From assembly GCA_031414775.1 (NCBI GenBank), contig JANOQI010000026.1:39271-103270 (forward strand): a stretch of DNA of 64,000 nucleotides, given 5' to 3'. Positions 1-64,000 of the stretch are shown one piece after another (positions within the stretch are counted from its first letter, which is position 1; every line of letters begins with the position of its first letter). A program made the translations under genes and the position numbers. The stretch comes from Synechococcales cyanobacterium VAR_4_metabat_354. GTDB lineage: Bacteria > Cyanobacteriota > Cyanobacteriia > Cyanobacteriales > Chamaesiphonaceae. The notes beneath the pieces are model-generated. The model did not search any database. It was given only the letters and a program-made list of their open reading frames with translations, and had not been told where the DNA came from.

Positions 1-41
1 CCAACAGTGGACTCTTTGCTCAAATCGCTGCTGGCGGCTAG
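1..41 (+). CDS. 3' end of an upstream gene (partial), possibly the PsaL-like tail of an IsiA-PsaL fusion
   Basis: Frame from base 3 reads [12 protein letters not shown] then TAG (39-41), 40 nt before the isiA ATG. Only 12 codons are visible. Confidence 0.3.
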
Positions 42-81
42 AGCTGTTAAAAATTTCGATTCTCAACTTGGAGATAAATTT

Positions 82-1167
82 ATGCAAACTTATGACAAAC
101 AGACAATTCGATATGATTGGTGGGCAGGAAACGCCCGTTTCGCAGATTTATCGGGACTGTTTATTGCCGCCCATGTGGGTCAGGCCGCACTCACTGTTTT
201 TTGGGCAGGGGCGATGACTTTGTTTGAACTTTCTCGCTACAACCCCGAGATTGCGATGGGTGAACAAGGCTTAATTTTGCTGCCACATTTGGCTACTTTG
301 GGAATTGGCGTCGGGAAAGGGGGTGTCATTGCTGACACCTATCCGATGTTTGCCGTGGGTGCAGTACATCTGATTTCTTCGGCAGTGCTGGGAGCTGGAG
401 CCTTGTTTCATACCTTTAAAGCACCAGCTAGTCTCGACGAAGCCAAAGGACAGGCGCGCAAATTCCACTTTAACTGGAACGACCACAAACAGTTGGGTTT
501 GATTCTTGGTCATCACCTACTATTTTTAGGAGTCGGGGCTTTAGCGTTAGCTTTCAAAGCCACCACCTTCGGCGGCTTGTACGATCCAGTCATTCATGAT
601 GTGCGAGTAGTTACAGCCCCCACTCTCGATCCGACGGTGATCTTTGGCTACCAAACACACTTTGCCAGTGTTAACAACCTGGAAGATTTGGTGGGTGGAC
701 ATATTTTTGTCGGTGCCATGTTAATTTTGGGTGGTGTTTGGCACATTGTGCGCGAACCTTTGCCCTGGGCAAAAAAGGCATTAATCTTTTCGGGTGAAGC
801 CATCCTTTCTTACTCCTTAGGAGGCATCGCCCTCGCTGCTTTTGTAGCTTCTTACTTCTGTGCCGTCAATACCTTGGCCTATCCCGTAGAATTCTACGGT
901 CCAGTTTTAGATGTCAAGCTGGGCATCACCCCCTATTTCGCCGATACCGTGAAGCTAGCGATCGGACACACGCCCCGTTGTTGGTTAGCCAATGCTCATT
1001 TCTTCCTAGGCTTCTTCTTCTTGCAAGGTCATCTGTGGCACGCTTTGCGCGCGATGGGATTCGACTTTAAGCGTGTCGAAAATGCCATTAATTCGATCGC
1101 TGAACCCATGTCCGAGCCAGTAACTCCGGCTAAACCAACCGCTATAGCTGCTGAAAAGTCAGCATAA
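82..1167 (+). CDS. isiA: Iron-stress chlorophyll-binding protein IsiA (CP43' family)
   Basis: [15 protein letters not shown] start; [31 protein letters not shown] and GHLWHALRA motifs; 6 TM. ATG at 82 follows GGAG; the ORF-track start at 7 is too far upstream. Confidence 0.93.
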
Positions 1168-1176
1168 AATAACGAC

Positions 1177-1196
1177 GGGCAGACCCTAGTTTGCCC
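1177..1196 (+). other. Intergenic stem-loop between the isiA paralogs
   Basis: GGGCAGAC-CCTA-GTTTGCCC, 8-bp stem with one G-U pair. Confidence 0.5.
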
Positions 1197-1228
1197 AGTA
1201 CTTTCTGAGGAGATTTGAGGATTTTATC

Positions 1229-2188
1229 ATGACTATCTCTTTAAATAGATCGATCGCTGATGGTGATTCGCGCCGGTTATGGTTAGTCGGCAATGCCCAG
1301 CTCGTAAATTTTTCGGGCCAACTGCTGGGTGCTCATTTAGCTCATGCTGCTCTCATTGTATTTTGGGCTGGAATCACTACGGTGAGTGAAGTGCTACGCT
1401 ATCAACCAGATGTTCCTTTTACCGAGCAAGGCTTTTTACTATTACCGCACCTAGCGACTTTGGGCTGGGGCGTGGGTAACAACGGTCAAATTCTAGAAAC
1501 CGAGACCTACTTTGCGATCGGGATGATTCATTTAGTTGCTTCTGCCGTGTTAGCCGCTGGGGGTCTGTATCATATAGTGCGCGCTCCTGCTAATTTAGCT
1601 ACTAGTAGTCCTCAGGTTGCCCGCTTTCACTACGAATGGACTGATGCCAAACAACTCGGTCTGATTCTGGGGCATCATCTGATTCTGTTGGGGCTGGGGG
1701 CTTGGTTGTTAGTGCTCAAAGCTACTGACTTTGGCGGTATCTATGATCCAGCCATCCACCAAGTGCGGCTAGTTACTAATCCTACGATTGATCCTAGTAT
1801 TATTTTTGGCTATGTAGTTGGCCTAAACCACGGTGTGTGGAATCTTCAGGGCATGGCCAGCGTCAACAATCTCGAAGATGTCATCGGTGGTCATATCTGG
1901 ATAGCCGGTATTTTAATCCTGGGTGGTACTTGGCATATTATTGTGCCGCCTTTTGCCCTTGTCCGCCGCTGGCTCAGAATTGATGCTGATGCGGTGTTGT
2001 CTTATAGTCTGGCGAGTTTAGCTTTGATGGCTGGGACTTCTAGTGCTTTTATCGGTTTCAATACAACAGTTTTCCCGATCGAGTTTTATGGTGCAGACCG
2101 CACTAGTCTGGCAGCGACTCAGTTTTTCTTAGGGTTAGTGGCATTGATTGGCCACTTATGGCACAGCTATCGTGCCCGTACTAACTAA
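1229..2188 (+). CDS. Second, divergent IsiA/Pcb-family chlorophyll-binding protein
   Basis: [49 protein letters not shown] and GHLWH motifs; very short loop E; GAGG RBS. Confidence 0.9.
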   Translation: MTISLNRSIADGDSRRLWLVGNAQLVNFSGQLLGAHLAHAALIVFWAGITTVSEVLRYQPDVPFTEQGFLLLPHLATLGWGVGNNGQILETETYFAIGMIHLVASAVLAAGGLYHIVRAPANLATSSPQVARFHYEWTDAKQLGLILGHHLILLGLGAWLLVLKATDFGGIYDPAIHQVRLVTNPTIDPSIIFGYVVGLNHGVWNLQGMASVNNLEDVIGGHIWIAGILILGGTWHIIVPPFALVRRWLRIDADAVLSYSLASLALMAGTSSAFIGFNTTVFPIEFYGADRTSLAATQFFLGLVALIGHLWHSYRARTN

Positions 2189-2221
2189 TAAATAAGTAAT
2201 TTATCTACTAGGAGATGTGAG

Positions 2222-2731
2222 ATGTCTAAAATCGGTCTTTTTTATGGTACTCAAACCGGCAAAACAGAAACGATCGCCGAGATGATTCAAGAACAACTGG
2301 GCAAAGGTATCGTAGATCTCTATGATATGTCCCAGGCTGAAACTGATGATTTTGCTGATTACCAGCACCTGATTATTGGTGCCCCTACTTGGAATATTGG
2401 TGAACTATCCAGTGATTGGGATGCCTTTTTCCCAGACTTGGATGAGATTGACTTTAGTGGCAAAACCGTTGCTTACTTTGGGGTCGGTGATCAAATTGGC
2501 TACTCCGATAATTTTTTGGATGCGATCGGGATTCTAGAAGAGAAAATTAGTGCCCTAGGTGGCAAAACAGTCTGCCCCTGGCCAACTGACGGCTATGACT
2601 TTAGTGAATCACGCGGAGTGCGGGACGGTAAATTCATTGGTTTAGCACTGGATGAAGATAACCAAGGAGATTTAACCGAGTCGCGGATTAAAACTTGGGC
2701 AGCACAAGTTAAACAAGCCTTTGGTATCTGA
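2222..2731 (+). CDS. isiB: Flavodoxin
   Basis: IGLFYGTQTGKTE, GAPTWNIGEL and GLALDEDNQ long-chain flavodoxin motifs; AGGAG RBS; lies in the isiA operon. Confidence 0.96.
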   Translation: MSKIGLFYGTQTGKTETIAEMIQEQLGKGIVDLYDMSQAETDDFADYQHLIIGAPTWNIGELSSDWDAFFPDLDEIDFSGKTVAYFGVGDQIGYSDNFLDAIGILEEKISALGGKTVCPWPTDGYDFSESRGVRDGKFIGLALDEDNQGDLTESRIKTWAAQVKQAFGI

Positions 2732-2748
2732 AACTTATCGTTGAATAT

Positions 2749-2779
2749 TAGATTTAGGGAATAAATCTCCCTAAATCTA
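2749..2779 (+). other. Perfect 12-bp stem-loop between isiB and isiC
   Basis: TAGATTTAGGGA-ATAAATC-TCCCTAAATCTA, with no U-tract. Confidence 0.65.
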
Positions 2780-2823
2780 GCGAGTTTACCTATCAATAGC
2801 TCAATAGCTATTATTACTTTTTC

Positions 2824-3561
2824 ATGAAAAACGATTATCAATTTTTGTGGGTGAATGTTAGCCCCGCCTTTAAAGTATTTCACCGTAATCTTTTCGATTA
2901 TTTAGGTCAGGACTTTGAAATTGGTCTTTGGGAGTATCACCAAACCCTAGATGAATCCAGCACTATGTCGAATGCTGAAGAACTGCTACATGAATTTATC
3001 AGTAACAATAATCAGCCTATTCATCTTATTGGCCATGGGATGAGTGGTAGCTTAGCTTTGCGTTACGCCCGCTCTCATCCAGAGCAGGTAGCATCGCTGA
3101 GTCTGCTGAGTGTACCAGTGCAACCAGCGATCGACTGGCAATCTTATTACTATTATCACCTGCGCTCTTTACCTTACGAACGAGCCTGTATTTTGAAACT
3201 GATGGCTAGTAGTCTGTTTCCGGATGCTTGCTCTGGCTGTATTCAACATGTCGCCAATCGACTAGCCAGAGATTTGGTCGAAGCCCCCTCCGACCACTCT
3301 TTGTGGAAGTTTGATCTATTGCCTCAGGGTGGAGTCAAGATGCCTCTACTATTGGCAGCAGCGGAGGATGATGTCATTGCTAAGGGGGTACTTTTTACGG
3401 ACTGGCTCAGCCATCTCAAGCTAGAAGATGAAATTTGGCACCATCAAACTGGTGGGCATTTCTTTCACCATTGGCATACTGCTGATATTGGCAAGCAAAT
3501 TCAAGAATTTTGGCAGCAGGCTCTCTCTCCACAAAAATCTTTGGTTGCAGCTCTATCATGA
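2824..3561 (+). CDS. isiC: IsiC-like alpha/beta-hydrolase fold protein
   Basis: IHLIGHGMSG elbow-like motif and C-terminal GGHFFH; directly follows isiB as in cyanobacterial isiABC operons. Confidence 0.75.
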   Translation: MKNDYQFLWVNVSPAFKVFHRNLFDYLGQDFEIGLWEYHQTLDESSTMSNAEELLHEFISNNNQPIHLIGHGMSGSLALRYARSHPEQVASLSLLSVPVQPAIDWQSYYYYHLRSLPYERACILKLMASSLFPDACSGCIQHVANRLARDLVEAPSDHSLWKFDLLPQGGVKMPLLLAAAEDDVIAKGVLFTDWLSHLKLEDEIWHHQTGGHFFHHWHTADIGKQIQEFWQQALSPQKSLVAALS

Positions 3562-3866
3562 TTTTACTCTGCTCCGTTATTGCTTGGGGTTTGACAGTAA
3601 GTGGTTTTTTGACAATTTGCTATAACTGGCGAGCTGGGATTAAGCATCTTTATCAACTTCACCGAGTGCCTTGTAGTAAATGCCAATATTTCACAAATAG
3701 CTGCTATCTCAAATGCACAGTTAGTCCTCATCTGGCTTGCACAGAACAGGCGATTGGTTGTCGAGATTTTACCTCCATCACTTCTTTACAACAATCTTCT
3801 ACTTCTAAGCCAACAAAATCTTCTCGATTCAAGTACAACCTAGGTGATTGTCATGAAAACCAATAA
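3558..3866 (+). CDS. Small membrane-anchored Cys-rich protein (Cx2Cx10Cx14C), copy 1
   Basis: ATG overlaps the isiC stop (ATGA 3558-3561). N-terminal hydrophobic helix, then PCSKCQYFTNS..LKCTV.P..A.TE.AI.C.DF. Paralog at 61166-61411. Confidence 0.8.
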   Translation: MILLCSVIAWGLTVSGFLTICYNWRAGIKHLYQLHRVPCSKCQYFTNSCYLKCTVSPHLACTEQAIGCRDFTSITSLQQSSTSKPTKSSRFKYNLGDCHENQ

Positions 3867-4044
3867 TCGACGCTGCCAGTATATTTCTGCACATCAAGTC
3901 AATCGAGTAACTATGATTATTACAGAACAGTGGGAAGAAGTTATGTCAATAGTCCAAAGAAGAGCTGATAAGCACAATTATGAACAACGTATTCTGATGC
4001 GCCAGAATATTCAGAGACACCATCTCCAGAGAGATGCTGCCTAA
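3853..4044 (+). CDS. Small hypothetical protein (63 aa), partner of the Cys-rich protein, copy 1
   Basis: ATG at 3853 after AGGTG; overlaps the previous ORF; ungapped similarity to 60902-61090. Confidence 0.65.
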   Translation: MKTNNRRCQYISAHQVNRVTMIITEQWEEVMSIVQRRADKHNYEQRILMRQNIQRHHLQRDAA

Positions 4045-4105
4045 GCATGATATGAATTCATGAATCTTGGTAGCTGTCATGTAAATTACAGAAATAGCTC
4101 AAATA

Positions 4106-4939
4106 TCAGCTTGTTTTTCTTTCGATCACATGGGTAGAACTAATCCATTCACCTTTTTCACTGTAACTACGTATTAATCGTTGGCGTTCATCATCTGCAA
4201 CGAGCCATCCAGCTTCGACGAAAAATGTTTCATGGCGCTGGATTTGCAAGGGCAGATTGCTCGACCCGCCATCAGGTAATAGTAGAATTTCTCGCGGATT
4301 TTTTCCATCTTCGTAGCAGAGCTTGCTCCCCTCAATTTTGGCTGTTATAGAAATTGTCTGATTTCTCCAAGATAGTTTTTGCTCTAAGCGATCACCATCA
4401 ATCCGGCTAACTTCTAAGTTGGTATTATAGTGATCAGGGTTCCGCAAATCGGCATAAGCCGTCACCGCCTGACCTTCCCACTTGCCTACTAGTTGATCTA
4501 CTGTTAATGGCGGCCGTTCCGCAGCATCAGTCCCACTCCGAAATTCTCGAATTAACACCAAATTGATGAAATTGTGTTCGGTATCAAATAACTGTACGCA
4601 GCGCCAGCGACGATTCTTACTCACAAAGCCATATTCTGCCCCGAATTCTGAAAATGGTGCCAGCTGAATGGTACCCTTGGAAAAAGCCCCGGTATCGAAA
4701 AAGACGTTTTGCTTGCCGATCGATCGATACTCTTGCTCATGGTCTGAAATTGGGGCTGAGTCGTAACCGTTGGTTCCATAGCGCCGAATCCGAAAGCGCA
4801 CCAGTTGGTTATCTTCTGATCCTGTTAAGCTTAAGATTGAAGGGGTAGAACTGCCCAGTTCGCCAGTCGAGGAGACTTCGGTAAACGATCCCGACCATTC
4901 CCCCAGATTTTCGAGAAAGTTGTCCCAGTTGCTGTTCAT
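4106..4939 (-). CDS. DUF3598 family protein
   Basis: NWDNFLENLGEWSGSFT N-terminus and LLPDGGSS..FFVEAGWL..RQRLIRSY motifs of this cyanobacterial/plant family. Confidence 0.75.
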   Translation of the reverse strand: MNSNWDNFLENLGEWSGSFTEVSSTGELGSSTPSILSLTGSEDNQLVRFRIRRYGTNGYDSAPISDHEQEYRSIGKQNVFFDTGAFSKGTIQLAPFSEFGAEYGFVSKNRRWRCVQLFDTEHNFINLVLIREFRSGTDAAERPPLTVDQLVGKWEGQAVTAYADLRNPDHYNTNLEVSRIDGDRLEQKLSWRNQTISITAKIEGSKLCYEDGKNPREILLLPDGGSSNLPLQIQRHETFFVEAGWLVADDERQRLIRSYSEKGEWISSTHVIERKTS

Positions 4940-5068
4940 AATTGCTCATAGAGTGCTCAGTCTAGAATATAACAGTCTCGATCGATGAGAAGAGCAGCAC
5001 CAGGTAATATCAACCGAAATCAACAGTTAGTGCCAAAATAGTAAAGCCGACCTTTAAATTTTGCACTA

Positions 5069-6418
5069 ATGTCCACTAGCTCTCGCCGCTATCACATCAC
5101 CACCTTCGGCTGTCAGATGAACAAAGCCGACTCCGAACGGATGGGGGGCATCCTGGAATCGATGGGATTCCTATGGTCGGAAGATCCTTTTGCCGCTGAT
5201 TTGGTGGTGTACAATACCTGCACCATTCGGGACAGTGCTGAACAAAAAGTATATTCCTACCTGGGCAGACAGGTGGAACGCAAACACGAAGACCCTAGTT
5301 TGACGTTGGTGGTGGCCGGTTGTCTGGCGCAACAAGAAGGTGAAGCCTTACTGTGGCGGGTGCCCGAGCTGGATTTAGTGATGGGTCCCCAACATGCCAA
5401 CCGGATCGACGAGCTACTCCATCAAGTTTTTAGTGGTCAGCAGGTGTTGGCTACCGAGCAAATTCATATTATCGAAGATATCACTAAGCCGCGCCGCGAT
5501 AGTGCTGTTGCGGCTTGGGTGAATATCATCTATGGTTGTAACGAACGGTGCACTTATTGTGTGGTGCCCTCAGTGCGGGGCGTGGAGCAATCTCGTATCC
5601 CAGAAGCCATTCGATCGGAGATGATTGATTTAGGCACACAGGGTTATAAAGAAATTACTCTACTTGGTCAGAATATCGATGCCTACGGTCGGGACCTACC
5701 TGGTTCCAAGCCCGATGGTCAAAATTTACATACCCTCACTGACTTACTCTATTTTGTCCATGATGCCCCAGGGATCGATCGATTAAGATTTGCTACTAGT
5801 CATCCCCGCTATTTTACCGATCGACTCATCAAAGCCTGTGCCGAGTTGCCCAAGGTTTGTGAGCATTTCCATATTCCCATTCAGTCCGGCAACAACGATA
5901 TTTTGCAAGCGATGGCGCGGGGTTATACCCACCAGAAGTATCGGCGGATTATCAATAATATCCGCGAACTACTGCCCGATGCCTCGATTAGTACTGATAT
6001 TATTGTGGCTTTCCCGGGCGAGACCGATGAGCAGTTTGCGGATACGTTGCGGTTGGTGTCAGATATTGGCTTTGATATGGTAAACACGGCAGCTTATTCG
6101 CCCCGACCAGGTACACCAGCGGCGCTGTGGGATAACCAATTGAGCGAAGAAGTGAAAGTTGACAGGCTAAAGCAAATTAATCAACTGGGGCGGCGGCAGG
6201 CCGAAGACAGGTCTCAGCGTTATTTGGGTAGAACTGAGGAAATTCTAGTAGAAGCCCAGAATCCGAAGAATCCGACACAGGTATTGGGGCGCACGCGAGG
6301 TAATCGTCTGACGTTTTTCGCTGGGGATATTAGTGAGTTGCAGGGAAAAACTGTAGCAGTGAAAATCACTGAGGTGCGGCCTTTTAGTCTGACTGGAGAA
6401 CTAGTAAATTTCGGTTAG
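5069..6418 (+). CDS. miaB: tRNA-2-methylthio-N6-dimethylallyladenosine synthase (radical SAM)
   Basis: [28 protein letters not shown] and a C-terminal TRAM domain. Confidence 0.96.
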
Positions 6419-6501
6419 ATTTATCAGGATTAGAGTTCGATCGCGTTGCTATCAATGAAAAGAGTCAATGACATAGACGTGGTTCTGCGCCTAATGGAGT
6501 T

Positions 6502-7612
6502 TTAGACCAGTTGGCTATCCTGACGCAGATAAGCTTCGATGAAACTATCCAAATCACCATCCATCACATCACTAACTGCACTGGTTTCCACACTGGTGCG
6601 TAAATCTTTCACCATCTGATACGGCTGAAAAACATAGTTGCGAATCTGGGTGCCCCAGGCTGCTTCCACTATATCGCCCCGAATCTCGGCGATTTCCTTG
6701 GCCTTCTGTTCCTGCGCCACAATCAGCAACTTGGCCTTCAAAATTACCAGCGCTTTCTCCTTATTCTGGAGCTGGCTGCGCTCTTGAGTACAACGCACCG
6801 CAATCCCAGTGGGTTTATGGACAATCCGCACCGCCGTTTCTACTTTGTTAACGTTCTGGCCACCCTTGCCGCCCGCTCTAGTCGTGGTGATTTCCAGATC
6901 AGTATCTGGGATATCTAGACGCACGGTGTTGTCAATTAATGGCATCACTTCGACACCAGCAAAGCTAGTTTGGCGCTTATCATTGGCATTAAAGGGCGAT
7001 ATCCGGACCAGCCGGTGAGTACCTTTTTCGCTTTTTAAGTAGCCATAGGCATAACGACCAATAATCTCGATCGTCACCGACTTTAAGCCAGCCTCTTCGC
7101 CCTCTGAGATTTCATCGATCTGTACTTTGTATTTATGCTGTTCTGCCCACCGCGTATACATCCGCAACAACATTTCTGCCCAATCCTGAGCGTCTGTACC
7201 CCCGGCACCAGCGTTGATTGTTAGTACCGCGCCTTTAGAATCATAAATCCCCGATAACAGCCGTTCTAGTTCCCAGCGATCGAGTTCTACTTTCAGGGTA
7301 TTAAGACTCTGCTGGGCTTCGGTAAACAACGCCGCATCTTCTTCTAACTCCAACATTTCCAGGGCTGCCGCCGCATCGGCCAGACTGCTTTGCCAACTGT
7401 GCAGCTGCTGCAAGTTAGATTTCAGATCATCAAGCTGCTGTAACGTGGTTTGAGCGGTTTCGCGGTTGTCCCAAAAATCGGCCTGAGCAGCAACCTGCTC
7501 CAAGTCTTGAATTTTGGCAGTGAGATTGGGTAGGTCAAAGATAGTCTTGAGTTTTACCCAAGCGATCGCCTAATGTGCCGATGTCTCTTTTGAGATCTAC
7601 TAAATCGATCAT
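6502..7612 (-). CDS. prfB: Peptide chain release factor 2 with programmed +1 frameshift
   Basis: ATG at 7612 gives [25 protein letters not shown], then CTT TGA C at 7540-7534. The +1 frame continues [14 protein letters not shown]... with SPF and GGQ motifs. Confidence 0.96.
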
Positions 7613-7616
7613 GTCC

Positions 7617-7919
7617 TTATAAGTTCCGGGCAAATTCCTGCAGAATGTCTAGCAATCTGGCCTGACAGGCAACTGGCAACAATTCCGCTAAAGGCAATTC
7701 TTTGCGACCACCGCCCAAGGGCACAATTACTTGCGCCAGGATTTCGTTTACTTTGTCGCCAGTAATATTCCCTGCCGACAGAGCTGGATAAGCTTTTTCA
7801 GCCAACACGGTATGTAGTTTGGCTTCTTTTAGGTAGAGATGCCATTTAGCCACATCAATATAGATTTTGTCGCCAATTTCACTGGCTAGCTCTTCGATTT
7901 GTTCGCTGTTATTAGCCAT
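7617..7919 (-). CDS. DUF3181 family protein
   Basis: IEELASEIGDKIYIDVAKWHLYL..LGGGRKELPL; conserved neighbour of cyanobacterial prfB; ATG at 7919. Confidence 0.75.
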   Translation of the reverse strand: MANNSEQIEELASEIGDKIYIDVAKWHLYLKEAKLHTVLAEKAYPALSAGNITGDKVNEILAQVIVPLGGGRKELPLAELLPVACQARLLDILQEFARNL

Positions 7920-8163
7920 TAGATTTCTCCGAATAATCTGCAATTACAAAAACATAAAGGGCGTGAAGCAAAATTACCGCTCCCCAAACACCAGCGATCT
8001 TGATTGGCCAGTCCCAATCAGCGTGGAGCAAAATCTTCAGAAACCACAGGGTAGAGTTGATAGCAGAAAAGGTTAGCACATGCACCGCAAAGTTCATGCG
8101 ATCATCTACTTTACGGTATTCCAGATCCTTTCGATCGGGTGGACGCGGCCAACTGCGAAGCAT
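7912..8163 (-). CDS. 2TM domain-containing small membrane protein
   Basis: WPRPPDRKD.EYRK.DDRMNFAVHV followed by two hydrophobic helices. Confidence 0.7.
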   Translation of the reverse strand: MLRSWPRPPDRKDLEYRKVDDRMNFAVHVLTFSAINSTLWFLKILLHADWDWPIKIAGVWGAVILLHALYVFVIADYSEKSNG

Positions 8164-8171
8164 GATTAATT

Positions 8172-8918
8172 ATGATGAACATCAATAGTCACAATATAAC
8201 ACCGCGAGTTACAGGGAGACTAATTCCCCATCTGTCTGCGCCGGGTGACGTGCAAATGAAAATCGATCAGTGGTTGCTGCAAGAATACGTGGCGGGTCGA
8301 ATGCCGCCGACACTGCGGTTTTATGATTGGTCGCCAGTGGCTATTTCTCTGGGTTATCATCAGCGCCGCTACCCAGTGGTTTGGGAAAGTTTAAGCTGGC
8401 AAGGGCAACCTGTCGAGCTAGTGCGGCGACCCACGGGCGGCCGAGCCGTGCTGCACCAGGGTGATTTGACCTACAGCATCATCACCAGTGGCCAGGGAAA
8501 AAGACTGGCAATTTACCAGCGGCTCTGCGAGTTTTTAATATTGGGTTGGCGACGACTGGGGCTAGATTTGAGCTATGGCCACCAGGGCAAAGAGTACCGC
8601 GATCAGCCGGATTGCTTTGCAACCGCCACCGGCGCGGATCTGGTGTTGGCTAATGGTTATAAGTTGATCGGTAGTGCTCAACTAATTAGGGATGGAGCAG
8701 TGTTACAGCACGGCTCCATGCGCTTACAGCCCGATGAAGAGTTATTTGAGTTGGTGTTTGGCACCAAGGCACCAATTGCTCCACCGTCATTTAAAGAATA
8801 TGAGCGGGATGCGATCATTCGTGTTTTAGTGCAGGCGGCAACGGATTGTTGGGAGATTAATTGGCAGCTAGAACCCTTGACAGCAGCAGAAATGGCGATC
8901 ATTTTCAGCTGCGATTAG
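8172..8918 (+). CDS. Lipoate-protein ligase A / LipM-like family protein
   Basis: PTLRFYDW, VRRPTGGRAVLH, KLIGSAQ and VLQHGS motifs. Confidence 0.88.
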   Translation: MMNINSHNITPRVTGRLIPHLSAPGDVQMKIDQWLLQEYVAGRMPPTLRFYDWSPVAISLGYHQRRYPVVWESLSWQGQPVELVRRPTGGRAVLHQGDLTYSIITSGQGKRLAIYQRLCEFLILGWRRLGLDLSYGHQGKEYRDQPDCFATATGADLVLANGYKLIGSAQLIRDGAVLQHGSMRLQPDEELFELVFGTKAPIAPPSFKEYERDAIIRVLVQAATDCWEINWQLEPLTAAEMAIIFSCD

Positions 8919-8929
8919 ATGTAGTTCAA

Positions 8930-9166
8930 TTAGTCAGTTTTGTCTTCAGTGTTGTTGATCGCCACTGGTTTATCGGCCACCACAGTTTCAGCAGCATCAA
9001 TTTCTTTCTTGATTTCGTTCTGAAAACTGCTAGAAGCATCTTGGAAGCTTTTCATCGCTTTACCCATACTGCGCCCAATTTCTGGCAGCTTTTTGGGGCC
9101 AAAAATCAAGAGAGCGATCGCGAAGATCACGGCCATTTCTGGTAAACCAATCCCAAAGAAGTTCAT
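8930..9166 (-). CDS. tatA: Twin-arginine translocase TatA/E subunit
   Basis: FGIGLPEMAVI..LLIFGPKKLPEIGRSMGKAMKSFQ. Confidence 0.93.
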   Translation of the reverse strand: MNFFGIGLPEMAVIFAIALLIFGPKKLPEIGRSMGKAMKSFQDASSSFQNEIKKEIDAAETVVADKPVAINNTEDKTD

Positions 9167-9287
9167 AATTATTGCTCAGCTTTAACAGGTCGATAGTTAA
9201 GGCTATTATACGATCGACTGGAATGATTGGTGCTTCCCCAGACTTGGTAGAATTCAAGAAACAGCGCCCCGTAAGCATCCAAAGAAC

Positions 9288-9938
9288 ATGAGCGAAGACG
9301 TCAAAGCCGAAGTGCCAATTATTATTCCCCAGCTAATTGTCGGCTTGGGCAACCCGGGCAGCAAATATGCCCAAACTCGCCATAATGTGGGCTTCGAGGC
9401 GATCGATTACCTAGCCAAACGCTGGCAAATTACCCTCAGCGACCAAAAAAGATTTCAAGGCATTGCTGGCGAAGGTCTCAGTGGCACACAGAAAATTCGG
9501 CTGCTCAAGCCCCAAACTTTCATGAATCTCTCCGGTCAGTCGGTGCGTGCCGTATTGGATTGGTATAAACTTGACCCCACCCAAGTGCTGGTAATTTACG
9601 ATGATTTAGATTTGCCCTTAGGCAAATTGCGGATGCGCCTGGCTGGTTCGGCTGGTGGTCACAACGGCATGAAATCAATTATTAGCCATCTGGGTACTCA
9701 AGCTTTTCCCCGACTGCGGCTAGGCATTGGGAAGAGCCAGGATGAAACTATTGGACATGTGTTGGGTAAGTTTGCGATCGCCGAAGCTCCCATCGTCCGC
9801 GAAGTGTTGGAACTAAGTAGTGATGCAGTCCAACTGGCAATGCGTCAAGGTGTCGAAAAATCAATGAGTCTGTATAACAGCAGATTTGTGGAAGTTCCGG
9901 CTACTATTGACCGAAGTGCTAGTCGTTCCAGTTCCTAG
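9288..9938 (+). CDS. pth: Peptidyl-tRNA hydrolase
   Basis: LIVGLGNPG, TRHNVGF, KPQTFMNLSG and GSAGGHNGMKS motifs. Confidence 0.96.
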   Translation: MSEDVKAEVPIIIPQLIVGLGNPGSKYAQTRHNVGFEAIDYLAKRWQITLSDQKRFQGIAGEGLSGTQKIRLLKPQTFMNLSGQSVRAVLDWYKLDPTQVLVIYDDLDLPLGKLRMRLAGSAGGHNGMKSIISHLGTQAFPRLRLGIGKSQDETIGHVLGKFAIAEAPIVREVLELSSDAVQLAMRQGVEKSMSLYNSRFVEVPATIDRSASRSSS

Positions 9939-10129
9939 CCGAATTGTGGCCAAGCAGTGGCCAATCAATTGATGTTTCACCATAGCTCCAAGATTTAGTA
10001 AAATTATCGACGAAGTAAAATAGTTCTTCTAAACTGAGTAATTAAGACAACCAGGTAGATTGATTAATGAGTACTTTCAGGCTACCTGCCTTGGCTCTTT
10101 CCTTCCGTATCCCGAACTAAAGTTAACTA

Positions 10130-10957
10130 GTGTTTATAGCTGATATACCGCGCTGTCTATGGGCGATTGCCCTTTCTATTTTTTTGTGTTTTAGCGGGCT
10201 AAATCCGGCGATCGCGTCTCCCGACTTGTCTACCACCTATACAACGGCACAGCTTGATCGAGGTGATGACTTACGAACTCAGGCTTTTACAGCCACTAAT
10301 CGGGGCGATTTTGCTACTGCCGAAGAATATTGGACTAAATTGTTGGAGCTATTTCCCGATAATCCAGCAATTTGGAGTAACCGAGGTAATTCACGAGTCA
10401 GTCAGCTCAAACTGACCGCTGCCGTGGCTGATTTCGATCGATCAATCCAGCTAGCCCCAGAAACCACCGATGCTTACTTGAATCGCGGCGCGGCTTGGGA
10501 AGGCTTACAAGAATGGGACAAGGCTATCGCCGACTATCAACACATTTTGGCCGTGGATAGCAACGACGCGATGGCCTATAACAACTTGGGTAACGCCTAT
10601 GCCGGTCGTACTGAGTGGGAAAAAGCCAAAGCCTATTACTTTAAAGCCACAGAATTAGAGCCAGGATTCGCTTTTGCCCGGGCTAATTATGCTCTAGCAC
10701 TTTATCAGGTCGGTGATCGATCGGAAGCTATTCGCCAAATGAAAAATATTGTGCGTAAGTATCGAGATTTTCCGGATGTAAGAGCAGCTTTAACCGCTGC
10801 TCTGTGGCAAGACGGTCAACGGGGCGAGGCCGAGAGCAACTGGATCGCGGTGATTGGCTTAGATAGTCGCTATAAAGACTTAGAGTGGGTAAGAAACCAT
10901 CGGCGGTGGCCACCGGTAATGGTGTCGGCTCTCGATGGTTTCTTACACCTGCGCTAG
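10130..10957 (+). CDS. Tetratricopeptide repeat protein with signal peptide
   Basis: Hydrophobic N-terminus, multiple TPRs (WSNRGN, AYLNRG, AYNNLG) and conserved C-terminal RRWPP. Confidence 0.85.
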   Translation: MFIADIPRCLWAIALSIFLCFSGLNPAIASPDLSTTYTTAQLDRGDDLRTQAFTATNRGDFATAEEYWTKLLELFPDNPAIWSNRGNSRVSQLKLTAAVADFDRSIQLAPETTDAYLNRGAAWEGLQEWDKAIADYQHILAVDSNDAMAYNNLGNAYAGRTEWEKAKAYYFKATELEPGFAFARANYALALYQVGDRSEAIRQMKNIVRKYRDFPDVRAALTAALWQDGQRGEAESNWIAVIGLDSRYKDLEWVRNHRRWPPVMVSALDGFLHLR

Positions 10958-11014
10958 TGCTATAATAATAAATTGTGTTTCCAGCATTTTGGGTATCCGT
11001 TCGGAGGTTATTGT

Positions 11015-11314
11015 TTGTCAAAGTTTATTTTAAAAGTTCTCTGGTTAGATGAGAACATTGCTGTAGCCGTGGATCAAGTTGTGGGCAAAGGACTCAGCCC
11101 GCTAACTGCTTACTTCTTTTGGCCACGCGCTGATGCCTGGGAACAGTTGAAGGCTGAAATGGAAGCTAAGCACTGGATCGCTGAAGTCGATCGCGTGGGT
11201 GTTTTGAACCAAGCCACTGAAGTAATTAATTACTGGCAAGAAGAAGGCAAGGGTCGCCCTTATGCTGATGCGGTGCTTAAATTTCCAGAAGTTGTCTTTA
11301 CTGGCAGCAACTAG
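11015..11314 (+). CDS. ycf65: 30S ribosomal protein PSRP-3 (Ycf65)
   Basis: [40 protein letters not shown] start at 11015 after GGAGG. Confidence 0.9.
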
Positions 11315-11334
11315 TAGTATTTTTGCTCTTAAAC

Positions 11335-11371
11335 AAATAGCCGCCCGAGCTTTGCTTTGGGTGGTTGTTTT
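11335..11371 (+). terminator. Probable intrinsic terminator after ycf65
   Basis: AATAGCCGCCCGAG...TTTGGGTGGTTGTT stem with G-U pairs, between convergent genes. Confidence 0.5.
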
Positions 11372-11409
11372 CGTGTTCAATTTTTTAATGACCAGAAATT
11401 TTAATTTAA

Positions 11410-12558
11410 CTACTTTAGCGAGGTATCAGTAAGGGAAAGTTGCTCGTTGACTATTGCCCAATCACCCAAATGACGACGAGCCGCACTAGTCACTACTCGA
11501 CCGCGCGGTGTTCTTTGCAAGTAGCCAATCTGCAATAAATAAGGTTCATAGACTTCTTCGATTGTTTGACGATCTTCCCCCGTCGCGGCGGCAAGGGCTT
11601 CTAAACCCACGGGACCGCCGTTAAATTGTTCGATCGCCGTTTGCAATAATAGTCGATCGATCCAATCCAAGCCGCGTGGATCGACGTGATACAAGGCCAG
11701 TGCCTCCGTGGCCAATTCTTCGGTTACTACTGGATGTTTTTTGACCTGGACAAAGTCGCGCACCCGCTTCAGCAAACGATTGGCAATCCGGGGCGTGCCG
11801 CGCGACCTTCTCGCTACCTCTGCTGCTCCCCCAGGCGTGATTTCTAATTGCAAAATTGCCGCCGTGCGCAGCACGATTTCCGTTATTTCATCAACCTCAT
11901 AGAAGCGCAGGCGTTGAATCAGGCCAAACCGGTCGCGTAGTGGCCCCGTTAGGGAACCAACTTTAGTGGTCGCACCCACCAAGGTGAACTTAGGTAGTGG
12001 AATGCTGCGAGTTTTAGCGGTTGCGCCTTTGCCTACTGTAATATCTAGCCGAAAGTCTTCCATCGCTGGATAAAGCAATTCCTCGGTCATCCGCGATAAC
12101 CGGTGAATTTCGTCAATAAATAAAATATCCCCAGGAGCGAGGCTAACTAAAATCCCGACGATATCGCGAGGGCGTTCTAAGGCTGGTGCGGAGGTAATCC
12201 GACAATTTACCCCCATCTCCGCCGCCAGAATGAGCGAAATAGTGGTTTTCCCCAAACCGGGCGGGCCGTAGAGCAAGACATGATCTAAAGATTCCTGCCG
12301 AGCGGTGGCCGCCTGCATGGCGATTTCTAATACGCCCTTCAGGTCTTTTTGGCCGATATACTCGTTTAGCCGCTGGGGGCGCAGTCCTTCATCTTTTTCG
12401 GTGATTTTCTCGGTGGGCGTAGCTACTTCACCTTTTAGCAGGCTGGGATCGGTCTGCTGTTCTTTAGTCTGCTCTGGGGTGGTGGCCGGTGAAGATACTT
12501 TCGTACGGCGCGGCGGCGAATCACCAGCATCAGATTTTTTGGAAGAGATGATCGCCAT
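11410..12558 (-). CDS. ruvB: Holliday junction branch migration helicase RuvB
   Basis: [35 protein letters not shown] and [11 protein letters not shown] motifs. Confidence 0.97.
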
Positions 12559-12589
12559 AGTAGCTTTGCACCATTGTATTCTCCATATT

Positions 12590-13030
12590 CTAGTCGCTAG
12601 CGGGATCTAGTGACGGCAGGCCATCTTTTTGTTTTAAATAACTCAATAGCCAATTGGCCGCTGTAGCGCGTCTGGTTTCGGTGGGGTCAAATTCGCCAAT
12701 CTTGTAGCCTTTAAACCCCAAATATTCTTTGAGCAATTGTTTGTCGGAAGTGGGGATCGATCGAGTGAGTTGGACACTAGCTGGTCGGCCAGCAATAAAA
12801 TCTGGTGGTTGGGGGTAATCAGCGAGCCATTTCGCTGAAACATTGCTAGTATTCCAGGTCTGGGTAGTTTGGTCAAAATGATATCCCAAAGCTTGCCACA
12901 GCAATTGATTAACTACCATATCGGCAATTTCTTGATGGAGAATTGCCCAAATAATTGTATTATCTAAGGCGGGCAGGGTTGACCAAATGATCTGAGAATA
13001 ATCAACTGGCTGATCGGGATCAAGAGGCAT
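12590..13030 (-). CDS. DUF1823 family protein
   Basis: [54 protein letters not shown]; start uncertain. Confidence 0.75.
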
Positions 13031-13118
13031 AGCAGCTATAAAAATCATTAATAGGTCTAGTCAAATATACATTTGTCCAGCTAGTTATCCTGACCTCCGG
13101 CAATCAACATTGAAATAT

Positions 13119-13137
13119 CTTAACCAGCAATTAACCT
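13119..13137 (+). promoter_or_regulatory. Pho box (SphR/PhoB site) upstream of pstS
   Basis: CTTAACCA-N3-ATTAACCT: two PyTTAAPyPy(T/A)-like half-sites at 11-bp spacing, ~60 nt upstream of pstS. Confidence 0.7.
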
Positions 13138-13199
13138 TTTGCCTTTAATGTGCGGTTAGATACCGAAATAGATATTAACCAAAGCATCCTACAGAACCT

Positions 13200-14282
13200 A
13201 TGTCTGTCCAAAAACAAAAATTTACTGCTGTACTGTTATCGACAGTTCTACTTGCAGCAGCTTTAGGTGTGACGAGTTGTAATAATAGCGCTACCAAAGC
13301 CCCAGACTCAGCTGGCGAAAAAACAGCTGCTGTCCAAGAGTCTCCATCAGGGGATAAGGCTGGTGATAGTGATATTAAAGTTGACGGTTCCAGTACTGTT
13401 TTCCCCATTACTGAAGCCGTAGCAGAAGAATTCCAAAAGACTAAAGGCGGTAAAATAAAGGTTTCCGTCGGCGTATCGGGTACTGGTGGTGGGTTCAAAA
13501 AATTCTGTCGCGGTGAAACCGACTTATCTAATGCCTCGCGCCCCATCCTGCAAAAAGAAATTGATGCTTGTAAAGAAAAAGGCATTGAATATCTAGAACT
13601 GCCGATCGCCTATGATGCCTTGACCGTCGTGGTAAACAATAGCAACACTTGGGCAAAAACGCTAACGGTAGCTGAACTTAAAAAAATGTGGGAACCCGAG
13701 GCGCAGGGTAAAGTCAAAAACTGGAAAGAAATTAGAGCTGATTTCCCTGATGCGCCTCTCAAGCTGTTTGGGGCTGGTAGCAGCTCTGGTACTTTTGACT
13801 ACTTCACCGAAGCCATCAATGGCAAGGCTAAAGTTGGTCGCGGCGACTATACCGCCAGTGAAGATGATAATACTTTGGTAAAAGGAGTCGGTGCCGATAA
13901 GGGTGCTCTTGGTTACTTTGGCTATTCTTACTATGAAGCCAATAAAACCAAACTGAAGGCCGTGGGCATCGATGGTGGCAAAGGAGCTGTGTTACCGGCG
14001 ATCGAAACTGTCAAGAATGGTACTTACAATCCACTTTCCCGTCCGCTGTTTATCTATGTCAATAGCAAGGCATTGGACAAACCAGCTGTAAAAGAATTTG
14101 TAGATTACTATATGACTAATGCGGCTAAGTTCAGTGCGAGTACCAAGTATATTCCTTTGCCTGCAACTGCTTACGCCAAAATTGCTGAAAAAGCTAAAGC
14201 CAAGAAATTAGGCACTGTTTTTGGTGGTAAAGAGGCGGTTGGTCTAAAGATTGAAGAGATTCTCAACAAAGAATCTAAGTAG
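13200..14282 (+). CDS. pstS: Phosphate ABC transporter substrate-binding lipoprotein
   Basis: Lipobox-like VTSC; VDGSSTVFPI, SGTGGGFKKFC, SGTFDYFTE and YNPLSRPLFIY motifs. Confidence 0.95.
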   Translation: MSVQKQKFTAVLLSTVLLAAALGVTSCNNSATKAPDSAGEKTAAVQESPSGDKAGDSDIKVDGSSTVFPITEAVAEEFQKTKGGKIKVSVGVSGTGGGFKKFCRGETDLSNASRPILQKEIDACKEKGIEYLELPIAYDALTVVVNNSNTWAKTLTVAELKKMWEPEAQGKVKNWKEIRADFPDAPLKLFGAGSSSGTFDYFTEAINGKAKVGRGDYTASEDDNTLVKGVGADKGALGYFGYSYYEANKTKLKAVGIDGGKGAVLPAIETVKNGTYNPLSRPLFIYVNSKALDKPAVKEFVDYYMTNAAKFSASTKYIPLPATAYAKIAEKAKAKKLGTVFGGKEAVGLKIEEILNKESK

Positions 14283-14490
14283 TTTACCAAAAATTAAAGA
14301 ACAGGCTGTATGTTTACGGATATCATCTGCTGTAACTCATAACATCTCCTTTGGCAACTGTGGATTAACATACTAGTTATTTACAGTTATCAAGATTGAT
14401 TTTATTCTATGAATTACAAAGCTGAATGTCGTAGACTACAGCTTGATTGTTTAAGTCCTCGATTCTTATTAATTTGCTCGGCAATTCTCT

Positions 14491-15405
14491 ATGCAACGTA
14501 ATGAAAGCGCCGCTGCCGATTTCTCCCAAAAGAAATGGCGTGCAGGGGGCGAGAAAGCGATCGAAATAGTCTTATTAATGGCAGCTTTGTCCTGTGTTGG
14601 AATTACTGTCTCGATTGTCGGAATTTTATTGTATGAGTCCTTTGGCTTTTTTCAGCAAGTTCCAATTCTCAGATTTTTAACCGATCCGATGTGGACACCT
14701 GGTACTGAACAGTATGGGGTGATGTCATTGGTATCAGGCACTTTGGTAACGACGATGGTAGCTTTGATCGTAGCTATTCCGGTGGGTACCATTGCCGCTA
14801 TTTACCTCAGTGAATTTGCTAAACCTGCGGTGCGCGAAGTAGCAAAACCACTGCTGGAATTACTGGCCAGTATCCCGACTGTGGTTTATGGCTACTTTGC
14901 CTACCTTTTTGTTAGCCCAGTCTTGCAAGCGATTATTCCTGGTTTGGGTGGTTTTAGTATGCTCAGTGCCGGTTTGGTGATGGGGATTATGATTATTCCT
15001 TACATTAGCTCGGTCAGCGAAGATGCCATGCGGGCGGTGCCGGTGTATTTGCGGGAAGGATCGTTTGCGATGGGGGCAACCCGCTTGCAGACAACTTTGA
15101 ATGTGGTTTTACCAGCTTCAATTTCGGGGATTACGGCGGCTTATATTCTGGGTATCTCCAGAGCTATCGGTGAGACTATGGTGGTAGCGATCGCCGCTGG
15201 TGGTCAGCCCATTTTTACTTTGAACCCTTTAGAACCAGCACTGACTATTACAGCCTATATTGTCCAAATGTGTTTGGGAGATGTGCCCCACGGCAGCTTA
15301 GAGTATCAAACCATTTTTGCAGTGGGCTTGACCCTGGTCATTATGACGCTGATTTTTAATATTATTGGTCATGTTTTGAAGAAGAAGTACCGTGAGACTT
15401 ACTAG
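14491..15405 (+). CDS. pstC: Phosphate ABC transporter permease
   Basis: ELLASIPTVVYG, SRAIGETMVV; operon position. Confidence 0.95.
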   Translation: MQRNESAAADFSQKKWRAGGEKAIEIVLLMAALSCVGITVSIVGILLYESFGFFQQVPILRFLTDPMWTPGTEQYGVMSLVSGTLVTTMVALIVAIPVGTIAAIYLSEFAKPAVREVAKPLLELLASIPTVVYGYFAYLFVSPVLQAIIPGLGGFSMLSAGLVMGIMIIPYISSVSEDAMRAVPVYLREGSFAMGATRLQTTLNVVLPASISGITAAYILGISRAIGETMVVAIAAGGQPIFTLNPLEPALTITAYIVQMCLGDVPHGSLEYQTIFAVGLTLVIMTLIFNIIGHVLKKKYRETY

Positions 15406-15451
15406 TTAATTTAATGAATGATTGCTTCGTGACTTTACCCCCAAATGCTGT

Positions 15452-16399
15452 ATGACATTACCATCACATACTTCGATCCCTGGATACGAAGCACCTCCTC
15501 TGCAGGCAACGATCGCTAAAAGCAAACTACTCGATCGGATCTTCATGATCCTGGGAGTGCTTTCTTTAGCCATCGCACTAGTTACCCTACTAGCGATGAT
15601 TGGAAAGCTATTAATTGATGGTGCTCCTAAACTCGACCTAGCATTCTTATTTTCTTTCCCTAGCTCCAAGGCGGCGAGCGCTGGAGTATTATCGGCCTGG
15701 GTTGGTAGTGGCTTGGTGATTTTGGTGACGGCGTTGGTGTCAGTGCCAATGGGAGTAGCCGCAGCGATTTATCTTGAGGAATACGCCCAAAAAGGCTGGC
15801 TCTCGGATTTGATTGAAATCAACGTTACCAATTTAGCTGGGGTGCCCTCCATCATCTATGGTCTGCTGGGTTTAGGTTTGTTTAAATATGGACTAAACTT
15901 GGGTCAGAGTATTGCTACTGCTGGATTAACTCTGTCGCTATTGGTATTACCCGTAGTAATTGTAACGACCAGGGAGGGGATTCGATCGATCCCTAGTAAT
16001 ATCCGGGAGGCAGCCTATGCCGTTGGGGCTACTAAATGGCAGGTAATTTGGGATCACATTTTGCCCTACTCAACGGGTACAATATTAACAGGTGTGATTG
16101 TAGCGATTTCTCGAGCTTTTGGAGAAACAGCACCACTCATTACCATTGGTGCTTTGACTTTCATTGCTTTTTTACCAGATTCGCCTTTTCAGTCGTCATT
16201 TCCGTTCATCTCGTTCAACTGGCTGTTGTCTGGGTTTACGGTACTGCCGATTCAGATGTTTGATTGGGTAAACAGACCTGACCCCGAATTCCAACATAAT
16301 GCCGCCGCCGCCGGAATTGTCATTATCGCTATGACACTGTTGATGAATGGAGTAGCAATTTACTTCCGTTATCGCCTGCGCCGCAGCATCAAATGGTAA
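15452..16399 (+). CDS. pstA: Phosphate ABC transporter permease
   Basis: AIYLEEY, NLAGVPSIIYGLLG, SRAFGETAPL; ATG at 15452 preferred over TTG at 15422. Confidence 0.94.
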   Translation: MTLPSHTSIPGYEAPPLQATIAKSKLLDRIFMILGVLSLAIALVTLLAMIGKLLIDGAPKLDLAFLFSFPSSKAASAGVLSAWVGSGLVILVTALVSVPMGVAAAIYLEEYAQKGWLSDLIEINVTNLAGVPSIIYGLLGLGLFKYGLNLGQSIATAGLTLSLLVLPVVIVTTREGIRSIPSNIREAAYAVGATKWQVIWDHILPYSTGTILTGVIVAISRAFGETAPLITIGALTFIAFLPDSPFQSSFPFISFNWLLSGFTVLPIQMFDWVNRPDPEFQHNAAAAGIVIIAMTLLMNGVAIYFRYRLRRSIKW

Positions 16400-16423
16400 T
16401 TCTAACTTTATAACTCCTCCTAT

Positions 16424-17209
16424 ATGACAACTTCTAATCTCCAAGAGTTTTCCAAGAAAGCTGAAGTCGATAAATTGAATTTTTACTATAACGGTGGTGT
16501 CCATGCCCTAAAAAATGTCACCATGCCGGTGTTCGATCGGAAGGTGACTGCCCTAATTGGTCCATCGGGTTGCGGTAAAACAACTTTGCTGCGCTGCTTT
16601 AATCGGATGCATGATCTGTATCCTGGCAATCGCTATGAAGGTGATATTTGGCTAGACAAAGGAGTAAACTTACTAGGGCGCAAGGTTGATCCGATCGAAG
16701 TGCGGATGCGAATTAGTATGGTGTTCCAAAAGCCCAATCCCTTCCCCAAATCAATTTTCGAGAACGTGGCTTATGGGTTGCGAGTGCGCGGTGAGAGGAA
16801 TCGCACGGTTCTAGAACAAAAAGTGGAAGAAGCGCTTAAAGATGCGGCAATTTGGAAGGAAGTAAAAGATCGCTTAAATGATCTGGCTTCTAGCTTGTCT
16901 GGTGGTCAGCAACAACGGCTTTGTATTGCCCGGGCATTGGTGACTCAACCAGAGATTCTGCTGCTGGATGAACCAACTTCGGCATTGGATCCGATCGCCA
17001 CCGCCAGCATCGAAGAATTAATCACCGAACTGCGGGAGCGCGTTACCATCCTCATTGTGACGCACAGTATGCAACAAGCCGCACGGGTCTCAGACTACAC
17101 GGCCTTTATGTATCTGGGTCAGCTCGAAGAATTCAACGAAACTGCCCAAATTTTTACACAGCCAGCTAATCAAAAAACGGCTGACTATGTTAGCGGTAGG
17201 TTTGGTTAG
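16424..17209 (+). CDS. pstB: Phosphate ABC transporter ATPase
   Basis: [37 protein letters not shown] and YVSGRFG motifs. Confidence 0.96.
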
Positions 17210-17265
17210 AGCTGTGATATTTTGCTACCAATAGTTTCACTTGGAACTGGTAGTGACCAGCTCAC

Positions 17266-17293
17266 AATCCCCTTTTTACGAAGGGGATTTTTT
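17266..17293 (+). terminator. Intrinsic terminator of pstSCAB
   Basis: AATCCCCTT-TTTACG-AAGGGGATT followed by TTTT. Confidence 0.8.
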
Positions 17294-17437
17294 AGTGCAG
17301 TAATATTAAATCAAGAGATATGGGGGTGTGGAGTATGACGAGATCGTTGAGAATACCGATTGCTGGTAAAACTTTCAGGCCACCACATCATCACCTGCTA
17401 AAATAATCAGCGACCTCTCACAATCGCCATCGCTACA

Positions 17438-18124
17438 ATGCTCCGCATCATCACCGACTTCGACGGCCCCATCATGGACGTTTCTGAGCGTTACTATCAA
17501 GTCTACCTACTCTGCCTCCAGCAAACCCAAACCCCCCAGCAAAAAATCACCACCCTCACCAAAAAAGAATTTTGGGCACTCAAACGCGCCCAAATCCCAG
17601 AAATCGAAATCGGGATCAAATCAGGCTTAGACCCTAAGCAAGCGATCGACTTCAGCCAGCGCCGCAAACAACAAGTCCATCAGCTAGAGTATTTGAAGTT
17701 CGATCGACTAATTCCTACCGCTCCAGCCGCCTTAACCAAAATCCAAACTGCCCACATCGATTTAGTCGTGATGACCATGCGTCGCGTCAAAGAACTAGAT
17801 ACTGCCCTCAACCAGGCAAATCTACATCAATTTTTCCCACCAACCAGTCGTTACTGTCTCAGCAACGATTATATTAAAACCAAAGACGTTACCGACAAAC
17901 CCCTGCTGATGGCCAGAGCCGCCGCCGAACTCCCCTCAGCCAGTCAAACCTGGATGATTGGAGACACCGAAGCCGATATCGCTGCCGCTTATAGTAAAGA
18001 TATCCCCTTTATTGGAGTGCTATCCGGCATCCGCGACCAGGCCAACCTCGCTCAACACCAACCGCTAGCGATCGTTCCCGATCTAGCCGCAGCCGTCGAT
18101 TATATTTTGGCCACTATTTCATAA
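17438..18124 (+). CDS. HAD family hydrolase
   Basis: ITDFDGPIMD motif I and WMIGDTEADI motif IV. Confidence 0.88.
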   Translation: MLRIITDFDGPIMDVSERYYQVYLLCLQQTQTPQQKITTLTKKEFWALKRAQIPEIEIGIKSGLDPKQAIDFSQRRKQQVHQLEYLKFDRLIPTAPAALTKIQTAHIDLVVMTMRRVKELDTALNQANLHQFFPPTSRYCLSNDYIKTKDVTDKPLLMARAAAELPSASQTWMIGDTEADIAAAYSKDIPFIGVLSGIRDQANLAQHQPLAIVPDLAAAVDYILATIS

Positions 18125-18743
18125 AGCTACTAATTACCCACAACACTACTAGGGTCAAGAGGGTGGCAATTTTTTCAGCACTAATCGGCAAGCTGCCGAT
18201 CGGCAGATGACCAACATTGATAATTAGCATGGCCAACACAATACTAGCCACTACCCCTAGGCCAGTAATCAGGAAAGCTCGACCCAAGCGACTAATCTTA
18301 GAATTCAAAAAGAAGAGTGTAAAAGCCGCTGCTACTGCTAAAACTGTTGGCAGAGAAGATTCCGCAGTACCAGGCAAGGACACGATGGTGGCCAGAGAAG
18401 CAATGACACCGGAAGTAATTGCTAAGTCTTTACTTCTGGGTTTTTCTACCAGTTCGCCTAGCCAGCCCGGCGAAATATTAATTTGGGGAGGTGCCAGTTT
18501 TGGCAAGGACAGTGTTTGAACAGACTTTTCAGGGAACCGAATTCCTTCGGGCACGCTGATCTTACCCTCTTGACGAAGTTTAAGCCGATCCATCAAAATC
18601 GAGTCATAGGCTGCTTCAATACTTTCGAGCAATTGCGGATCGCTGTGATGCTTCTGTTGGAGACGTTGCTTGGCTGCTTGGATTTCCTCAAAAGAAGCAT
18701 CAATATTAATGCCGAGCCGTTCATAGGGGGTTTGTTGACTCAT
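18114..18743 (-). CDS. CPP1-like protein (J-like domain plus TM helices)
   Basis: PYERLGI...ASFEEIQAAK..IEAAYDSILMDRLKLRQEGKI.VP..IRFPE; ATG at 18743. Confidence 0.82.
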   Translation of the reverse strand: MSQQTPYERLGINIDASFEEIQAAKQRLQQKHHSDPQLLESIEAAYDSILMDRLKLRQEGKISVPEGIRFPEKSVQTLSLPKLAPPQINISPGWLGELVEKPRSKDLAITSGVIASLATIVSLPGTAESSLPTVLAVAAAFTLFFLNSKISRLGRAFLITGLGVVASIVLAMLIINVGHLPIGSLPISAEKIATLLTLVVLWVISSFMK

Positions 18744-18883
18744 GTTTTTGTGCAAATTACAGTCCACCAGCACTACTACTTTAAAATGCTTCGCTGAAAT
18801 TGGCTAACTATTTGGGGCTGACTTTACAATTTGCAACTGGATACCCTGGTGGCCGGGAACTTCTAATTGGTTACTTTAGGTAA

Positions 18884-20986
18884 TTACCGCCAGATTTTTT
18901 GCACTCCCGGCACATCCAGCAAATAACTTTGCACCACCTCTAGGGCAAATCGATCAGGTAAAACCTGTTGAAATTTGCTAAACCGATAACCAGGCATGTT
19001 GTTCATCAGGTAGCTAATGGTGGCTGGTTCTTGCCAAAACTCGGTCGTTAAGACCTCTGTCATCGTTTTGCTGAGAGTACCAACCCCTAAACTAGCTCCC
19101 TCAATGCGCAACTTAAAGTTATCTACTCTCACTTTCCAGCCATGGGATCTCTGAATTCCATATTTGAGGGTGTGGTTAATTTGACCACCGCCAAATGTCC
19201 ACCAGGTGGCCTGTTCGCCTTCCCATTCGATGCATTGTTGCTGGCCGCGCAGTTTTTGACCCAGATCAGTGCGGTAATTATCGATCGATACCTGAGCTAA
19301 TCGATCGATATAGGAAAACTGCTCATCAGATTTGAGGATCTGAGCCATCGCTTGGCATAGTTCAAAACTCAGTAACTGAGGGATGAAGCCTCCCCAGCTG
19401 GGTTTCTTGCCGATCGGGTTACCACGGACTAGGACAGTACGATTGTCGTGGTTGACTAAGCTGACCACCCAAGGCCGACCGCCCAGTAAAAAGGAGCTAA
19501 TTTCTGGTACTAGCTTATCCACAAAAGTTTGCTCTAGCGAGCCGATCGTATATCCGACACTAGTCTGAACTTGGTAGAGTTGCGGGCTACTAAACACTGC
19601 GTAGAGTTCCATAAAGTTGCGGCGGCCAAAGACTTTTTCGGCCTGGTTACCTAGAGACAACAACCCATTAGCACTGAATAGAAAATCTTTTTGAATCATA
19701 TGCTGAATCAAAAAATCAAATTCGGACTGACTAACCCCGGCAAAATCAGGAACGATCGATAGCTGCTCCCAGCAGTCCGAGCGGCTAATACTCCCAAACT
19801 GGAGCGCTAATGCAAAGAGCTGATGGACTAGTACTGTCCAGGTGCGATTAGCGACCTGGACCGACTCTACCCAGCCTTGCTTCGCTAGCTCGACGATGGC
19901 GATCGCTTGTAGTAGTGTCTCGGTATTTTCGGTAAAAAAGGTGGTGTTAGCCATCGAACCAGCCCGTCTTCCTGTCCGCCCCAAGCGCTGTAAAAAGGAA
20001 GAAACGGTAGTGGGCGCATTGGCTTGCAAGACGGTATCCAGGTCGCCCACATCAATTCCTAGTTCGAGGGTGGAGGTGCAGACAATGCAAGTATCCCGCC
20101 CCTGCTGAAAACGCTCTTCCGCCATGGTGCGCTCTTCTAATGAAACGGAACTGTGATGGACAAAAACATCAGTGCCACACTGGCGTAGCCGCTCGGCAAT
20201 ATCTTCGGATAGAGAGCGGCTTTGACAAAAGAACAGACTTTTTTTGCCCCGCGCTAGTCCACTGGCATCACTGGCGATCGATCCTAAAGTTTCCCGGAGA
20301 TAGACCCGAATATCGCGTTTGGTGGGTACTTTGGGTGGTTCCACCACCTGGCCGGGTCGTTTAGAACTACCCCGTAACCAAGTCAAAATAGCGGTCGGGT
20401 TGCCGACGGTGGCACTCAGACCAACGCGCTGGATGTCGTGCCGGGTGAATTTGGTGAGCCGCTCTAGCACCGATAGCAAATGAGCACCCCGATCGGTTCC
20501 AGCGATCGCATGAATTTCATCAATTACTACTGCCCGCAGATCTTTAAATAATTCAACCTGCGGCACCTTAGGCGAAAGCAGCATTACTTCTAAAGACTCC
20601 GGCGTAGTCATCAGCACCGCACTGGGGTTGGCTAAAAAAGCCTTCTTTTTACTAGCCGTGATGTCGCCATGCCACAAAAAGCGCTCTAAGCCAACCATTT
20701 CGGTATAAAGCCCCAATCGATCAGACTGGTTATTCAGCAGTGCTTTAATCGGGGCAATATAAATCACCCCGACACCAGTCGGCTCCTCTGCCACTAGTTG
20801 CGCCAAAAGCGGAAACATCGCTGCTTCGGTTTTGCCGCCAGCAGTGGGAGCTAATACGATCGCGTTATGGCCATCCAACAACGCTTGGCTAGCCAGTTCT
20901 TGGACGGGACGTAAGCTAGACCACCCCACCTGAGAGACGATCGCTTCTTGGAGGCGTAGCGGGAAGCGCTGAAAAGCTGAATCCAT
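18884..20986 (-). CDS. Lhr-like SF2 DEAH-box helicase (short form, BrxHI/SngC-like)
   Basis: APTAGGKTEAA, APIKALLNNQ, TTPESLE, DEIH, LSAT, HHSS, TSTLELGIDVG and QRLGRTGRR motifs. Confidence 0.85.
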   Translation of the reverse strand: MDSAFQRFPLRLQEAIVSQVGWSSLRPVQELASQALLDGHNAIVLAPTAGGKTEAAMFPLLAQLVAEEPTGVGVIYIAPIKALLNNQSDRLGLYTEMVGLERFLWHGDITASKKKAFLANPSAVLMTTPESLEVMLLSPKVPQVELFKDLRAVVIDEIHAIAGTDRGAHLLSVLERLTKFTRHDIQRVGLSATVGNPTAILTWLRGSSKRPGQVVEPPKVPTKRDIRVYLRETLGSIASDASGLARGKKSLFFCQSRSLSEDIAERLRQCGTDVFVHHSSVSLEERTMAEERFQQGRDTCIVCTSTLELGIDVGDLDTVLQANAPTTVSSFLQRLGRTGRRAGSMANTTFFTENTETLLQAIAIVELAKQGWVESVQVANRTWTVLVHQLFALALQFGSISRSDCWEQLSIVPDFAGVSQSEFDFLIQHMIQKDFLFSANGLLSLGNQAEKVFGRRNFMELYAVFSSPQLYQVQTSVGYTIGSLEQTFVDKLVPEISSFLLGGRPWVVSLVNHDNRTVLVRGNPIGKKPSWGGFIPQLLSFELCQAMAQILKSDEQFSYIDRLAQVSIDNYRTDLGQKLRGQQQCIEWEGEQATWWTFGGGQINHTLKYGIQRSHGWKVRVDNFKLRIEGASLGVGTLSKTMTEVLTTEFWQEPATISYLMNNMPGYRFSKFQQVLPDRFALEVVQSYLLDVPGVQKIWR

Positions 20987-21006
20987 AGTTATTATTTACT
21001 CAATAG

Positions 21007-22527
21007 TTATTGCTCATTAACTTGGTGAATATTCTCCCGCCCGAAAGTTTCAGTAATACTCAGCAATTGTTGCTCAATTTCTGGGGTGATTTCACTGCTG
21101 TGGTAACGCCACTGCCAGTTGTCAGCGATGGTGCTTGGTAGATTCATCCGGGCCTCATGACCCAGCCCCAACACGTCTTGCATTGGTAAAATCACCTGAT
21201 TAGCCACGGAGCTAAAAGCGATCCGAATCAAGTCCCAGTTAATGCCCATACTGGAGATGCCGCCCAAATAGCGCAGTACTCGATCGCGTTCATAGCTCTC
21301 GGTGCTATTGAACCAACCGACAGTAGTGTCGTTATCGTGGGTGCCGGTATAAACTACAAAATTGCGGTCGTGGTTGAAAGGTAAAAAGCCATTGGCATTA
21401 TCCGAGCCAAAGGCAAACTGCAACACCTTCATGCCAGGAAAATTAAATTTATCCCGCAGAGCCTCCACCTCGGGGGTAATAACCCCCAAATCTTCGGCCA
21501 AAATTGGTAAATGACCTAACTGCTTTTCTAGTTCCTGAAAAAACTCGATACCAGGGGCGACTACCCACTGACCATTTTCGGCTGTTTTTTCGCCCTGAGG
21601 CACTGCCCAGTAAGCCTCAAACCCCCGAAAATGATCGATACGAATGATATCGACCAAGTTAAGCAAGGCGCGAAAGCGACTGATCCACCAAGCAAAATTG
21701 GTTTTTTCGAGATGTTCCCAGTTATAAACCGGATTGCCCCACAGCTGGCCAGTTTCACTAAAATAATCCGGCGGTACTCCAGCCATCATTGCCGCCGCAC
21801 CGGTTTCGGGGTCTAATTGAAAGCTGGCCTGGTTTGCCCAGACATCAGCACTATCGTGAGCAACATAGATCGGAATATCTCCGATAATTTGAATGCCTCG
21901 ATCGCGAGCATAGGCTTTTAGCATCAGCCATTGGCGATGAAAAACAAACTGGACAAACTGATAGTAAAAAATCCGATCAATCAATAGTTCTTGATGTTCA
22001 GTAATAGCCTCGGGTTTACGCCCAGCGATCGATTGCGGCCATTCATACCAAGGAGCATCTTGATAATGCTCATGCACTGCCATAAACAGGGCATATTCGG
22101 GTAGCCAGTGCGCCTGCTCCTGCACAAACTTTTGAAAATCTTGGTGATCTTCAACTTCGCCATGATGACGGAAATGAGCACAAGCTAAGTCTAATATTTC
22201 AATTTTGGCTGCAATAACTTGATCGAAATCAACTTCTAAGGAGGGAAAATCTGGCAGCTTGTTTAGATCTGCTGTTTGAACCCAGTCACTAGCTACTAAT
22301 CTATCCAAACTAATCAGGAGCGGATTACCAGCGATTGCCGAGTAGCAAAGATAGGGCGAATTGCCATAACCCGTTGGCCCCAGGGGTAAGATCTGCCAAT
22401 AGGTTTGCTTGGTACGTTGGAGAAAATCGATAAACTCATAGGCACTATCCCCTAAATCCCCAATGCCGTAGGGACTGGGTAGGGAGGTGGGATGGAGCAA
22501 GATGCCGCTGGAACGAGGAAAAGTCAT
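21007..22527 (-). CDS. malQ: 4-alpha-glucanotransferase (GH77)
   Basis: [43 protein letters not shown] and YTGTHDNDT motifs. Confidence 0.96.
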
Positions 22528-22623
22528 AGGAGTAGTGCGGGGAGAAACTTCAGTCTGGGGAAGCTGAGACTAATACCCAATAATATATGGGAAGATTGGA
22601 ACACAATCGCAACAATATTTGCC

Positions 22624-23061
22624 GTGGCTTACCGTAACCCAATCCCGACCGTCGATATTATTATTGAATTGATCGATCGATCAGATTGTCCGATCGTCTT
22701 GATTGAAAGATGTAATAAACCCCTGGGCTGGGCTTTACCAGGCGGTTTTGTGGACTATGGAGAATCCCTAGAAACAGCAGCGATCAGAGAGGCACTAGAA
22801 GAAACTAGCCTGACAGTGCAGTTGGTGGAACAGTTCTATACTTACTCCGATCCCCAGCGCGATCCCCGTCAACACACTCTCAGTCAGGTGTTTATTGCTA
22901 CTGCTACTGGCACCCCCCAGGCTCAAGATGATGCTAAAAGCCTAGATATTTTTAGTCTGGCCGCGATTCCCGCTGATCTGTGCTTCGACCATAGCCAAAT
23001 CTTGGCTGACTATCGACGCTATCGTCTAGAAGGATTGCGCCCTCGCCTAGCAAAGCAGTGA
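22624..23061 (+). CDS. NUDIX hydrolase
   Basis: [26 protein letters not shown]udix box and RDPR; likely GTG start at 22624. Confidence 0.9.
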
Positions 23062-23074
23062 TAAACTAATCTAA

Positions 23075-23100
23075 CAGGGGTGAGCGCCGCCGAACCCCTG
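23075..23100. terminator. Hairpin between convergent genes
   Basis: CAGGGGT...ACCCCTG inverted repeat. Confidence 0.4.
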
Positions 23101-23958
23101 TTAGATTAGTTTATCACTCTTTAATTGCCACAGTTGGGTTTGATAGCAAAGATGCTTATCAAAAATATCATTGGAAGTCAGTCCTTCTTCAATTACCTTG
23201 CCAAAGATTGGAGTAAGAATGCGTTTGAGCAGAGCATAGATCGGTGGTACGGCAATCATCACCAAATCGCTGAGATACTTGATCGTAGTCATCCCAAAAC
23301 TCTTAAACATAAAAACATACAAGTCTAGACTCGGCCGTACCTTATCAGAAATATCTTCTTCTTTAACTAGCTGAAAGCCCGCATCCGTCATGGCGGCTTG
23401 GAGTTCTGATAGTAAGCGACAGTTAGAATAAATGCCCGAAGTGTAATTCGCATCCAATAACATCATGTCGCACATTAAAACATGGCCATGGGGAACTAGG
23501 AGTTTGGCCGCGCCCTGAGCAATATCTTTAGCATTAATATATTGTGTACTTTCGCTAAATAGCAACATGTCGTATTTAGTAGCCGACTGAAAATCTTCAA
23601 ACCGACTGAGATGAAACTTGGATTCACCCTTGGTATTGTATAAGTACTTTTCTTGTTGTAATTGGTCGGGAGCCAAACCTTCGATGGTGAAGCCTTGGGC
23701 TGACAAATAGACTGAATTACCCCCAATGCCACAGCCTACATCCAGAATGTGCTTGACTCCAGCTGGAATAAAAGAAGCTAAATGTTTGATGTAAGCCGCT
23801 TGGGCGATGCGCAAGTTAGCTGCCGTTAAATCATCGTCAGAGGCGGGCGGATTTTCCCAGTATCCATAGTGAAGATAGATAGAATCGGTCAGCCCGAGGT
23901 AATATTCCAGTGCGGCATTTTGGTAACGAGTGTGCTTAGGGATTTTGACCGATTGCAT
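23101..23958 (-). CDS. Class I SAM-dependent methyltransferase
   Basis: YLHYGYW and ILDVGCGIGG motifs; substrate unknown. Confidence 0.85.
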   Translation of the reverse strand: MQSVKIPKHTRYQNAALEYYLGLTDSIYLHYGYWENPPASDDDLTAANLRIAQAAYIKHLASFIPAGVKHILDVGCGIGGNSVYLSAQGFTIEGLAPDQLQQEKYLYNTKGESKFHLSRFEDFQSATKYDMLLFSESTQYINAKDIAQGAAKLLVPHGHVLMCDMMLLDANYTSGIYSNCRLLSELQAAMTDAGFQLVKEEDISDKVRPSLDLYVFMFKSFGMTTIKYLSDLVMIAVPPIYALLKRILTPIFGKVIEEGLTSNDIFDKHLCYQTQLWQLKSDKLI

Positions 23959-24185
23959 ATTTCACTTTAGATAGTAGTTATGGGTATTTCGATATGGGAA
24001 TGCGTCCAATCAATCCTTTCTTCAGCAAATTAGGACGCTCTAACTAGGCCATTGTTCCATGGGGTTTATGGTGATAAAGACTGTGGCCATCACCGAATTC
24101 ATAGGATAACCTATCATGCTTTAGACAATTATTCTGATATTTGTTGATCAGCCTGCCCTCAAGCTTATTGTTCTATGGTTTTTAG

Positions 24186-26207
24186 CTAATTTAGAGAATT
24201 GGGCGGTATTGATTTTTGCAATTCTTCGATCTGAGCATAGGTGTTTTGGAAGCGTTGGTGTATTTCTGCTAGTCCCAGCGGCTGGGCTTCTTGATCAGGG
24301 ATGGTCGTTAAGTCATTTTCTAACGAATTTAACGAGTCTTGTATTCGTGTTAGAGCCAAAGTGAATTGAATTCTATTACTGGGGGAAAGTGTCGCTGGTA
24401 GGCTGTTGGTCTTGGCCTGATCATTAGCGAGAACGTGCTGAAGTCTTTTTCGTTCTAGTAAATTGAGGATGCGTAAGATAATTTCTGGTTCAACTACTGG
24501 CTTGGTGACAAAATCATCAGCGCCGATCGCAAATACTTCCTGAATTAAACTGGAAGCATTATGAGCAGTCAGAAAAATAATTGGCAATTTTGACCAATCT
24601 GGGTGATTGCGGACTCTGCGACATAGCTCCAATCCATCGATATCAGGCATTTCTACATCCAGAATCAAGAGATTAGGTTGGACTGCGTTTACCACCGCCC
24701 AAAATTGCCGGGGGTCAGATAAAGTGGTGACTTTTAAGCCCCAGGGTGCCAGCATGGCTTGTAAAATAGCTGGAACCTTGGGGTCATCATCTACCACCAG
24801 TATATGGGTTTGGCTGCGTTCTACTTCAGCAATCGCCAAATCGAGAGTGGTTATGATATTGGTGACGCTAGTCGAGGGCAGGTTAATGCAAATCCCGATC
24901 TGTGTCATTTCTGGATATGTAGTGGTTGAATTTAAAACTATCGGTATCATCGGTACATGCTTGCTGACTTCTACCACTAAACGTAAAATTTCCTCAAATT
25001 GATCGGCTATAGAAGAACCAATTAAAATACTGCGAATGATGCATTTTTGTAGCTGTGCTCTAGCCATAGAGATCGAAGAAGCTATTTTGACGCTCCAGCC
25101 CCGATCGCGGGCTGCGGATTGGATGGCCAGGTTGAAATCATGGTCGGCTGATATCAGTAGCACCGTGAGGGTGTTGTCTAAATCAAAGCTGTGGACATCA
25201 GCAATCGAAATCGGTCGGTTTAGTTCTTGTTGAAGAGCTGCCACCAAAGAATAGAGGTTTTGTCCTTGTTCATCGCTTAATTTTTGCGGGTTATTTAGCA
25301 ATTTCTCAATTTGTTTAGCTAATTCAGAGCCAACTGGAAAACCAAAAGTACCGAGGGAACCACCCAGGGAATGAGCGATTTCTTTTCCGGTCACTTGCCA
25401 ATCTAATGGCAGATCTTTTCTTAAAAACCTGACAGCGAGCTGTTCTAATACTGCTACTTGTTCATGAATTTGATCTTTGAATTTTTCCCAGGCATTGATT
25501 AGTAATTGACTAGTTTGCGGAGAATTATGAGTGTTGAGGGGCTTGAGCCGATAACCAATGCCGTAAACTGTTTCCACACAATCGGTGGTGGCTCCTGCTC
25601 TTTTGAGCTTTTGCCTAATTCCTTTGATGTGAGTACGAATCGCTTCTTCACTAGGAGCCTCATCGTAAGACCACAGATGATCTAGGATGGCATTGCAGCT
25701 GAATACACGCTTGCTGTTGCGCAGAAATAACTCCAACATGGCATATTCTTTGGGGGTAACTGCTACCGATCGATCGGCATAGGTCACAGTGGCGCTAAGT
25801 GGATCTAGTTGTAGCTCTCCCCAAGTTAAAACAGGTTTAGAGAGGTTGCTACTGCGCCGGAGTAGAGCATGTACCCGCGCTAAGAACTCTTCTGGATCAA
25901 AGGGTTTGCCTAAGTAATCATCGGCTCCCGCGTTCAGGCCGCGCGCTCGATCGGCTGGAGAATCTAAAGCAGTTAGTAATAGTACTGGTACTTGGCTACC
26001 ACGCGATCGAACCTCTTGACAAATGCTAATACCATCGCGCTTGGGTAAACTAACATCGAGCAAGATCAAATCGTATTCATAGGACTCGCTTAACTCCAAG
26101 CCTATTTGACCATCATTCGCTAGGTCTACAGCGTAATTTTCCTGGTGGAGAATGGCTTCTATTAGTTGGGCAATGTTGGGATCATCTTCAACTACCAGAA
26201 TTCTCAT
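24186..26207 (-). CDS. Multidomain response regulator, RcaC-like (REC-OmpR wHTH-Hpt-pseudoREC-REC)
   Basis: MRILVVEDD/LILLDVSLP REC; ETVYGIGYRL wHTH; AHSLGGSLGTFG Hpt; second REC ILVVDDD/LLILDVEMP. Confidence 0.85.
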   Translation of the reverse strand: MRILVVEDDPNIAQLIEAILHQENYAVDLANDGQIGLELSESYEYDLILLDVSLPKRDGISICQEVRSRGSQVPVLLLTALDSPADRARGLNAGADDYLGKPFDPEEFLARVHALLRRSSNLSKPVLTWGELQLDPLSATVTYADRSVAVTPKEYAMLELFLRNSKRVFSCNAILDHLWSYDEAPSEEAIRTHIKGIRQKLKRAGATTDCVETVYGIGYRLKPLNTHNSPQTSQLLINAWEKFKDQIHEQVAVLEQLAVRFLRKDLPLDWQVTGKEIAHSLGGSLGTFGFPVGSELAKQIEKLLNNPQKLSDEQGQNLYSLVAALQQELNRPISIADVHSFDLDNTLTVLLISADHDFNLAIQSAARDRGWSVKIASSISMARAQLQKCIIRSILIGSSIADQFEEILRLVVEVSKHVPMIPIVLNSTTTYPEMTQIGICINLPSTSVTNIITTLDLAIAEVERSQTHILVVDDDPKVPAILQAMLAPWGLKVTTLSDPRQFWAVVNAVQPNLLILDVEMPDIDGLELCRRVRNHPDWSKLPIIFLTAHNASSLIQEVFAIGADDFVTKPVVEPEIILRILNLLERKRLQHVLANDQAKTNSLPATLSPSNRIQFTLALTRIQDSLNSLENDLTTIPDQEAQPLGLAEIHQRFQNTYAQIEELQKSIPPNSLN

Positions 26208-26316
26208 AAGCCAATGCCTGGGATATTACCTGTTGATCATTGCACAATTTATGTCCAATCTGAAACCGCTATGCTACAAAAGCTAGCCTAAGATTGGCGA
26301 AACCTAGTCTAGGTAT

Positions 26317-26598
26317 CTACTCTGCGCTGGTTTCTGGCCACAGCAATCGCACCGCCATTATGGCAAATCCAGCAGCAGCCAAACCTTTTAAAATCTTGGC
26401 CGGAAACAGTATCGATACCGAACCACCGGCTAATACTCCGATCGCACTGGCTAACAACAAAGCCGCTACCGAACCAAAAAATACCGCACGGGGGTGATTA
26501 GAACTACCACTGATGGCGATCGCGGCCAACTGACTTTTGTCACCAATTTCCGCGATAAATACCGTAATAAAACTCAGTCCGACTAATTGCCAATCCAT
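26317..26598 (-). CDS. Half-size TMEM165/GDT1 (UPF0016) Mn/Ca transporter subunit
   Basis: Single EIGDKSQ (E-phi-G-D-K-[ST]) motif, 93 aa, 3 TM. Confidence 0.85.
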   Translation of the reverse strand: MDWQLVGLSFITVFIAEIGDKSQLAAIAISGSSNHPRAVFFGSVAALLLASAIGVLAGGSVSILFPAKILKGLAAAGFAIMAVRLLWPETSAE

Positions 26599-26600
26599 AG

Positions 26601-26762
26601 TGCTCTGTCAAATTCTAGTGGTTAACCGCAGCGCCGTCTTACCTCAGTTTATGACCTGGCAAAAGCCAGGTGGGCGCATTTGGTTTTAGGTGCTAAGTTT
26701 CTGAGTCCTTGCTCAGTTTACCGCAACGAAAACAGCTCAGTTCCCGAATAAATCAAGCAAGA
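26601..26762 (-). ncRNA. ssrS: Probable 6S RNA
   Basis: Ends pair (TGCTT..ATTC.GG.AACTG.GCTGTTTT with AAGACGGC..CGGTT..CC..GAAT..GAGCA). Internal hairpins CTGAG..CTCAG and CCTGGC-TTTT-GCCAGG. AATAAT -10-like box upstream. Resembles cyanobacterial 6S as I recall it; ends approximate. Confidence 0.65.
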
Positions 26763-26817
26763 TCAAAAAACATTATTGGCAGTCACCAACGCCGCAGTTA
26801 AACCACTTTCCCTATTA

Positions 26818-28056
26818 TTACTCAAGATTCATGAACTTGGCCACCGTGTTCACGTCCTTATCGCCGCGCCCCGAGCAGTTGAGGACTAGTTTGGGACTGC
26901 CACTTAGCTGAGGGCAAAGAGTTTCGAGGTAGGCGATCGCATGGGAAGTTTCCAAGGCGGGAATGATCCCTTCCAGCTGCGATAGGCGCTTGAAGCCTTC
27001 TAGAGCTTGAGCATCAGTGACGCTATAGTACTCCGCCCGTTGAATATCCTTGAGGAAACTATGCTCGGGTCCCACGCCCGGATAATCTAGACCAGCGCTA
27101 ATAGAATGAGCTTCGGTGACTTGACCGTCGCCATCTTGGAGTAGGTAACTCATGGCTCCATGTAGCACGCCCGGTCTGCCCATCGTGAGAGTGGCAGCAT
27201 GTTTGCCAGTTTCGATCCCCGAACCAGCGGCCTCAATACCAATCAGCCTGACTGAGTCTTCCTGCATGAATTCATGGAATAGCCCCATGGCATTGGAACC
27301 CCCACCTACACAAGCTAGGAGAATATCTGGTAAGCCATTCCATTTTTCTTGAGCCTGCCGCCGGGTTTCCACGCCAATGATCGCGTGGAAATCCCGGACA
27401 ATCATCGGATAAGGGTGCGGACCGGCCACGGAACCGAGAATATAGTGGGTGGTTTCGACGTTGGTCACCCAATCTCGAATCGCTTCAGAAGTCGCATCCT
27501 TCAGCGTGCCGGTACCGGAGGTGACTGGACTCACCGTCGCGCCCAACAAACGCATCCGAAATACGTTCAAAGACTGCCGCTGCATGTCTTCGATACCCAT
27601 ATAGATGATGCACTCTAGGCCAAACCGGGCACAGACGGTAGCGGTGGCCACGCCATGCTGACCAGCGCCCGTCTCCGCAATAATCCGCTTTTTGTCCATC
27701 CGCCGTGCTAGCAGCACCTGCGCTAGAGCATTATTGATTTTGTGGGCACCAGTATGGTTCAAATCTTCCCGCTTTAAGTAAATCTGCACTCCACTGCCGT
27801 CGGGGCGGGCATAGTGCTGCGTCAAACGTTCGGCAAAGTATAAAGGGCTGGGACGACCGACATAATCATGCAGCAACCCATGTAGTTCTGCCCGAAAACT
27901 AGGGTCTTTGGTGTGTTGATAAAAAGCCGCTTCCAGTTCAGCCAGCGCGGGCATTAGGGTTTCGGGTACATATTTGCCACCAAATTGTCCAAAACGCCCC
28001 AACTTGTCGGGTTGAGCGGTAGTTTTAGCAGTGGGGGATAGGGGCGTTTGGGTCAT
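26818..28056 (-). CDS. trpB: Tryptophan synthase beta chain
   Basis: [44 protein letters not shown] and SGRGDKD motifs. Confidence 0.98.
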
Positions 28057-28125
28057 AATGAAGGTGGCGGCCAGCTAAATATTTTGGTTGCTACTCATCT
28101 TACTGAATAATTTAAGTTGAAAACA

Positions 28126-28476
28126 ATGGCTGGTAAAAAGCAGAATTCTGGGAATGACGAACGGCGGGTAGTGTATCGGGAATTTGGTGAGGCTGAACCG
28201 GGGGCGTCGCTAGCACGGCCAGATGTACCCCCGCAGCAACAAAACCTTAAGATTCAGGCTTCGCGCAAGGGGCGGGGCGGTAAAACCGTGACGGAAATTA
28301 CTGGTTGGCAGGTCAGCGCCGAGACCTTACAGCAAATTACTAAGCAGCTGAAGAATCAGTGTGGTTCAGGTGGTGCTTGCAAAGAAGAATTGATCGAGAT
28401 TCAAGGCGACCACCGCCCCAAGATATTGGAGATTTTGACGAAGTTAGGTTACAAGTGCAAAATTAGCGGGGGCTGA
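28126..28476 (+). CDS. Translation initiation factor SUI1/YciH family
   Basis: RKGRGGKTVT, LKNQCGSGG and IEIQGDHR motifs; ATG at 28126. Confidence 0.9.
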   Translation: MAGKKQNSGNDERRVVYREFGEAEPGASLARPDVPPQQQNLKIQASRKGRGGKTVTEITGWQVSAETLQQITKQLKNQCGSGGACKEELIEIQGDHRPKILEILTKLGYKCKISGG

Positions 28477-28522
28477 GGTTGGCTTGTGGTAGGATTAAGT
28501 CCAAATTTCCTACCACATTGCC

Positions 28523-29800
28523 ATGCTCGCTGTTTTTGCTGCTGCCCGCCGCCGTTGGCTGTTGGGATTGATGACTTTGAGCTTGATCTCAGTTTTGACT
28601 TGGCCAGTGATCTCGCTGGGTCAGACTGGCAGACACTCAGCAGTCAATCGCCCCGAGATTCGGGGGGTCTGGATGACGAATATTGATAGCAATGTTTTGT
28701 TTCAGCGCCAGCGACTGCGACAATCGATCGACGGGCTGCAAAAACTTAATTTCAACACGATTTATCCGGTGGTTTGGAACTGGGGATATACGCTGTATCC
28801 CAGTAAAGTTGCCCAAAAAAATGTGGGCCAGCGAGTAATGCCGAATCGATCGATCGAACTCATCTCTGGTAAACCATTGCCAAAGGGTGAAGGACTGACT
28901 GGTCGAGACATGCTGAAAGAAGCCGTGGCGCGCGGGCATCGGCACAAAATGGCGGTAATTCCCTGGTTTGAATTTGGCTTGATGGCTACTGCCCCCAGCG
29001 ATCCATCCGGTTCAGATTTGGCTAAAAGACATCCCCAGTGGCTAACCAAAAGACGTGATGGCACTACGGCTTACAAAGAAGGCCGTCACGAGCGAGTCTG
29101 GCTAAATCCTCTACACCCGGGGGTGCAGAGATTTATCAAAGATTTAATAGTGGAAGTAGTCCGTAACTACGATGTTGATGGTATTCAGGTAGATGATCAC
29201 TTTGGCTATCCTTTTGAGTTTGGCTATGATGATTTGACGGTGAGTGTTTATAAAGCCGAACACCAGGGTCAAGCGCCGCCGATCGATCCTAAAGATGTGG
29301 AATGGACGAACTGGCGCGCCAATAAAGTCACTGCTTTATTAAAGGACTTATTCAAAGAGGTTAAAAAGGCTAACCCCAAAGCAATTATTTCAGTTTCCCC
29401 GAATCCGCAAGAGTTTTCTAAGAGTGTCTTTTTGGCGGATTGGGTAGCTTGGGAGCGAGCTGGCTTGGTGGAGGAGGTGTTAATTCAGGTGTATCGCAAT
29501 AGTTTGGATAAGTTCGAGGGAGAACTACAACAACCAGAAGTGCAGCGCGCTAAGTTGCACATCCCGGTGGGCGTTGGCGTGCTGGCTGGCCTAAAACCGC
29601 GCCCAATTAAGATGACCCAGATTCGTGAACAGGTGCAGGCTGTGCGACAGCAAAAGCTGGCTGGCACGTCGTTCTTTTTTTATGAAACGTTGTGGAATAT
29701 CAAGCCACCGACAGAAACTGTGATAGACAGGCAGGCTGGGTTTAAGCAGTTATTTGCTCGATCAGTGCCCAGAGCAGCCATCAAAAATCTTCGGCAGTAA
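28523..29800 (+). CDS. Glycoside hydrolase-like family 10 (GHL10/DUF187) exported protein
   Basis: Signal peptide; EIRGVW, NTIYPVVWNWGYTLYPS, WLNPLHP.V and YDVDGIQVDDHF motifs. Confidence 0.85.
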   Translation: MLAVFAAARRRWLLGLMTLSLISVLTWPVISLGQTGRHSAVNRPEIRGVWMTNIDSNVLFQRQRLRQSIDGLQKLNFNTIYPVVWNWGYTLYPSKVAQKNVGQRVMPNRSIELISGKPLPKGEGLTGRDMLKEAVARGHRHKMAVIPWFEFGLMATAPSDPSGSDLAKRHPQWLTKRRDGTTAYKEGRHERVWLNPLHPGVQRFIKDLIVEVVRNYDVDGIQVDDHFGYPFEFGYDDLTVSVYKAEHQGQAPPIDPKDVEWTNWRANKVTALLKDLFKEVKKANPKAIISVSPNPQEFSKSVFLADWVAWERAGLVEEVLIQVYRNSLDKFEGELQQPEVQRAKLHIPVGVGVLAGLKPRPIKMTQIREQVQAVRQQKLAGTSFFFYETLWNIKPPTETVIDRQAGFKQLFARSVPRAAIKNLRQ

Positions 29801-29955
29801 ATTGGCGCTGTCTGCGTGAAATACTTAAACTCCTGATTTCATAGATAAAGCAACCGTCAAGTGAGTACTTAAATTAAGCTAATTCCCCCGCTGGTGAATT
29901 ATGCGGCTTCGTCGGTGAGAATATAACCATGTCCGCCCTTCATTGGTAATTTTTT

Positions 29956-31449
29956 ATGTCGATCGCCCTGCCGACTACTGCTCTATTAGATTTGCCCAAC
30001 GTAGCCAGTACGATCGAGGGCTTACCCAATTTGGCAGGCTGTGAATCCACCGTGCGATCGGTCACTCCGAACAACCAATCCCATTGGCTACCGCGCACTA
30101 ATGTCCGGTTCGATCAAATTTCAGCGGGATTCGCGATTGCCCTGCACATGCACCAACCCACTATTCCGGCTGGCTTTCAGGAAGCGTTAATCAGCAATTT
30201 ACAACAGATGTTTGAGCATCCTCATGATGGAGATAACCATAATGCTGGTACTTTCTTGTGGTGCTATACCCGGATGGCTGAATTTATTCCCGAACTGGTC
30301 AATCAAGGTTGTCAGCCTAAGGTCATGCTGGACTATTCGGGGAATTTATTGTGGGGTCTCGAACAAATTGGCCAAGGTGCTCTCGATCGACTGAAAACTA
30401 TCACCACCGAACCGACCTATCAGCCCCATGTGGAATGGCTGGGTACCACTTGGAGTCATGCCGTGATTCCGTCCACGCCGATTCCCGATATCAAGCTGCA
30501 CATCCAAGCTTGGCAACAACATTTTGCCACGATCTTTGGCTGGTCGGCTCTGGCACGGGTTAAAGGCTTCTCACCGCCAGAAATGCATTTACCCAACCAT
30601 CCTGACACTCTCTACGAATTTGTGAAAGCCTTATTGGACTGTGGCTATCAGTGGATGATGGTGCAGGAGCATTCGATCGAAACCATCACTGGTCAGCCGA
30701 TTGCCAATAAGCATATCCCGCAACGCTTAGTGGCTCGTAATTCTGCCGGAGAAACAGTCAGTATTACGATTCTGGTCAAAACCCAAGGCTCGGATACCAA
30801 GCTGGTTGGTCAGATGCAGCCTTACTACGAGGCTAAAACTCTGACCCGGCAGACAATCAACGGGATTTCGATACCGCCCCTCGTGACCCAGATCGGCGAT
30901 GGTGAAAATGGTGGGGTGATGATGAATGAGTTTCCTAGTGCTTTTGAGCGTACTTGGCAAGAGGCCGCTCAAAATAGTAGTGTGGCGGGAATGACTGGTA
31001 GCGAGTATTTAGAGTTAATGGCAGATGCGGGTTGCCAACCAACTGACTACCCAGTTTGTCAGGCGATCGGACAACATTTAATCTGGCAAAAAGTCGATCC
31101 CGACAGTTCTACCCCAGCCGCTGTCCGGCAAGCGATCCAAGACCTTCAACAAGAACATCCCAACTTCCATATGGATGGGGCTTCTTGGACTAATGATTTG
31201 AGCTGGGTGAAAGGTTATGAGAATGTGCTGACACCAATGAGTCGTCTCAGTACTCTGTTTCACCAAAAAGTTACCCCACTGGTGGCACAACATCCCGAAT
31301 TAACTAAAGAAGCTCGCTATCGTCAAGCTCTGCTCTATAATTTGCTGCTGCAAACCAGTTGTTTTCGTTATTGGGGACAGGGAGCTTGGACTGATTACGC
31401 CCAGACCATTTATGAACAGGGCACCGCTATCATCAACCAAGAATTTTAG
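29956..31449 (+). CDS. Glycosyl hydrolase family 57-like protein
   Basis: ALHMHQP, GFSPPEM, QIGDGENGG and TSCFRYWGQG motifs. Confidence 0.82.
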   Translation: MSIALPTTALLDLPNVASTIEGLPNLAGCESTVRSVTPNNQSHWLPRTNVRFDQISAGFAIALHMHQPTIPAGFQEALISNLQQMFEHPHDGDNHNAGTFLWCYTRMAEFIPELVNQGCQPKVMLDYSGNLLWGLEQIGQGALDRLKTITTEPTYQPHVEWLGTTWSHAVIPSTPIPDIKLHIQAWQQHFATIFGWSALARVKGFSPPEMHLPNHPDTLYEFVKALLDCGYQWMMVQEHSIETITGQPIANKHIPQRLVARNSAGETVSITILVKTQGSDTKLVGQMQPYYEAKTLTRQTINGISIPPLVTQIGDGENGGVMMNEFPSAFERTWQEAAQNSSVAGMTGSEYLELMADAGCQPTDYPVCQAIGQHLIWQKVDPDSSTPAAVRQAIQDLQQEHPNFHMDGASWTNDLSWVKGYENVLTPMSRLSTLFHQKVTPLVAQHPELTKEARYRQALLYNLLLQTSCFRYWGQGAWTDYAQTIYEQGTAIINQEF

Positions 31450-31670
31450 TCAGAATGTATGCTAATTATTTTTAACTAAAAAGTAATACAAATTTTTGAT
31501 TGCTGTGTTGCTAACGACCATATTGCTCTACCTTTAACTTGGCTAAGTGAATCGGAAAATACTTCATCCGTAATTTAGGTCATGTGACTTGAAGTCATAT
31601 TGATGCCGTAATTCATCGATTACACTAGGCCAAGCAAGGTATCAAATACAACTAACTCAGAAATATCAAC

Positions 31671-32819
31671 ATGATGACCACTACCGGTGTTATCGATCGC
31701 TATCGCATTCAAACCAATCAACTCGATATGCCGCCCCGCCTATTGTTGGGACCAGGCCCGGCTAACGTTCATCCCCGCGTACTAGGAGCGATCAGTATGG
31801 CTCCAGTGGGACATTTAGATCCCACTTTTTTGGCGATCATGGACGAGACCAGAGATCTATTGCGTTATGCTTGGCAAACCGAAAATGAATTAACTATTGC
31901 GGTTAGCGGCACCGGTAGTGCGGCCATGGAAGCGACCTTGGCTAACAGTATTGAGCCAGGGGAGGTGGTGTTAGTGGGAGTCAACGGTTACTTTGGCCAT
32001 CGCTTGGTAGATATGGCTGGCCGTTATGGTGCCGATGTTCGCCAGATGACCAAGCCCTGGGGACAGGTATTTAGCCTCGAAGAAATCAAAGCTAATTTAG
32101 AAACCCATCGCCCTCAAATTTTAGCTCTGGTTCATGCCGAGACTTCCACTGGAGCGCGGCAACCACTCGAAGGCGTGGCGGAGTTATGTCGTCAGTACGA
32201 TTGTTTACTGTTGGTGGATACGGTTACGAGCCTAGGGGGTGTGCCTTTACATATCGATCAGTGGGGCATTGATTTGGCCTATAGTTGCAGTCAAAAAGGT
32301 TTAAGTGCGCCGCCAGGAATTGCGCCGTTCACCATGAGTAGTCGAGCGGTCGAGAAGCTGAAGAACCGCAAGAATCCGGTGCCTAACTGGTATTTGGATA
32401 TGTCATTATTGACTAGTTATTGGGGTGAAGGCCGAGTCTATCATCACACTGCACCCATTAATATGAATTATGCGCTGCGGGAATCTTTGCGGTTAGTGGC
32501 CGAGGAAGGATTAGTAGAGCGTTGGCAACGACATCAACAAAATGCTGAATTGTTATGGGCGGGTTTAGCCGAATTAAAGTTAGCTTGTCATGTAGAGCCA
32601 GAGTTTCGCTTGCCAACTTTAACTACAGTTAAGATTCCTGATGGAGTTGATGGTAAGGCGATTGCTCATAAGTTACTTCATGAATATAATATTGAGGTGG
32701 CTGGTGGTTTAGGCGAACTCGGTGGCAGAGTTTGGCGTGTGGGTTTGATGGGGTACAACAGTCGTCCAGAAAATGTTTTGTTTTTCTTAAATGCTCTTCA
32801 AAAGGTGTTAAGCCTCTAG
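31671..32819 (+). CDS. Alanine/serine-glyoxylate aminotransferase (class V PLP)
   Basis: LLGPGP, VHAETSTG, VDTVTSLGG, SCSQKGL, YHHTAP and WRVGLMG motifs. Confidence 0.92.
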   Translation: MMTTTGVIDRYRIQTNQLDMPPRLLLGPGPANVHPRVLGAISMAPVGHLDPTFLAIMDETRDLLRYAWQTENELTIAVSGTGSAAMEATLANSIEPGEVVLVGVNGYFGHRLVDMAGRYGADVRQMTKPWGQVFSLEEIKANLETHRPQILALVHAETSTGARQPLEGVAELCRQYDCLLLVDTVTSLGGVPLHIDQWGIDLAYSCSQKGLSAPPGIAPFTMSSRAVEKLKNRKNPVPNWYLDMSLLTSYWGEGRVYHHTAPINMNYALRESLRLVAEEGLVERWQRHQQNAELLWAGLAELKLACHVEPEFRLPTLTTVKIPDGVDGKAIAHKLLHEYNIEVAGGLGELGGRVWRVGLMGYNSRPENVLFFLNALQKVLSL

Positions 32820-32929
32820 AAATATATGGAGAGTGGGAAAGGCTCACCCTCCAAAATTTGTCTATTGAGTGAAATTAGGAATTGCAAACAATACTTGATT
32901 CATATCTAAGTTCAGCAACACCTAGCTGT

Positions 32930-34774
32930 TTACTGATAGCCAGCAGCTTGCAAAGCAAAAAGATGTGCGTAGCGGCCCTGATCTGCCAATAATTGCTCAT
33001 GTGTGCCCTGCTCAATAATTTCTCCCGCCGCCATCACCATAATCTGATCAGCCATTCTTACCGTCGAAAAGCGATGGGAAATCAATACCACTATTTGATC
33101 CTGAGTCAAAGATCTAAAGTGATTAAAGATCTGCATTTCCGCTTCGGCATCCATCGCGGCTGTCGGCTCATCTAAAACCAGAATATCCGCACCCGATCGC
33201 ATAAAAGCCCGAGAAAGAGCAATTTTTTGCCATTGGCCGCCAGATAGCTCCTGCCCGTTTTTAAACCATTTACCCAACTGCGTATTAAAGCCCTGGGGTA
33301 ATCGATCGATAAAAGATTTTGCCATCCCTTTGGCAGCGGCCTCTTCCCACTGGCTCTGATCATTGAGATGATCGGTGTCCCCGACCCCCACATTTTCACC
33401 TACCGTGAATTGGTACTGGACAAAGTTCTGAAAAATCACCCCCATCCGTCGTCTTAAAACATTGATATCCCAATCGTTTAAATCTATTCCATCCAGTAAA
33501 ATTCGACCACTACTAGGAATATAAAGTCTAGTCAATAACTTAATCAAAGTAGTTTTGCCAGAGCCGTTTTCCCCGACGATCGCCAACTTTTCACCCGGTT
33601 GGAGATGGAAAGAAATATTTTTTAGAATGGGCTGCGGACTACCTGGATAACTAAAGGAAACTTGCTCAAACCGAATACCATCTGGTTTACTGCCCTGCGT
33701 GATTTTACCTTGGGATTGCGGGATGGGCTGCTCCAAAAATTCGTAGAGATTGGCCAGATAGAGATTATCTTCATACATACCGCCGATCGAAGTCAGGGTG
33801 GAGGCAAAAGTAGATTGTCCTTGACGAAAAACTACCAGATACATGGTCATTTCGCCCAAGGTAATCTGGCCAGCGATCGCGGTTACTACAATCCAGGCAT
33901 AGGCGGCATAAAAAGTCCCGGTACTAAGCAAACCTAGTAAATAACTCCACACCCCTTTTTGAATGGTAAGATTGCGGTCTTCCTGATAAAGCTTGGCGAA
34001 AATATCCCGGTAACGCTTTAAGAGTATGGCTCCAAGCTGATACAGCTGGACTTCTTTAGCGTAGTCTTCTCTGGCCAGCAATGTTTCTAAATAGTGTTGT
34101 TGCCGAGTCTCCGGCGAGCGCCACCGAAATAAGCGAAAGGCATGTCCGGCAAACCGAGTTTCAGCAATAAAAGAAGGAATCGCGGCTACCACCAGAATCA
34201 ATACCGCCCAGGCCGAAAGGTGCAGGAGCAAACCACTAAAGGTTATTAAAGTCAACGCCGATTGACCCAACCCCAAAGTACGATTGATGAGAGCTAGGGG
34301 GCGGCTAGATGCTTCCGAGCGAGCTTGGGTGATTTTGTCATAAAACTCAGAGTCTTCAAAATGCGCCAGATCAAGAGTCAGGGCTTTTTCTAAGATCAAG
34401 ACATTCACCCGTTGACCCAACAATACCCGCAGTAATGATTGGCAAACAATTAAGCCGCGCTGACAAGCGGCTGACACCATAATTACTAGGGCTTCCATAC
34501 CAACATAACGCAGCGCCAGCTGTCGATCGATCTCTAACCCACTACGGGCAGCTACCACCACACTATCGACAATTAATTTGCCCACGTAGGCTACCACGGC
34601 TGGTAATAAACCACTACCGATCGTCAGAATCACTAGGATGACCGTCAATATGCGACTGGTCGTCCACAGTAATGTCAGCGCCTTGCCACTATAGCGAAAT
34701 ACTGATCGGAACTGGCCAACTGTCTGGCCGAGTAATTTCCAGCCTCGTCCCTTACTTGCTTGCTTACTAGCCAT
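32930..34774 (-). CDS. ABC exporter, fused permease/ATPase
   Basis: N-terminal TMD; GENGSGKTT, LSGGQWQ, LDEPTA and SHRFSTVR motifs. Confidence 0.92.
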   Translation of the reverse strand: MASKQASKGRGWKLLGQTVGQFRSVFRYSGKALTLLWTTSRILTVILVILTIGSGLLPAVVAYVGKLIVDSVVVAARSGLEIDRQLALRYVGMEALVIMVSAACQRGLIVCQSLLRVLLGQRVNVLILEKALTLDLAHFEDSEFYDKITQARSEASSRPLALINRTLGLGQSALTLITFSGLLLHLSAWAVLILVVAAIPSFIAETRFAGHAFRLFRWRSPETRQQHYLETLLAREDYAKEVQLYQLGAILLKRYRDIFAKLYQEDRNLTIQKGVWSYLLGLLSTGTFYAAYAWIVVTAIAGQITLGEMTMYLVVFRQGQSTFASTLTSIGGMYEDNLYLANLYEFLEQPIPQSQGKITQGSKPDGIRFEQVSFSYPGSPQPILKNISFHLQPGEKLAIVGENGSGKTTLIKLLTRLYIPSSGRILLDGIDLNDWDINVLRRRMGVIFQNFVQYQFTVGENVGVGDTDHLNDQSQWEEAAAKGMAKSFIDRLPQGFNTQLGKWFKNGQELSGGQWQKIALSRAFMRSGADILVLDEPTAAMDAEAEMQIFNHFRSLTQDQIVVLISHRFSTVRMADQIMVMAAGEIIEQGTHEQLLADQGRYAHLFALQAAGYQ

Positions 34775-34786
34775 TGTTAGCGCTGC

Positions 34787-35485
34787 TTAATGCGGAGCAT
34801 TTTTGGTAAATAGTCCGGGCGTATTGGATACCTTCCGCAAATAGATACAGTGTCTAATGCCTTGCGTGAGTGGGGTCTGAAATGCATTGACATCAATAAT
34901 TTCTCCGCCCCAGCGCTTGGCTGCCTGTCCCAAATCTACTTTTTCTTGTGTTGTCCACTGACCACGATAAAGAATGGCCGTGCCCCCTAGTGCCAGAAAT
35001 GGTAACGCATAACCAGCACAAATCACCGCATTAGCTACGGCGCGCACCGTCACTAGCTGATATTGTTGGCGGTGTGCACGATCTTGGTTGAGAGTTTCGG
35101 CGCGACCAACTAGTGTCTGGACATTGTTTAGTTGCAGTGCTGTCAGACTAGACTGAATAAAATTGATTTTTTTGGCAGTGGAGTCTACTACTGTCACCGC
35201 CCAGTCTGGCCGAATAATTGCGATCGGAATCCCTGGAAAACCACCACCGGTGCCCAAATCGATCACCGCTCCTGACAAATCAGCGGTCACGATCGGCTGT
35301 AAAGAATCCCATAAATGTTTTTCCCAGAAGGCTTCTGGCTCCAGAATCCTGGTTAAATTGAGACTGTGGTTAGCAACATTGATTAAATCGTAAAATTGCT
35401 GAAACTGGTGTATTTGTGAGGCTGTGGGTTGCCAGTTGGTAGTTTGTTGCCACTGGTCGAGCATGAGCGGAAGTTGCATAGACAT
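34787..35485 (-). CDS. rsmG: 16S rRNA m7G527 methyltransferase
   Basis: NLTRI, KHLWDSL, IDLGTGGGFPGIP, GRAE and RAVA motifs. Confidence 0.93.
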   Translation of the reverse strand: MSMQLPLMLDQWQQTTNWQPTASQIHQFQQFYDLINVANHSLNLTRILEPEAFWEKHLWDSLQPIVTADLSGAVIDLGTGGGFPGIPIAIIRPDWAVTVVDSTAKKINFIQSSLTALQLNNVQTLVGRAETLNQDRAHRQQYQLVTVRAVANAVICAGYALPFLALGGTAILYRGQWTTQEKVDLGQAAKRWGGEIIDVNAFQTPLTQGIRHCIYLRKVSNTPGLFTKNAPH

Positions 35486-35488
35486 TAG

Positions 35489-36121
35489 TTATAGCGCCTG
35501 CTGTTTTAGTACACCATGATCGATCGACCAACATCGGTCGGCAATACCCACCAGGTCACTGGCATCATGAGTGACGACCAGCAATGTCCATTTGGCTTTG
35601 AGCTGCGCCAGTAGGTTCACCACCTGTTGACGCATCGACCAATCTAGGCCAGCGGTCGGCTCGTCTAACAGCAAAATCGCGGGCTGCCTAATTAATTGCA
35701 CGGCTAGCGCCAAGCGACGCTGTTGGCCGCCACTTAAGTCGTGGGGCGAGGTGGTGAGGGATAGGTCTCCCAAACCGACAGCTGCCAAAGCTTGGGTAAT
35801 ATTTTCACTGCCTAGTTCCGGATGACCGAGGCGCAGTTCTTCTAAAACAGTGTTCGCGCAAAAATGTCGCTCTGGAAACTGAAAAACCAAGCCAGCCATC
35901 TGTTGTAAGCTTTCTGTGGTCAAATTCTGATTGCGCCAGGCGATCGATCCAGCAGTTTGCTTTGCCAACCCGGAAAGTATCTCTAGCAAAGTACTTTTTC
36001 CTGATCCACTGGGGCCAATCACTAAGCCTAACTGTTGGGGTGCTAACTCCAAGTCCACTGCTTTGAGAATTGGTTGAGGGGTAGCGGGTGGATGATAGGT
36101 CAGGTTATTGAGGAGCAACAT
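35489..36121 (-). CDS. ABC transporter ATP-binding protein (ECF/CbiO-like)
   Basis: GPSGSGKST, LVFQFPERHF, LSGGQQRR and DEPTAGLD motifs; ATG at 36121. Confidence 0.88.
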   Translation of the reverse strand: MLLLNNLTYHPPATPQPILKAVDLELAPQQLGLVIGPSGSGKSTLLEILSGLAKQTAGSIAWRNQNLTTESLQQMAGLVFQFPERHFCANTVLEELRLGHPELGSENITQALAAVGLGDLSLTTSPHDLSGGQQRRLALAVQLIRQPAILLLDEPTAGLDWSMRQQVVNLLAQLKAKWTLLVVTHDASDLVGIADRCWSIDHGVLKQQAL

Positions 36122-36176
36122 TAATGGCGGGGTTGATATCTTCATTTAAGATACACTACCAAGCCCTCATCTACAC

Positions 36177-37295
36177 TCAATCCCATAGTCGCCGCCCTTC
36201 ACTGGTACGCAATCGCTGGTCAGTATCAAACAGCAGCTCTGGAATTTTTAATTGCTGGGGACAGCGGGGTAAGCAATCACCACATTCATTGCAGCGATTG
36301 CCCTTATTGCCAGGGAACCAATGGCCAGCGTTTTCGAGCATTCGATATCGATACTGGCCATAGGCGGTCATTTCATAGGCCACATCCAAATTCCGCAGCC
36401 GCAAAATTTCGGGAATATTAATGTCGGCGGGGCAAGGCAAACAGGCATAACACTGACTACACAGATCGCTGCCTAATTGCCTAGCTAATTCCTGCTCTAA
36501 GCGATCGATCACCGCTATTTCTACTGCCGTCAGAGTTTCAGACTGGTCGGATACGGCTAACGGTTGCGTCAATTCTGCCGGATGAGCTGCCCCTAAGCTA
36601 AGCGTTGTCACCCGTGCGTCACTGAGTAACCAGCGATAGGTTAGTGCCAACGGGCTAAACGGTTGACATAATTCTTGGAGTTGAGCTGAGGGTGTAAATA
36701 GCTGACCGCCTTTATCAGCTGGGGAAATAATAAAAACCCCCATGTCTTGGGTCTGAGCCAGGGCGATCGCTGGTGCTAGCCGCTGGAAAAAGTAGTAATA
36801 GTGGAGATTAACAAAGGAAAATAGCCCAGTATTGATCGCGGCTGAGACTAAATCCAGTGTGCCGTGGGTGGAAAAACCAATATGTCTAATCCAACCACGA
36901 TCGATCGCCGCTTGCAGTACCGGCACACAATGATCGATCGACCAAGTTAAATGCTCTGTGGTGTTAATGCCATGAATCGCCACACAGTCGATATAGTCGG
37001 TCTGTAAACGTTGGCGAGATGTTTCCAAGGTTTGCCACACCTGTTGCGGATCGCTAGTGGGCAAAATTTTGGTAGTGATGTGTAAATCGGCACGAGATAA
37101 ACCGCGCTGGAGGGCTAGCCCTAAATATTCTTCACTCTGACCATAGCTCGGTGCCGTTTCCAGATGATTAATGCCCAGAGCTACAGCCTCTGCCACTGTT
37201 TGATAAAAGACTTCAGCTGAACTTAAGCAGCGCATTGTCCCCAAAGAAAAACGGGACAATAACAGTTCAGTACTGCCAAAGCGGCGGTAATGCAA
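36177..37295 (-). CDS. Aldo/keto reductase with C-terminal 4Fe-4S dicluster domain
   Basis: YRRFG..FSLGTMR, IGFSTHG, CSQCYACLPCP and CNECGDCLPRCP motifs; likely TTG start at 37295. Confidence 0.88.
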   Translation of the reverse strand: MHYRRFGSTELLLSRFSLGTMRCLSSAEVFYQTVAEAVALGINHLETAPSYGQSEEYLGLALQRGLSRADLHITTKILPTSDPQQVWQTLETSRQRLQTDYIDCVAIHGINTTEHLTWSIDHCVPVLQAAIDRGWIRHIGFSTHGTLDLVSAAINTGLFSFVNLHYYYFFQRLAPAIALAQTQDMGVFIISPADKGGQLFTPSAQLQELCQPFSPLALTYRWLLSDARVTTLSLGAAHPAELTQPLAVSDQSETLTAVEIAVIDRLEQELARQLGSDLCSQCYACLPCPADINIPEILRLRNLDVAYEMTAYGQYRYRMLENAGHWFPGNKGNRCNECGDCLPRCPQQLKIPELLFDTDQRLRTSEGRRLWD

Positions 37296-37296
37296 A

Positions 37297-37797
37297 CTAG
37301 CTCTCCAAGCGGTAACCACCCCGCTTAATTAGATCGGAGGGACGAAGATCGGAAACAAAACTCCGGAAAGCCTTTCTTTCCTCTTCATCAGCATCTCTGT
37401 CTACTGGAATTGAAGCATCGGCAATCACTTCTTCCATCACCCAAATTGACGCTTTCGAACGCACGGCCAAGGCGATTGCATCACTAGGACGGGCATCAAT
37501 TTCTTTGCTCACCCCATTTTGTTCAATTACAATGACAGCGTAAAAAGTATTGTCTTGGAGAGAGTTAATCAGCACTCGATCGATGTGTACATTGCAACTC
37601 TCCAACATGTTAATGATCAGGTCATGGGTGAATGGCCGGGGTGGAGTTTGCTTTTCAACTGCATTAATAATCGCCTTAGCCTGGTCTTGACCGATATAAA
37701 TTGGCAAAGCCCGTCGCTCTGAAGCATCCTTTAATAAGATAATAGGGCTTCGCGATACTGCATCTAGTGCGATCCCAGCTACCTTCATTTCGATCAT
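37297..37797 (-). CDS. Bifunctional nuclease family (DUF151)
   Basis: LPIYIG, RPFTHDL and IDARPSDAIALAVR motifs. Confidence 0.9.
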   Translation of the reverse strand: MIEMKVAGIALDAVSRSPIILLKDASERRALPIYIGQDQAKAIINAVEKQTPPRPFTHDLIINMLESCNVHIDRVLINSLQDNTFYAVIVIEQNGVSKEIDARPSDAIALAVRSKASIWVMEEVIADASIPVDRDADEEERKAFRSFVSDLRPSDLIKRGGYRLES

Positions 37798-37975
37798 GGA
37801 CTTTACCTCTATGGCTAGAATAATAGTGAATTTTTTAGGAATTTAAGGCGGATCTCGTGTTTCACATTCCAGCAATAGGGCGGACTGAGGAGCATGAGGC
37901 AGAGCGATGTACTAATCATGACTTAGGAAGTGTACAATCGACCTTAGCCGTTTGACTGAAAATAACTGAAAGTAA

Positions 37976-38653
37976 ATGTTTACAGGATTGATTCAATCAC
38001 TAGGAGAAATCCGAGCTTTGGCTGATGACCGAGTAGAGATTGTGATTGATGCTAGTCAGGCCAGCGTCATCTTAGCAGATTTGGCAATCGGTGACAGCGT
38101 AGCGGTAAATGGAATATGCTTAACTGCTGAAAGCATTACTAGCAATGGTTTTATAGCTGCTGTCTCGCCAGAAACTTGGCGACGCAGCACACTGGGCTTG
38201 AGCAGCCAGTCTAGCCACCACGTTAATTTAGAAACTTCACTACGGGCGGGGGGCAAAATTGGTGGCCACTTTGTAACTGGCCATGTGGATGGCTGGGGTC
38301 AGCTAGCTACGGTGCAGCAGTCAGCGGCGGCTTGGGAACTGAAGTTTACCTTGCCACCACCCCAATCTTGGCAACAACCGATCAGTAAGTATATTGTAGC
38401 AAAAGGTAGTGTGGCTGTGAATGGGATTAGCTTGACTGTCGCTAACTGTGCGGCGGACTGGTTTACTGTAGCGGTGATCCCACATACTTATAGTGCTACC
38501 AATTTAGCTGACCTCATTGTGGGTGATTTGGTCAACTTGGAAGGGGATATTTTGGGCAAGTATGTCGAACAGCTCTTACGTTATTCTCCTGCTCAGCAGA
38601 CTGTTCAGCCAGATATTACCTTGGACTTTTTAAACACCCATGGTTATAATTAG
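37976..38653 (+). CDS. ribE: Riboflavin synthase alpha chain
   Basis: MFTGLI, GDSVAVNGICLT, GGHFVTGHVDG and KGSVAVNGISLTV motifs. Confidence 0.95.
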   Translation: MFTGLIQSLGEIRALADDRVEIVIDASQASVILADLAIGDSVAVNGICLTAESITSNGFIAAVSPETWRRSTLGLSSQSSHHVNLETSLRAGGKIGGHFVTGHVDGWGQLATVQQSAAAWELKFTLPPPQSWQQPISKYIVAKGSVAVNGISLTVANCAADWFTVAVIPHTYSATNLADLIVGDLVNLEGDILGKYVEQLLRYSPAQQTVQPDITLDFLNTHGYN

Positions 38654-38805
38654 CTATAGTTATAAATGCCTAATAATATTTAACCTTGACCAAAAATAAT
38701 TAATCAAATAATTCATCCCCGATTCAGGATAGCGATTAAGGTTTCTTGGTTATGCATCAACGAAAACGGCTAGACTAAGTAAGCTGTTTTTGACGACCCG
38801 AATTG

Positions 38806-40065
38806 ATGAGTGCAGAAATTATTTGCGTGGGTACCGAACTATTGCTGGGTGACATCCTCAATAGTAATGCTAGGTATTTAGCCCAACAGTTAGCCGACTT
38901 GGGAGTTGCCCACTATCATCAGTCGGTAGTGGGAGATAATCCTGGTCGCATTCAGCAGGTGATCCAAGTGGCGATCAACAGGCAGGCCAAGGTACTAATT
39001 TTTACCGGTGGTTTAGGTCCAACCCCCGATGATCTGACGACAGCGACGATTGCGGAATTTTTTCAGACTTCCTTAGTCGAGCATCCGGCGATTGTGGCCG
39101 ATATTGAGCAAAAATACGCCCAACGGGGACGGGTGATGACTGCCAACAATCGCCGGCAAGCACTCCAGCCCCAAGGAGCCGAGATTTTGCCGAACCCTTT
39201 GGGTACGGCACCTGGGATGATGTGGCAGCCCCAACCCGGCTTGATTATTCTGACTTTCCCTGGTGTACCCCGTGAAATGTACCGGATGTGGCAAGATTCT
39301 GCCGTGCCCTATCTAAAAGCCAATGGCTATGGACAGGAGCAAATTTTTAGTACTAGTTTACGGTTTTGGGGAGTTTCGGAATCAGCTTTGGCTGAAAAGG
39401 TTGATCGGTTTATTCAGATGAGTAATCCGACAGTGGCACCCTATGCGGGCAAAGGTGAAGTGCGCTTGCGAGTAGCCACCAAAGCCGCCACTGCCAGTGC
39501 CGCAGCTCAAATTATTGACCCCATCGCTGCCGCCATTATTGAGTTGGCTGGGGAACATTACTACGGTACCGATACCGATAGTTTAGCCAGTGTGGTTGGC
39601 CAATTGTTACTGACCCAGCAGCAAACAGTCGCCGTAGCTGAATCTTGTACTGGTGGTATGTTAGGCTCCCTGCTGACGGATATTCCGGGTAGCTCGGCTT
39701 ACTTCAAGGGTGGGGTGATTGCCTATGACAATAACGTGAAAGTCAAAGTGTTGGGGATTGAGGCGGAGTTAATTGCCACTCAGGGAGCGGTGAGTTCTAA
39801 GGTTGCTGAGCAAATGGCGATCGGCATCAAAGCCAAAATTGCTACCGATTGGGGCATTGGAATTACTGGGGTGGCGGGGCCAGGGGGTGGTAGTGCAGAT
39901 AAACCGGTGGGCTTGGTTTATATTGGCTTAGCCCGACCAGATGGTGGGGTGGAGTCGATGAAGTATCGGTTGAGTAGTCATTTTGACCGAGAGTTAATTC
40001 GCCAGATGTCGGCACAGCAGGGTTTGGATATGCTGCGGCGCAGGCTTTTGAAAATCTCCGAGTGA
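38806..40065 (+). CDS. cinA: Competence/damage-inducible protein CinA (NMN deamidase fusion)
   Basis: AEIICVGTELLLG, GGLGPTPDDLT, AESCTGG, GAVS and ITGVAGPGGG motifs. Confidence 0.94.
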   Translation: MSAEIICVGTELLLGDILNSNARYLAQQLADLGVAHYHQSVVGDNPGRIQQVIQVAINRQAKVLIFTGGLGPTPDDLTTATIAEFFQTSLVEHPAIVADIEQKYAQRGRVMTANNRRQALQPQGAEILPNPLGTAPGMMWQPQPGLIILTFPGVPREMYRMWQDSAVPYLKANGYGQEQIFSTSLRFWGVSESALAEKVDRFIQMSNPTVAPYAGKGEVRLRVATKAATASAAAQIIDPIAAAIIELAGEHYYGTDTDSLASVVGQLLLTQQQTVAVAESCTGGMLGSLLTDIPGSSAYFKGGVIAYDNNVKVKVLGIEAELIATQGAVSSKVAEQMAIGIKAKIATDWGIGITGVAGPGGGSADKPVGLVYIGLARPDGGVESMKYRLSSHFDRELIRQMSAQQGLDMLRRRLLKISE

Positions 40066-40070
40066 GAATT

Positions 40071-40922
40071 TTAAGTTGGGCGATCGTTAGCTACCGACTC
40101 ATACAAAGCTGCATAATCGCTGTCTGCTAACCCCAAAGCGATCGATCGCCGCAAAATTTCTTGAACCCCTTGAACGCCAGCTAGATTCAAACCCTGGGCG
40201 GAGGCGGCGAATAGATCTAGATCTTTGGCCAGATGTTTGGTGGGAAAGTTGGGGTGATCGTACTGTCGATCGATCATCCGCGTCAATTTTTTGTCGAAGG
40301 TCGGGGCGTAGAGAGCACTCGATCGCAGAATATCCATAAAAGCCTCGGTGGCAACGCCCTGTTGTTGCAGATAGGCCAAGCTTTGAGCGAAGCCCGTCGT
40401 TAAAGCAGCAATCATTTGATTTAACGCTAGCTTGAGAGCGGCGGCACTGCCTACTTCGCCAATTAATAGCGGGTTGGGGCCCAAATTTTGCAAGAGAGGC
40501 CGCATTCGATCGAACAAAATCGGTGTAGATCCTACCATAATCAACAATTGGCCAGCGCTAGCTTCTGGAATACTGCCGAGCACTGGGGCTTCTAAATATT
40601 CACCACCCGCTTGTTGGACTTGCTGAGCGAACCGCTGGCTTGCGGCTGGGGCGATGGTGCCCATTTGAATGATTATTTTCCCGCTTAATAAGCTGGTCTG
40701 GGGACTTAAGACCGTCTCGATCGCTGCGGCATCAGTCAGCATCAAAAAAATATAGTCGCCATGATCGATCGCTGCTGCTGGATTCTGAGCTAAATGAGCA
40801 CCCGTCAGCGCCGCTAACTTACTTGCGGTGCGATTGTAAGCCACGAGCTGAGAGCCAGCATTCACCAGTCGTTGTGCCATCGGCAAACCCATCAACCCAG
40901 TACCAATAAAACCGATTTTCAT
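40071..40922 (-). CDS. 3-hydroxyisobutyrate dehydrogenase family NAD(P) oxidoreductase
   Basis: MKIGFIGTGLMG, YNRT, EAPVLGS and KLALN motifs; ATG at 40922. Confidence 0.9.
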   Translation of the reverse strand: MKIGFIGTGLMGLPMAQRLVNAGSQLVAYNRTASKLAALTGAHLAQNPAAAIDHGDYIFLMLTDAAAIETVLSPQTSLLSGKIIIQMGTIAPAASQRFAQQVQQAGGEYLEAPVLGSIPEASAGQLLIMVGSTPILFDRMRPLLQNLGPNPLLIGEVGSAAALKLALNQMIAALTTGFAQSLAYLQQQGVATEAFMDILRSSALYAPTFDKKLTRMIDRQYDHPNFPTKHLAKDLDLFAASAQGLNLAGVQGVQEILRRSIALGLADSDYAALYESVANDRPT

Positions 40923-41080
40923 AATGATTTTTTCGATGTTCCCTTTGCGTCTTGTGATGGGAATCATAGCAATGAATGGTAAGTAGCATCTCTGGCGCTG
41001 CCCGAATGTCACATTCAATCATAGCTGCTGGCCCTTGATCAAGGATTAAGCAGTTTGACTAGCTAGCCACTAAAATATTA

Positions 41081-42337
41081 ATGTTGATTGTGAAAGATAA
41101 AATTACTTCATCAACTATCCACCTCCAGGATTTTTTGCGCCAACTGCAAAAGGTGAAAAATCATTTTTTTAGTGGTAGCTTAATTGTTCATTTGCACAAT
41201 AGCAGTAGCTGTTTGGTATTTAACTTTTACTTGGGCAGGTTGAACTGGAGTGGGAGCAGTTTTAAACAGTTTGATTGTTGGCGGCGACATCTAGGTGCAA
41301 TTTTCACACAGGTTTCTGGAGTAGAAATTAATGCATTGGCCTCTGTTTATCAGCAAGAGTTAGTATCATCAACCCTAGTTAGTTTGTTAGCAAAACAAAA
41401 AATCGGTCGTAAGCAGTTACATGACATTATTGTTACTATATTTGAAGAGAATTTGTTTGATGCTATTCAATTTGCTTCTATTGGTGATACATCTTTTCAC
41501 TATCAGTGGATTGCTAGTAATGAGCAAGCTAAAGCCTTAGCACAAGCTCTACCTTTATTACCAATCAAGCCGCATGTCATGAGTGCTTTTGAAAAATGGC
41601 AGTTATGGCAAGGTCGGGGTTTTGGCAATTTTTATGCAAATTTACCAATACAAGTTATCGACTTAGAACAGGCAGCTGAGTTGACTTTGACTGAAAAGCA
41701 GCAAAAATTATTACCATTTTTGCTAGAGGGCTATAATCTTCGCACCTTAGCAAATTCTTTGCGTCAACCAGCACACAGTCTGGCCGAAACCTTACTACCT
41801 TTAATTAGAAATGAAGTAGTTAATCTAGTTCATCCTGAACCTGAAAACATTAAAATATCTACTAGCATTCCTAACTCGTTAGACGCAGCCGATTTACTAG
41901 AAGATAAGAATTTTACTTTCTTGTTTCCTGCTACTAATATTGCTGAAGATATTCCTGCAGATGAAAACCCATTGATATTTTGTATTGATGATAGTGAAGT
42001 GGTTCACCACCGATTACGCCACATTTTGACTCCTTATAAATATCAGGTGATGGGTATTCAAGATTCCACCCAAGCTATTCCCGCTTTAATTAAAGCTAAA
42101 CCAAATCTCATTTTTCTCGATTTGATTATGCCAATCGCTAATGGCTATGAAATTTGTGCCCAAATTCGGCGGACTCCTTCTCTGGCTAAGGTACCAGTGA
42201 TAATTCTTACTGGTAAAGATGGTTTAATTGATAAATTGCGGGCGAAAATGGTAGGCTCCAATGATTTTATGACGAAGCCGATTGAACCTGAATCTGTTTT
42301 GAAAATGCTATTTTATCATTTGCCAGTCAAGCAATAG
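41081..42337 (+). CDS. PatA-type response regulator (PATAN + REC), copy 1
   Basis: FYLGRLNW PATAN-like N-terminus; CIDDS, LIFLDLIMPIANGYEIC and GKDGLIDKLRAKMVG motifs. Confidence 0.88.
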   Translation: MLIVKDKITSSTIHLQDFLRQLQKVKNHFFSGSLIVHLHNSSSCLVFNFYLGRLNWSGSSFKQFDCWRRHLGAIFTQVSGVEINALASVYQQELVSSTLVSLLAKQKIGRKQLHDIIVTIFEENLFDAIQFASIGDTSFHYQWIASNEQAKALAQALPLLPIKPHVMSAFEKWQLWQGRGFGNFYANLPIQVIDLEQAAELTLTEKQQKLLPFLLEGYNLRTLANSLRQPAHSLAETLLPLIRNEVVNLVHPEPENIKISTSIPNSLDAADLLEDKNFTFLFPATNIAEDIPADENPLIFCIDDSEVVHHRLRHILTPYKYQVMGIQDSTQAIPALIKAKPNLIFLDLIMPIANGYEICAQIRRTPSLAKVPVIILTGKDGLIDKLRAKMVGSNDFMTKPIEPESVLKMLFYHLPVKQ

Positions 42338-42340
42338 TGG

Positions 42341-42370
42341 TGGTGGCCAACTCTGGCCACTGCATTTTTT
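42341..42370 (+). terminator. Terminator-like hairpin between the two PatA genes
   Basis: GTGGCCA-ACTC-TGGCCAC followed by TGCATTTTTT. Confidence 0.5.
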
Positions 42371-42470
42371 GCTAAAATGATAGCTTCTATTCAAAATCAG
42401 GGAACGATGTGTATGGCAATGAAGATACCGCTCAATACTATTTAGTTAGGTAATCACTGAGGCTTACTCT

Positions 42471-43688
42471 ATGAGTGCAGGTTCGACTGAGATCGCAAAT
42501 AAGGTAGGAGTAGATCTGAAAGGGGTTATTAGTGAAATTCAGCGGCTGCGAGTAGCAAGCTTCACTGGTAAATTAATCATTAAATCGGTAGATGATAATT
42601 TTTGTTTTGCTGTCGTTTTCCGATTAGGAAGATTAACTTGGCTGAGTAGCAACGTCGATCCATCTAAATATTGGCGACGACAACTAATTAAATATCAACC
42701 AGATCTACCCCAAAATTGGTTGAACATAGTTTCTGATGAAAAAGACCCTTGGGCAAGTGCTGCGGAGCTAGCCGATTCGATGATTGAAGGGTCGATCGAT
42801 CGCCAGCAATTAACCGCCGCTCTTACCGCAGTAGCAGTCGAAGTATTCTTTGATTTAATTCAGCTGAGTAAGCTGCTGAACACTCCATTTTCATGTATCA
42901 GCACTGCCTATGGTGAGCAAGAGCAAACTAATGAAGGTGGTGAAGATCTGGAAAGTAGTCGATCGATTGTGTTTTTACCAATGATCGAAGTTGAGCAATT
43001 GCTAAAAATGGCTATCCAAAATTGGCAAGAATGGCAGACAGTGCACTCCACGGCTTTCTCTCCTAATCTTTTCCCCGTTGTCCAGAAACCAGAACTGATT
43101 GCGGCTTGGCCGGAAAGCCTCAAAAAAGAAATTTTTGTTTCGCTCAATGGCTCCGAAACGATTCGAGACATTGCTAGTCGTTGTGGTCAACCACTGCTAG
43201 GACTTTCTAATGCCCTGCTCCAGCTGTTGCCATCTGGTACTATCGCACTATTCAAGTTTCCTCGATCGCCTCAATCCACTGCACCGGCCACCCCGGCAGT
43301 AGTGAAGAAAGGCGTGACCATTGCTTGTATTGATGACAGTCCACTGGTTTATCAGAGCCTGAAGAAAATCTTGGAGGAAAATGGCTATGACTGCTATGGC
43401 ATCCAAGAACCCCTAACAATCATGCCTAAACTGATTAGAAATAAACCGGATTTTATTTTTCTGGATTTGCTCATGCCGATTGTCAATGGCTATGAAGTAT
43501 GCGGCCAAATTCGCAAAACCCCCAGCCTGAGAGACATTCCGGTAGTGATTTTGACTGGTAAAGATGGTTTGGTCGATCGGATGCGATCAAAATTGGTTGG
43601 CTCCACGGATTTTATGTCCAAGCCGGTGTCCACCGAGAGCGTATTAAAAATGTTGGAAAAGTATTTACCTATTAGGAGTCATTCATGA
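42471..43688 (+). CDS. PatA-type response regulator (PixG-like), copy 2
   Basis: FRLGRLTW; IACIDDSP, FIFLDLLMPIVNGYEVC and DGLVDRMRSKLVG motifs; ATGA overlap with cheY. Confidence 0.88.
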   Translation: MSAGSTEIANKVGVDLKGVISEIQRLRVASFTGKLIIKSVDDNFCFAVVFRLGRLTWLSSNVDPSKYWRRQLIKYQPDLPQNWLNIVSDEKDPWASAAELADSMIEGSIDRQQLTAALTAVAVEVFFDLIQLSKLLNTPFSCISTAYGEQEQTNEGGEDLESSRSIVFLPMIEVEQLLKMAIQNWQEWQTVHSTAFSPNLFPVVQKPELIAAWPESLKKEIFVSLNGSETIRDIASRCGQPLLGLSNALLQLLPSGTIALFKFPRSPQSTAPATPAVVKKGVTIACIDDSPLVYQSLKKILEENGYDCYGIQEPLTIMPKLIRNKPDFIFLDLLMPIVNGYEVCGQIRKTPSLRDIPVVILTGKDGLVDRMRSKLVGSTDFMSKPVSTESVLKMLEKYLPIRSHS

Positions 43689-44053
43689 GTCAGGTTTTAA
43701 TTGTCGAAGACAGCAAAACTGAGATGGAAAAACTCAAGCGCTGTCTGGAAAAGGGCGGCTATTCGGTGTTGGGTGTGACTAGTGGCGAAGAAGCCGAAAT
43801 CCGTCTCAAACAGCAAAAGCCGGCCTTGATCTTACTAGATGTGATTTTGCCTGGGGAAAGTGGTTTTGAACTCTGCCGCAAGCTGAAAGATGATGTGGCT
43901 ACTCAATCAATTCCGATCGTGATTTATTCTACTAAAGATAAAGAGATCGATCGCACTTGGGGCACCATGAGCGGTGCGGATGCCTACTTAAGTAAATCAG
44001 TTGATGAGCAAGTTTTAATCCAAACCGTTAGCCAGTTAATCAAGCTCCTATGA
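43685..44053 (+). CDS. CheY-like response regulator (PixH-like)
   Basis: Single REC: VLIVEDS, LILLDVILPGESGFELCR, ADAYLSK. Confidence 0.9.
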   Translation: MSQVLIVEDSKTEMEKLKRCLEKGGYSVLGVTSGEEAEIRLKQQKPALILLDVILPGESGFELCRKLKDDVATQSIPIVIYSTKDKEIDRTWGTMSGADAYLSKSVDEQVLIQTVSQLIKLL

Positions 44054-44565
44054 ATTCTTCAGCACTTCAACGAGGCCGCTCCCAGGAACAGCAATCAGCG
44101 GCGGGCATGTTGCAGACCGCTGTTGGTGAAAGGTTTTTGGGCTTGATTTTTCAAGCGGATGTCTCTGCTCTTTTGCCCCTAGGCAATCTTCAGGGAGCGG
44201 TCGAGATTCAGCCTCAAGAAATTTTGCCTGTGCCGCAAATGCCAGCCTATTTATTGGGAATAATAAACTGGCGGGGCAAGTCTACTTGGGTCGCAGATCT
44301 GACATATCTGATGGGTGGGAGCTACTTAATACCTACTCCTCAATCTAAGGTGTTGATGGTGCAGTCTGGGGCTAATACTATTGGTCTACTCGTCGATCGC
44401 ACGCTCTCCATTGTTAACTATGATACAACTTTAGCTTTGCCTTTAGATGAAAGCTTATTTCCATCACCAATGCAGTTATTTTTGAGCGGCTACTTCCTCG
44501 ATGACCAGCATCAAATGTGGGTACTAATTGATTTACCCCGGATCTTTCAAATGATGAATCTTTAA
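44050..44565 (+). CDS. CheW-like adaptor (PixI-like)
   Basis: ILPVPQMP..LLGIINWRG and GLLVD motifs. Confidence 0.88.
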   Translation: MNSSALQRGRSQEQQSAAGMLQTAVGERFLGLIFQADVSALLPLGNLQGAVEIQPQEILPVPQMPAYLLGIINWRGKSTWVADLTYLMGGSYLIPTPQSKVLMVQSGANTIGLLVDRTLSIVNYDTTLALPLDESLFPSPMQLFLSGYFLDDQHQMWVLIDLPRIFQMMNL

Positions 44566-44609
44566 ATCTTTATTGCCAACTACCAACTAATCGGAGTGTC
44601 AACTAACCA

Positions 44610-47600
44610 ATGTTTAAAAATAAAAACAACGCCCCTACTGAACAACAAGAAGCAGTTATTAACATTGATGCCCAAATACAGGTAGCTAAGGATTATGATC
44701 GTTCAGTACCACTAAATAACATTGCTAACGTGAACAACGTCACCCAGTCACAAATCCACGCGATCGTCACTAAAATTCGTCAGGCATCAACAACAGAGGC
44801 TGCTCTGAACAATGCCGTTAGTGAACTTCAGGCAATTTTGGCTGCCGATCGGGTACTGGTTTGTCAGGCGATCGATACTCAGGCGGGCAAAATATTAGCA
44901 GAAGTTGTACGCAGTGGTTATACCCCAAGCTTAGGTGCCGAAATAGCCCTCATGGGATTTGGTGCAGCCACCTTGGCCGAATATTCTTGGCAGCGTTATA
45001 TCCAAGTAGAGTGTGATACTGCCTACGTTTCCCCCTACCAGAAACAATTGCTGGACACGTTACAAGTCCGATCGCAAATTACCTTTCCCATTTTGCTGAG
45101 TGCTTATTCGAGTATTAGTAATGGCTATGAAATGCAAGAAACTTGGGGTTTGCTCTGCATTCAGCAGTGTAGCAAGAGCCGGACATGGACAGAAGGTGAA
45201 ATCAATTTTCTAGCTCAAATTTCCCTTGAACTGACTTTGGCTATTCAACCGAGTTTGCCCCTATTGCAACTAGTCCAAAATCGCGATCCACTGAATACGA
45301 TCGATCTAGAGGCTCGGCATCTGATGCAAAATCTGTCCGACCAAATTCGGGCAACTTTTCAGGCTGATCGGGTGATGGTTTATGCCTTTAATCCTGACTG
45401 GAGTGGCAACGTCGTAGTAGAGTCTGTGGACGTAAACTGGCCAAAAGCGGAAACTTCGCTCAATTGGGACTATACCATCACTGAAAATAACTATAAACCT
45501 TACTATGCAGTTAATGATATTGAAACCAAAGGTTTAGCCCAGGCCTTGTTAGATGTTTTAGCTCCTCTTAAAGTACGTGCTTATCTAGTAGTCCCGATTG
45601 TTTATAACGGTTCTTTATTGGGTTTGGTGGGTGTTTACCAAAATTCTGGCCCGCGCAACTGGCAAAAACAAGAATTAGAAGCCCTGCAAGGGTTTGCCAC
45701 TCGTTTTCACGCTCCTTTGCAACAAACTGTGTATCAACGCCATCAAAAGTTTCAAGCAGCTCAGATGAATGTCCGTTTTCAGCGGGAGCGCGGCTTGACT
45801 AAAATACAAGAGCGGATCCGGCTGGCGAAAAACGAGCAAGCGGTGTTCCAATTAGCGACCCAAGAAAGCCGTAAATTATTGGGTGTCGAACGGGTCGTGA
45901 TTTATCAATTTGCGCCCGATTTTAGCGGCTCTTTTATTTCCGACTCGGCAGTGGCGGGTTTGACCCCTATGCGAGAAATCATTCCCATGATTCAAGATAC
46001 CCATCTGCAACGTACTGCCGGTGGCCGTTATAAAGATGGTGGTTGCCTAGCGATCGATGATATTTACTTATCAGGACATGAACCTTGTCACATCCAGCTA
46101 TTAGAGCAAATGGAAGCACGGGCTTATTCGATCGCCCCGATATTTGGTGCCGATAAGCAATTGTGGGGATTGCTGGCGATGTATTACAGCACCAAGCCCT
46201 ACAAATGGCGGGAAGATGAAGTGGAATGCTTACGTCAGGTTGGTTTGCAGGTGGGGATTGCTATGGAGCAATTAGACTATGTGAATAAATTGAAAGTTCG
46301 CGCCGAGCAACAGCAGACGATTAATAAAATCACCGATCGCATCCGCCAGACCTTAGAAATTGATGGCATTTTTCAAAGTGTCACGCAAGAAATCCGCACT
46401 GCCCTGCAAGCTGATCGCTGTGTTATCTATCAGTTCAACGAGGATTGGAGTGGTCAAATAGTCGCCGAAGCTGTGAGTGGGGGTTGGATGTCAATTTTGG
46501 TGGAGCAGGATAAAGATAGCGCTTTGACTCGCAACCTGACCCAAAATGAAGTTTGTGTAACACGCCGTTGGGGTGCCAGAGATAATCCCGAAGCTGATAC
46601 CTACCTGAAAGAAACTGCTGGTGGAGGCTATGTAAAGGGTCAGAAGTTTACAGTGGTGAACAATATCTATGCTCAGGATTTTTCAGAGTGTTACATCAAC
46701 TTTCTGGAAAGGTATCAAGCTAAAGCTTATATCACTGTCCCGGTTTTCCAAGACGAGAAGCTCTGGGGCTTATTGGCGGTGTATCAAAATGATGCCCCTC
46801 GCCAATGGCAAGCCAGTGATACTGAGCTGATGACTCAAATTGCTAGCCAACTGGCCGTGGCCGTGCAACTGGCGAACTATGTGGAACGAGTGGAAAGCCA
46901 GGAAAAAGAATTGGCTGCATCGCTCCATCGGGAACGCTCTGCCCGCGAAAACCTCGAACAGGAGGCGATCCGCGTGCTCATGGCCTTAGAACCGTCCTTC
47001 CGGGGTGATTTAACCATTCGCGCTCCTTTATCTGAGAGCGAAATTGGAACAATCGCCGATGGTTACAACACCACTATTCAGAGCTTGCGTTCCTTGGTGC
47101 GACAAGTACAGGTTGCGGCTGCGAGCATGAGTGAAACTTCTAGCCATAACAATGGTTTGGTCGAGAATCTGGCTGACCAAGCCCAACGGGAGATCGATCG
47201 ACTAGATTCCGCCCTGACTCAGGTGAAATTATTAGCTAGTTCCTCTGAAGAAGTGGCCAATTTTGCTGGTCAGATTGACCTAGCGGTAAAAGCGGCTAAT
47301 AACACCGTCCAAGATGGCGATCGACTGATGGAAAAAACCGTAAACGAAATTCTAGAAATTCGTTCGACTGTTTCGGAAACTGGTAAAAAAGTCAAACGCT
47401 TGGGTGAAACCTTCCAGAAAATTTCTAAAGTAGTGAGCTTGGTCGAAAACTTTGCCACCCAAACCAACTTACTGGCTCTCAACGCGGCGATCGAAGCCAC
47501 TAGAGCTGGTGAATATGGTAGAGGTTTTGCGGTGGTAGCTGATGAAGTGCGTTCTTTGGCTCACCAGTCGGCCAATGCTACTACTGAAATCAGCCGCTTG

Positions 47601-47939
47601 GTCGATGAAATTCGGTCTGGTACTAACGAAGTAACAGAAGCGATGGAAGTAGGAATTGCTCAGGTAGTACAAGGTACCCAAATGGTGAACGATACTCGCC
47701 AGAGTCTGAGCGAGATTGTAATTGCGACTAGTGAAATTGGGGAGTTAGTGCAGTCAATTACCAAGGCGGCCAATAATCAAAACCAAGAATCTTTAAAACT
47801 GACCTTGGTGATGAATGATGTGGCGGAGATCGTGATCAACACGGCGGATAGTGCTAATCAGCTCTCCGAATCCTTCAAGCAATTGCTGACTACCTCCAGT
47901 AGTTTGCAAACTAGTGTCAGCCGCTTCAAGGTGGACTAG
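44610..47939 (+). CDS. Soluble methyl-accepting phototaxis receptor with 4 GAF domains (PixJ/PtxD-like cyanobacteriochrome)
   Basis: Four DRV/ERV-type GAF starts; DTHLQ..GGRY..PCH and DTYLKET.GG..ECY bilin motifs; [34 protein letters not shown] domain; no TM seen. Confidence 0.92.
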
Positions 47940-47952
47940 ATAGTCGATCGTT

Positions 47953-47980
47953 AGCGTTGTAGCTTAGTGGCTACAACGCT
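47953..47980 (+). other. Strong intergenic stem-loop between the MCP and CheA genes
   Basis: AGCGTTGTAGCT-TAGT-GGCTACAACGCT, 12-bp stem. Confidence 0.65.
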
Positions 47981-48028
47981 GTTCGCTACCTGTTTTCAGA
48001 TCCCAGTGCTCACTAACAATAATCTACT

Positions 48029-51000
48029 ATGACCAACTTACAGTTTGAAGAATCCCTCGATCGATATTTTGCGATCGAATCGGAAGAACTTATCCAAACA
48101 ATCGAACAGACCTTGGTCAGTTTGCTAGAAGAAAAAACCATAGAACGGGTACATACCCTGATGCGGGCAGCTCATACGATCAAGGGTGGAGCTGCAAACT
48201 GTGGTTTGAAAACGATCGAAACCATTGCCCATCATCTAGAAGATGTCTTTCAGGCTCTTTACCCCGAAGAACTAGAAATTGATGATGAGTTGGGTGCTTT
48301 GTTGCTGGAAGGCTACGAGGTGCTATATACACCTCTATCAGCGATTCTTTCTGGCTACGAATGCGATGAAGAGCAAGTTCTGGCGCAAACTGCCGACCTA
48401 TTTGCGCGGTTGCAAGCCAAGCTGGGTGACTTCTTTGGGCGGGAAGCACCTCTCCCCACCGCCAAAGATTTGGGATTTGATGTGGTTGGTCTGATTTTTG
48501 GTGATAGCGTGCCCGAGGATCTTAATCAGTTAGCTACCAGCTTGGCCACTGGTGATACAGCTCGCATTCGCCAGACTATCGTTACCCAGTGCGAATTTTT
48601 TACGGAGCTGGGTGCTTCCTATGCTCTACCGGGAATTGAGGAAATTGCCAAGACGACCTTACTGGCGATCGAACTACATCCCGATCATATCGCAGCGATT
48701 GGTCAAGCAGCTTTGGCTAATTTACAAGCCGCCAGAACCGAAATTTTAGCTGGCGATCGAGAACAAGGTGGCCAGGTCTCAGCCCAGTTGAGACAGTGGA
48801 TAACCGATCAGCCAGCCATTGGTGCGCCGATGGTGCCTACTATTAGCATGACCAATGCTATGCCTACTGACACTTTCACTGGATTCACCTCCACAGTTGA
48901 GCAGAGTGATGCTGAAGATTTATTTAACCTGCTAAGTGAAAAGTCAGTAGATAGTGATGCCGAAGATTTGCTTGATTTGATCAATGCCCAGGCTGTAGAG
49001 CACGAAGCTGAAGATTTACTGGACTTGTTGGGTGGAAAATCAATAGATAATGATGCCGAAGATTTGCTGGACTTGTTAGGTGAAAAATCAGTAGATAATG
49101 ATGCTGAAGATTTGCTTGACCTGATCGATGCCCAGGCTGTAGAGCATGAAGCTGAATATGGTTTACTTGATGACGACGCCGTTACTAGTGCAGGCACTGC
49201 AACACCGCCAGCGGAAATTGTTCATGATTTGATTAGTGCTGAATTCATTGATGTGGATGTTATTGAGTCACCAGCACTAAACACTGTTCCGGCTGTGACT
49301 AAATCTGATGCGTTGGCCTGGCTGTCCCCTGAAAACTCATTCAATTCACTAGAGTTACAGAATCAACCAAATCAGTTATCACCGATCGATCGAATTCTGC
49401 AATCGATTTCGACACATATCCCCGAAGTCCAACCGCCCCCAGCGCCTCCCGCACCCCCTACGCCTAACGCTGCTACTCCCACTATTCGGGTGGCGATCGA
49501 TCGTCTAGATCGCTTAAGCCATGCAGTAGGCGAGCTGCTGATTGATGAAAATCAACATAACTCCCGTGCCGAAAAAATTTATCGTCTGAACAAAGAAGCG
49601 ATTGCCGAACTTGATCGTGCCCACTATCAGCTGGGTCAAATTCGGGACTGGTCAGATCAAAATCTGTTGTATACCGATCGGTCTAAAACAGCCGCTCGGC
49701 CAACGGTGCAGAACTCGCCACTTCCCTTAGTAAATAACCAGAATGGCTTTGATGTTCTGGAAATGGATGTGTACAGCGATTTACATATCCTGATCCAAAA
49801 ACTCTCTGACCATATGGACAAATTGGGTGAGCGCTTAGAGGAGTTAGAAGCATCGACCGAGAAGCTGCAAGCCCGTCAGAGCAAGCGCAAACAAATTTTT
49901 ACTGTTGCTCAAGACGAATTATTACAAGCTCGGATGGAGCCGATCTCGACCGTCTTCGACAGGTTTCCTCGGCTAGTGCAGCAGATGGTTTCTAAGCACA
50001 AAAAGCCTGCCGAATTGCTATTGGGTGGCACCACGGTTTTGGTGGATAAGACCACCGCTGATAAGCTCTATGATCCATTACTGCATCTCATTCGAAACTC
50101 CTATGATCATGGCTTGGAGGCAGCAGAAACTCGCACCCAAAAAGGTAAACGTCCCACTGGTCAGATCGTAGTTAGCGCTCACCACCATGGCAACCGCACT
50201 ACAATCGAAGTTCGGGATGATGGCGGTGGCTTGGACTTCGATCGAATCCGCCAAAAAGGTATTGAGCGCCAGCTGCTAACTGCCACTCAGGCTCAGATCG
50301 CCAGTGAATCGCAGTTAGCTGATTTGTTGTTCCACCCCGGTTTTTCGACAGCTGATAAGGTCAGTGAATTATCAGGGCGGGGCATCGGTTTAGATGTAGT
50401 GCGGACGCAGGTCGAAGCCCTCGGTGGCTCTATTGCTGTCCAGTCAGTTGCTAGTCAAGGAACTACCTTTAGCCTGCAAATCCCGCTAAACTTTACGACA
50501 GCTCGGCTACTGATCTGTGAGGTACGAGGCCAAACCTATGGGGTGCTTTCTGATGCGTTAAGCAAAGTGGTGATTCCACCACCAGAACAGCTTCAGTATC
50601 AAACAACAGCGACGCAAGGTACCCAGATTTTCTATCGCTACACTGCTGATGGCAGTGAGCAATTAATGGCTGTGCAAGGGATGGCCGATCTACTCAACTA
50701 CAATTGTTCAGTGCCTTCAGTTTTCTCGGATTCTGGAAAATTTGCTTTGCTGATCGTGCAAATCGCTGGTCAAAAGTTTTGCTTGGCTGTCGATCGCATT
50801 GTGAATGAGCAAGAGCTGGCTATTTCGCCGCTAGGGAATGATTTTGCTCTTCCCAGTTATGTCCAAGGCTATAGTACTCTCAGCGAAGGTAATCTTACCC
50901 TAGCGATCGATCCAGTGGAACTCTTAAAACATTCCCGCACCAGTTCATCCATTAGCAGTTCCTTGGCGACTCCTTCCGTTGCTCGTGCCACATCAACACC

Positions 51001-51463
51001 AACAAGTCAGTCGCAGTTGCCACCGTCTAATGAATTAGTCATTGAGGCCGAATTGCTACCGCATCACTCTACTGCTAATAACCAAATTACAGTACTGGTC
51101 GTCGATGACTCTTTGGTACAACGGCAAAGCTTACTTCGCACCCTTTCGGGAGCCGGTTATCAAGTTTTACAAGCCGCCAATGGCCAAGAGGCACTGGTGC
51201 AACTCAACCAACATCCCGAAATTCAGGTAGTAGTATGTGATATCGAAATGCCCTATATGAATGGATTTGAATTCTTGAGCTACTGTCGTCAAGATGCCCG
51301 CCTTTCCCGCATTCCAACCATTATGCTCACTACTCGGAGTGGGGCTAAGCATCGCCAACTCGCGCTTGCCCTCGGTGCCAAAGCCTACACCACTAAACCT
51401 CATGCCGACCAAGAATTGCTAGCGGCGGTGGAAAATATTCTCCAAGCTCCTGCTTTTGTCTAG
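48029..51463 (+). CDS. CheA-like hybrid histidine kinase (Hpt-dimer-HATPase-CheW-REC; PixL-like)
   Basis: LMRAAHTIKGG, HLIRNSYDHG, DDGGG, GFSTA..SGRGIGLDVV and a C-terminal REC (CDIEMP). Confidence 0.93.
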   Translation: MTNLQFEESLDRYFAIESEELIQTIEQTLVSLLEEKTIERVHTLMRAAHTIKGGAANCGLKTIETIAHHLEDVFQALYPEELEIDDELGALLLEGYEVLYTPLSAILSGYECDEEQVLAQTADLFARLQAKLGDFFGREAPLPTAKDLGFDVVGLIFGDSVPEDLNQLATSLATGDTARIRQTIVTQCEFFTELGASYALPGIEEIAKTTLLAIELHPDHIAAIGQAALANLQAARTEILAGDREQGGQVSAQLRQWITDQPAIGAPMVPTISMTNAMPTDTFTGFTSTVEQSDAEDLFNLLSEKSVDSDAEDLLDLINAQAVEHEAEDLLDLLGGKSIDNDAEDLLDLLGEKSVDNDAEDLLDLIDAQAVEHEAEYGLLDDDAVTSAGTATPPAEIVHDLISAEFIDVDVIESPALNTVPAVTKSDALAWLSPENSFNSLELQNQPNQLSPIDRILQSISTHIPEVQPPPAPPAPPTPNAATPTIRVAIDRLDRLSHAVGELLIDENQHNSRAEKIYRLNKEAIAELDRAHYQLGQIRDWSDQNLLYTDRSKTAARPTVQNSPLPLVNNQNGFDVLEMDVYSDLHILIQKLSDHMDKLGERLEELEASTEKLQARQSKRKQIFTVAQDELLQARMEPISTVFDRFPRLVQQMVSKHKKPAELLLGGTTVLVDKTTADKLYDPLLHLIRNSYDHGLEAAETRTQKGKRPTGQIVVSAHHHGNRTTIEVRDDGGGLDFDRIRQKGIERQLLTATQAQIASESQLADLLFHPGFSTADKVSELSGRGIGLDVVRTQVEALGGSIAVQSVASQGTTFSLQIPLNFTTARLLICEVRGQTYGVLSDALSKVVIPPPEQLQYQTTATQGTQIFYRYTADGSEQLMAVQGMADLLNYNCSVPSVFSDSGKFALLIVQIAGQKFCLAVDRIVNEQELAISPLGNDFALPSYVQGYSTLSEGNLTLAIDPVELLKHSRTSSSISSSLATPSVARATSTPTSQSQLPPSNELVIEAELLPHHSTANNQITVLVVDDSLVQRQSLLRTLSGAGYQVLQAANGQEALVQLNQHPEIQVVVCDIEMPYMNGFEFLSYCRQDARLSRIPTIMLTTRSGAKHRQLALALGAKAYTTKPHADQELLAAVENILQAPAFV
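48905..49160 (+). repeat. In-frame 48-bp tandem repeat (~5.3 units) in the CheA linker
   Basis: Units start at 48905, 48953, 49001, 49049, 49097 and 49145, encoding [SNH][DE]AEDLLDL[LI]xx[KQ][SA][VI][DE]. Confidence 0.9.
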
Positions 51464-51489
51464 TCTGACCTACCCCTTTTTATATCATC

Positions 51490-52056
51490 ATGCTTCCCAT
51501 TGCCCGTCACCGCCTATCAAGTAGTAGTAATAGTAGTAACGACTACTTACCAGTGATGGTATTTCCGATCTTTCAGCCCCAAGAATCAGTGTCAGATTAT
51601 CTGTTTGCCCTGCCTGTGGAAGCTGTGATCAAGGTGATGGAATGCCCCGCTAATTTGGCTGGTTTTAATCAAGGCATTAGTATGATTTCTATTGCTAATC
51701 AAATGATTACCGTGATTGATCTTTGTTATCGGTTGATGCCAGAACGCACTGTTATTCCGGCTGATCGCCGGTTTTTAATGCTGGTGCAAACTCATTCTGC
51801 CGAACCTTTTGCCATTCCGGTTGCTAATTTTCCGGTGTTGCTGCATTTACCGGTCACTGCCGCCCAATCTATTCCAGCGGCTTATCGGCAGGTCAATAGG
51901 ATCGGCTTTGCCAGCCACATGGCTACTATCGACCAAGAATCTGGAAAACCTCCTGCTCAAGTGTTTTTAATGGGGATGAACCATCTGTTGATACAAAAAC
52001 TGGCGTTGCTGGTCGATCGACATCATTCTCCAGAATTGAGTGAAGTTTTAAGTTAA
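51490..52056 (+). CDS. Second CheW-like protein
   Basis: LFALPVEAVIKV, ITVIDL and IPAAYRQ motifs; follows CheA. Confidence 0.72.
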   Translation: MLPIARHRLSSSSNSSNDYLPVMVFPIFQPQESVSDYLFALPVEAVIKVMECPANLAGFNQGISMISIANQMITVIDLCYRLMPERTVIPADRRFLMLVQTHSAEPFAIPVANFPVLLHLPVTAAQSIPAAYRQVNRIGFASHMATIDQESGKPPAQVFLMGMNHLLIQKLALLVDRHHSPELSEVLS

Positions 52057-52141
52057 GCCATCGGCAAGCTGTTAAGCTTTTCTAGCCCTAGATCTATCAA
52101 CTATTGACACAATTTTCTCTGACTAAATATAAGAAGTTTTC

Positions 52142-52158
52142 GTAGTATTACTTACTAC
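52142..52158. promoter_or_regulatory. Possible NtcA site(s)
   Basis: GTAGTATTACTTACTAC contains two overlapping GTA-N8-TAC matches, just before TAGAAT. Confidence 0.35.
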
Positions 52159-52192
52159 AGATTAGAATAGAGAAATCTTGGAGCTAGAGCCT

Positions 52193-52750
52193 ATGTTTTT
52201 TTGCCCTCCAGAAATCACCTGCCCCCCACCACCCCTGCTGCTGACTCGCAGCAAAATCCAAGCGCCGACCACTCCCCCTCTACCTACTGGGCGCTACCAA
52301 TGTCCTAATACCCTGGCTAGTCTAACCCCCCTCCTGCTGCGCGACCTACCCAGCTACGCTAACCGCGCCACCCAAAGCCGTCGCCGGAGCATGAAAGATC
52401 TCAGTTACAGCAGTTATCTTCTGGCTGGTCAGCCCGATCTCAATCCGATCGCTATCACTAATCCTGAATATAGTCCGGTTTTTGCTCAATCCCCACCCCA
52501 GCAGTTATTTATTAGTACCCTCGAAAAACAATTTTCCAGCCGTAACACCACCGAACAACAAAGATTTCACTGGCTATTTCTTACCCAGAGTAGTAGAGGT
52601 GGTTGGCATTTAGCTCTAATGTATTCACGGCTGGGAAAAAATGCTCAAGACCCTACTATTTTGCCGCCGCTGGATAGTAGTCAAACCCCTTTGGGTGAAG
52701 CAGTGAGTACTTGGCTCCGAGACTGCCGCGCTGGCCAAATCAAGCCGTGA
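52193..52750 (+). CDS. Conserved cyanobacterial hypothetical protein
   Basis: CP..L..L...LLRDLPSYANR..QR, QLFISTLE, FHWLFL and WLRDCRAG pattern; start uncertain (52178 or 52193). Confidence 0.75.
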   Translation: MFFCPPEITCPPPPLLLTRSKIQAPTTPPLPTGRYQCPNTLASLTPLLLRDLPSYANRATQSRRRSMKDLSYSSYLLAGQPDLNPIAITNPEYSPVFAQSPPQQLFISTLEKQFSSRNTTEQQRFHWLFLTQSSRGGWHLALMYSRLGKNAQDPTILPPLDSSQTPLGEAVSTWLRDCRAGQIKP

Positions 52751-52815
52751 AAGCACGGATGTGATTTCACATATTAACTAGTTAAAGTTGAAAACTAATG
52801 ACCTCGTGACCAGAG

Positions 52816-53166
52816 ATGAAAAAATATCTGCAAATTTGCCTCTTGTTCGCTACCGTAACTTTACCAACGATGACAGCTCAGGCTGAAGAACCAGCTAAAT
52901 CAAACACTTCTCAGTATCAACCGACTAAGATTAATACTAAGCAGACCATGAAACTGGGTCCGGATGGAACGATGTATAAAGTGCGTTACGACCTCAGCCG
53001 TGGCCGTGAATACTGGCAGTCACCCTACCGCAATCACCCCAACCATAACATTCGCTATGTCTATATGATTAATCGTCAAGGGCAGCGTCTCAAGCCCGAT
53101 CTATATATTGAATTACCTAATGGTCGTCTAGCCTTAGCTACGGCTCGGCGTAAATCGCCCACTTAA
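52816..53166 (+). CDS. Hypothetical exported protein
   Basis: Signal peptide MKKYLQICLLFATVTLPTMTAQA, basic mature part, own terminator. Confidence 0.7.
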   Translation: MKKYLQICLLFATVTLPTMTAQAEEPAKSNTSQYQPTKINTKQTMKLGPDGTMYKVRYDLSRGREYWQSPYRNHPNHNIRYVYMINRQGQRLKPDLYIELPNGRLALATARRKSPT

Positions 53167-53204
53167 TTTTTATCTCGTAAATGAATTCGATCGATACTAC
53201 TCCT

Positions 53205-53240
53205 ACCTACTTCTTCCTGGCGAGAGGTGGGTTATTTTTT
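53205..53240 (+). terminator. Intrinsic terminator
   Basis: ACCTACTTCT-N8-AGAGGTGGGT followed by TATTTTTT. Confidence 0.6.
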
Positions 53241-53318
53241 CTTAATTTACTGTCAAAACATTAGGGATTTATCGTTATTATGGTGACAACGCTAACTGAA
53301 ACCACAAATAACTTATCT

Positions 53319-54005
53319 ATGCGGTTATTACTAGTAGAAGATGAACCAGATTTAGGAGCAGCAATTCAGCAAACTCTAACCCAATCAGCCTACGTGGTGG
53401 ACTGGGTGCAAGATGGGGATACGGCGTGGCAATACCTCAATTCCTCTTGGATTCGTTATGAGATTGCCATCTTGGATTGGATGCTCCCAGGACTATCCGG
53501 GATTGAGTTATGTCAACGTCTACGCCAGCAATCAGCTTCTTTCCCCATTTTGATCTTGACAGCGCGGGATAGTATGGAAGATAAGGTGATGGGTTTAGAT
53601 GCTGGTGCTGATGATTATTTAGTAAAGCCTTTTGGGATGGCTGAGCTGTTGGCCAGACTCCGTGCCCTTCAGCGCCGACCACAACAGTTGCAAACACCAC
53701 AACTGCAAGCGGGAGAAATTCTCCTCGATTATAATACTCGCACGGTTACTTCTACTGCCGCTGTCGATAAAATGATTTTTTTGACTACCAAAGAATTACA
53801 GCTTTTAGAATATCTGATGCGTCATCCTAATCAGGTTTTAACTACTGAGCAAATTAGATCGCAACTTTGGACATTGGGATCTGATAGTTTTAGTAATGTC
53901 GTCGCTGCTCAAATGCGTCTCCTGCGCAAAAAGTTGTCTGATTTGAACTGTCAAAACTCGATCGAGACAGTACGCGGCGTTGGTTACCGTCTCATTGTCA
54001 CCTAA
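53319..54005 (+). CDS. rppA: OmpR-family response regulator (RppA-like)
   Basis: MRLLLVEDEPDLGAAI, ILDWMLPGLSG, LLEYLMRHPNQVL and SNVVAAQMRLLRKKL; ATG at 53319. Confidence 0.75.
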   Translation: MRLLLVEDEPDLGAAIQQTLTQSAYVVDWVQDGDTAWQYLNSSWIRYEIAILDWMLPGLSGIELCQRLRQQSASFPILILTARDSMEDKVMGLDAGADDYLVKPFGMAELLARLRALQRRPQQLQTPQLQAGEILLDYNTRTVTSTAAVDKMIFLTTKELQLLEYLMRHPNQVLTTEQIRSQLWTLGSDSFSNVVAAQMRLLRKKLSDLNCQNSIETVRGVGYRLIVT

Positions 54006-54010
54006 GTAAC

Positions 54011-55009
54011 ATGCAAAAAAGCCGCTTATTTAGCCTCACCCAGTGGCGATTAGCTCTCTCCTATGCGGGAATGATGGCCATTATTTTGAGTGGTGTCGGG
54101 ATGTTGATTTACTTGATCGTGGCCTATCTTTTTGCCGGAGACCAAAATCTCCAAGCTCCAGAATTAGCTTTGTGGAAGCTCTCCTGGTTTTTATTTGTCG
54201 TTTTGACTCTCAGTTGGTTGATTGTCTTGGTGGCTAGTTGGTTACTGGCCGGAAAAGCCATGAAACCGGTCTACCATTCTTATCAACATATTCAGCAGTT
54301 TACTGCCGATGCTGCTCATGAATTAAGAACACCTTTGGCGGCTACCCAAGCGACGGTAGAATCGGCTTTGCTTACTCCTCAGTCGCCTCAAATACAAGAA
54401 GTACTGGCGATTATTCAACGCCAAAATACTCGCCTCACACAGTTAGTGACTGATCTGCTCTTGTTATCAAGAATAGATTCGCGGACGCATGGTGATAGAA
54501 ATGCCAGACTAAGGCAGGGATGGGAAGTTTGCAACTTAAACAATATTGTGACGGATCTAGACGAAGAATTAGCCACGACCGCATTGTCAGCTCAAATCCA
54601 ATTCAGCACAGTGATCGAGGTTCATTATCCCTTATTGGTGTGGGGAAATAGTGAGCAATTATACCGGCTAGTGACTAATTTGATTATTAATGCAATTAAA
54701 TATACGCCAGCCCATGGGCGGGTCGTCGTAGCTCTGCGCCAGCATCACCGATTAGCGATCATTCAAGTGCAAGATACCGGAATCGGGATTCCAGCTAATG
54801 TGCAAATGAAGATCTTTGACCGGTTTTATCGAGTACAAAATGATCGATCGCGTCAGCAAGGTGGTTCTGGATTGGGTTTAGCAATCGCCAAGTCAATTAT
54901 CCGATTGCATCAAGGTCGGCTGATGGTGAGCAGCAAGGTGGGTAGTGGCAGCATTTTTACGGTGGAATTACCAAAATTGTCAACTACGCCCACCAGGGTT
55001 AAGCGTTAG
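54011..55009 (+). CDS. Sensor histidine kinase (RppB-like) with minimal extracytoplasmic loop
   Basis: 2 TM; QQFTADAAHELRTPL H-box, NLIINAIKYT, DTGIGI and GSGLGLAI motifs. Confidence 0.88.
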   Translation: MQKSRLFSLTQWRLALSYAGMMAIILSGVGMLIYLIVAYLFAGDQNLQAPELALWKLSWFLFVVLTLSWLIVLVASWLLAGKAMKPVYHSYQHIQQFTADAAHELRTPLAATQATVESALLTPQSPQIQEVLAIIQRQNTRLTQLVTDLLLLSRIDSRTHGDRNARLRQGWEVCNLNNIVTDLDEELATTALSAQIQFSTVIEVHYPLLVWGNSEQLYRLVTNLIINAIKYTPAHGRVVVALRQHHRLAIIQVQDTGIGIPANVQMKIFDRFYRVQNDRSRQQGGSGLGLAIAKSIIRLHQGRLMVSSKVGSGSIFTVELPKLSTTPTRVKR

Positions 55010-56456
55010 TTAGTGGGGTGGGGAGCTGCTCAGTAACTGTCCCAGTGGTGATGGCGGGAACTGCTGGCGCTAAGGGGTTTGGGGTAATTAATTCTTCACG
55101 CAGTCTGGCGATGATTGTTTCACTATCAATATTTTGCAGGATTTCGCGTATTACTGTATTGGCTCCCAACTTGCCCCAAGTATTACCCTGTGATAAGTAG
55201 GTTTTGGCTGCTTTGCCGACGGTATAGGCTCCATAGCCAGCTGTCAAACCCTGAATGATTCCGCCAACGGCGTAACCAGGAATGTCGGTCCAACTCAGAC
55301 CCACTAACTGCAAAAGGTGATCGCTTTTGCCAATTCCCAACACAAGAGCCGTGAATATTTCAACCAATAGGAGACTCCCACCACTGAATAGTACGCCCTT
55401 AAATAGTTTGCCAGTTTCATAGGTAGTAATTGGCAAATTATAAAGTTTGGCTAGCGATCGAACCATGACTAAATCAATAAATATGCCACCCAACACATCA
55501 AAAAAGACGATCGGATTTAGTGCCACTGCTAAGGCTTTGTATTGAGCAAAGCGCCAGACCAATTTACTAGCCTCATTTGACATTAGGTCTAGAGTGGTGG
55601 CTGCCAGATTATATTCGGAAGAGCGTGCTTGTACCAGCGCATTAATCACAATTAGTGATGAACCTTCCTTCTCCAATAAATTAAAGATTTTTTGCTTGAG
55701 TGGCTCAATATTGGGTGTTGGCTGTTCCCACTCATTTTTACTAGAGCCATCGGCATATTCTGTCCGAAGTTGTAATGGCGCTGGGTCGGCGGCGACCATC
55801 ACAACTTCATCCGCCGACAGTAATCTGTGCAACATTTCACTATTTTGCTGCCCCAGGTCAGCACTCAAACCCTGCAACTGTTGGTAAATAGTTTGACGCT
55901 CCTGCTCTGGATAGAGATCAGACTTATTGAAAACTAACATTAGAGGCTTGTGGGCGGCTCGCAGTTCACATAAAACTTGGTACTCTAGCTTGGTAATATC
56001 TCCAGCAATAATAAATAAAATCAAGTCTGCCTGAGCGGCAATTTGCTGCGCCATTTGAGCGCGACTTTCCCCATCAATTTCATCAAGACCGGGGGTATCA
56101 ATCAAATCGATTTGGATCTGGGGTTGGGGCTGCCAACGAATCGATCGAGGAAATTTGGTTACACCATTGAGTGGTCCAATTTCTAAAACTTTTTCTCCCA
56201 TTAAGGCATTGAGTACCGCCGATTTCCCTCTACTCACCAAACCAAAAGCGGCAACGCAATAAACCCCTTGATCTAGTTTTTCCAGAGTGGTTTTTAAAAT
56301 CTTCAATTCAGCTTGCAAGTCCCCTGCCGAATTGTCTTGATAACGAGATAAACTATTACTGAGACTGGCGCGCGCTAGATCAAACCGCTGCTTGCTGGTA
56401 GGCTCGATAATATTTTCTGGTGTTAAATCAGGGGAAGATGGCTCAGGATTACTCAC
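54999..56456 (-). CDS. Era-like GTPase with DUF697 C-terminal domain
   Basis: GLVSRGKS, DTPG and NKSD G-motifs; hydrophobic C-terminal half. Confidence 0.85.
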   Translation of the reverse strand: MSNPEPSSPDLTPENIIEPTSKQRFDLARASLSNSLSRYQDNSAGDLQAELKILKTTLEKLDQGVYCVAAFGLVSRGKSAVLNALMGEKVLEIGPLNGVTKFPRSIRWQPQPQIQIDLIDTPGLDEIDGESRAQMAQQIAAQADLILFIIAGDITKLEYQVLCELRAAHKPLMLVFNKSDLYPEQERQTIYQQLQGLSADLGQQNSEMLHRLLSADEVVMVAADPAPLQLRTEYADGSSKNEWEQPTPNIEPLKQKIFNLLEKEGSSLIVINALVQARSSEYNLAATTLDLMSNEASKLVWRFAQYKALAVALNPIVFFDVLGGIFIDLVMVRSLAKLYNLPITTYETGKLFKGVLFSGGSLLLVEIFTALVLGIGKSDHLLQLVGLSWTDIPGYAVGGIIQGLTAGYGAYTVGKAAKTYLSQGNTWGKLGANTVIREILQNIDSETIIARLREELITPNPLAPAVPAITTGTVTEQLPTPLTNA

Positions 56457-57037
56457 AGCAAATCTATTAGATGGTAACCTCAGCCATTTTAGCAGCTTCT
56501 AATCACTCAAAAGACGAAAAAAGGGAGTACAGTTCAAAAAAAAGGATGCCATCGGACAGATTTCCTTCATTCCCGAATTTTCCAGAGCCACAGCATAAGT
56601 AAGATTTTATAACTACTCTTGGTTTTGCTCGAAATTTTTTCTAGGTTCTTCATGTAGCAGGGAGTCATCCCTGCTTGATAAATATTTGAAATTGCTCGTA
56701 CCCTCCCGATTTGATACTTATCAGTTTACCTAGCCTCAAAGCAGGGATCAGTAATAATCATCACCAAGAATATGTTGGGAGTATTGTTATTAAATAGGTT
56801 TGACTGGGTATATTAGGAGTAAAAGACACGAATTTCTGGGAAATCAATGATTTATTACCATAAAGACTAGCCATTTGGTCTTTGTTCACTATAGTTTTGG
56901 GCGAAAAACTGGAAAACCACTGCAAGCATTCCCAAGGTTCAAAGGAGATATTTTAGCACTACCAATGGTTTTCGGTGTAAAAAATCATAAATATCCAAGT
57001 TGTAATTTATTTGGACTATATTCACCAAAAAGAAGAG

Positions 57038-57826
57038 ATGTCTAGCAATATTCAAATCAAGAATACTATAGATCCAAAACTGCCAGCAATCCGAGTCTTG
57101 TTGGCGGAAAGAGGTCCATTAGAGATTGTCAAAGTCAGAATTAGCATGGTTGATAACACCCAAATCATGCTTGGGATAGTGAGTAGCTATGATCAACTAT
57201 TGGAAAGTATTACAAAAGAACAACCGCATTTAGTTATATTGGGAAACATTGATGTTACTGATTACTTCACGATCTGCCAAGGATGCCGTGCAATTTACGA
57301 TAAACTCCTGATCATCCTCCTTTCCAATCAAGAAATAACTAATGATTCTTTTCGAGAAGTTCTGAAAAGCTATGGTGTGATCGATACCATCTCTTCCAAT
57401 GACTTAACAAAGTTAAATGGAATATTTGATCAATTGCTGATGACTAGTCATCAGCAAACTGGTAAAAAGCAACTGCAACCGATCGCTACGGGACAGATGA
57501 TGCTCGTAAGCTTGAATGAAATTATTGCAATTAGCAACAACTATTTTGGTCCTTTAGCACAAGGCAACTACTGGCGCAAAGCTCATGCTCTGGTCATCGA
57601 GCAATTCCCTTTTATCCAAAACTGGGCAGTAGATCACTTTAGTAAAGTTACTTGTCTGGAAAGTATATTGGAACTGGAGTTAACAGATAAGGATATGCAA
57701 TGCTTGCGGATCTGGGTTCAGTTTTTTATTGAAGAATGCGAGCGAATTATTGTTGATTATGGAAAAATTTTGAAAAGTTCTGATTTATCGCTGCCAGCAC
57801 AAGATCTTTTATCAACAACCAACTAA
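57038..57826 (+). CDS. Pseudo-receiver domain fused to an uncharacterised helical domain
   Basis: IRVLLAE..QPHLVILG (Gly at the phospho-Asp position); C-terminal YFGPLAQGNYWRK..WVQFFIEEC; ATG at 57038. Confidence 0.7.
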   Translation: MSSNIQIKNTIDPKLPAIRVLLAERGPLEIVKVRISMVDNTQIMLGIVSSYDQLLESITKEQPHLVILGNIDVTDYFTICQGCRAIYDKLLIILLSNQEITNDSFREVLKSYGVIDTISSNDLTKLNGIFDQLLMTSHQQTGKKQLQPIATGQMMLVSLNEIIAISNNYFGPLAQGNYWRKAHALVIEQFPFIQNWAVDHFSKVTCLESILELELTDKDMQCLRIWVQFFIEECERIIVDYGKILKSSDLSLPAQDLLSTTN

Positions 57827-57831
57827 TTTCT

Positions 57832-58302
57832 ATGACTACCATTACTCTGAGCATTAACGGACAAAAAATCGAGGCTAAGCATAATTCTACGCTGCTTTCC
57901 GTGTTCAAAGAACATGATATTGTAGTAAACCAACTCTGTGGTGGACAAGGCATGTGTGCTTCTTGCCACTTTTTTGTTGTAGATGGCTCACCGGAGTTGA
58001 CTCCACCAACGGTACAAGAAAAAATCACATTGCAGTACACTAAAATTGAGCGGCCTGGGGCACGGCTAGCTTGTCAGACTCGAGTAATTGGAGATGGGGT
58101 TGTCATTGAGTTACCCCAAGGAACATTTGTTGAATCGGAGAAAGACTTAGAGCAGTCAATTGGCAAAAAAGCTAAGGAAACTTTAATCCATCCTATGACC
58201 GGTGAGGTCTTGGTCGAAGCGGGTAAGTTGATTTTGCGCTCGGCGCTCGAAAAAATGAAAGAATCTAGTAATAAATTTGCCGATTTGCTATCAAGAAAAT
58301 AA
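57832..58302 (+). CDS. 2Fe-2S ferredoxin-like protein with C-terminal extension (Slr0148-like)
   Basis: CGGQGMCASCH...RLACQ; tail LIHPMTGEVLVEAGKLI. Confidence 0.88.
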   Translation: MTTITLSINGQKIEAKHNSTLLSVFKEHDIVVNQLCGGQGMCASCHFFVVDGSPELTPPTVQEKITLQYTKIERPGARLACQTRVIGDGVVIELPQGTFVESEKDLEQSIGKKAKETLIHPMTGEVLVEAGKLILRSALEKMKESSNKFADLLSRK

Positions 58303-58427
58303 AAGTGATAGTAATAATGATTTAAATATTGGGATATATAAGGTTAACAAGATATATTCGATCTTCCCAACCAGGGCATTATAGCTGCCATGATTGTAAA
58401 GGTTGATGCTCAGAAAAGAGTTACTTT

Positions 58428-59216
58428 ATGATATCTCAAGATCAAAAACGAATTTTCAAGAATGCGCCCAATCCGATTATCTCTATCAGCGATGTATGTC
58501 ATTACAGTCGTTCTCAATTCTTTCGCTTTGATATGCAAAAGGGAGAGATTTTAGACTATCACCACCAGCGCAATTTACTAGTTGGTGAAAACTTTATTGT
58601 GTCTTTACTAAAGGGACTAGAACATGAAGTTGGCGAAGCCGCAGGCTGGTTGATGTATCAAATAGGTTTTGATTGGGGAAAGCAAGATGCTATCCTCTTT
58701 CAATCCTGGTTTAAGGAATTTTACAACTTGACGTTGGAAACATCTAATCTGGCCTTTGCAATGGAGACATGGTGGTGGCCATATACGGTTCAGGGTTGGG
58801 GAACTTGGACTCCTAACTTGAGCACTAGAGAAAGTGGCTTTTTCTATGTTGACCTATTTGATTCGGCGGTTGCTAAGTCTTTAGGGTACATGGGCAAACC
58901 AGTTTGCCACCTATATGCCGGACTTTTAGCAGGTTTTTTTAGTGCTTCATTTTCTCAAAATCTGTGCAGTACTGAAATCCAATGCTATTCAATGGGCAAT
59001 GATTTTTGTAGGTTTTTGGTTGGTTCTGAAACACGAATTCAAGCCGCTGAGTTTTGGATTTCTTCAGGAGCTAAGGCAAGTGAAATTGCTGAACGGTTTG
59101 ATGCTGAGGAAATTCCGCATGAACCAGAGTTGGGAATTGAAGTTGAGTCAGTAAATGCTAAGACTAATAAAAATGCTCCCGAACCTGAAATATTGATTAA
59201 AACAGGTATAGTATGA
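58428..59216 (+). CDS. V4R domain protein (Slr0144-like)
   Basis: WWWPYTVQGWG, PVCHLYAGLLAGFFS and EIQCYSMGNDFCRF motifs. Confidence 0.88.
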   Translation: MISQDQKRIFKNAPNPIISISDVCHYSRSQFFRFDMQKGEILDYHHQRNLLVGENFIVSLLKGLEHEVGEAAGWLMYQIGFDWGKQDAILFQSWFKEFYNLTLETSNLAFAMETWWWPYTVQGWGTWTPNLSTRESGFFYVDLFDSAVAKSLGYMGKPVCHLYAGLLAGFFSASFSQNLCSTEIQCYSMGNDFCRFLVGSETRIQAAEFWISSGAKASEIAERFDAEEIPHEPELGIEVESVNAKTNKNAPEPEILIKTGIV

Positions 59217-59524
59217 AAAATCGCAGATATAACAAGTTAAGAAGTAATCCATTTATCCGCTTATTTCGGACGATCTATCGATTACTAAAGGTTATATTTA
59301 GACTTCGCAAAAAAAATTCCAAACTAATAAATAACGATCGCATTGATCTTGATATATTAGCCGAGGCTAAAGCATTAAATGAGCGGATAGAGTTAGAGAA
59401 TCGCCTCAAAGAGCAATTCCTCACAGTGGGAGATTTATTAGGACGGGTTAAGTGGCAAACTCCTCAAGAAACAGTTCTAAAAATTAATAGTGTTCCACCA
59501 GAATACGACGTTTCTAGAAACTAA
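59213..59524 (+). CDS. Hypothetical basic protein
   Basis: 103-aa ORF with ATGA overlap, inside the cluster; amphipathic Arg/Lys-rich N-terminus. Confidence 0.6.
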   Translation: MKNRRYNKLRSNPFIRLFRTIYRLLKVIFRLRKKNSKLINNDRIDLDILAEAKALNERIELENRLKEQFLTVGDLLGRVKWQTPQETVLKINSVPPEYDVSRN

Positions 59525-59590
59525 AGTAAATGCCAGAATTCATATAGAGATACTTTATCGAAAGATCTCTAGCAGTTATATTTTATTCAA

Positions 59591-60070
59591 ATGGAGTTGA
59601 AAATGATTACACTTTTGGAAGCACTGGTTGATGGGGCAGATGGGTCTTATGCTGAGCCGCAAGATCTGCGAAAGTTAGAACATGTAATGTTCTCTTGGAA
59701 TGAGCGAAAAGAGGCTTACTTGGCAGTACAATCACAAGAGAAAGTGATTATTGATGGAGCGATCAAATTAATTATAGGCAGTCAAGATTTTCAGAAACAT
59801 GCGATGAATGAATTAGGGATTGATCGCTGTCGTCGTGATATGACTTTGACCTTAAGATCTTACGCCTTGGCGATGCTGTTGCAAGACGAGGAGATGCTAA
59901 AAGATCGATTTATTTACTGGCAGAAAAATATTCTTCAAGCTATGCATTTGTCACAGTATCAAGGGGTAAAGTTTGTATTTGAATCTATCTGTATCGAGCT
60001 ACCAAAAGAACAGGCAAATTTATTAAAGCCTTACTTTAAAATCGGTCAAGATATGATCATGTCGAATTAA
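59591..60070 (+). CDS. Phycobiliprotein-like (globin-fold) protein (Slr0149-like)
   Basis: ADGSYA...L (cf. AD..GRYL) and CRRDMTLTLRSYALAML (cf. CxRD..LRY). Confidence 0.8.
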   Translation: MELKMITLLEALVDGADGSYAEPQDLRKLEHVMFSWNERKEAYLAVQSQEKVIIDGAIKLIIGSQDFQKHAMNELGIDRCRRDMTLTLRSYALAMLLQDEEMLKDRFIYWQKNILQAMHLSQYQGVKFVFESICIELPKEQANLLKPYFKIGQDMIMSN

Positions 60071-60128
60071 ATCTAACTGCTAGTTGCTAATAGCTTTGAC
60101 TTTATTTTAATCAGATAATATATTCTAC

Positions 60129-60788
60129 ATGACTAAATCACTTGCGATCGAATCTATCATCCCTATTCCAGCTAATTGTTTTACGCCTAAAGGCTATGTT
60201 AAATCCCATCCGGCTTCGGGGTTGTTATCGAGTCGCTATGGAAATCGCTTAATTGCGGTGCCTGAATTGCTGTTAAGAATCATCCCCAAAACCTTACGTG
60301 CAGAAGCTGGTGAAGCATCTTATCTCGCTCTTTATACGTTTGGTTATAGCTGGGGCAAGACTTTTTGTGGGCGAATGGTGCAAGATATTGTCCAATATTA
60401 TCGCCAGCCCATCTTAGATACGCTCTCAGCTGATTTTTGGGTTTATATCCAAGAAGCTTGGGCTGTTCATGGCTTAGGTAAACTATCGATCGATTTTAGT
60501 TTGGCTGAGCAGGGACTCCTCGTTGTGACCATTGTAAATTCTGGCATTAGCGGTGGTATGACAGTTGAAGAATCTTTAACCTCCCGCTCATTTAGTCTGG
60601 AAGCTGGTTTCCTCGCTGGTTGGTTTTCTACTCTTACCGACAACAACCTACGATCTTGCGCCATTGACTGGAGTGAGGCTCCCACATCACTTCAGTTTTT
60701 AGTCGGCGCCATCCCTCATATTGAATTGATCGAACGATCCCATCTCCAACATGGAATGCTGGCTCCAGACCAACTGCACTTATTGTAA
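60129..60788 (+). CDS. Degenerate V4R domain protein (Slr0147-like)
   Basis: GLLSSRYGNRLIAVPE, WGKTF, WAVHGLG and EAGFLAGWFS motifs; C-terminal Cys ligands not retained. Confidence 0.75.
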   Translation: MTKSLAIESIIPIPANCFTPKGYVKSHPASGLLSSRYGNRLIAVPELLLRIIPKTLRAEAGEASYLALYTFGYSWGKTFCGRMVQDIVQYYRQPILDTLSADFWVYIQEAWAVHGLGKLSIDFSLAEQGLLVVTIVNSGISGGMTVEESLTSRSFSLEAGFLAGWFSTLTDNNLRSCAIDWSEAPTSLQFLVGAIPHIELIERSHLQHGMLAPDQLHLL

Positions 60789-60901
60789 ATTTAAGGCGTT
60801 AAACTTCAGATTAACTTGCTCTGAACCATGAAAAAAGGGGTATGTAATGACTAGATATACATACCCCAACTAACGATTGTATTGATGATAGAGCGGAGAT
60901 T

Positions 60902-61090
60902 CTAGATAGGTCTGGGTGAAGATTGTTGAAGTGCCACTTTGATTTGAGCTTTGCGCCGTTGCTGTTCGCCATGATGTCTGTCTGAAACCATTGGCCACAC
61001 TTCACCCCAGCGATTCATCACCATCATCGCCATTTTACGAAGTTGATCTGGTGATGAAAAGGATCTGCGTTCAATTTTTAATTTAGTCAT
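60902..61090 (-). CDS. Small hypothetical protein (62 aa), partner of the Cys-rich protein, copy 2
   Basis: ATG at 61090 with AGAGGT RBS; ungapped similarity to 3853-4044. Confidence 0.7.
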   Translation of the reverse strand: MTKLKIERRSFSSPDQLRKMAMMVMNRWGEVWPMVSDRHHGEQQRRKAQIKVALQQSSPRPI

Positions 61091-61165
61091 TGATAATTAC
61101 CTCTTTGACTGAAATATTGCATGGTGGGCTGCTCCTGACTTAGTTTTACCTGTCGTGAGTACAAC

Positions 61166-61411
61166 CTAAACCATTGTAACATTCGATGAGACAAAATCAT
61201 GACAGTTGATCGCTAATTCAGTAGTAGCTAGTTGGGGATTTACTGTACATTTGACATAGTAGCTGTTGGTAAAGTACTGACAACGGCTACAGGGGATTTG
61301 ATGTAGTCTGCGGATGTTGTCAATACCTCTCTTCCCTATTTGATATAGAGTAATCCCAGCGATCAAAGTAAGACCCCAAGCCAAAAACCGACAGATATAA
61401 ATAATGATCAC
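61166..61411 (-). CDS. Small membrane-anchored Cys-rich protein (Cx2Cx10Cx14C), copy 2
   Basis: GTG start overlaps the acnB TGA (GTGA); AWGLT helix; PCSRCQYFTNSYYVKCTVNP..A.TE.AINC.DF. Confidence 0.8.
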   Translation of the reverse strand: MIIIYICRFLAWGLTLIAGITLYQIGKRGIDNIRRLHQIPCSRCQYFTNSYYVKCTVNPQLATTELAINCHDFVSSNVTMV

Positions 61412-63987
61412 AAGCTTAATTCCGCTACGGCTGTTTCGGACACAATTCGACCCTCATTTTCAAATCCAGCAATTTGGTCGAAGTTTAAATAACGGTAGAG
61501 GCTAGCCGCAAAAGGGTCAATTTTTTTGGTGACTACTTCTAAATACTCATTGGCAGTGGGTATTTTGCCCAGCATCGAACAAACGGCAGCTAGCTCTGCC
61601 GAACCCAAGTAGACTTGTGCTCCTTTCCCTAGCCGGTTGTTAAAGTTGCGAGTAGAAGTAGAAAACACCGTAGCATTGTCGGCGACTCGGGCTTGGTTAC
61701 CCATGCAAAGACTGCATCCCGGCATTTCGGTACGGGCACCGGCCATCCCAAAAATGCCATAAATGCCTTCTTCTTTGAGTTGGTATTCATCCATGCGGGT
61801 GGGGGGACAGATCCACAGGCGGGTATTGACGGGTGGCTCACCTTCTAAGACCTTGGCGGTGGCGCGATAGTGGCCAATATTGGTCATGCAAGAACCAATA
61901 AACACCTCGTCAATCTGATCGCCTGCTACTTCACTCAACAATTTGACGTTATCAGGATCATTCGGAGCAGCCACAATCGGCTCTTTGATGTCATTGAGGT
62001 TAATTTCAATGATCTCGGCATATTCGGCATCAGGATCAGCCGACAACAGTACCGGATTGGCCAACCATTCTTCCATTTGGGCGACCCGGCGCAAAATGGT
62101 GCGGGCATCGGTATATCCTCTGGCTACCATATTTTTCAAGAGGGCTACGTTCGATCGAATGTATTCAATAACGGTGGCTTCGCTGAGCTTAATGGTACAG
62201 CCGGCACAGGAACGCTCGGCACTGGCATCAGTCAACTCAAAGGCTTGCTCCACCTTCAGATCGGGCAGCCCTTCTATTTCTAAGATGCGGCCAGAGAAAA
62301 CATTTTGTTTATTTTCTTGAGCAACAGTCAGTAAGCCTTTTTGGATGGCGACATAAGGAATAGCGTTGACCACATCCCGCAAGGTTACACCCGGTTGCAG
62401 CTTACCGGTAAACCGAACCAGGACTGATTCTGGCATGTCGAGGGGCATGGCACCCAGGGCAGCAGCAAAGGCCACTAGCCCAGAACCAGCTGGGAAAGAG
62501 ATACCCAGCGGAAAGCGGGTGTGCGAATCGCCACCAGTACCTACGGTATCGGGCAATAGCATTCGGTTGAGCCAAGAGTGGATAATGCCATCACCGGGAC
62601 GTAATGCTACTCCCCCCCGTTGGGCGAAGAAGTCGGGCAGGTCGTGGTGGGTTTTAATATCGACGGGCTTGGGATAAGCGGAGGTATGGCAAAAGCTCTG
62701 CATCACCAAGTCGGCGCTAAAGCCCAGACAAGCTAATTCTTTTAGTTCATCGCGGGTCATGGGTCCAGTCGTGTCTTGAGAACCGACAGTGGTCATTAAT
62801 GGTTCACAGGCGATGCCTGGTCTGATGCCGGGTAAGCCACAGGCTTTGCCCACCATTTTCTGAGCCAGAGTATAGCCTTTGTTGCTAGCTACGGGCGGCT
62901 GAGGCCGAATAAATAGTTCGCTGGCCAGTAAGCCCTGGGCTTGCCTAGTTTTATCGGTTAAGGCGCGGCCAATCAGCAGGGGAATCCGGCCACCTGCTCG
63001 GACTTCATCCAAAATGGTCTCAGGCTTCAGTTCAAAGGTAGTAATTAATTGGTCTTGTTCGTTGGTAATTTGACCTTTATAGGTATGAATTTGAATCACC
63101 ATGCCAGTTTCTAGTTGGGTGACATCGCATTCGATCGGCAGCATTCCCGAATCTTCGGCAGTATTGAAAAAGATCGGGGCAATTTTACCACCCAGTAAAT
63201 AACCAGCGGTGCGTTTGTTGGGAACGCAGGGAATATCGAGGCCAGTGTGCCACAGCACTGAGTTGATGGCTGACTTGCGGGAAGAACCAGTGCCCACCAC
63301 ATCGCCCACATATACAAGGGGATGACCTAGGGCTTTGAGTTGTTCGATCGTTTCCAAGCTACCCGGTTGCCGGGTTTCGAGCATGGCCAAAGCATGGAGC
63401 GGAATATCGGGACGGGTGGTGGCGTGAGTGGCTGGGGATAAATCGTCGGTGTTGGTTTCGCCCGCAACTTTAAAGACGGTCACTGTCACCATTGCTGGCA
63501 CAGTCGGCTTGTCGGTAAACCAAACACCTGCTGCCCAGGCATCAATTACTTGCTTAGCATACTGGTTAGTTTGCGACAAATCCCAGACATCATTAAAAGC
63601 GTCGTAGACTAGAGTGATTTTACTCAGGGCTTGGACTGCCGCTGTGGCCAAGGCAGTATCACTAGATTTTAGGGTATCAATTAGAGCTTGGACGTTGTAG
63701 CCACCGAGCATGGTGCCGAGGAGTTCGATCGATTGCAAGGGACTGATCAATGGACTATGGACATCACCTTTGATAATTGCGGCCAGGAAACTAGCTTTAA
63801 CGTAGGCTGCCGGATCTACACCAGGTGGAACTCGATCGCGCAATAATGCAATCAGGTTAGCCTCTTCACCTGCTGGTGGCTGCTGTAATAGTTCGCAGAG
63901 GGCACTGGTTTGTTCGGCATCGAGCGGTAATGGGGGAATGCCCAATGCGGCTCGATCGGCTGTATGCTGGCGATATGCTTCTAACAT
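61408..63987 (-). CDS. acnB: Aconitate hydratase B
   Basis: GETNTDDLSP, GSSRKSA, GSQDTTGPMTRDE, FIGSCMTN, GCSLCMGNQ and STSTRNF motifs. Confidence 0.98.
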   Translation of the reverse strand: MLEAYRQHTADRAALGIPPLPLDAEQTSALCELLQQPPAGEEANLIALLRDRVPPGVDPAAYVKASFLAAIIKGDVHSPLISPLQSIELLGTMLGGYNVQALIDTLKSSDTALATAAVQALSKITLVYDAFNDVWDLSQTNQYAKQVIDAWAAGVWFTDKPTVPAMVTVTVFKVAGETNTDDLSPATHATTRPDIPLHALAMLETRQPGSLETIEQLKALGHPLVYVGDVVGTGSSRKSAINSVLWHTGLDIPCVPNKRTAGYLLGGKIAPIFFNTAEDSGMLPIECDVTQLETGMVIQIHTYKGQITNEQDQLITTFELKPETILDEVRAGGRIPLLIGRALTDKTRQAQGLLASELFIRPQPPVASNKGYTLAQKMVGKACGLPGIRPGIACEPLMTTVGSQDTTGPMTRDELKELACLGFSADLVMQSFCHTSAYPKPVDIKTHHDLPDFFAQRGGVALRPGDGIIHSWLNRMLLPDTVGTGGDSHTRFPLGISFPAGSGLVAFAAALGAMPLDMPESVLVRFTGKLQPGVTLRDVVNAIPYVAIQKGLLTVAQENKQNVFSGRILEIEGLPDLKVEQAFELTDASAERSCAGCTIKLSEATVIEYIRSNVALLKNMVARGYTDARTILRRVAQMEEWLANPVLLSADPDAEYAEIIEINLNDIKEPIVAAPNDPDNVKLLSEVAGDQIDEVFIGSCMTNIGHYRATAKVLEGEPPVNTRLWICPPTRMDEYQLKEEGIYGIFGMAGARTEMPGCSLCMGNQARVADNATVFSTSTRNFNNRLGKGAQVYLGSAELAAVCSMLGKIPTANEYLEVVTKKIDPFAASLYRYLNFDQIAGFENEGRIVSETAVAELSL

Positions 63988-64000
63988 CTGGATTTAGCTT

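Follow-up and report, generated by a model that had tools for sequence, protein, structure and literature searches.

Two small-protein families at the tail of a cyanobacterial isi operon are probably separable accessories of the metal-starvation response

Across large parts of the ocean and of fresh water, iron is what limits the growth of cyanobacteria, and the isi operon is the best-studied cyanobacterial iron response. Small proteins are already known from this operon. IsiE of Synechocystis PCC 6803 is a cysteine-rich protein of 59 amino acids with CXCC/CXXC motifs, which is encoded between isiA and isiB in the Fur-controlled isi operon, was purified from the soluble fraction and is proposed to bind iron (PMC8634477). 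IsiD (DUF2555) is a small protein encoded after isiC in Synechocystis. A review of isiA names only isiB, isiC and isiD (PMC8635728). In Trichodesmium erythraeum IMS101 the gene Tery_1664 has a log2 change of -7.29 between high and low iron, about 150-fold higher at low iron; it is annotated as hypothetical and the authors term its cluster uncharacterized (PMC12090762). A more distant parallel is offered by FbpA, FbpB and FbpC of Bacillus subtilis, small, basic, Fur-regulated proteins of the iron-sparing response (PMC7430163). Here we describe two further families of microproteins, a four-cysteine membrane protein (the Cys protein) and a basic peptide (the partner), found as two pairs in a stretch of 64,000 nucleotides (the window) from a cyanobacterium of the family Chamaesiphonaceae.

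The copy 1 pair closes an isiA-isiA-isiA-isiB-isiC operon, and the copy 2 pair lies behind acnB (Table 1). As had been noticed at first reading, the start of Cys1 overlaps the isiC stop by ATGA; for Cys2 and the acnB stop the overlap is GTGA. Partner 1 begins within the final 14 nt of Cys1, and partner 2 starts 75 nt past Cys2 and is followed by a hairpin and a T run. With the window isiB as query a matching gene was found in 63 of 80 isiC loci (the best 80 of 243 confirmed loci, a sample rich in related Oscillatoriales), and the window isiC shares 40% identity with the gene that follows isiB in an IsiE-bearing operon, that of a relative, G209. The first gene of the isi operon, just 5' of the window (contig 37881-39311; L001:13882-15301), encodes an IsiA-family protein fused to a PsaL domain. 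Immediately 5' of the operon a cobalamin riboswitch precedes a DUF1636 gene (L001:12939-13545). Rfam matches to the antisense RNA IsrR lie on the minus strand at 475-652 and 1637-1814 of the window, one per isiA-family gene, and may merely reflect the similarity of the isiA coding sequences. A 6S RNA is found at 26619-26803.

Table 1. Features of the isi-operon tail and the acnB tail in the window
Feature	Position	Strand	Basis
isiA-family chlorophyll antenna gene, second of three	7..1167	+	TIGR03041 474 bits
third isiA-family gene	1229..2188	+	TIGR03041 318 bits (below cut-off 335); PF00421
isiB, flavodoxin	2222..2731	+	ORF; named by sequence and position
isiC, alpha/beta hydrolase fold	2824..3561	+	Abhydrolase matches below cut-off
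four-cysteine membrane microprotein copy 1 (Cys1), 102 aa	3558..3866	+	N-terminal hydrophobic helix, C-x2-C-x10-C-x14-C; dN/dS 0.08-0.13
partner peptide copy 1, 63 aa, basic, amphipathic core	3853..4044	+	dN/dS 0.28-0.50
acnB, aconitase B, directly 5' of copy 2	61408..63987	-	TIGR00117 1549 bits
four-cysteine membrane microprotein copy 2 (Cys2), 81 aa	61166..61411	-	dN/dS 0.10-0.20
partner peptide copy 2, 62 aa	60902..61090	-	dN/dS 0.07-0.16
predicted intrinsic terminator ending acnB-Cys2-partner2	60831..60867	-	10-bp G+C-rich stem, then six T

The two pairs had been proposed in a first-pass annotation made from the letters of the window, and all four ORFs were confirmed at their coordinates. 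Its hand counts were reproduced exactly, with 37 of 71 identical positions between the Cys proteins and 11 of 54 between the partners. Both similarities went beyond what shuffling produced: the local score of the Cys pair (219) was reached by 0 of 20000 shuffles and that of the partner pair (58) by 1 of 20000, and the four Cys-versus-partner cross-comparisons all scored at chance level. The partners had been said to align without gaps; the count holds, but the best local alignment has one 3-residue gap. The shared membrane helix was recovered as an N-terminal hydrophobic stretch with Kyte-Doolittle 19-mer maxima of 2.08 and 2.06. Codon comparisons with relatives, which give point values and were saturated for two pairs, returned dN/dS of at most 0.5 in all computable pairs for both ORFs; three other partner groups gave 0.06-0.41, and partner 1 is the most relaxed group (0.28-0.50). 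Both ORF families are protein-coding and under purifying selection. A non-coding RNA at the place of the partner was likewise considered and rejected, as dN/dS favours protein; the sole Rfam match on the partner loci was a cobalamin riboswitch, in 15 loci.

The Cys protein shares with IsiE the membership of an iron-induced isi operon, judging from gene order and from an orthologue that is induced at low iron. Unlike IsiE it has a hydrophobic helix, the spacing C-x2-C-x10-C-x14-C and a place beside isiC, Cys1 following that gene instead of lying between isiA and isiB. No sequence similarity between the two was found (hhalign probability 0.5%, 6 columns), and both are present as separate genes in 6 of the 80 isiC loci (best 80 of 243), so that the link to IsiE drawn at first reading does not amount to identity. 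The published IsiE sequence, as given in the supplement of PMC8634477, was found again at L150:3029-3208. A tblastn search of the host genome returned no IsiE, and a profile search placed the Cys family in none of five genomes of the genus g10, which includes the IsiE-bearing G209. The genomes sampled from the genus of Synechocystis PCC 6803 yielded neither the Cys family nor the partner. The orthologue is Tery_1664, a member of the same family in the same place after isiC (PMC12090762), whose coordinates match the Cys ORF of locus L175. Unlike Cys1 it is followed by a Crp/Fnr gene and not by the partner, and no partner was found in the Trichodesmium IMS101 genome. That the Cys family is switched on when iron falls is thus shown in a relative.

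The profile search detected the Cys family in 278 of the 301 genomes sampled from the order. Three of the cysteines are invariant and the fourth is kept in more than 90% of 133 aligned rows, and the spacing of 10 and 14 residues between them in 118 of 121 homologues. Within the best 80 of the 243 isiC loci a Cys gene lies at most 2.5 kb from isiC in 34 and at most 300 nt from it in 18. Many other members adjoin non-iron genes, as named from the neighbours' sequences. No model of Pfam, NCBIfam or PHROGs matched either microprotein family above cut-off, and PDB sequence searches gave nothing significant for either. In the ESM Atlas the Cys protein matched only unnamed cyanobacterial clusters and the partner had no usable match. 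The one library match that recurred for the Cys family was DUF6464 (PF20065), also a cyanobacterial cysteine domain and itself of unknown function; it matched 65 of 133 family members weakly at E up to 5 (best E 1e-5), which may reflect a distant relationship. With 13.2 and 15.6 bits the window copies stayed below its cut-off of 25 and were not assigned to it. A literature search under the name DUF6464 found no paper.

A single metal centre at the membrane is predicted for the Cys protein from its motif. Its four cysteines resemble those of HiPIP proteins, with C-x2-C...C...C, similar spacing and aromatic residues after the second and the last cysteine. The HiPIP motif has a Gly-Trp ahead of the last cysteine that the Cys protein lacks, and no HiPIP match to the family was found in Pfam or among PDB sequences. 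The TCR Fe-S protein was set aside, as its motif differs and it is absent from cyanobacteria (PMC7848650). In the predicted structure residues 2-37 form one long helix at pLDDT above 90 and the cysteine domain has pLDDT 44-59; because of this low confidence the fold searches barely probed that domain, Foldseek returning no match and VIA-align matches to the helix only (best Z 3.7).

The partner family consists of basic peptides of 42-70 aa. A search of 1.84 billion representatives gave 67 matches, two of them repeat proteins. The alignment (66 rows) combined fifty-eight of these with 8 locus copies; excluded were the 2 repeat proteins, 3 near-duplicate sequences and 4 forms that were extended or interrupted. 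Its core comprises a basic N-terminal part and about 25 further residues, with conserved Trp (66/66), Glu (63/66), a second Trp (56/66) and Arg (65/66) and no conserved Cys or His in the 66 rows; the median pI is 10.0 and 52 of 66 lie above 9.5. Searches for the partner succeeded in 28 of those 301 genomes of the order, in 12/12 of the host genus and 10/27 of the sister genus, and in 3 of 401 genomes drawn across the phylum; by its named homologues, the host's family would consist of relatives of Chamaesiphon, and the partners further out appear to belong to Myxosarcina and Iningainema. No fused form was seen among 8000 longer candidates, which is weak evidence, and a 415-aa cluster member (P0221) showed no visible similarity to the peptide. 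The partner is not IsiD (DUF2555), with which it shares no similarity and which is acidic; the host genome has a separate DUF2555 gene on contig C54.

The pair had been read as one duplicated module in which a metal-binding membrane protein and a soluble partner act together. Seventy-five distinct partner loci, including one doubtful short match (G558) and one interrupted gene (G424), bear on such a complex, which would form in trans where the genes lie apart. In the host's family a Cys gene adjoins the partner in 30 of 44 loci (19/33 in the host genus, 11/11 in the sister genus), with overlaps or short gaps and in L046 in flipped order; both genes were copied behind acnB in the host, G001 and G007, and the genomes with the Cys family include nearly all the partner-bearing ones listed. 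Beyond the family adjacency falls to 0 of 31 partner loci, with a Cys gene or isiC within 2.5 kb in 6 of them. Some 250 of the sampled genomes carry the Cys family while no partner turned up in them, and the same is true of Trichodesmium. The Cys gene is moreover broken in four loci and missing in three beside an intact partner. In 4 of the 19 adjacent loci of the host genus it is interrupted by stops or frameshifts while the frame of the partner stays open, and a clade of seven loci upstream of or near a cation-efflux gene has one intact Cys gene, three broken ones and three loci without any, DNA remnants being left in two of these last three. In three lineages (L046; L020 and L024; L200) the partner directly follows isiC with no Cys gene between, and its link across families is with isiC, not with the Cys gene. 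The host genome itself has four copies of each family, two of each without the other: the lone partners follow an Hsp20 gene on the contig of the window and head a CobW_C and metallophosphoesterase operon on contig C11. The two lone Cys-family copies, on contig C46, are divergent and lie among small genes of another kind (L003:4201-4554, 6790-7056). The two genes have thus been gained and lost apart, so that neither depends on having the other beside it. The data do not support an obligate two-protein module, and a complex of the two proteins seems unlikely to us. We favour, at a probability of roughly 0.55, the reading that the two are separable accessories of the metal-starvation response and not one fixed pair.

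Separability of the genes is compatible with their having travelled together once. In the Cys tree the window copies belong to a single clade at genus level (support 88), nested in the isiC-linked clade of the family (92), which fits the earlier proposal of a duplication as a unit; the partner tree, on 37 of 75 rows, is too weak either way on a common origin of the window partners (p-AU 0.51). The cassette was probably copied as a unit from the isi operon to behind acnB in one branch of the genus. Of the neighbourhoods first suggested for the families, that of isiC was seen for the Cys family in 34 of the 80 isiC loci and that of acnB in only 3 genomes. It might be argued that the acnB-linked copy was recruited as an aconitase-specific helper that repairs or protects the cluster, and so differs from the isi copy: it overlaps acnB at its start and shares its terminator, and partner 2 is under stronger constraint (dN/dS 0.07-0.16) than partner 1 (0.28-0.50). 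AcnSP, which is said to be a small aconitase regulator, would be a precedent. We regard this as very unlikely, given the three genomes involved and given that the same partner clade is found away from acnB in G003 and in G009, in the latter behind its own Fur-type box. As for a similarity of the partner to the N terminus of aconitase B in the manner of AcnSP, the partner profile gave 5 host matches at E<=1, none of them in acnB. Converging on partner 2 is an operon (57011-60788) with genes for a 2Fe-2S ferredoxin, a V4R protein, a phycobilisome-type globin and unnamed proteins, which we take to resemble the Synechocystis cluster slr0144-slr0152.

Other genes recur 3' of the isi cassette. A ferritin-like gene and a thioredoxin-type 2Fe-2S gene with a Fur-type box are found on the contig of the window (contig 8668-9742), and in the relatives G003 and G007 such a pair lies directly 3' of isiC-Cys-partner. 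In one branch of the genus two membrane proteins (209 and about 151 aa), neither of them matched by Pfam, take that place (L031, 261-1378; L013, L032, L034, L037, L038 and L053).

The partner's own promoters point to metal control, which is where the suggested iron-starvation link is borne out for this family; for the Cys family it rests on the isiC neighbourhood and the induction of Tery_1664. A generic Fur-family pattern (at most 2 mismatches) occurred in 21 of 42 stand-alone partner loci and in 35 of 600 background regions. A Fur-type consensus taken from published Synechocystis sites, with at most 3 mismatches and 40 dinucleotide shuffles per locus, gave boxes in 16 of the 42 (0.35 expected), and a Zur-type pattern gave boxes in 5 (0.05 expected), all in a CobW-linked clade; such locus counts overstate independence because the loci are kin. 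CobW-type genes belong to the Zur regulon of Anabaena (PMC6103462). In the host a perfect Zur-type palindrome lies 44 nt 5' of the 46-aa paralogue that heads the CobW_C and metallophosphoesterase operon (C11:92743 onward; L002:4744-6188), divergent from a flavin oxidoreductase gene and kept in several genomes of the genus. Six Fur-box copies are divergent from a class I aldolase gene and upstream of a gene of the Tery_1686 family, and both the aldolase and Tery_1686 are induced at low iron in Trichodesmium (PMC12090762). The Tery_1686-family protein 3' of the partner is unnamed and has 143 aa (L109:3119-3550; also L069, L106, L110, L111 and L112). In the host isi operon (copy 1) the box has 4 mismatches, above the threshold, and 3 in the relative G003. 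The promoter of copy 2 lies off the host contig, and no Fur-type box was found upstream of acnB in the relative G001. Fourteen of the 42 loci, including an Hsp20-linked clade, have neither box nor sodB. From the boxes we infer that the partner would be switched on when iron falls.

Varied neighbours of this kind, including Hsp20, a cation-efflux gene and lpdA, and the many Cys-family copies in non-iron contexts could also mean that both genes are passengers on strong stress promoters with no iron-specific job. Purifying selection acts on both, and Fur-type boxes are kept in at least 6 different neighbourhoods, including some with a divergent GH9 glycosidase gene, which makes this extremely improbable.

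In seven stand-alone loci the partner directly follows sodB. In Synechocystis IsaR1 targets both sodB and acnB, and the two are repressed when iron is low (PMC8136909), so that partner or Cys genes placed behind them may be expressed under the reverse condition. By analogy with FbpABC (PMC7430163), which the partner resembles in kind only in being small, basic (median pI 10.0) and, judging from its boxes, under Fur control, its placement behind two IsaR1 targets might suggest an RNA chaperone. We think this quite improbable: what is invariant is not a basic patch but Trp, Glu and hydrophobic residues, Pfam and NCBIfam scans gave no FbpABC family match, and a weak single-sequence query found no IsaR1 near any partner locus or in the host genome. 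An IsaR1-like site in G543 is about 72 kb from the partner gene.

Under the reading of two separable accessories, the tail of the isi operon would carry two separate microprotein genes, both conserved and coding, that are turned on as iron falls, the Cys family by the data from a relative and the partner by its boxes. The Cys protein, likely Fur-derepressed and membrane-anchored, might hold an Fe-S cluster or a single Fe or Zn at the membrane and could buffer or relay iron during the remodelling of photosystem I with IsiA and flavodoxin. The basic, helical peptide likely acts by binding another protein, and its Trp-x-Glu-x-Trp...Arg face could dock on a protein of the iron-sparing response; by gene position IsiC, SodB and AcnB would be the first candidates. 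Behind acnB, in one branch of the genus, the pair would be a later copy. One may speculate further that the partner belongs to a new class of plug-in Fur-family effector peptides, a 25-residue helix re-wired many times to Fur (iron) and Zur (zinc) starvation promoters and to the sodB, acnB and isiC gene ends. Such a helix would act directly on iron enzymes at the protein level, inactivating or protecting them, and the near-universal Cys protein would be an unrecognised cyanobacterial membrane Fe-S or iron sensor read by the peptide. This stronger version strikes us as rather unlikely.

Searches of the open literature brought up no paper that describes either family. Both families are unnamed and fit the class of small Fur-regulated proteins of the isi response, whose genes keep being overlooked; two families are added here for testing. 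Most genomes of the order have the Cys family, and Tery_1664 is among the most iron-responsive genes of Trichodesmium, so that culturable strains can be used now, and the regulon of the partner can be read from its promoters. The iron-sparing response is known mainly from Fur and small RNAs. If either protein does bind an iron enzyme or carry a cluster, it would add a protein-level layer to that response.
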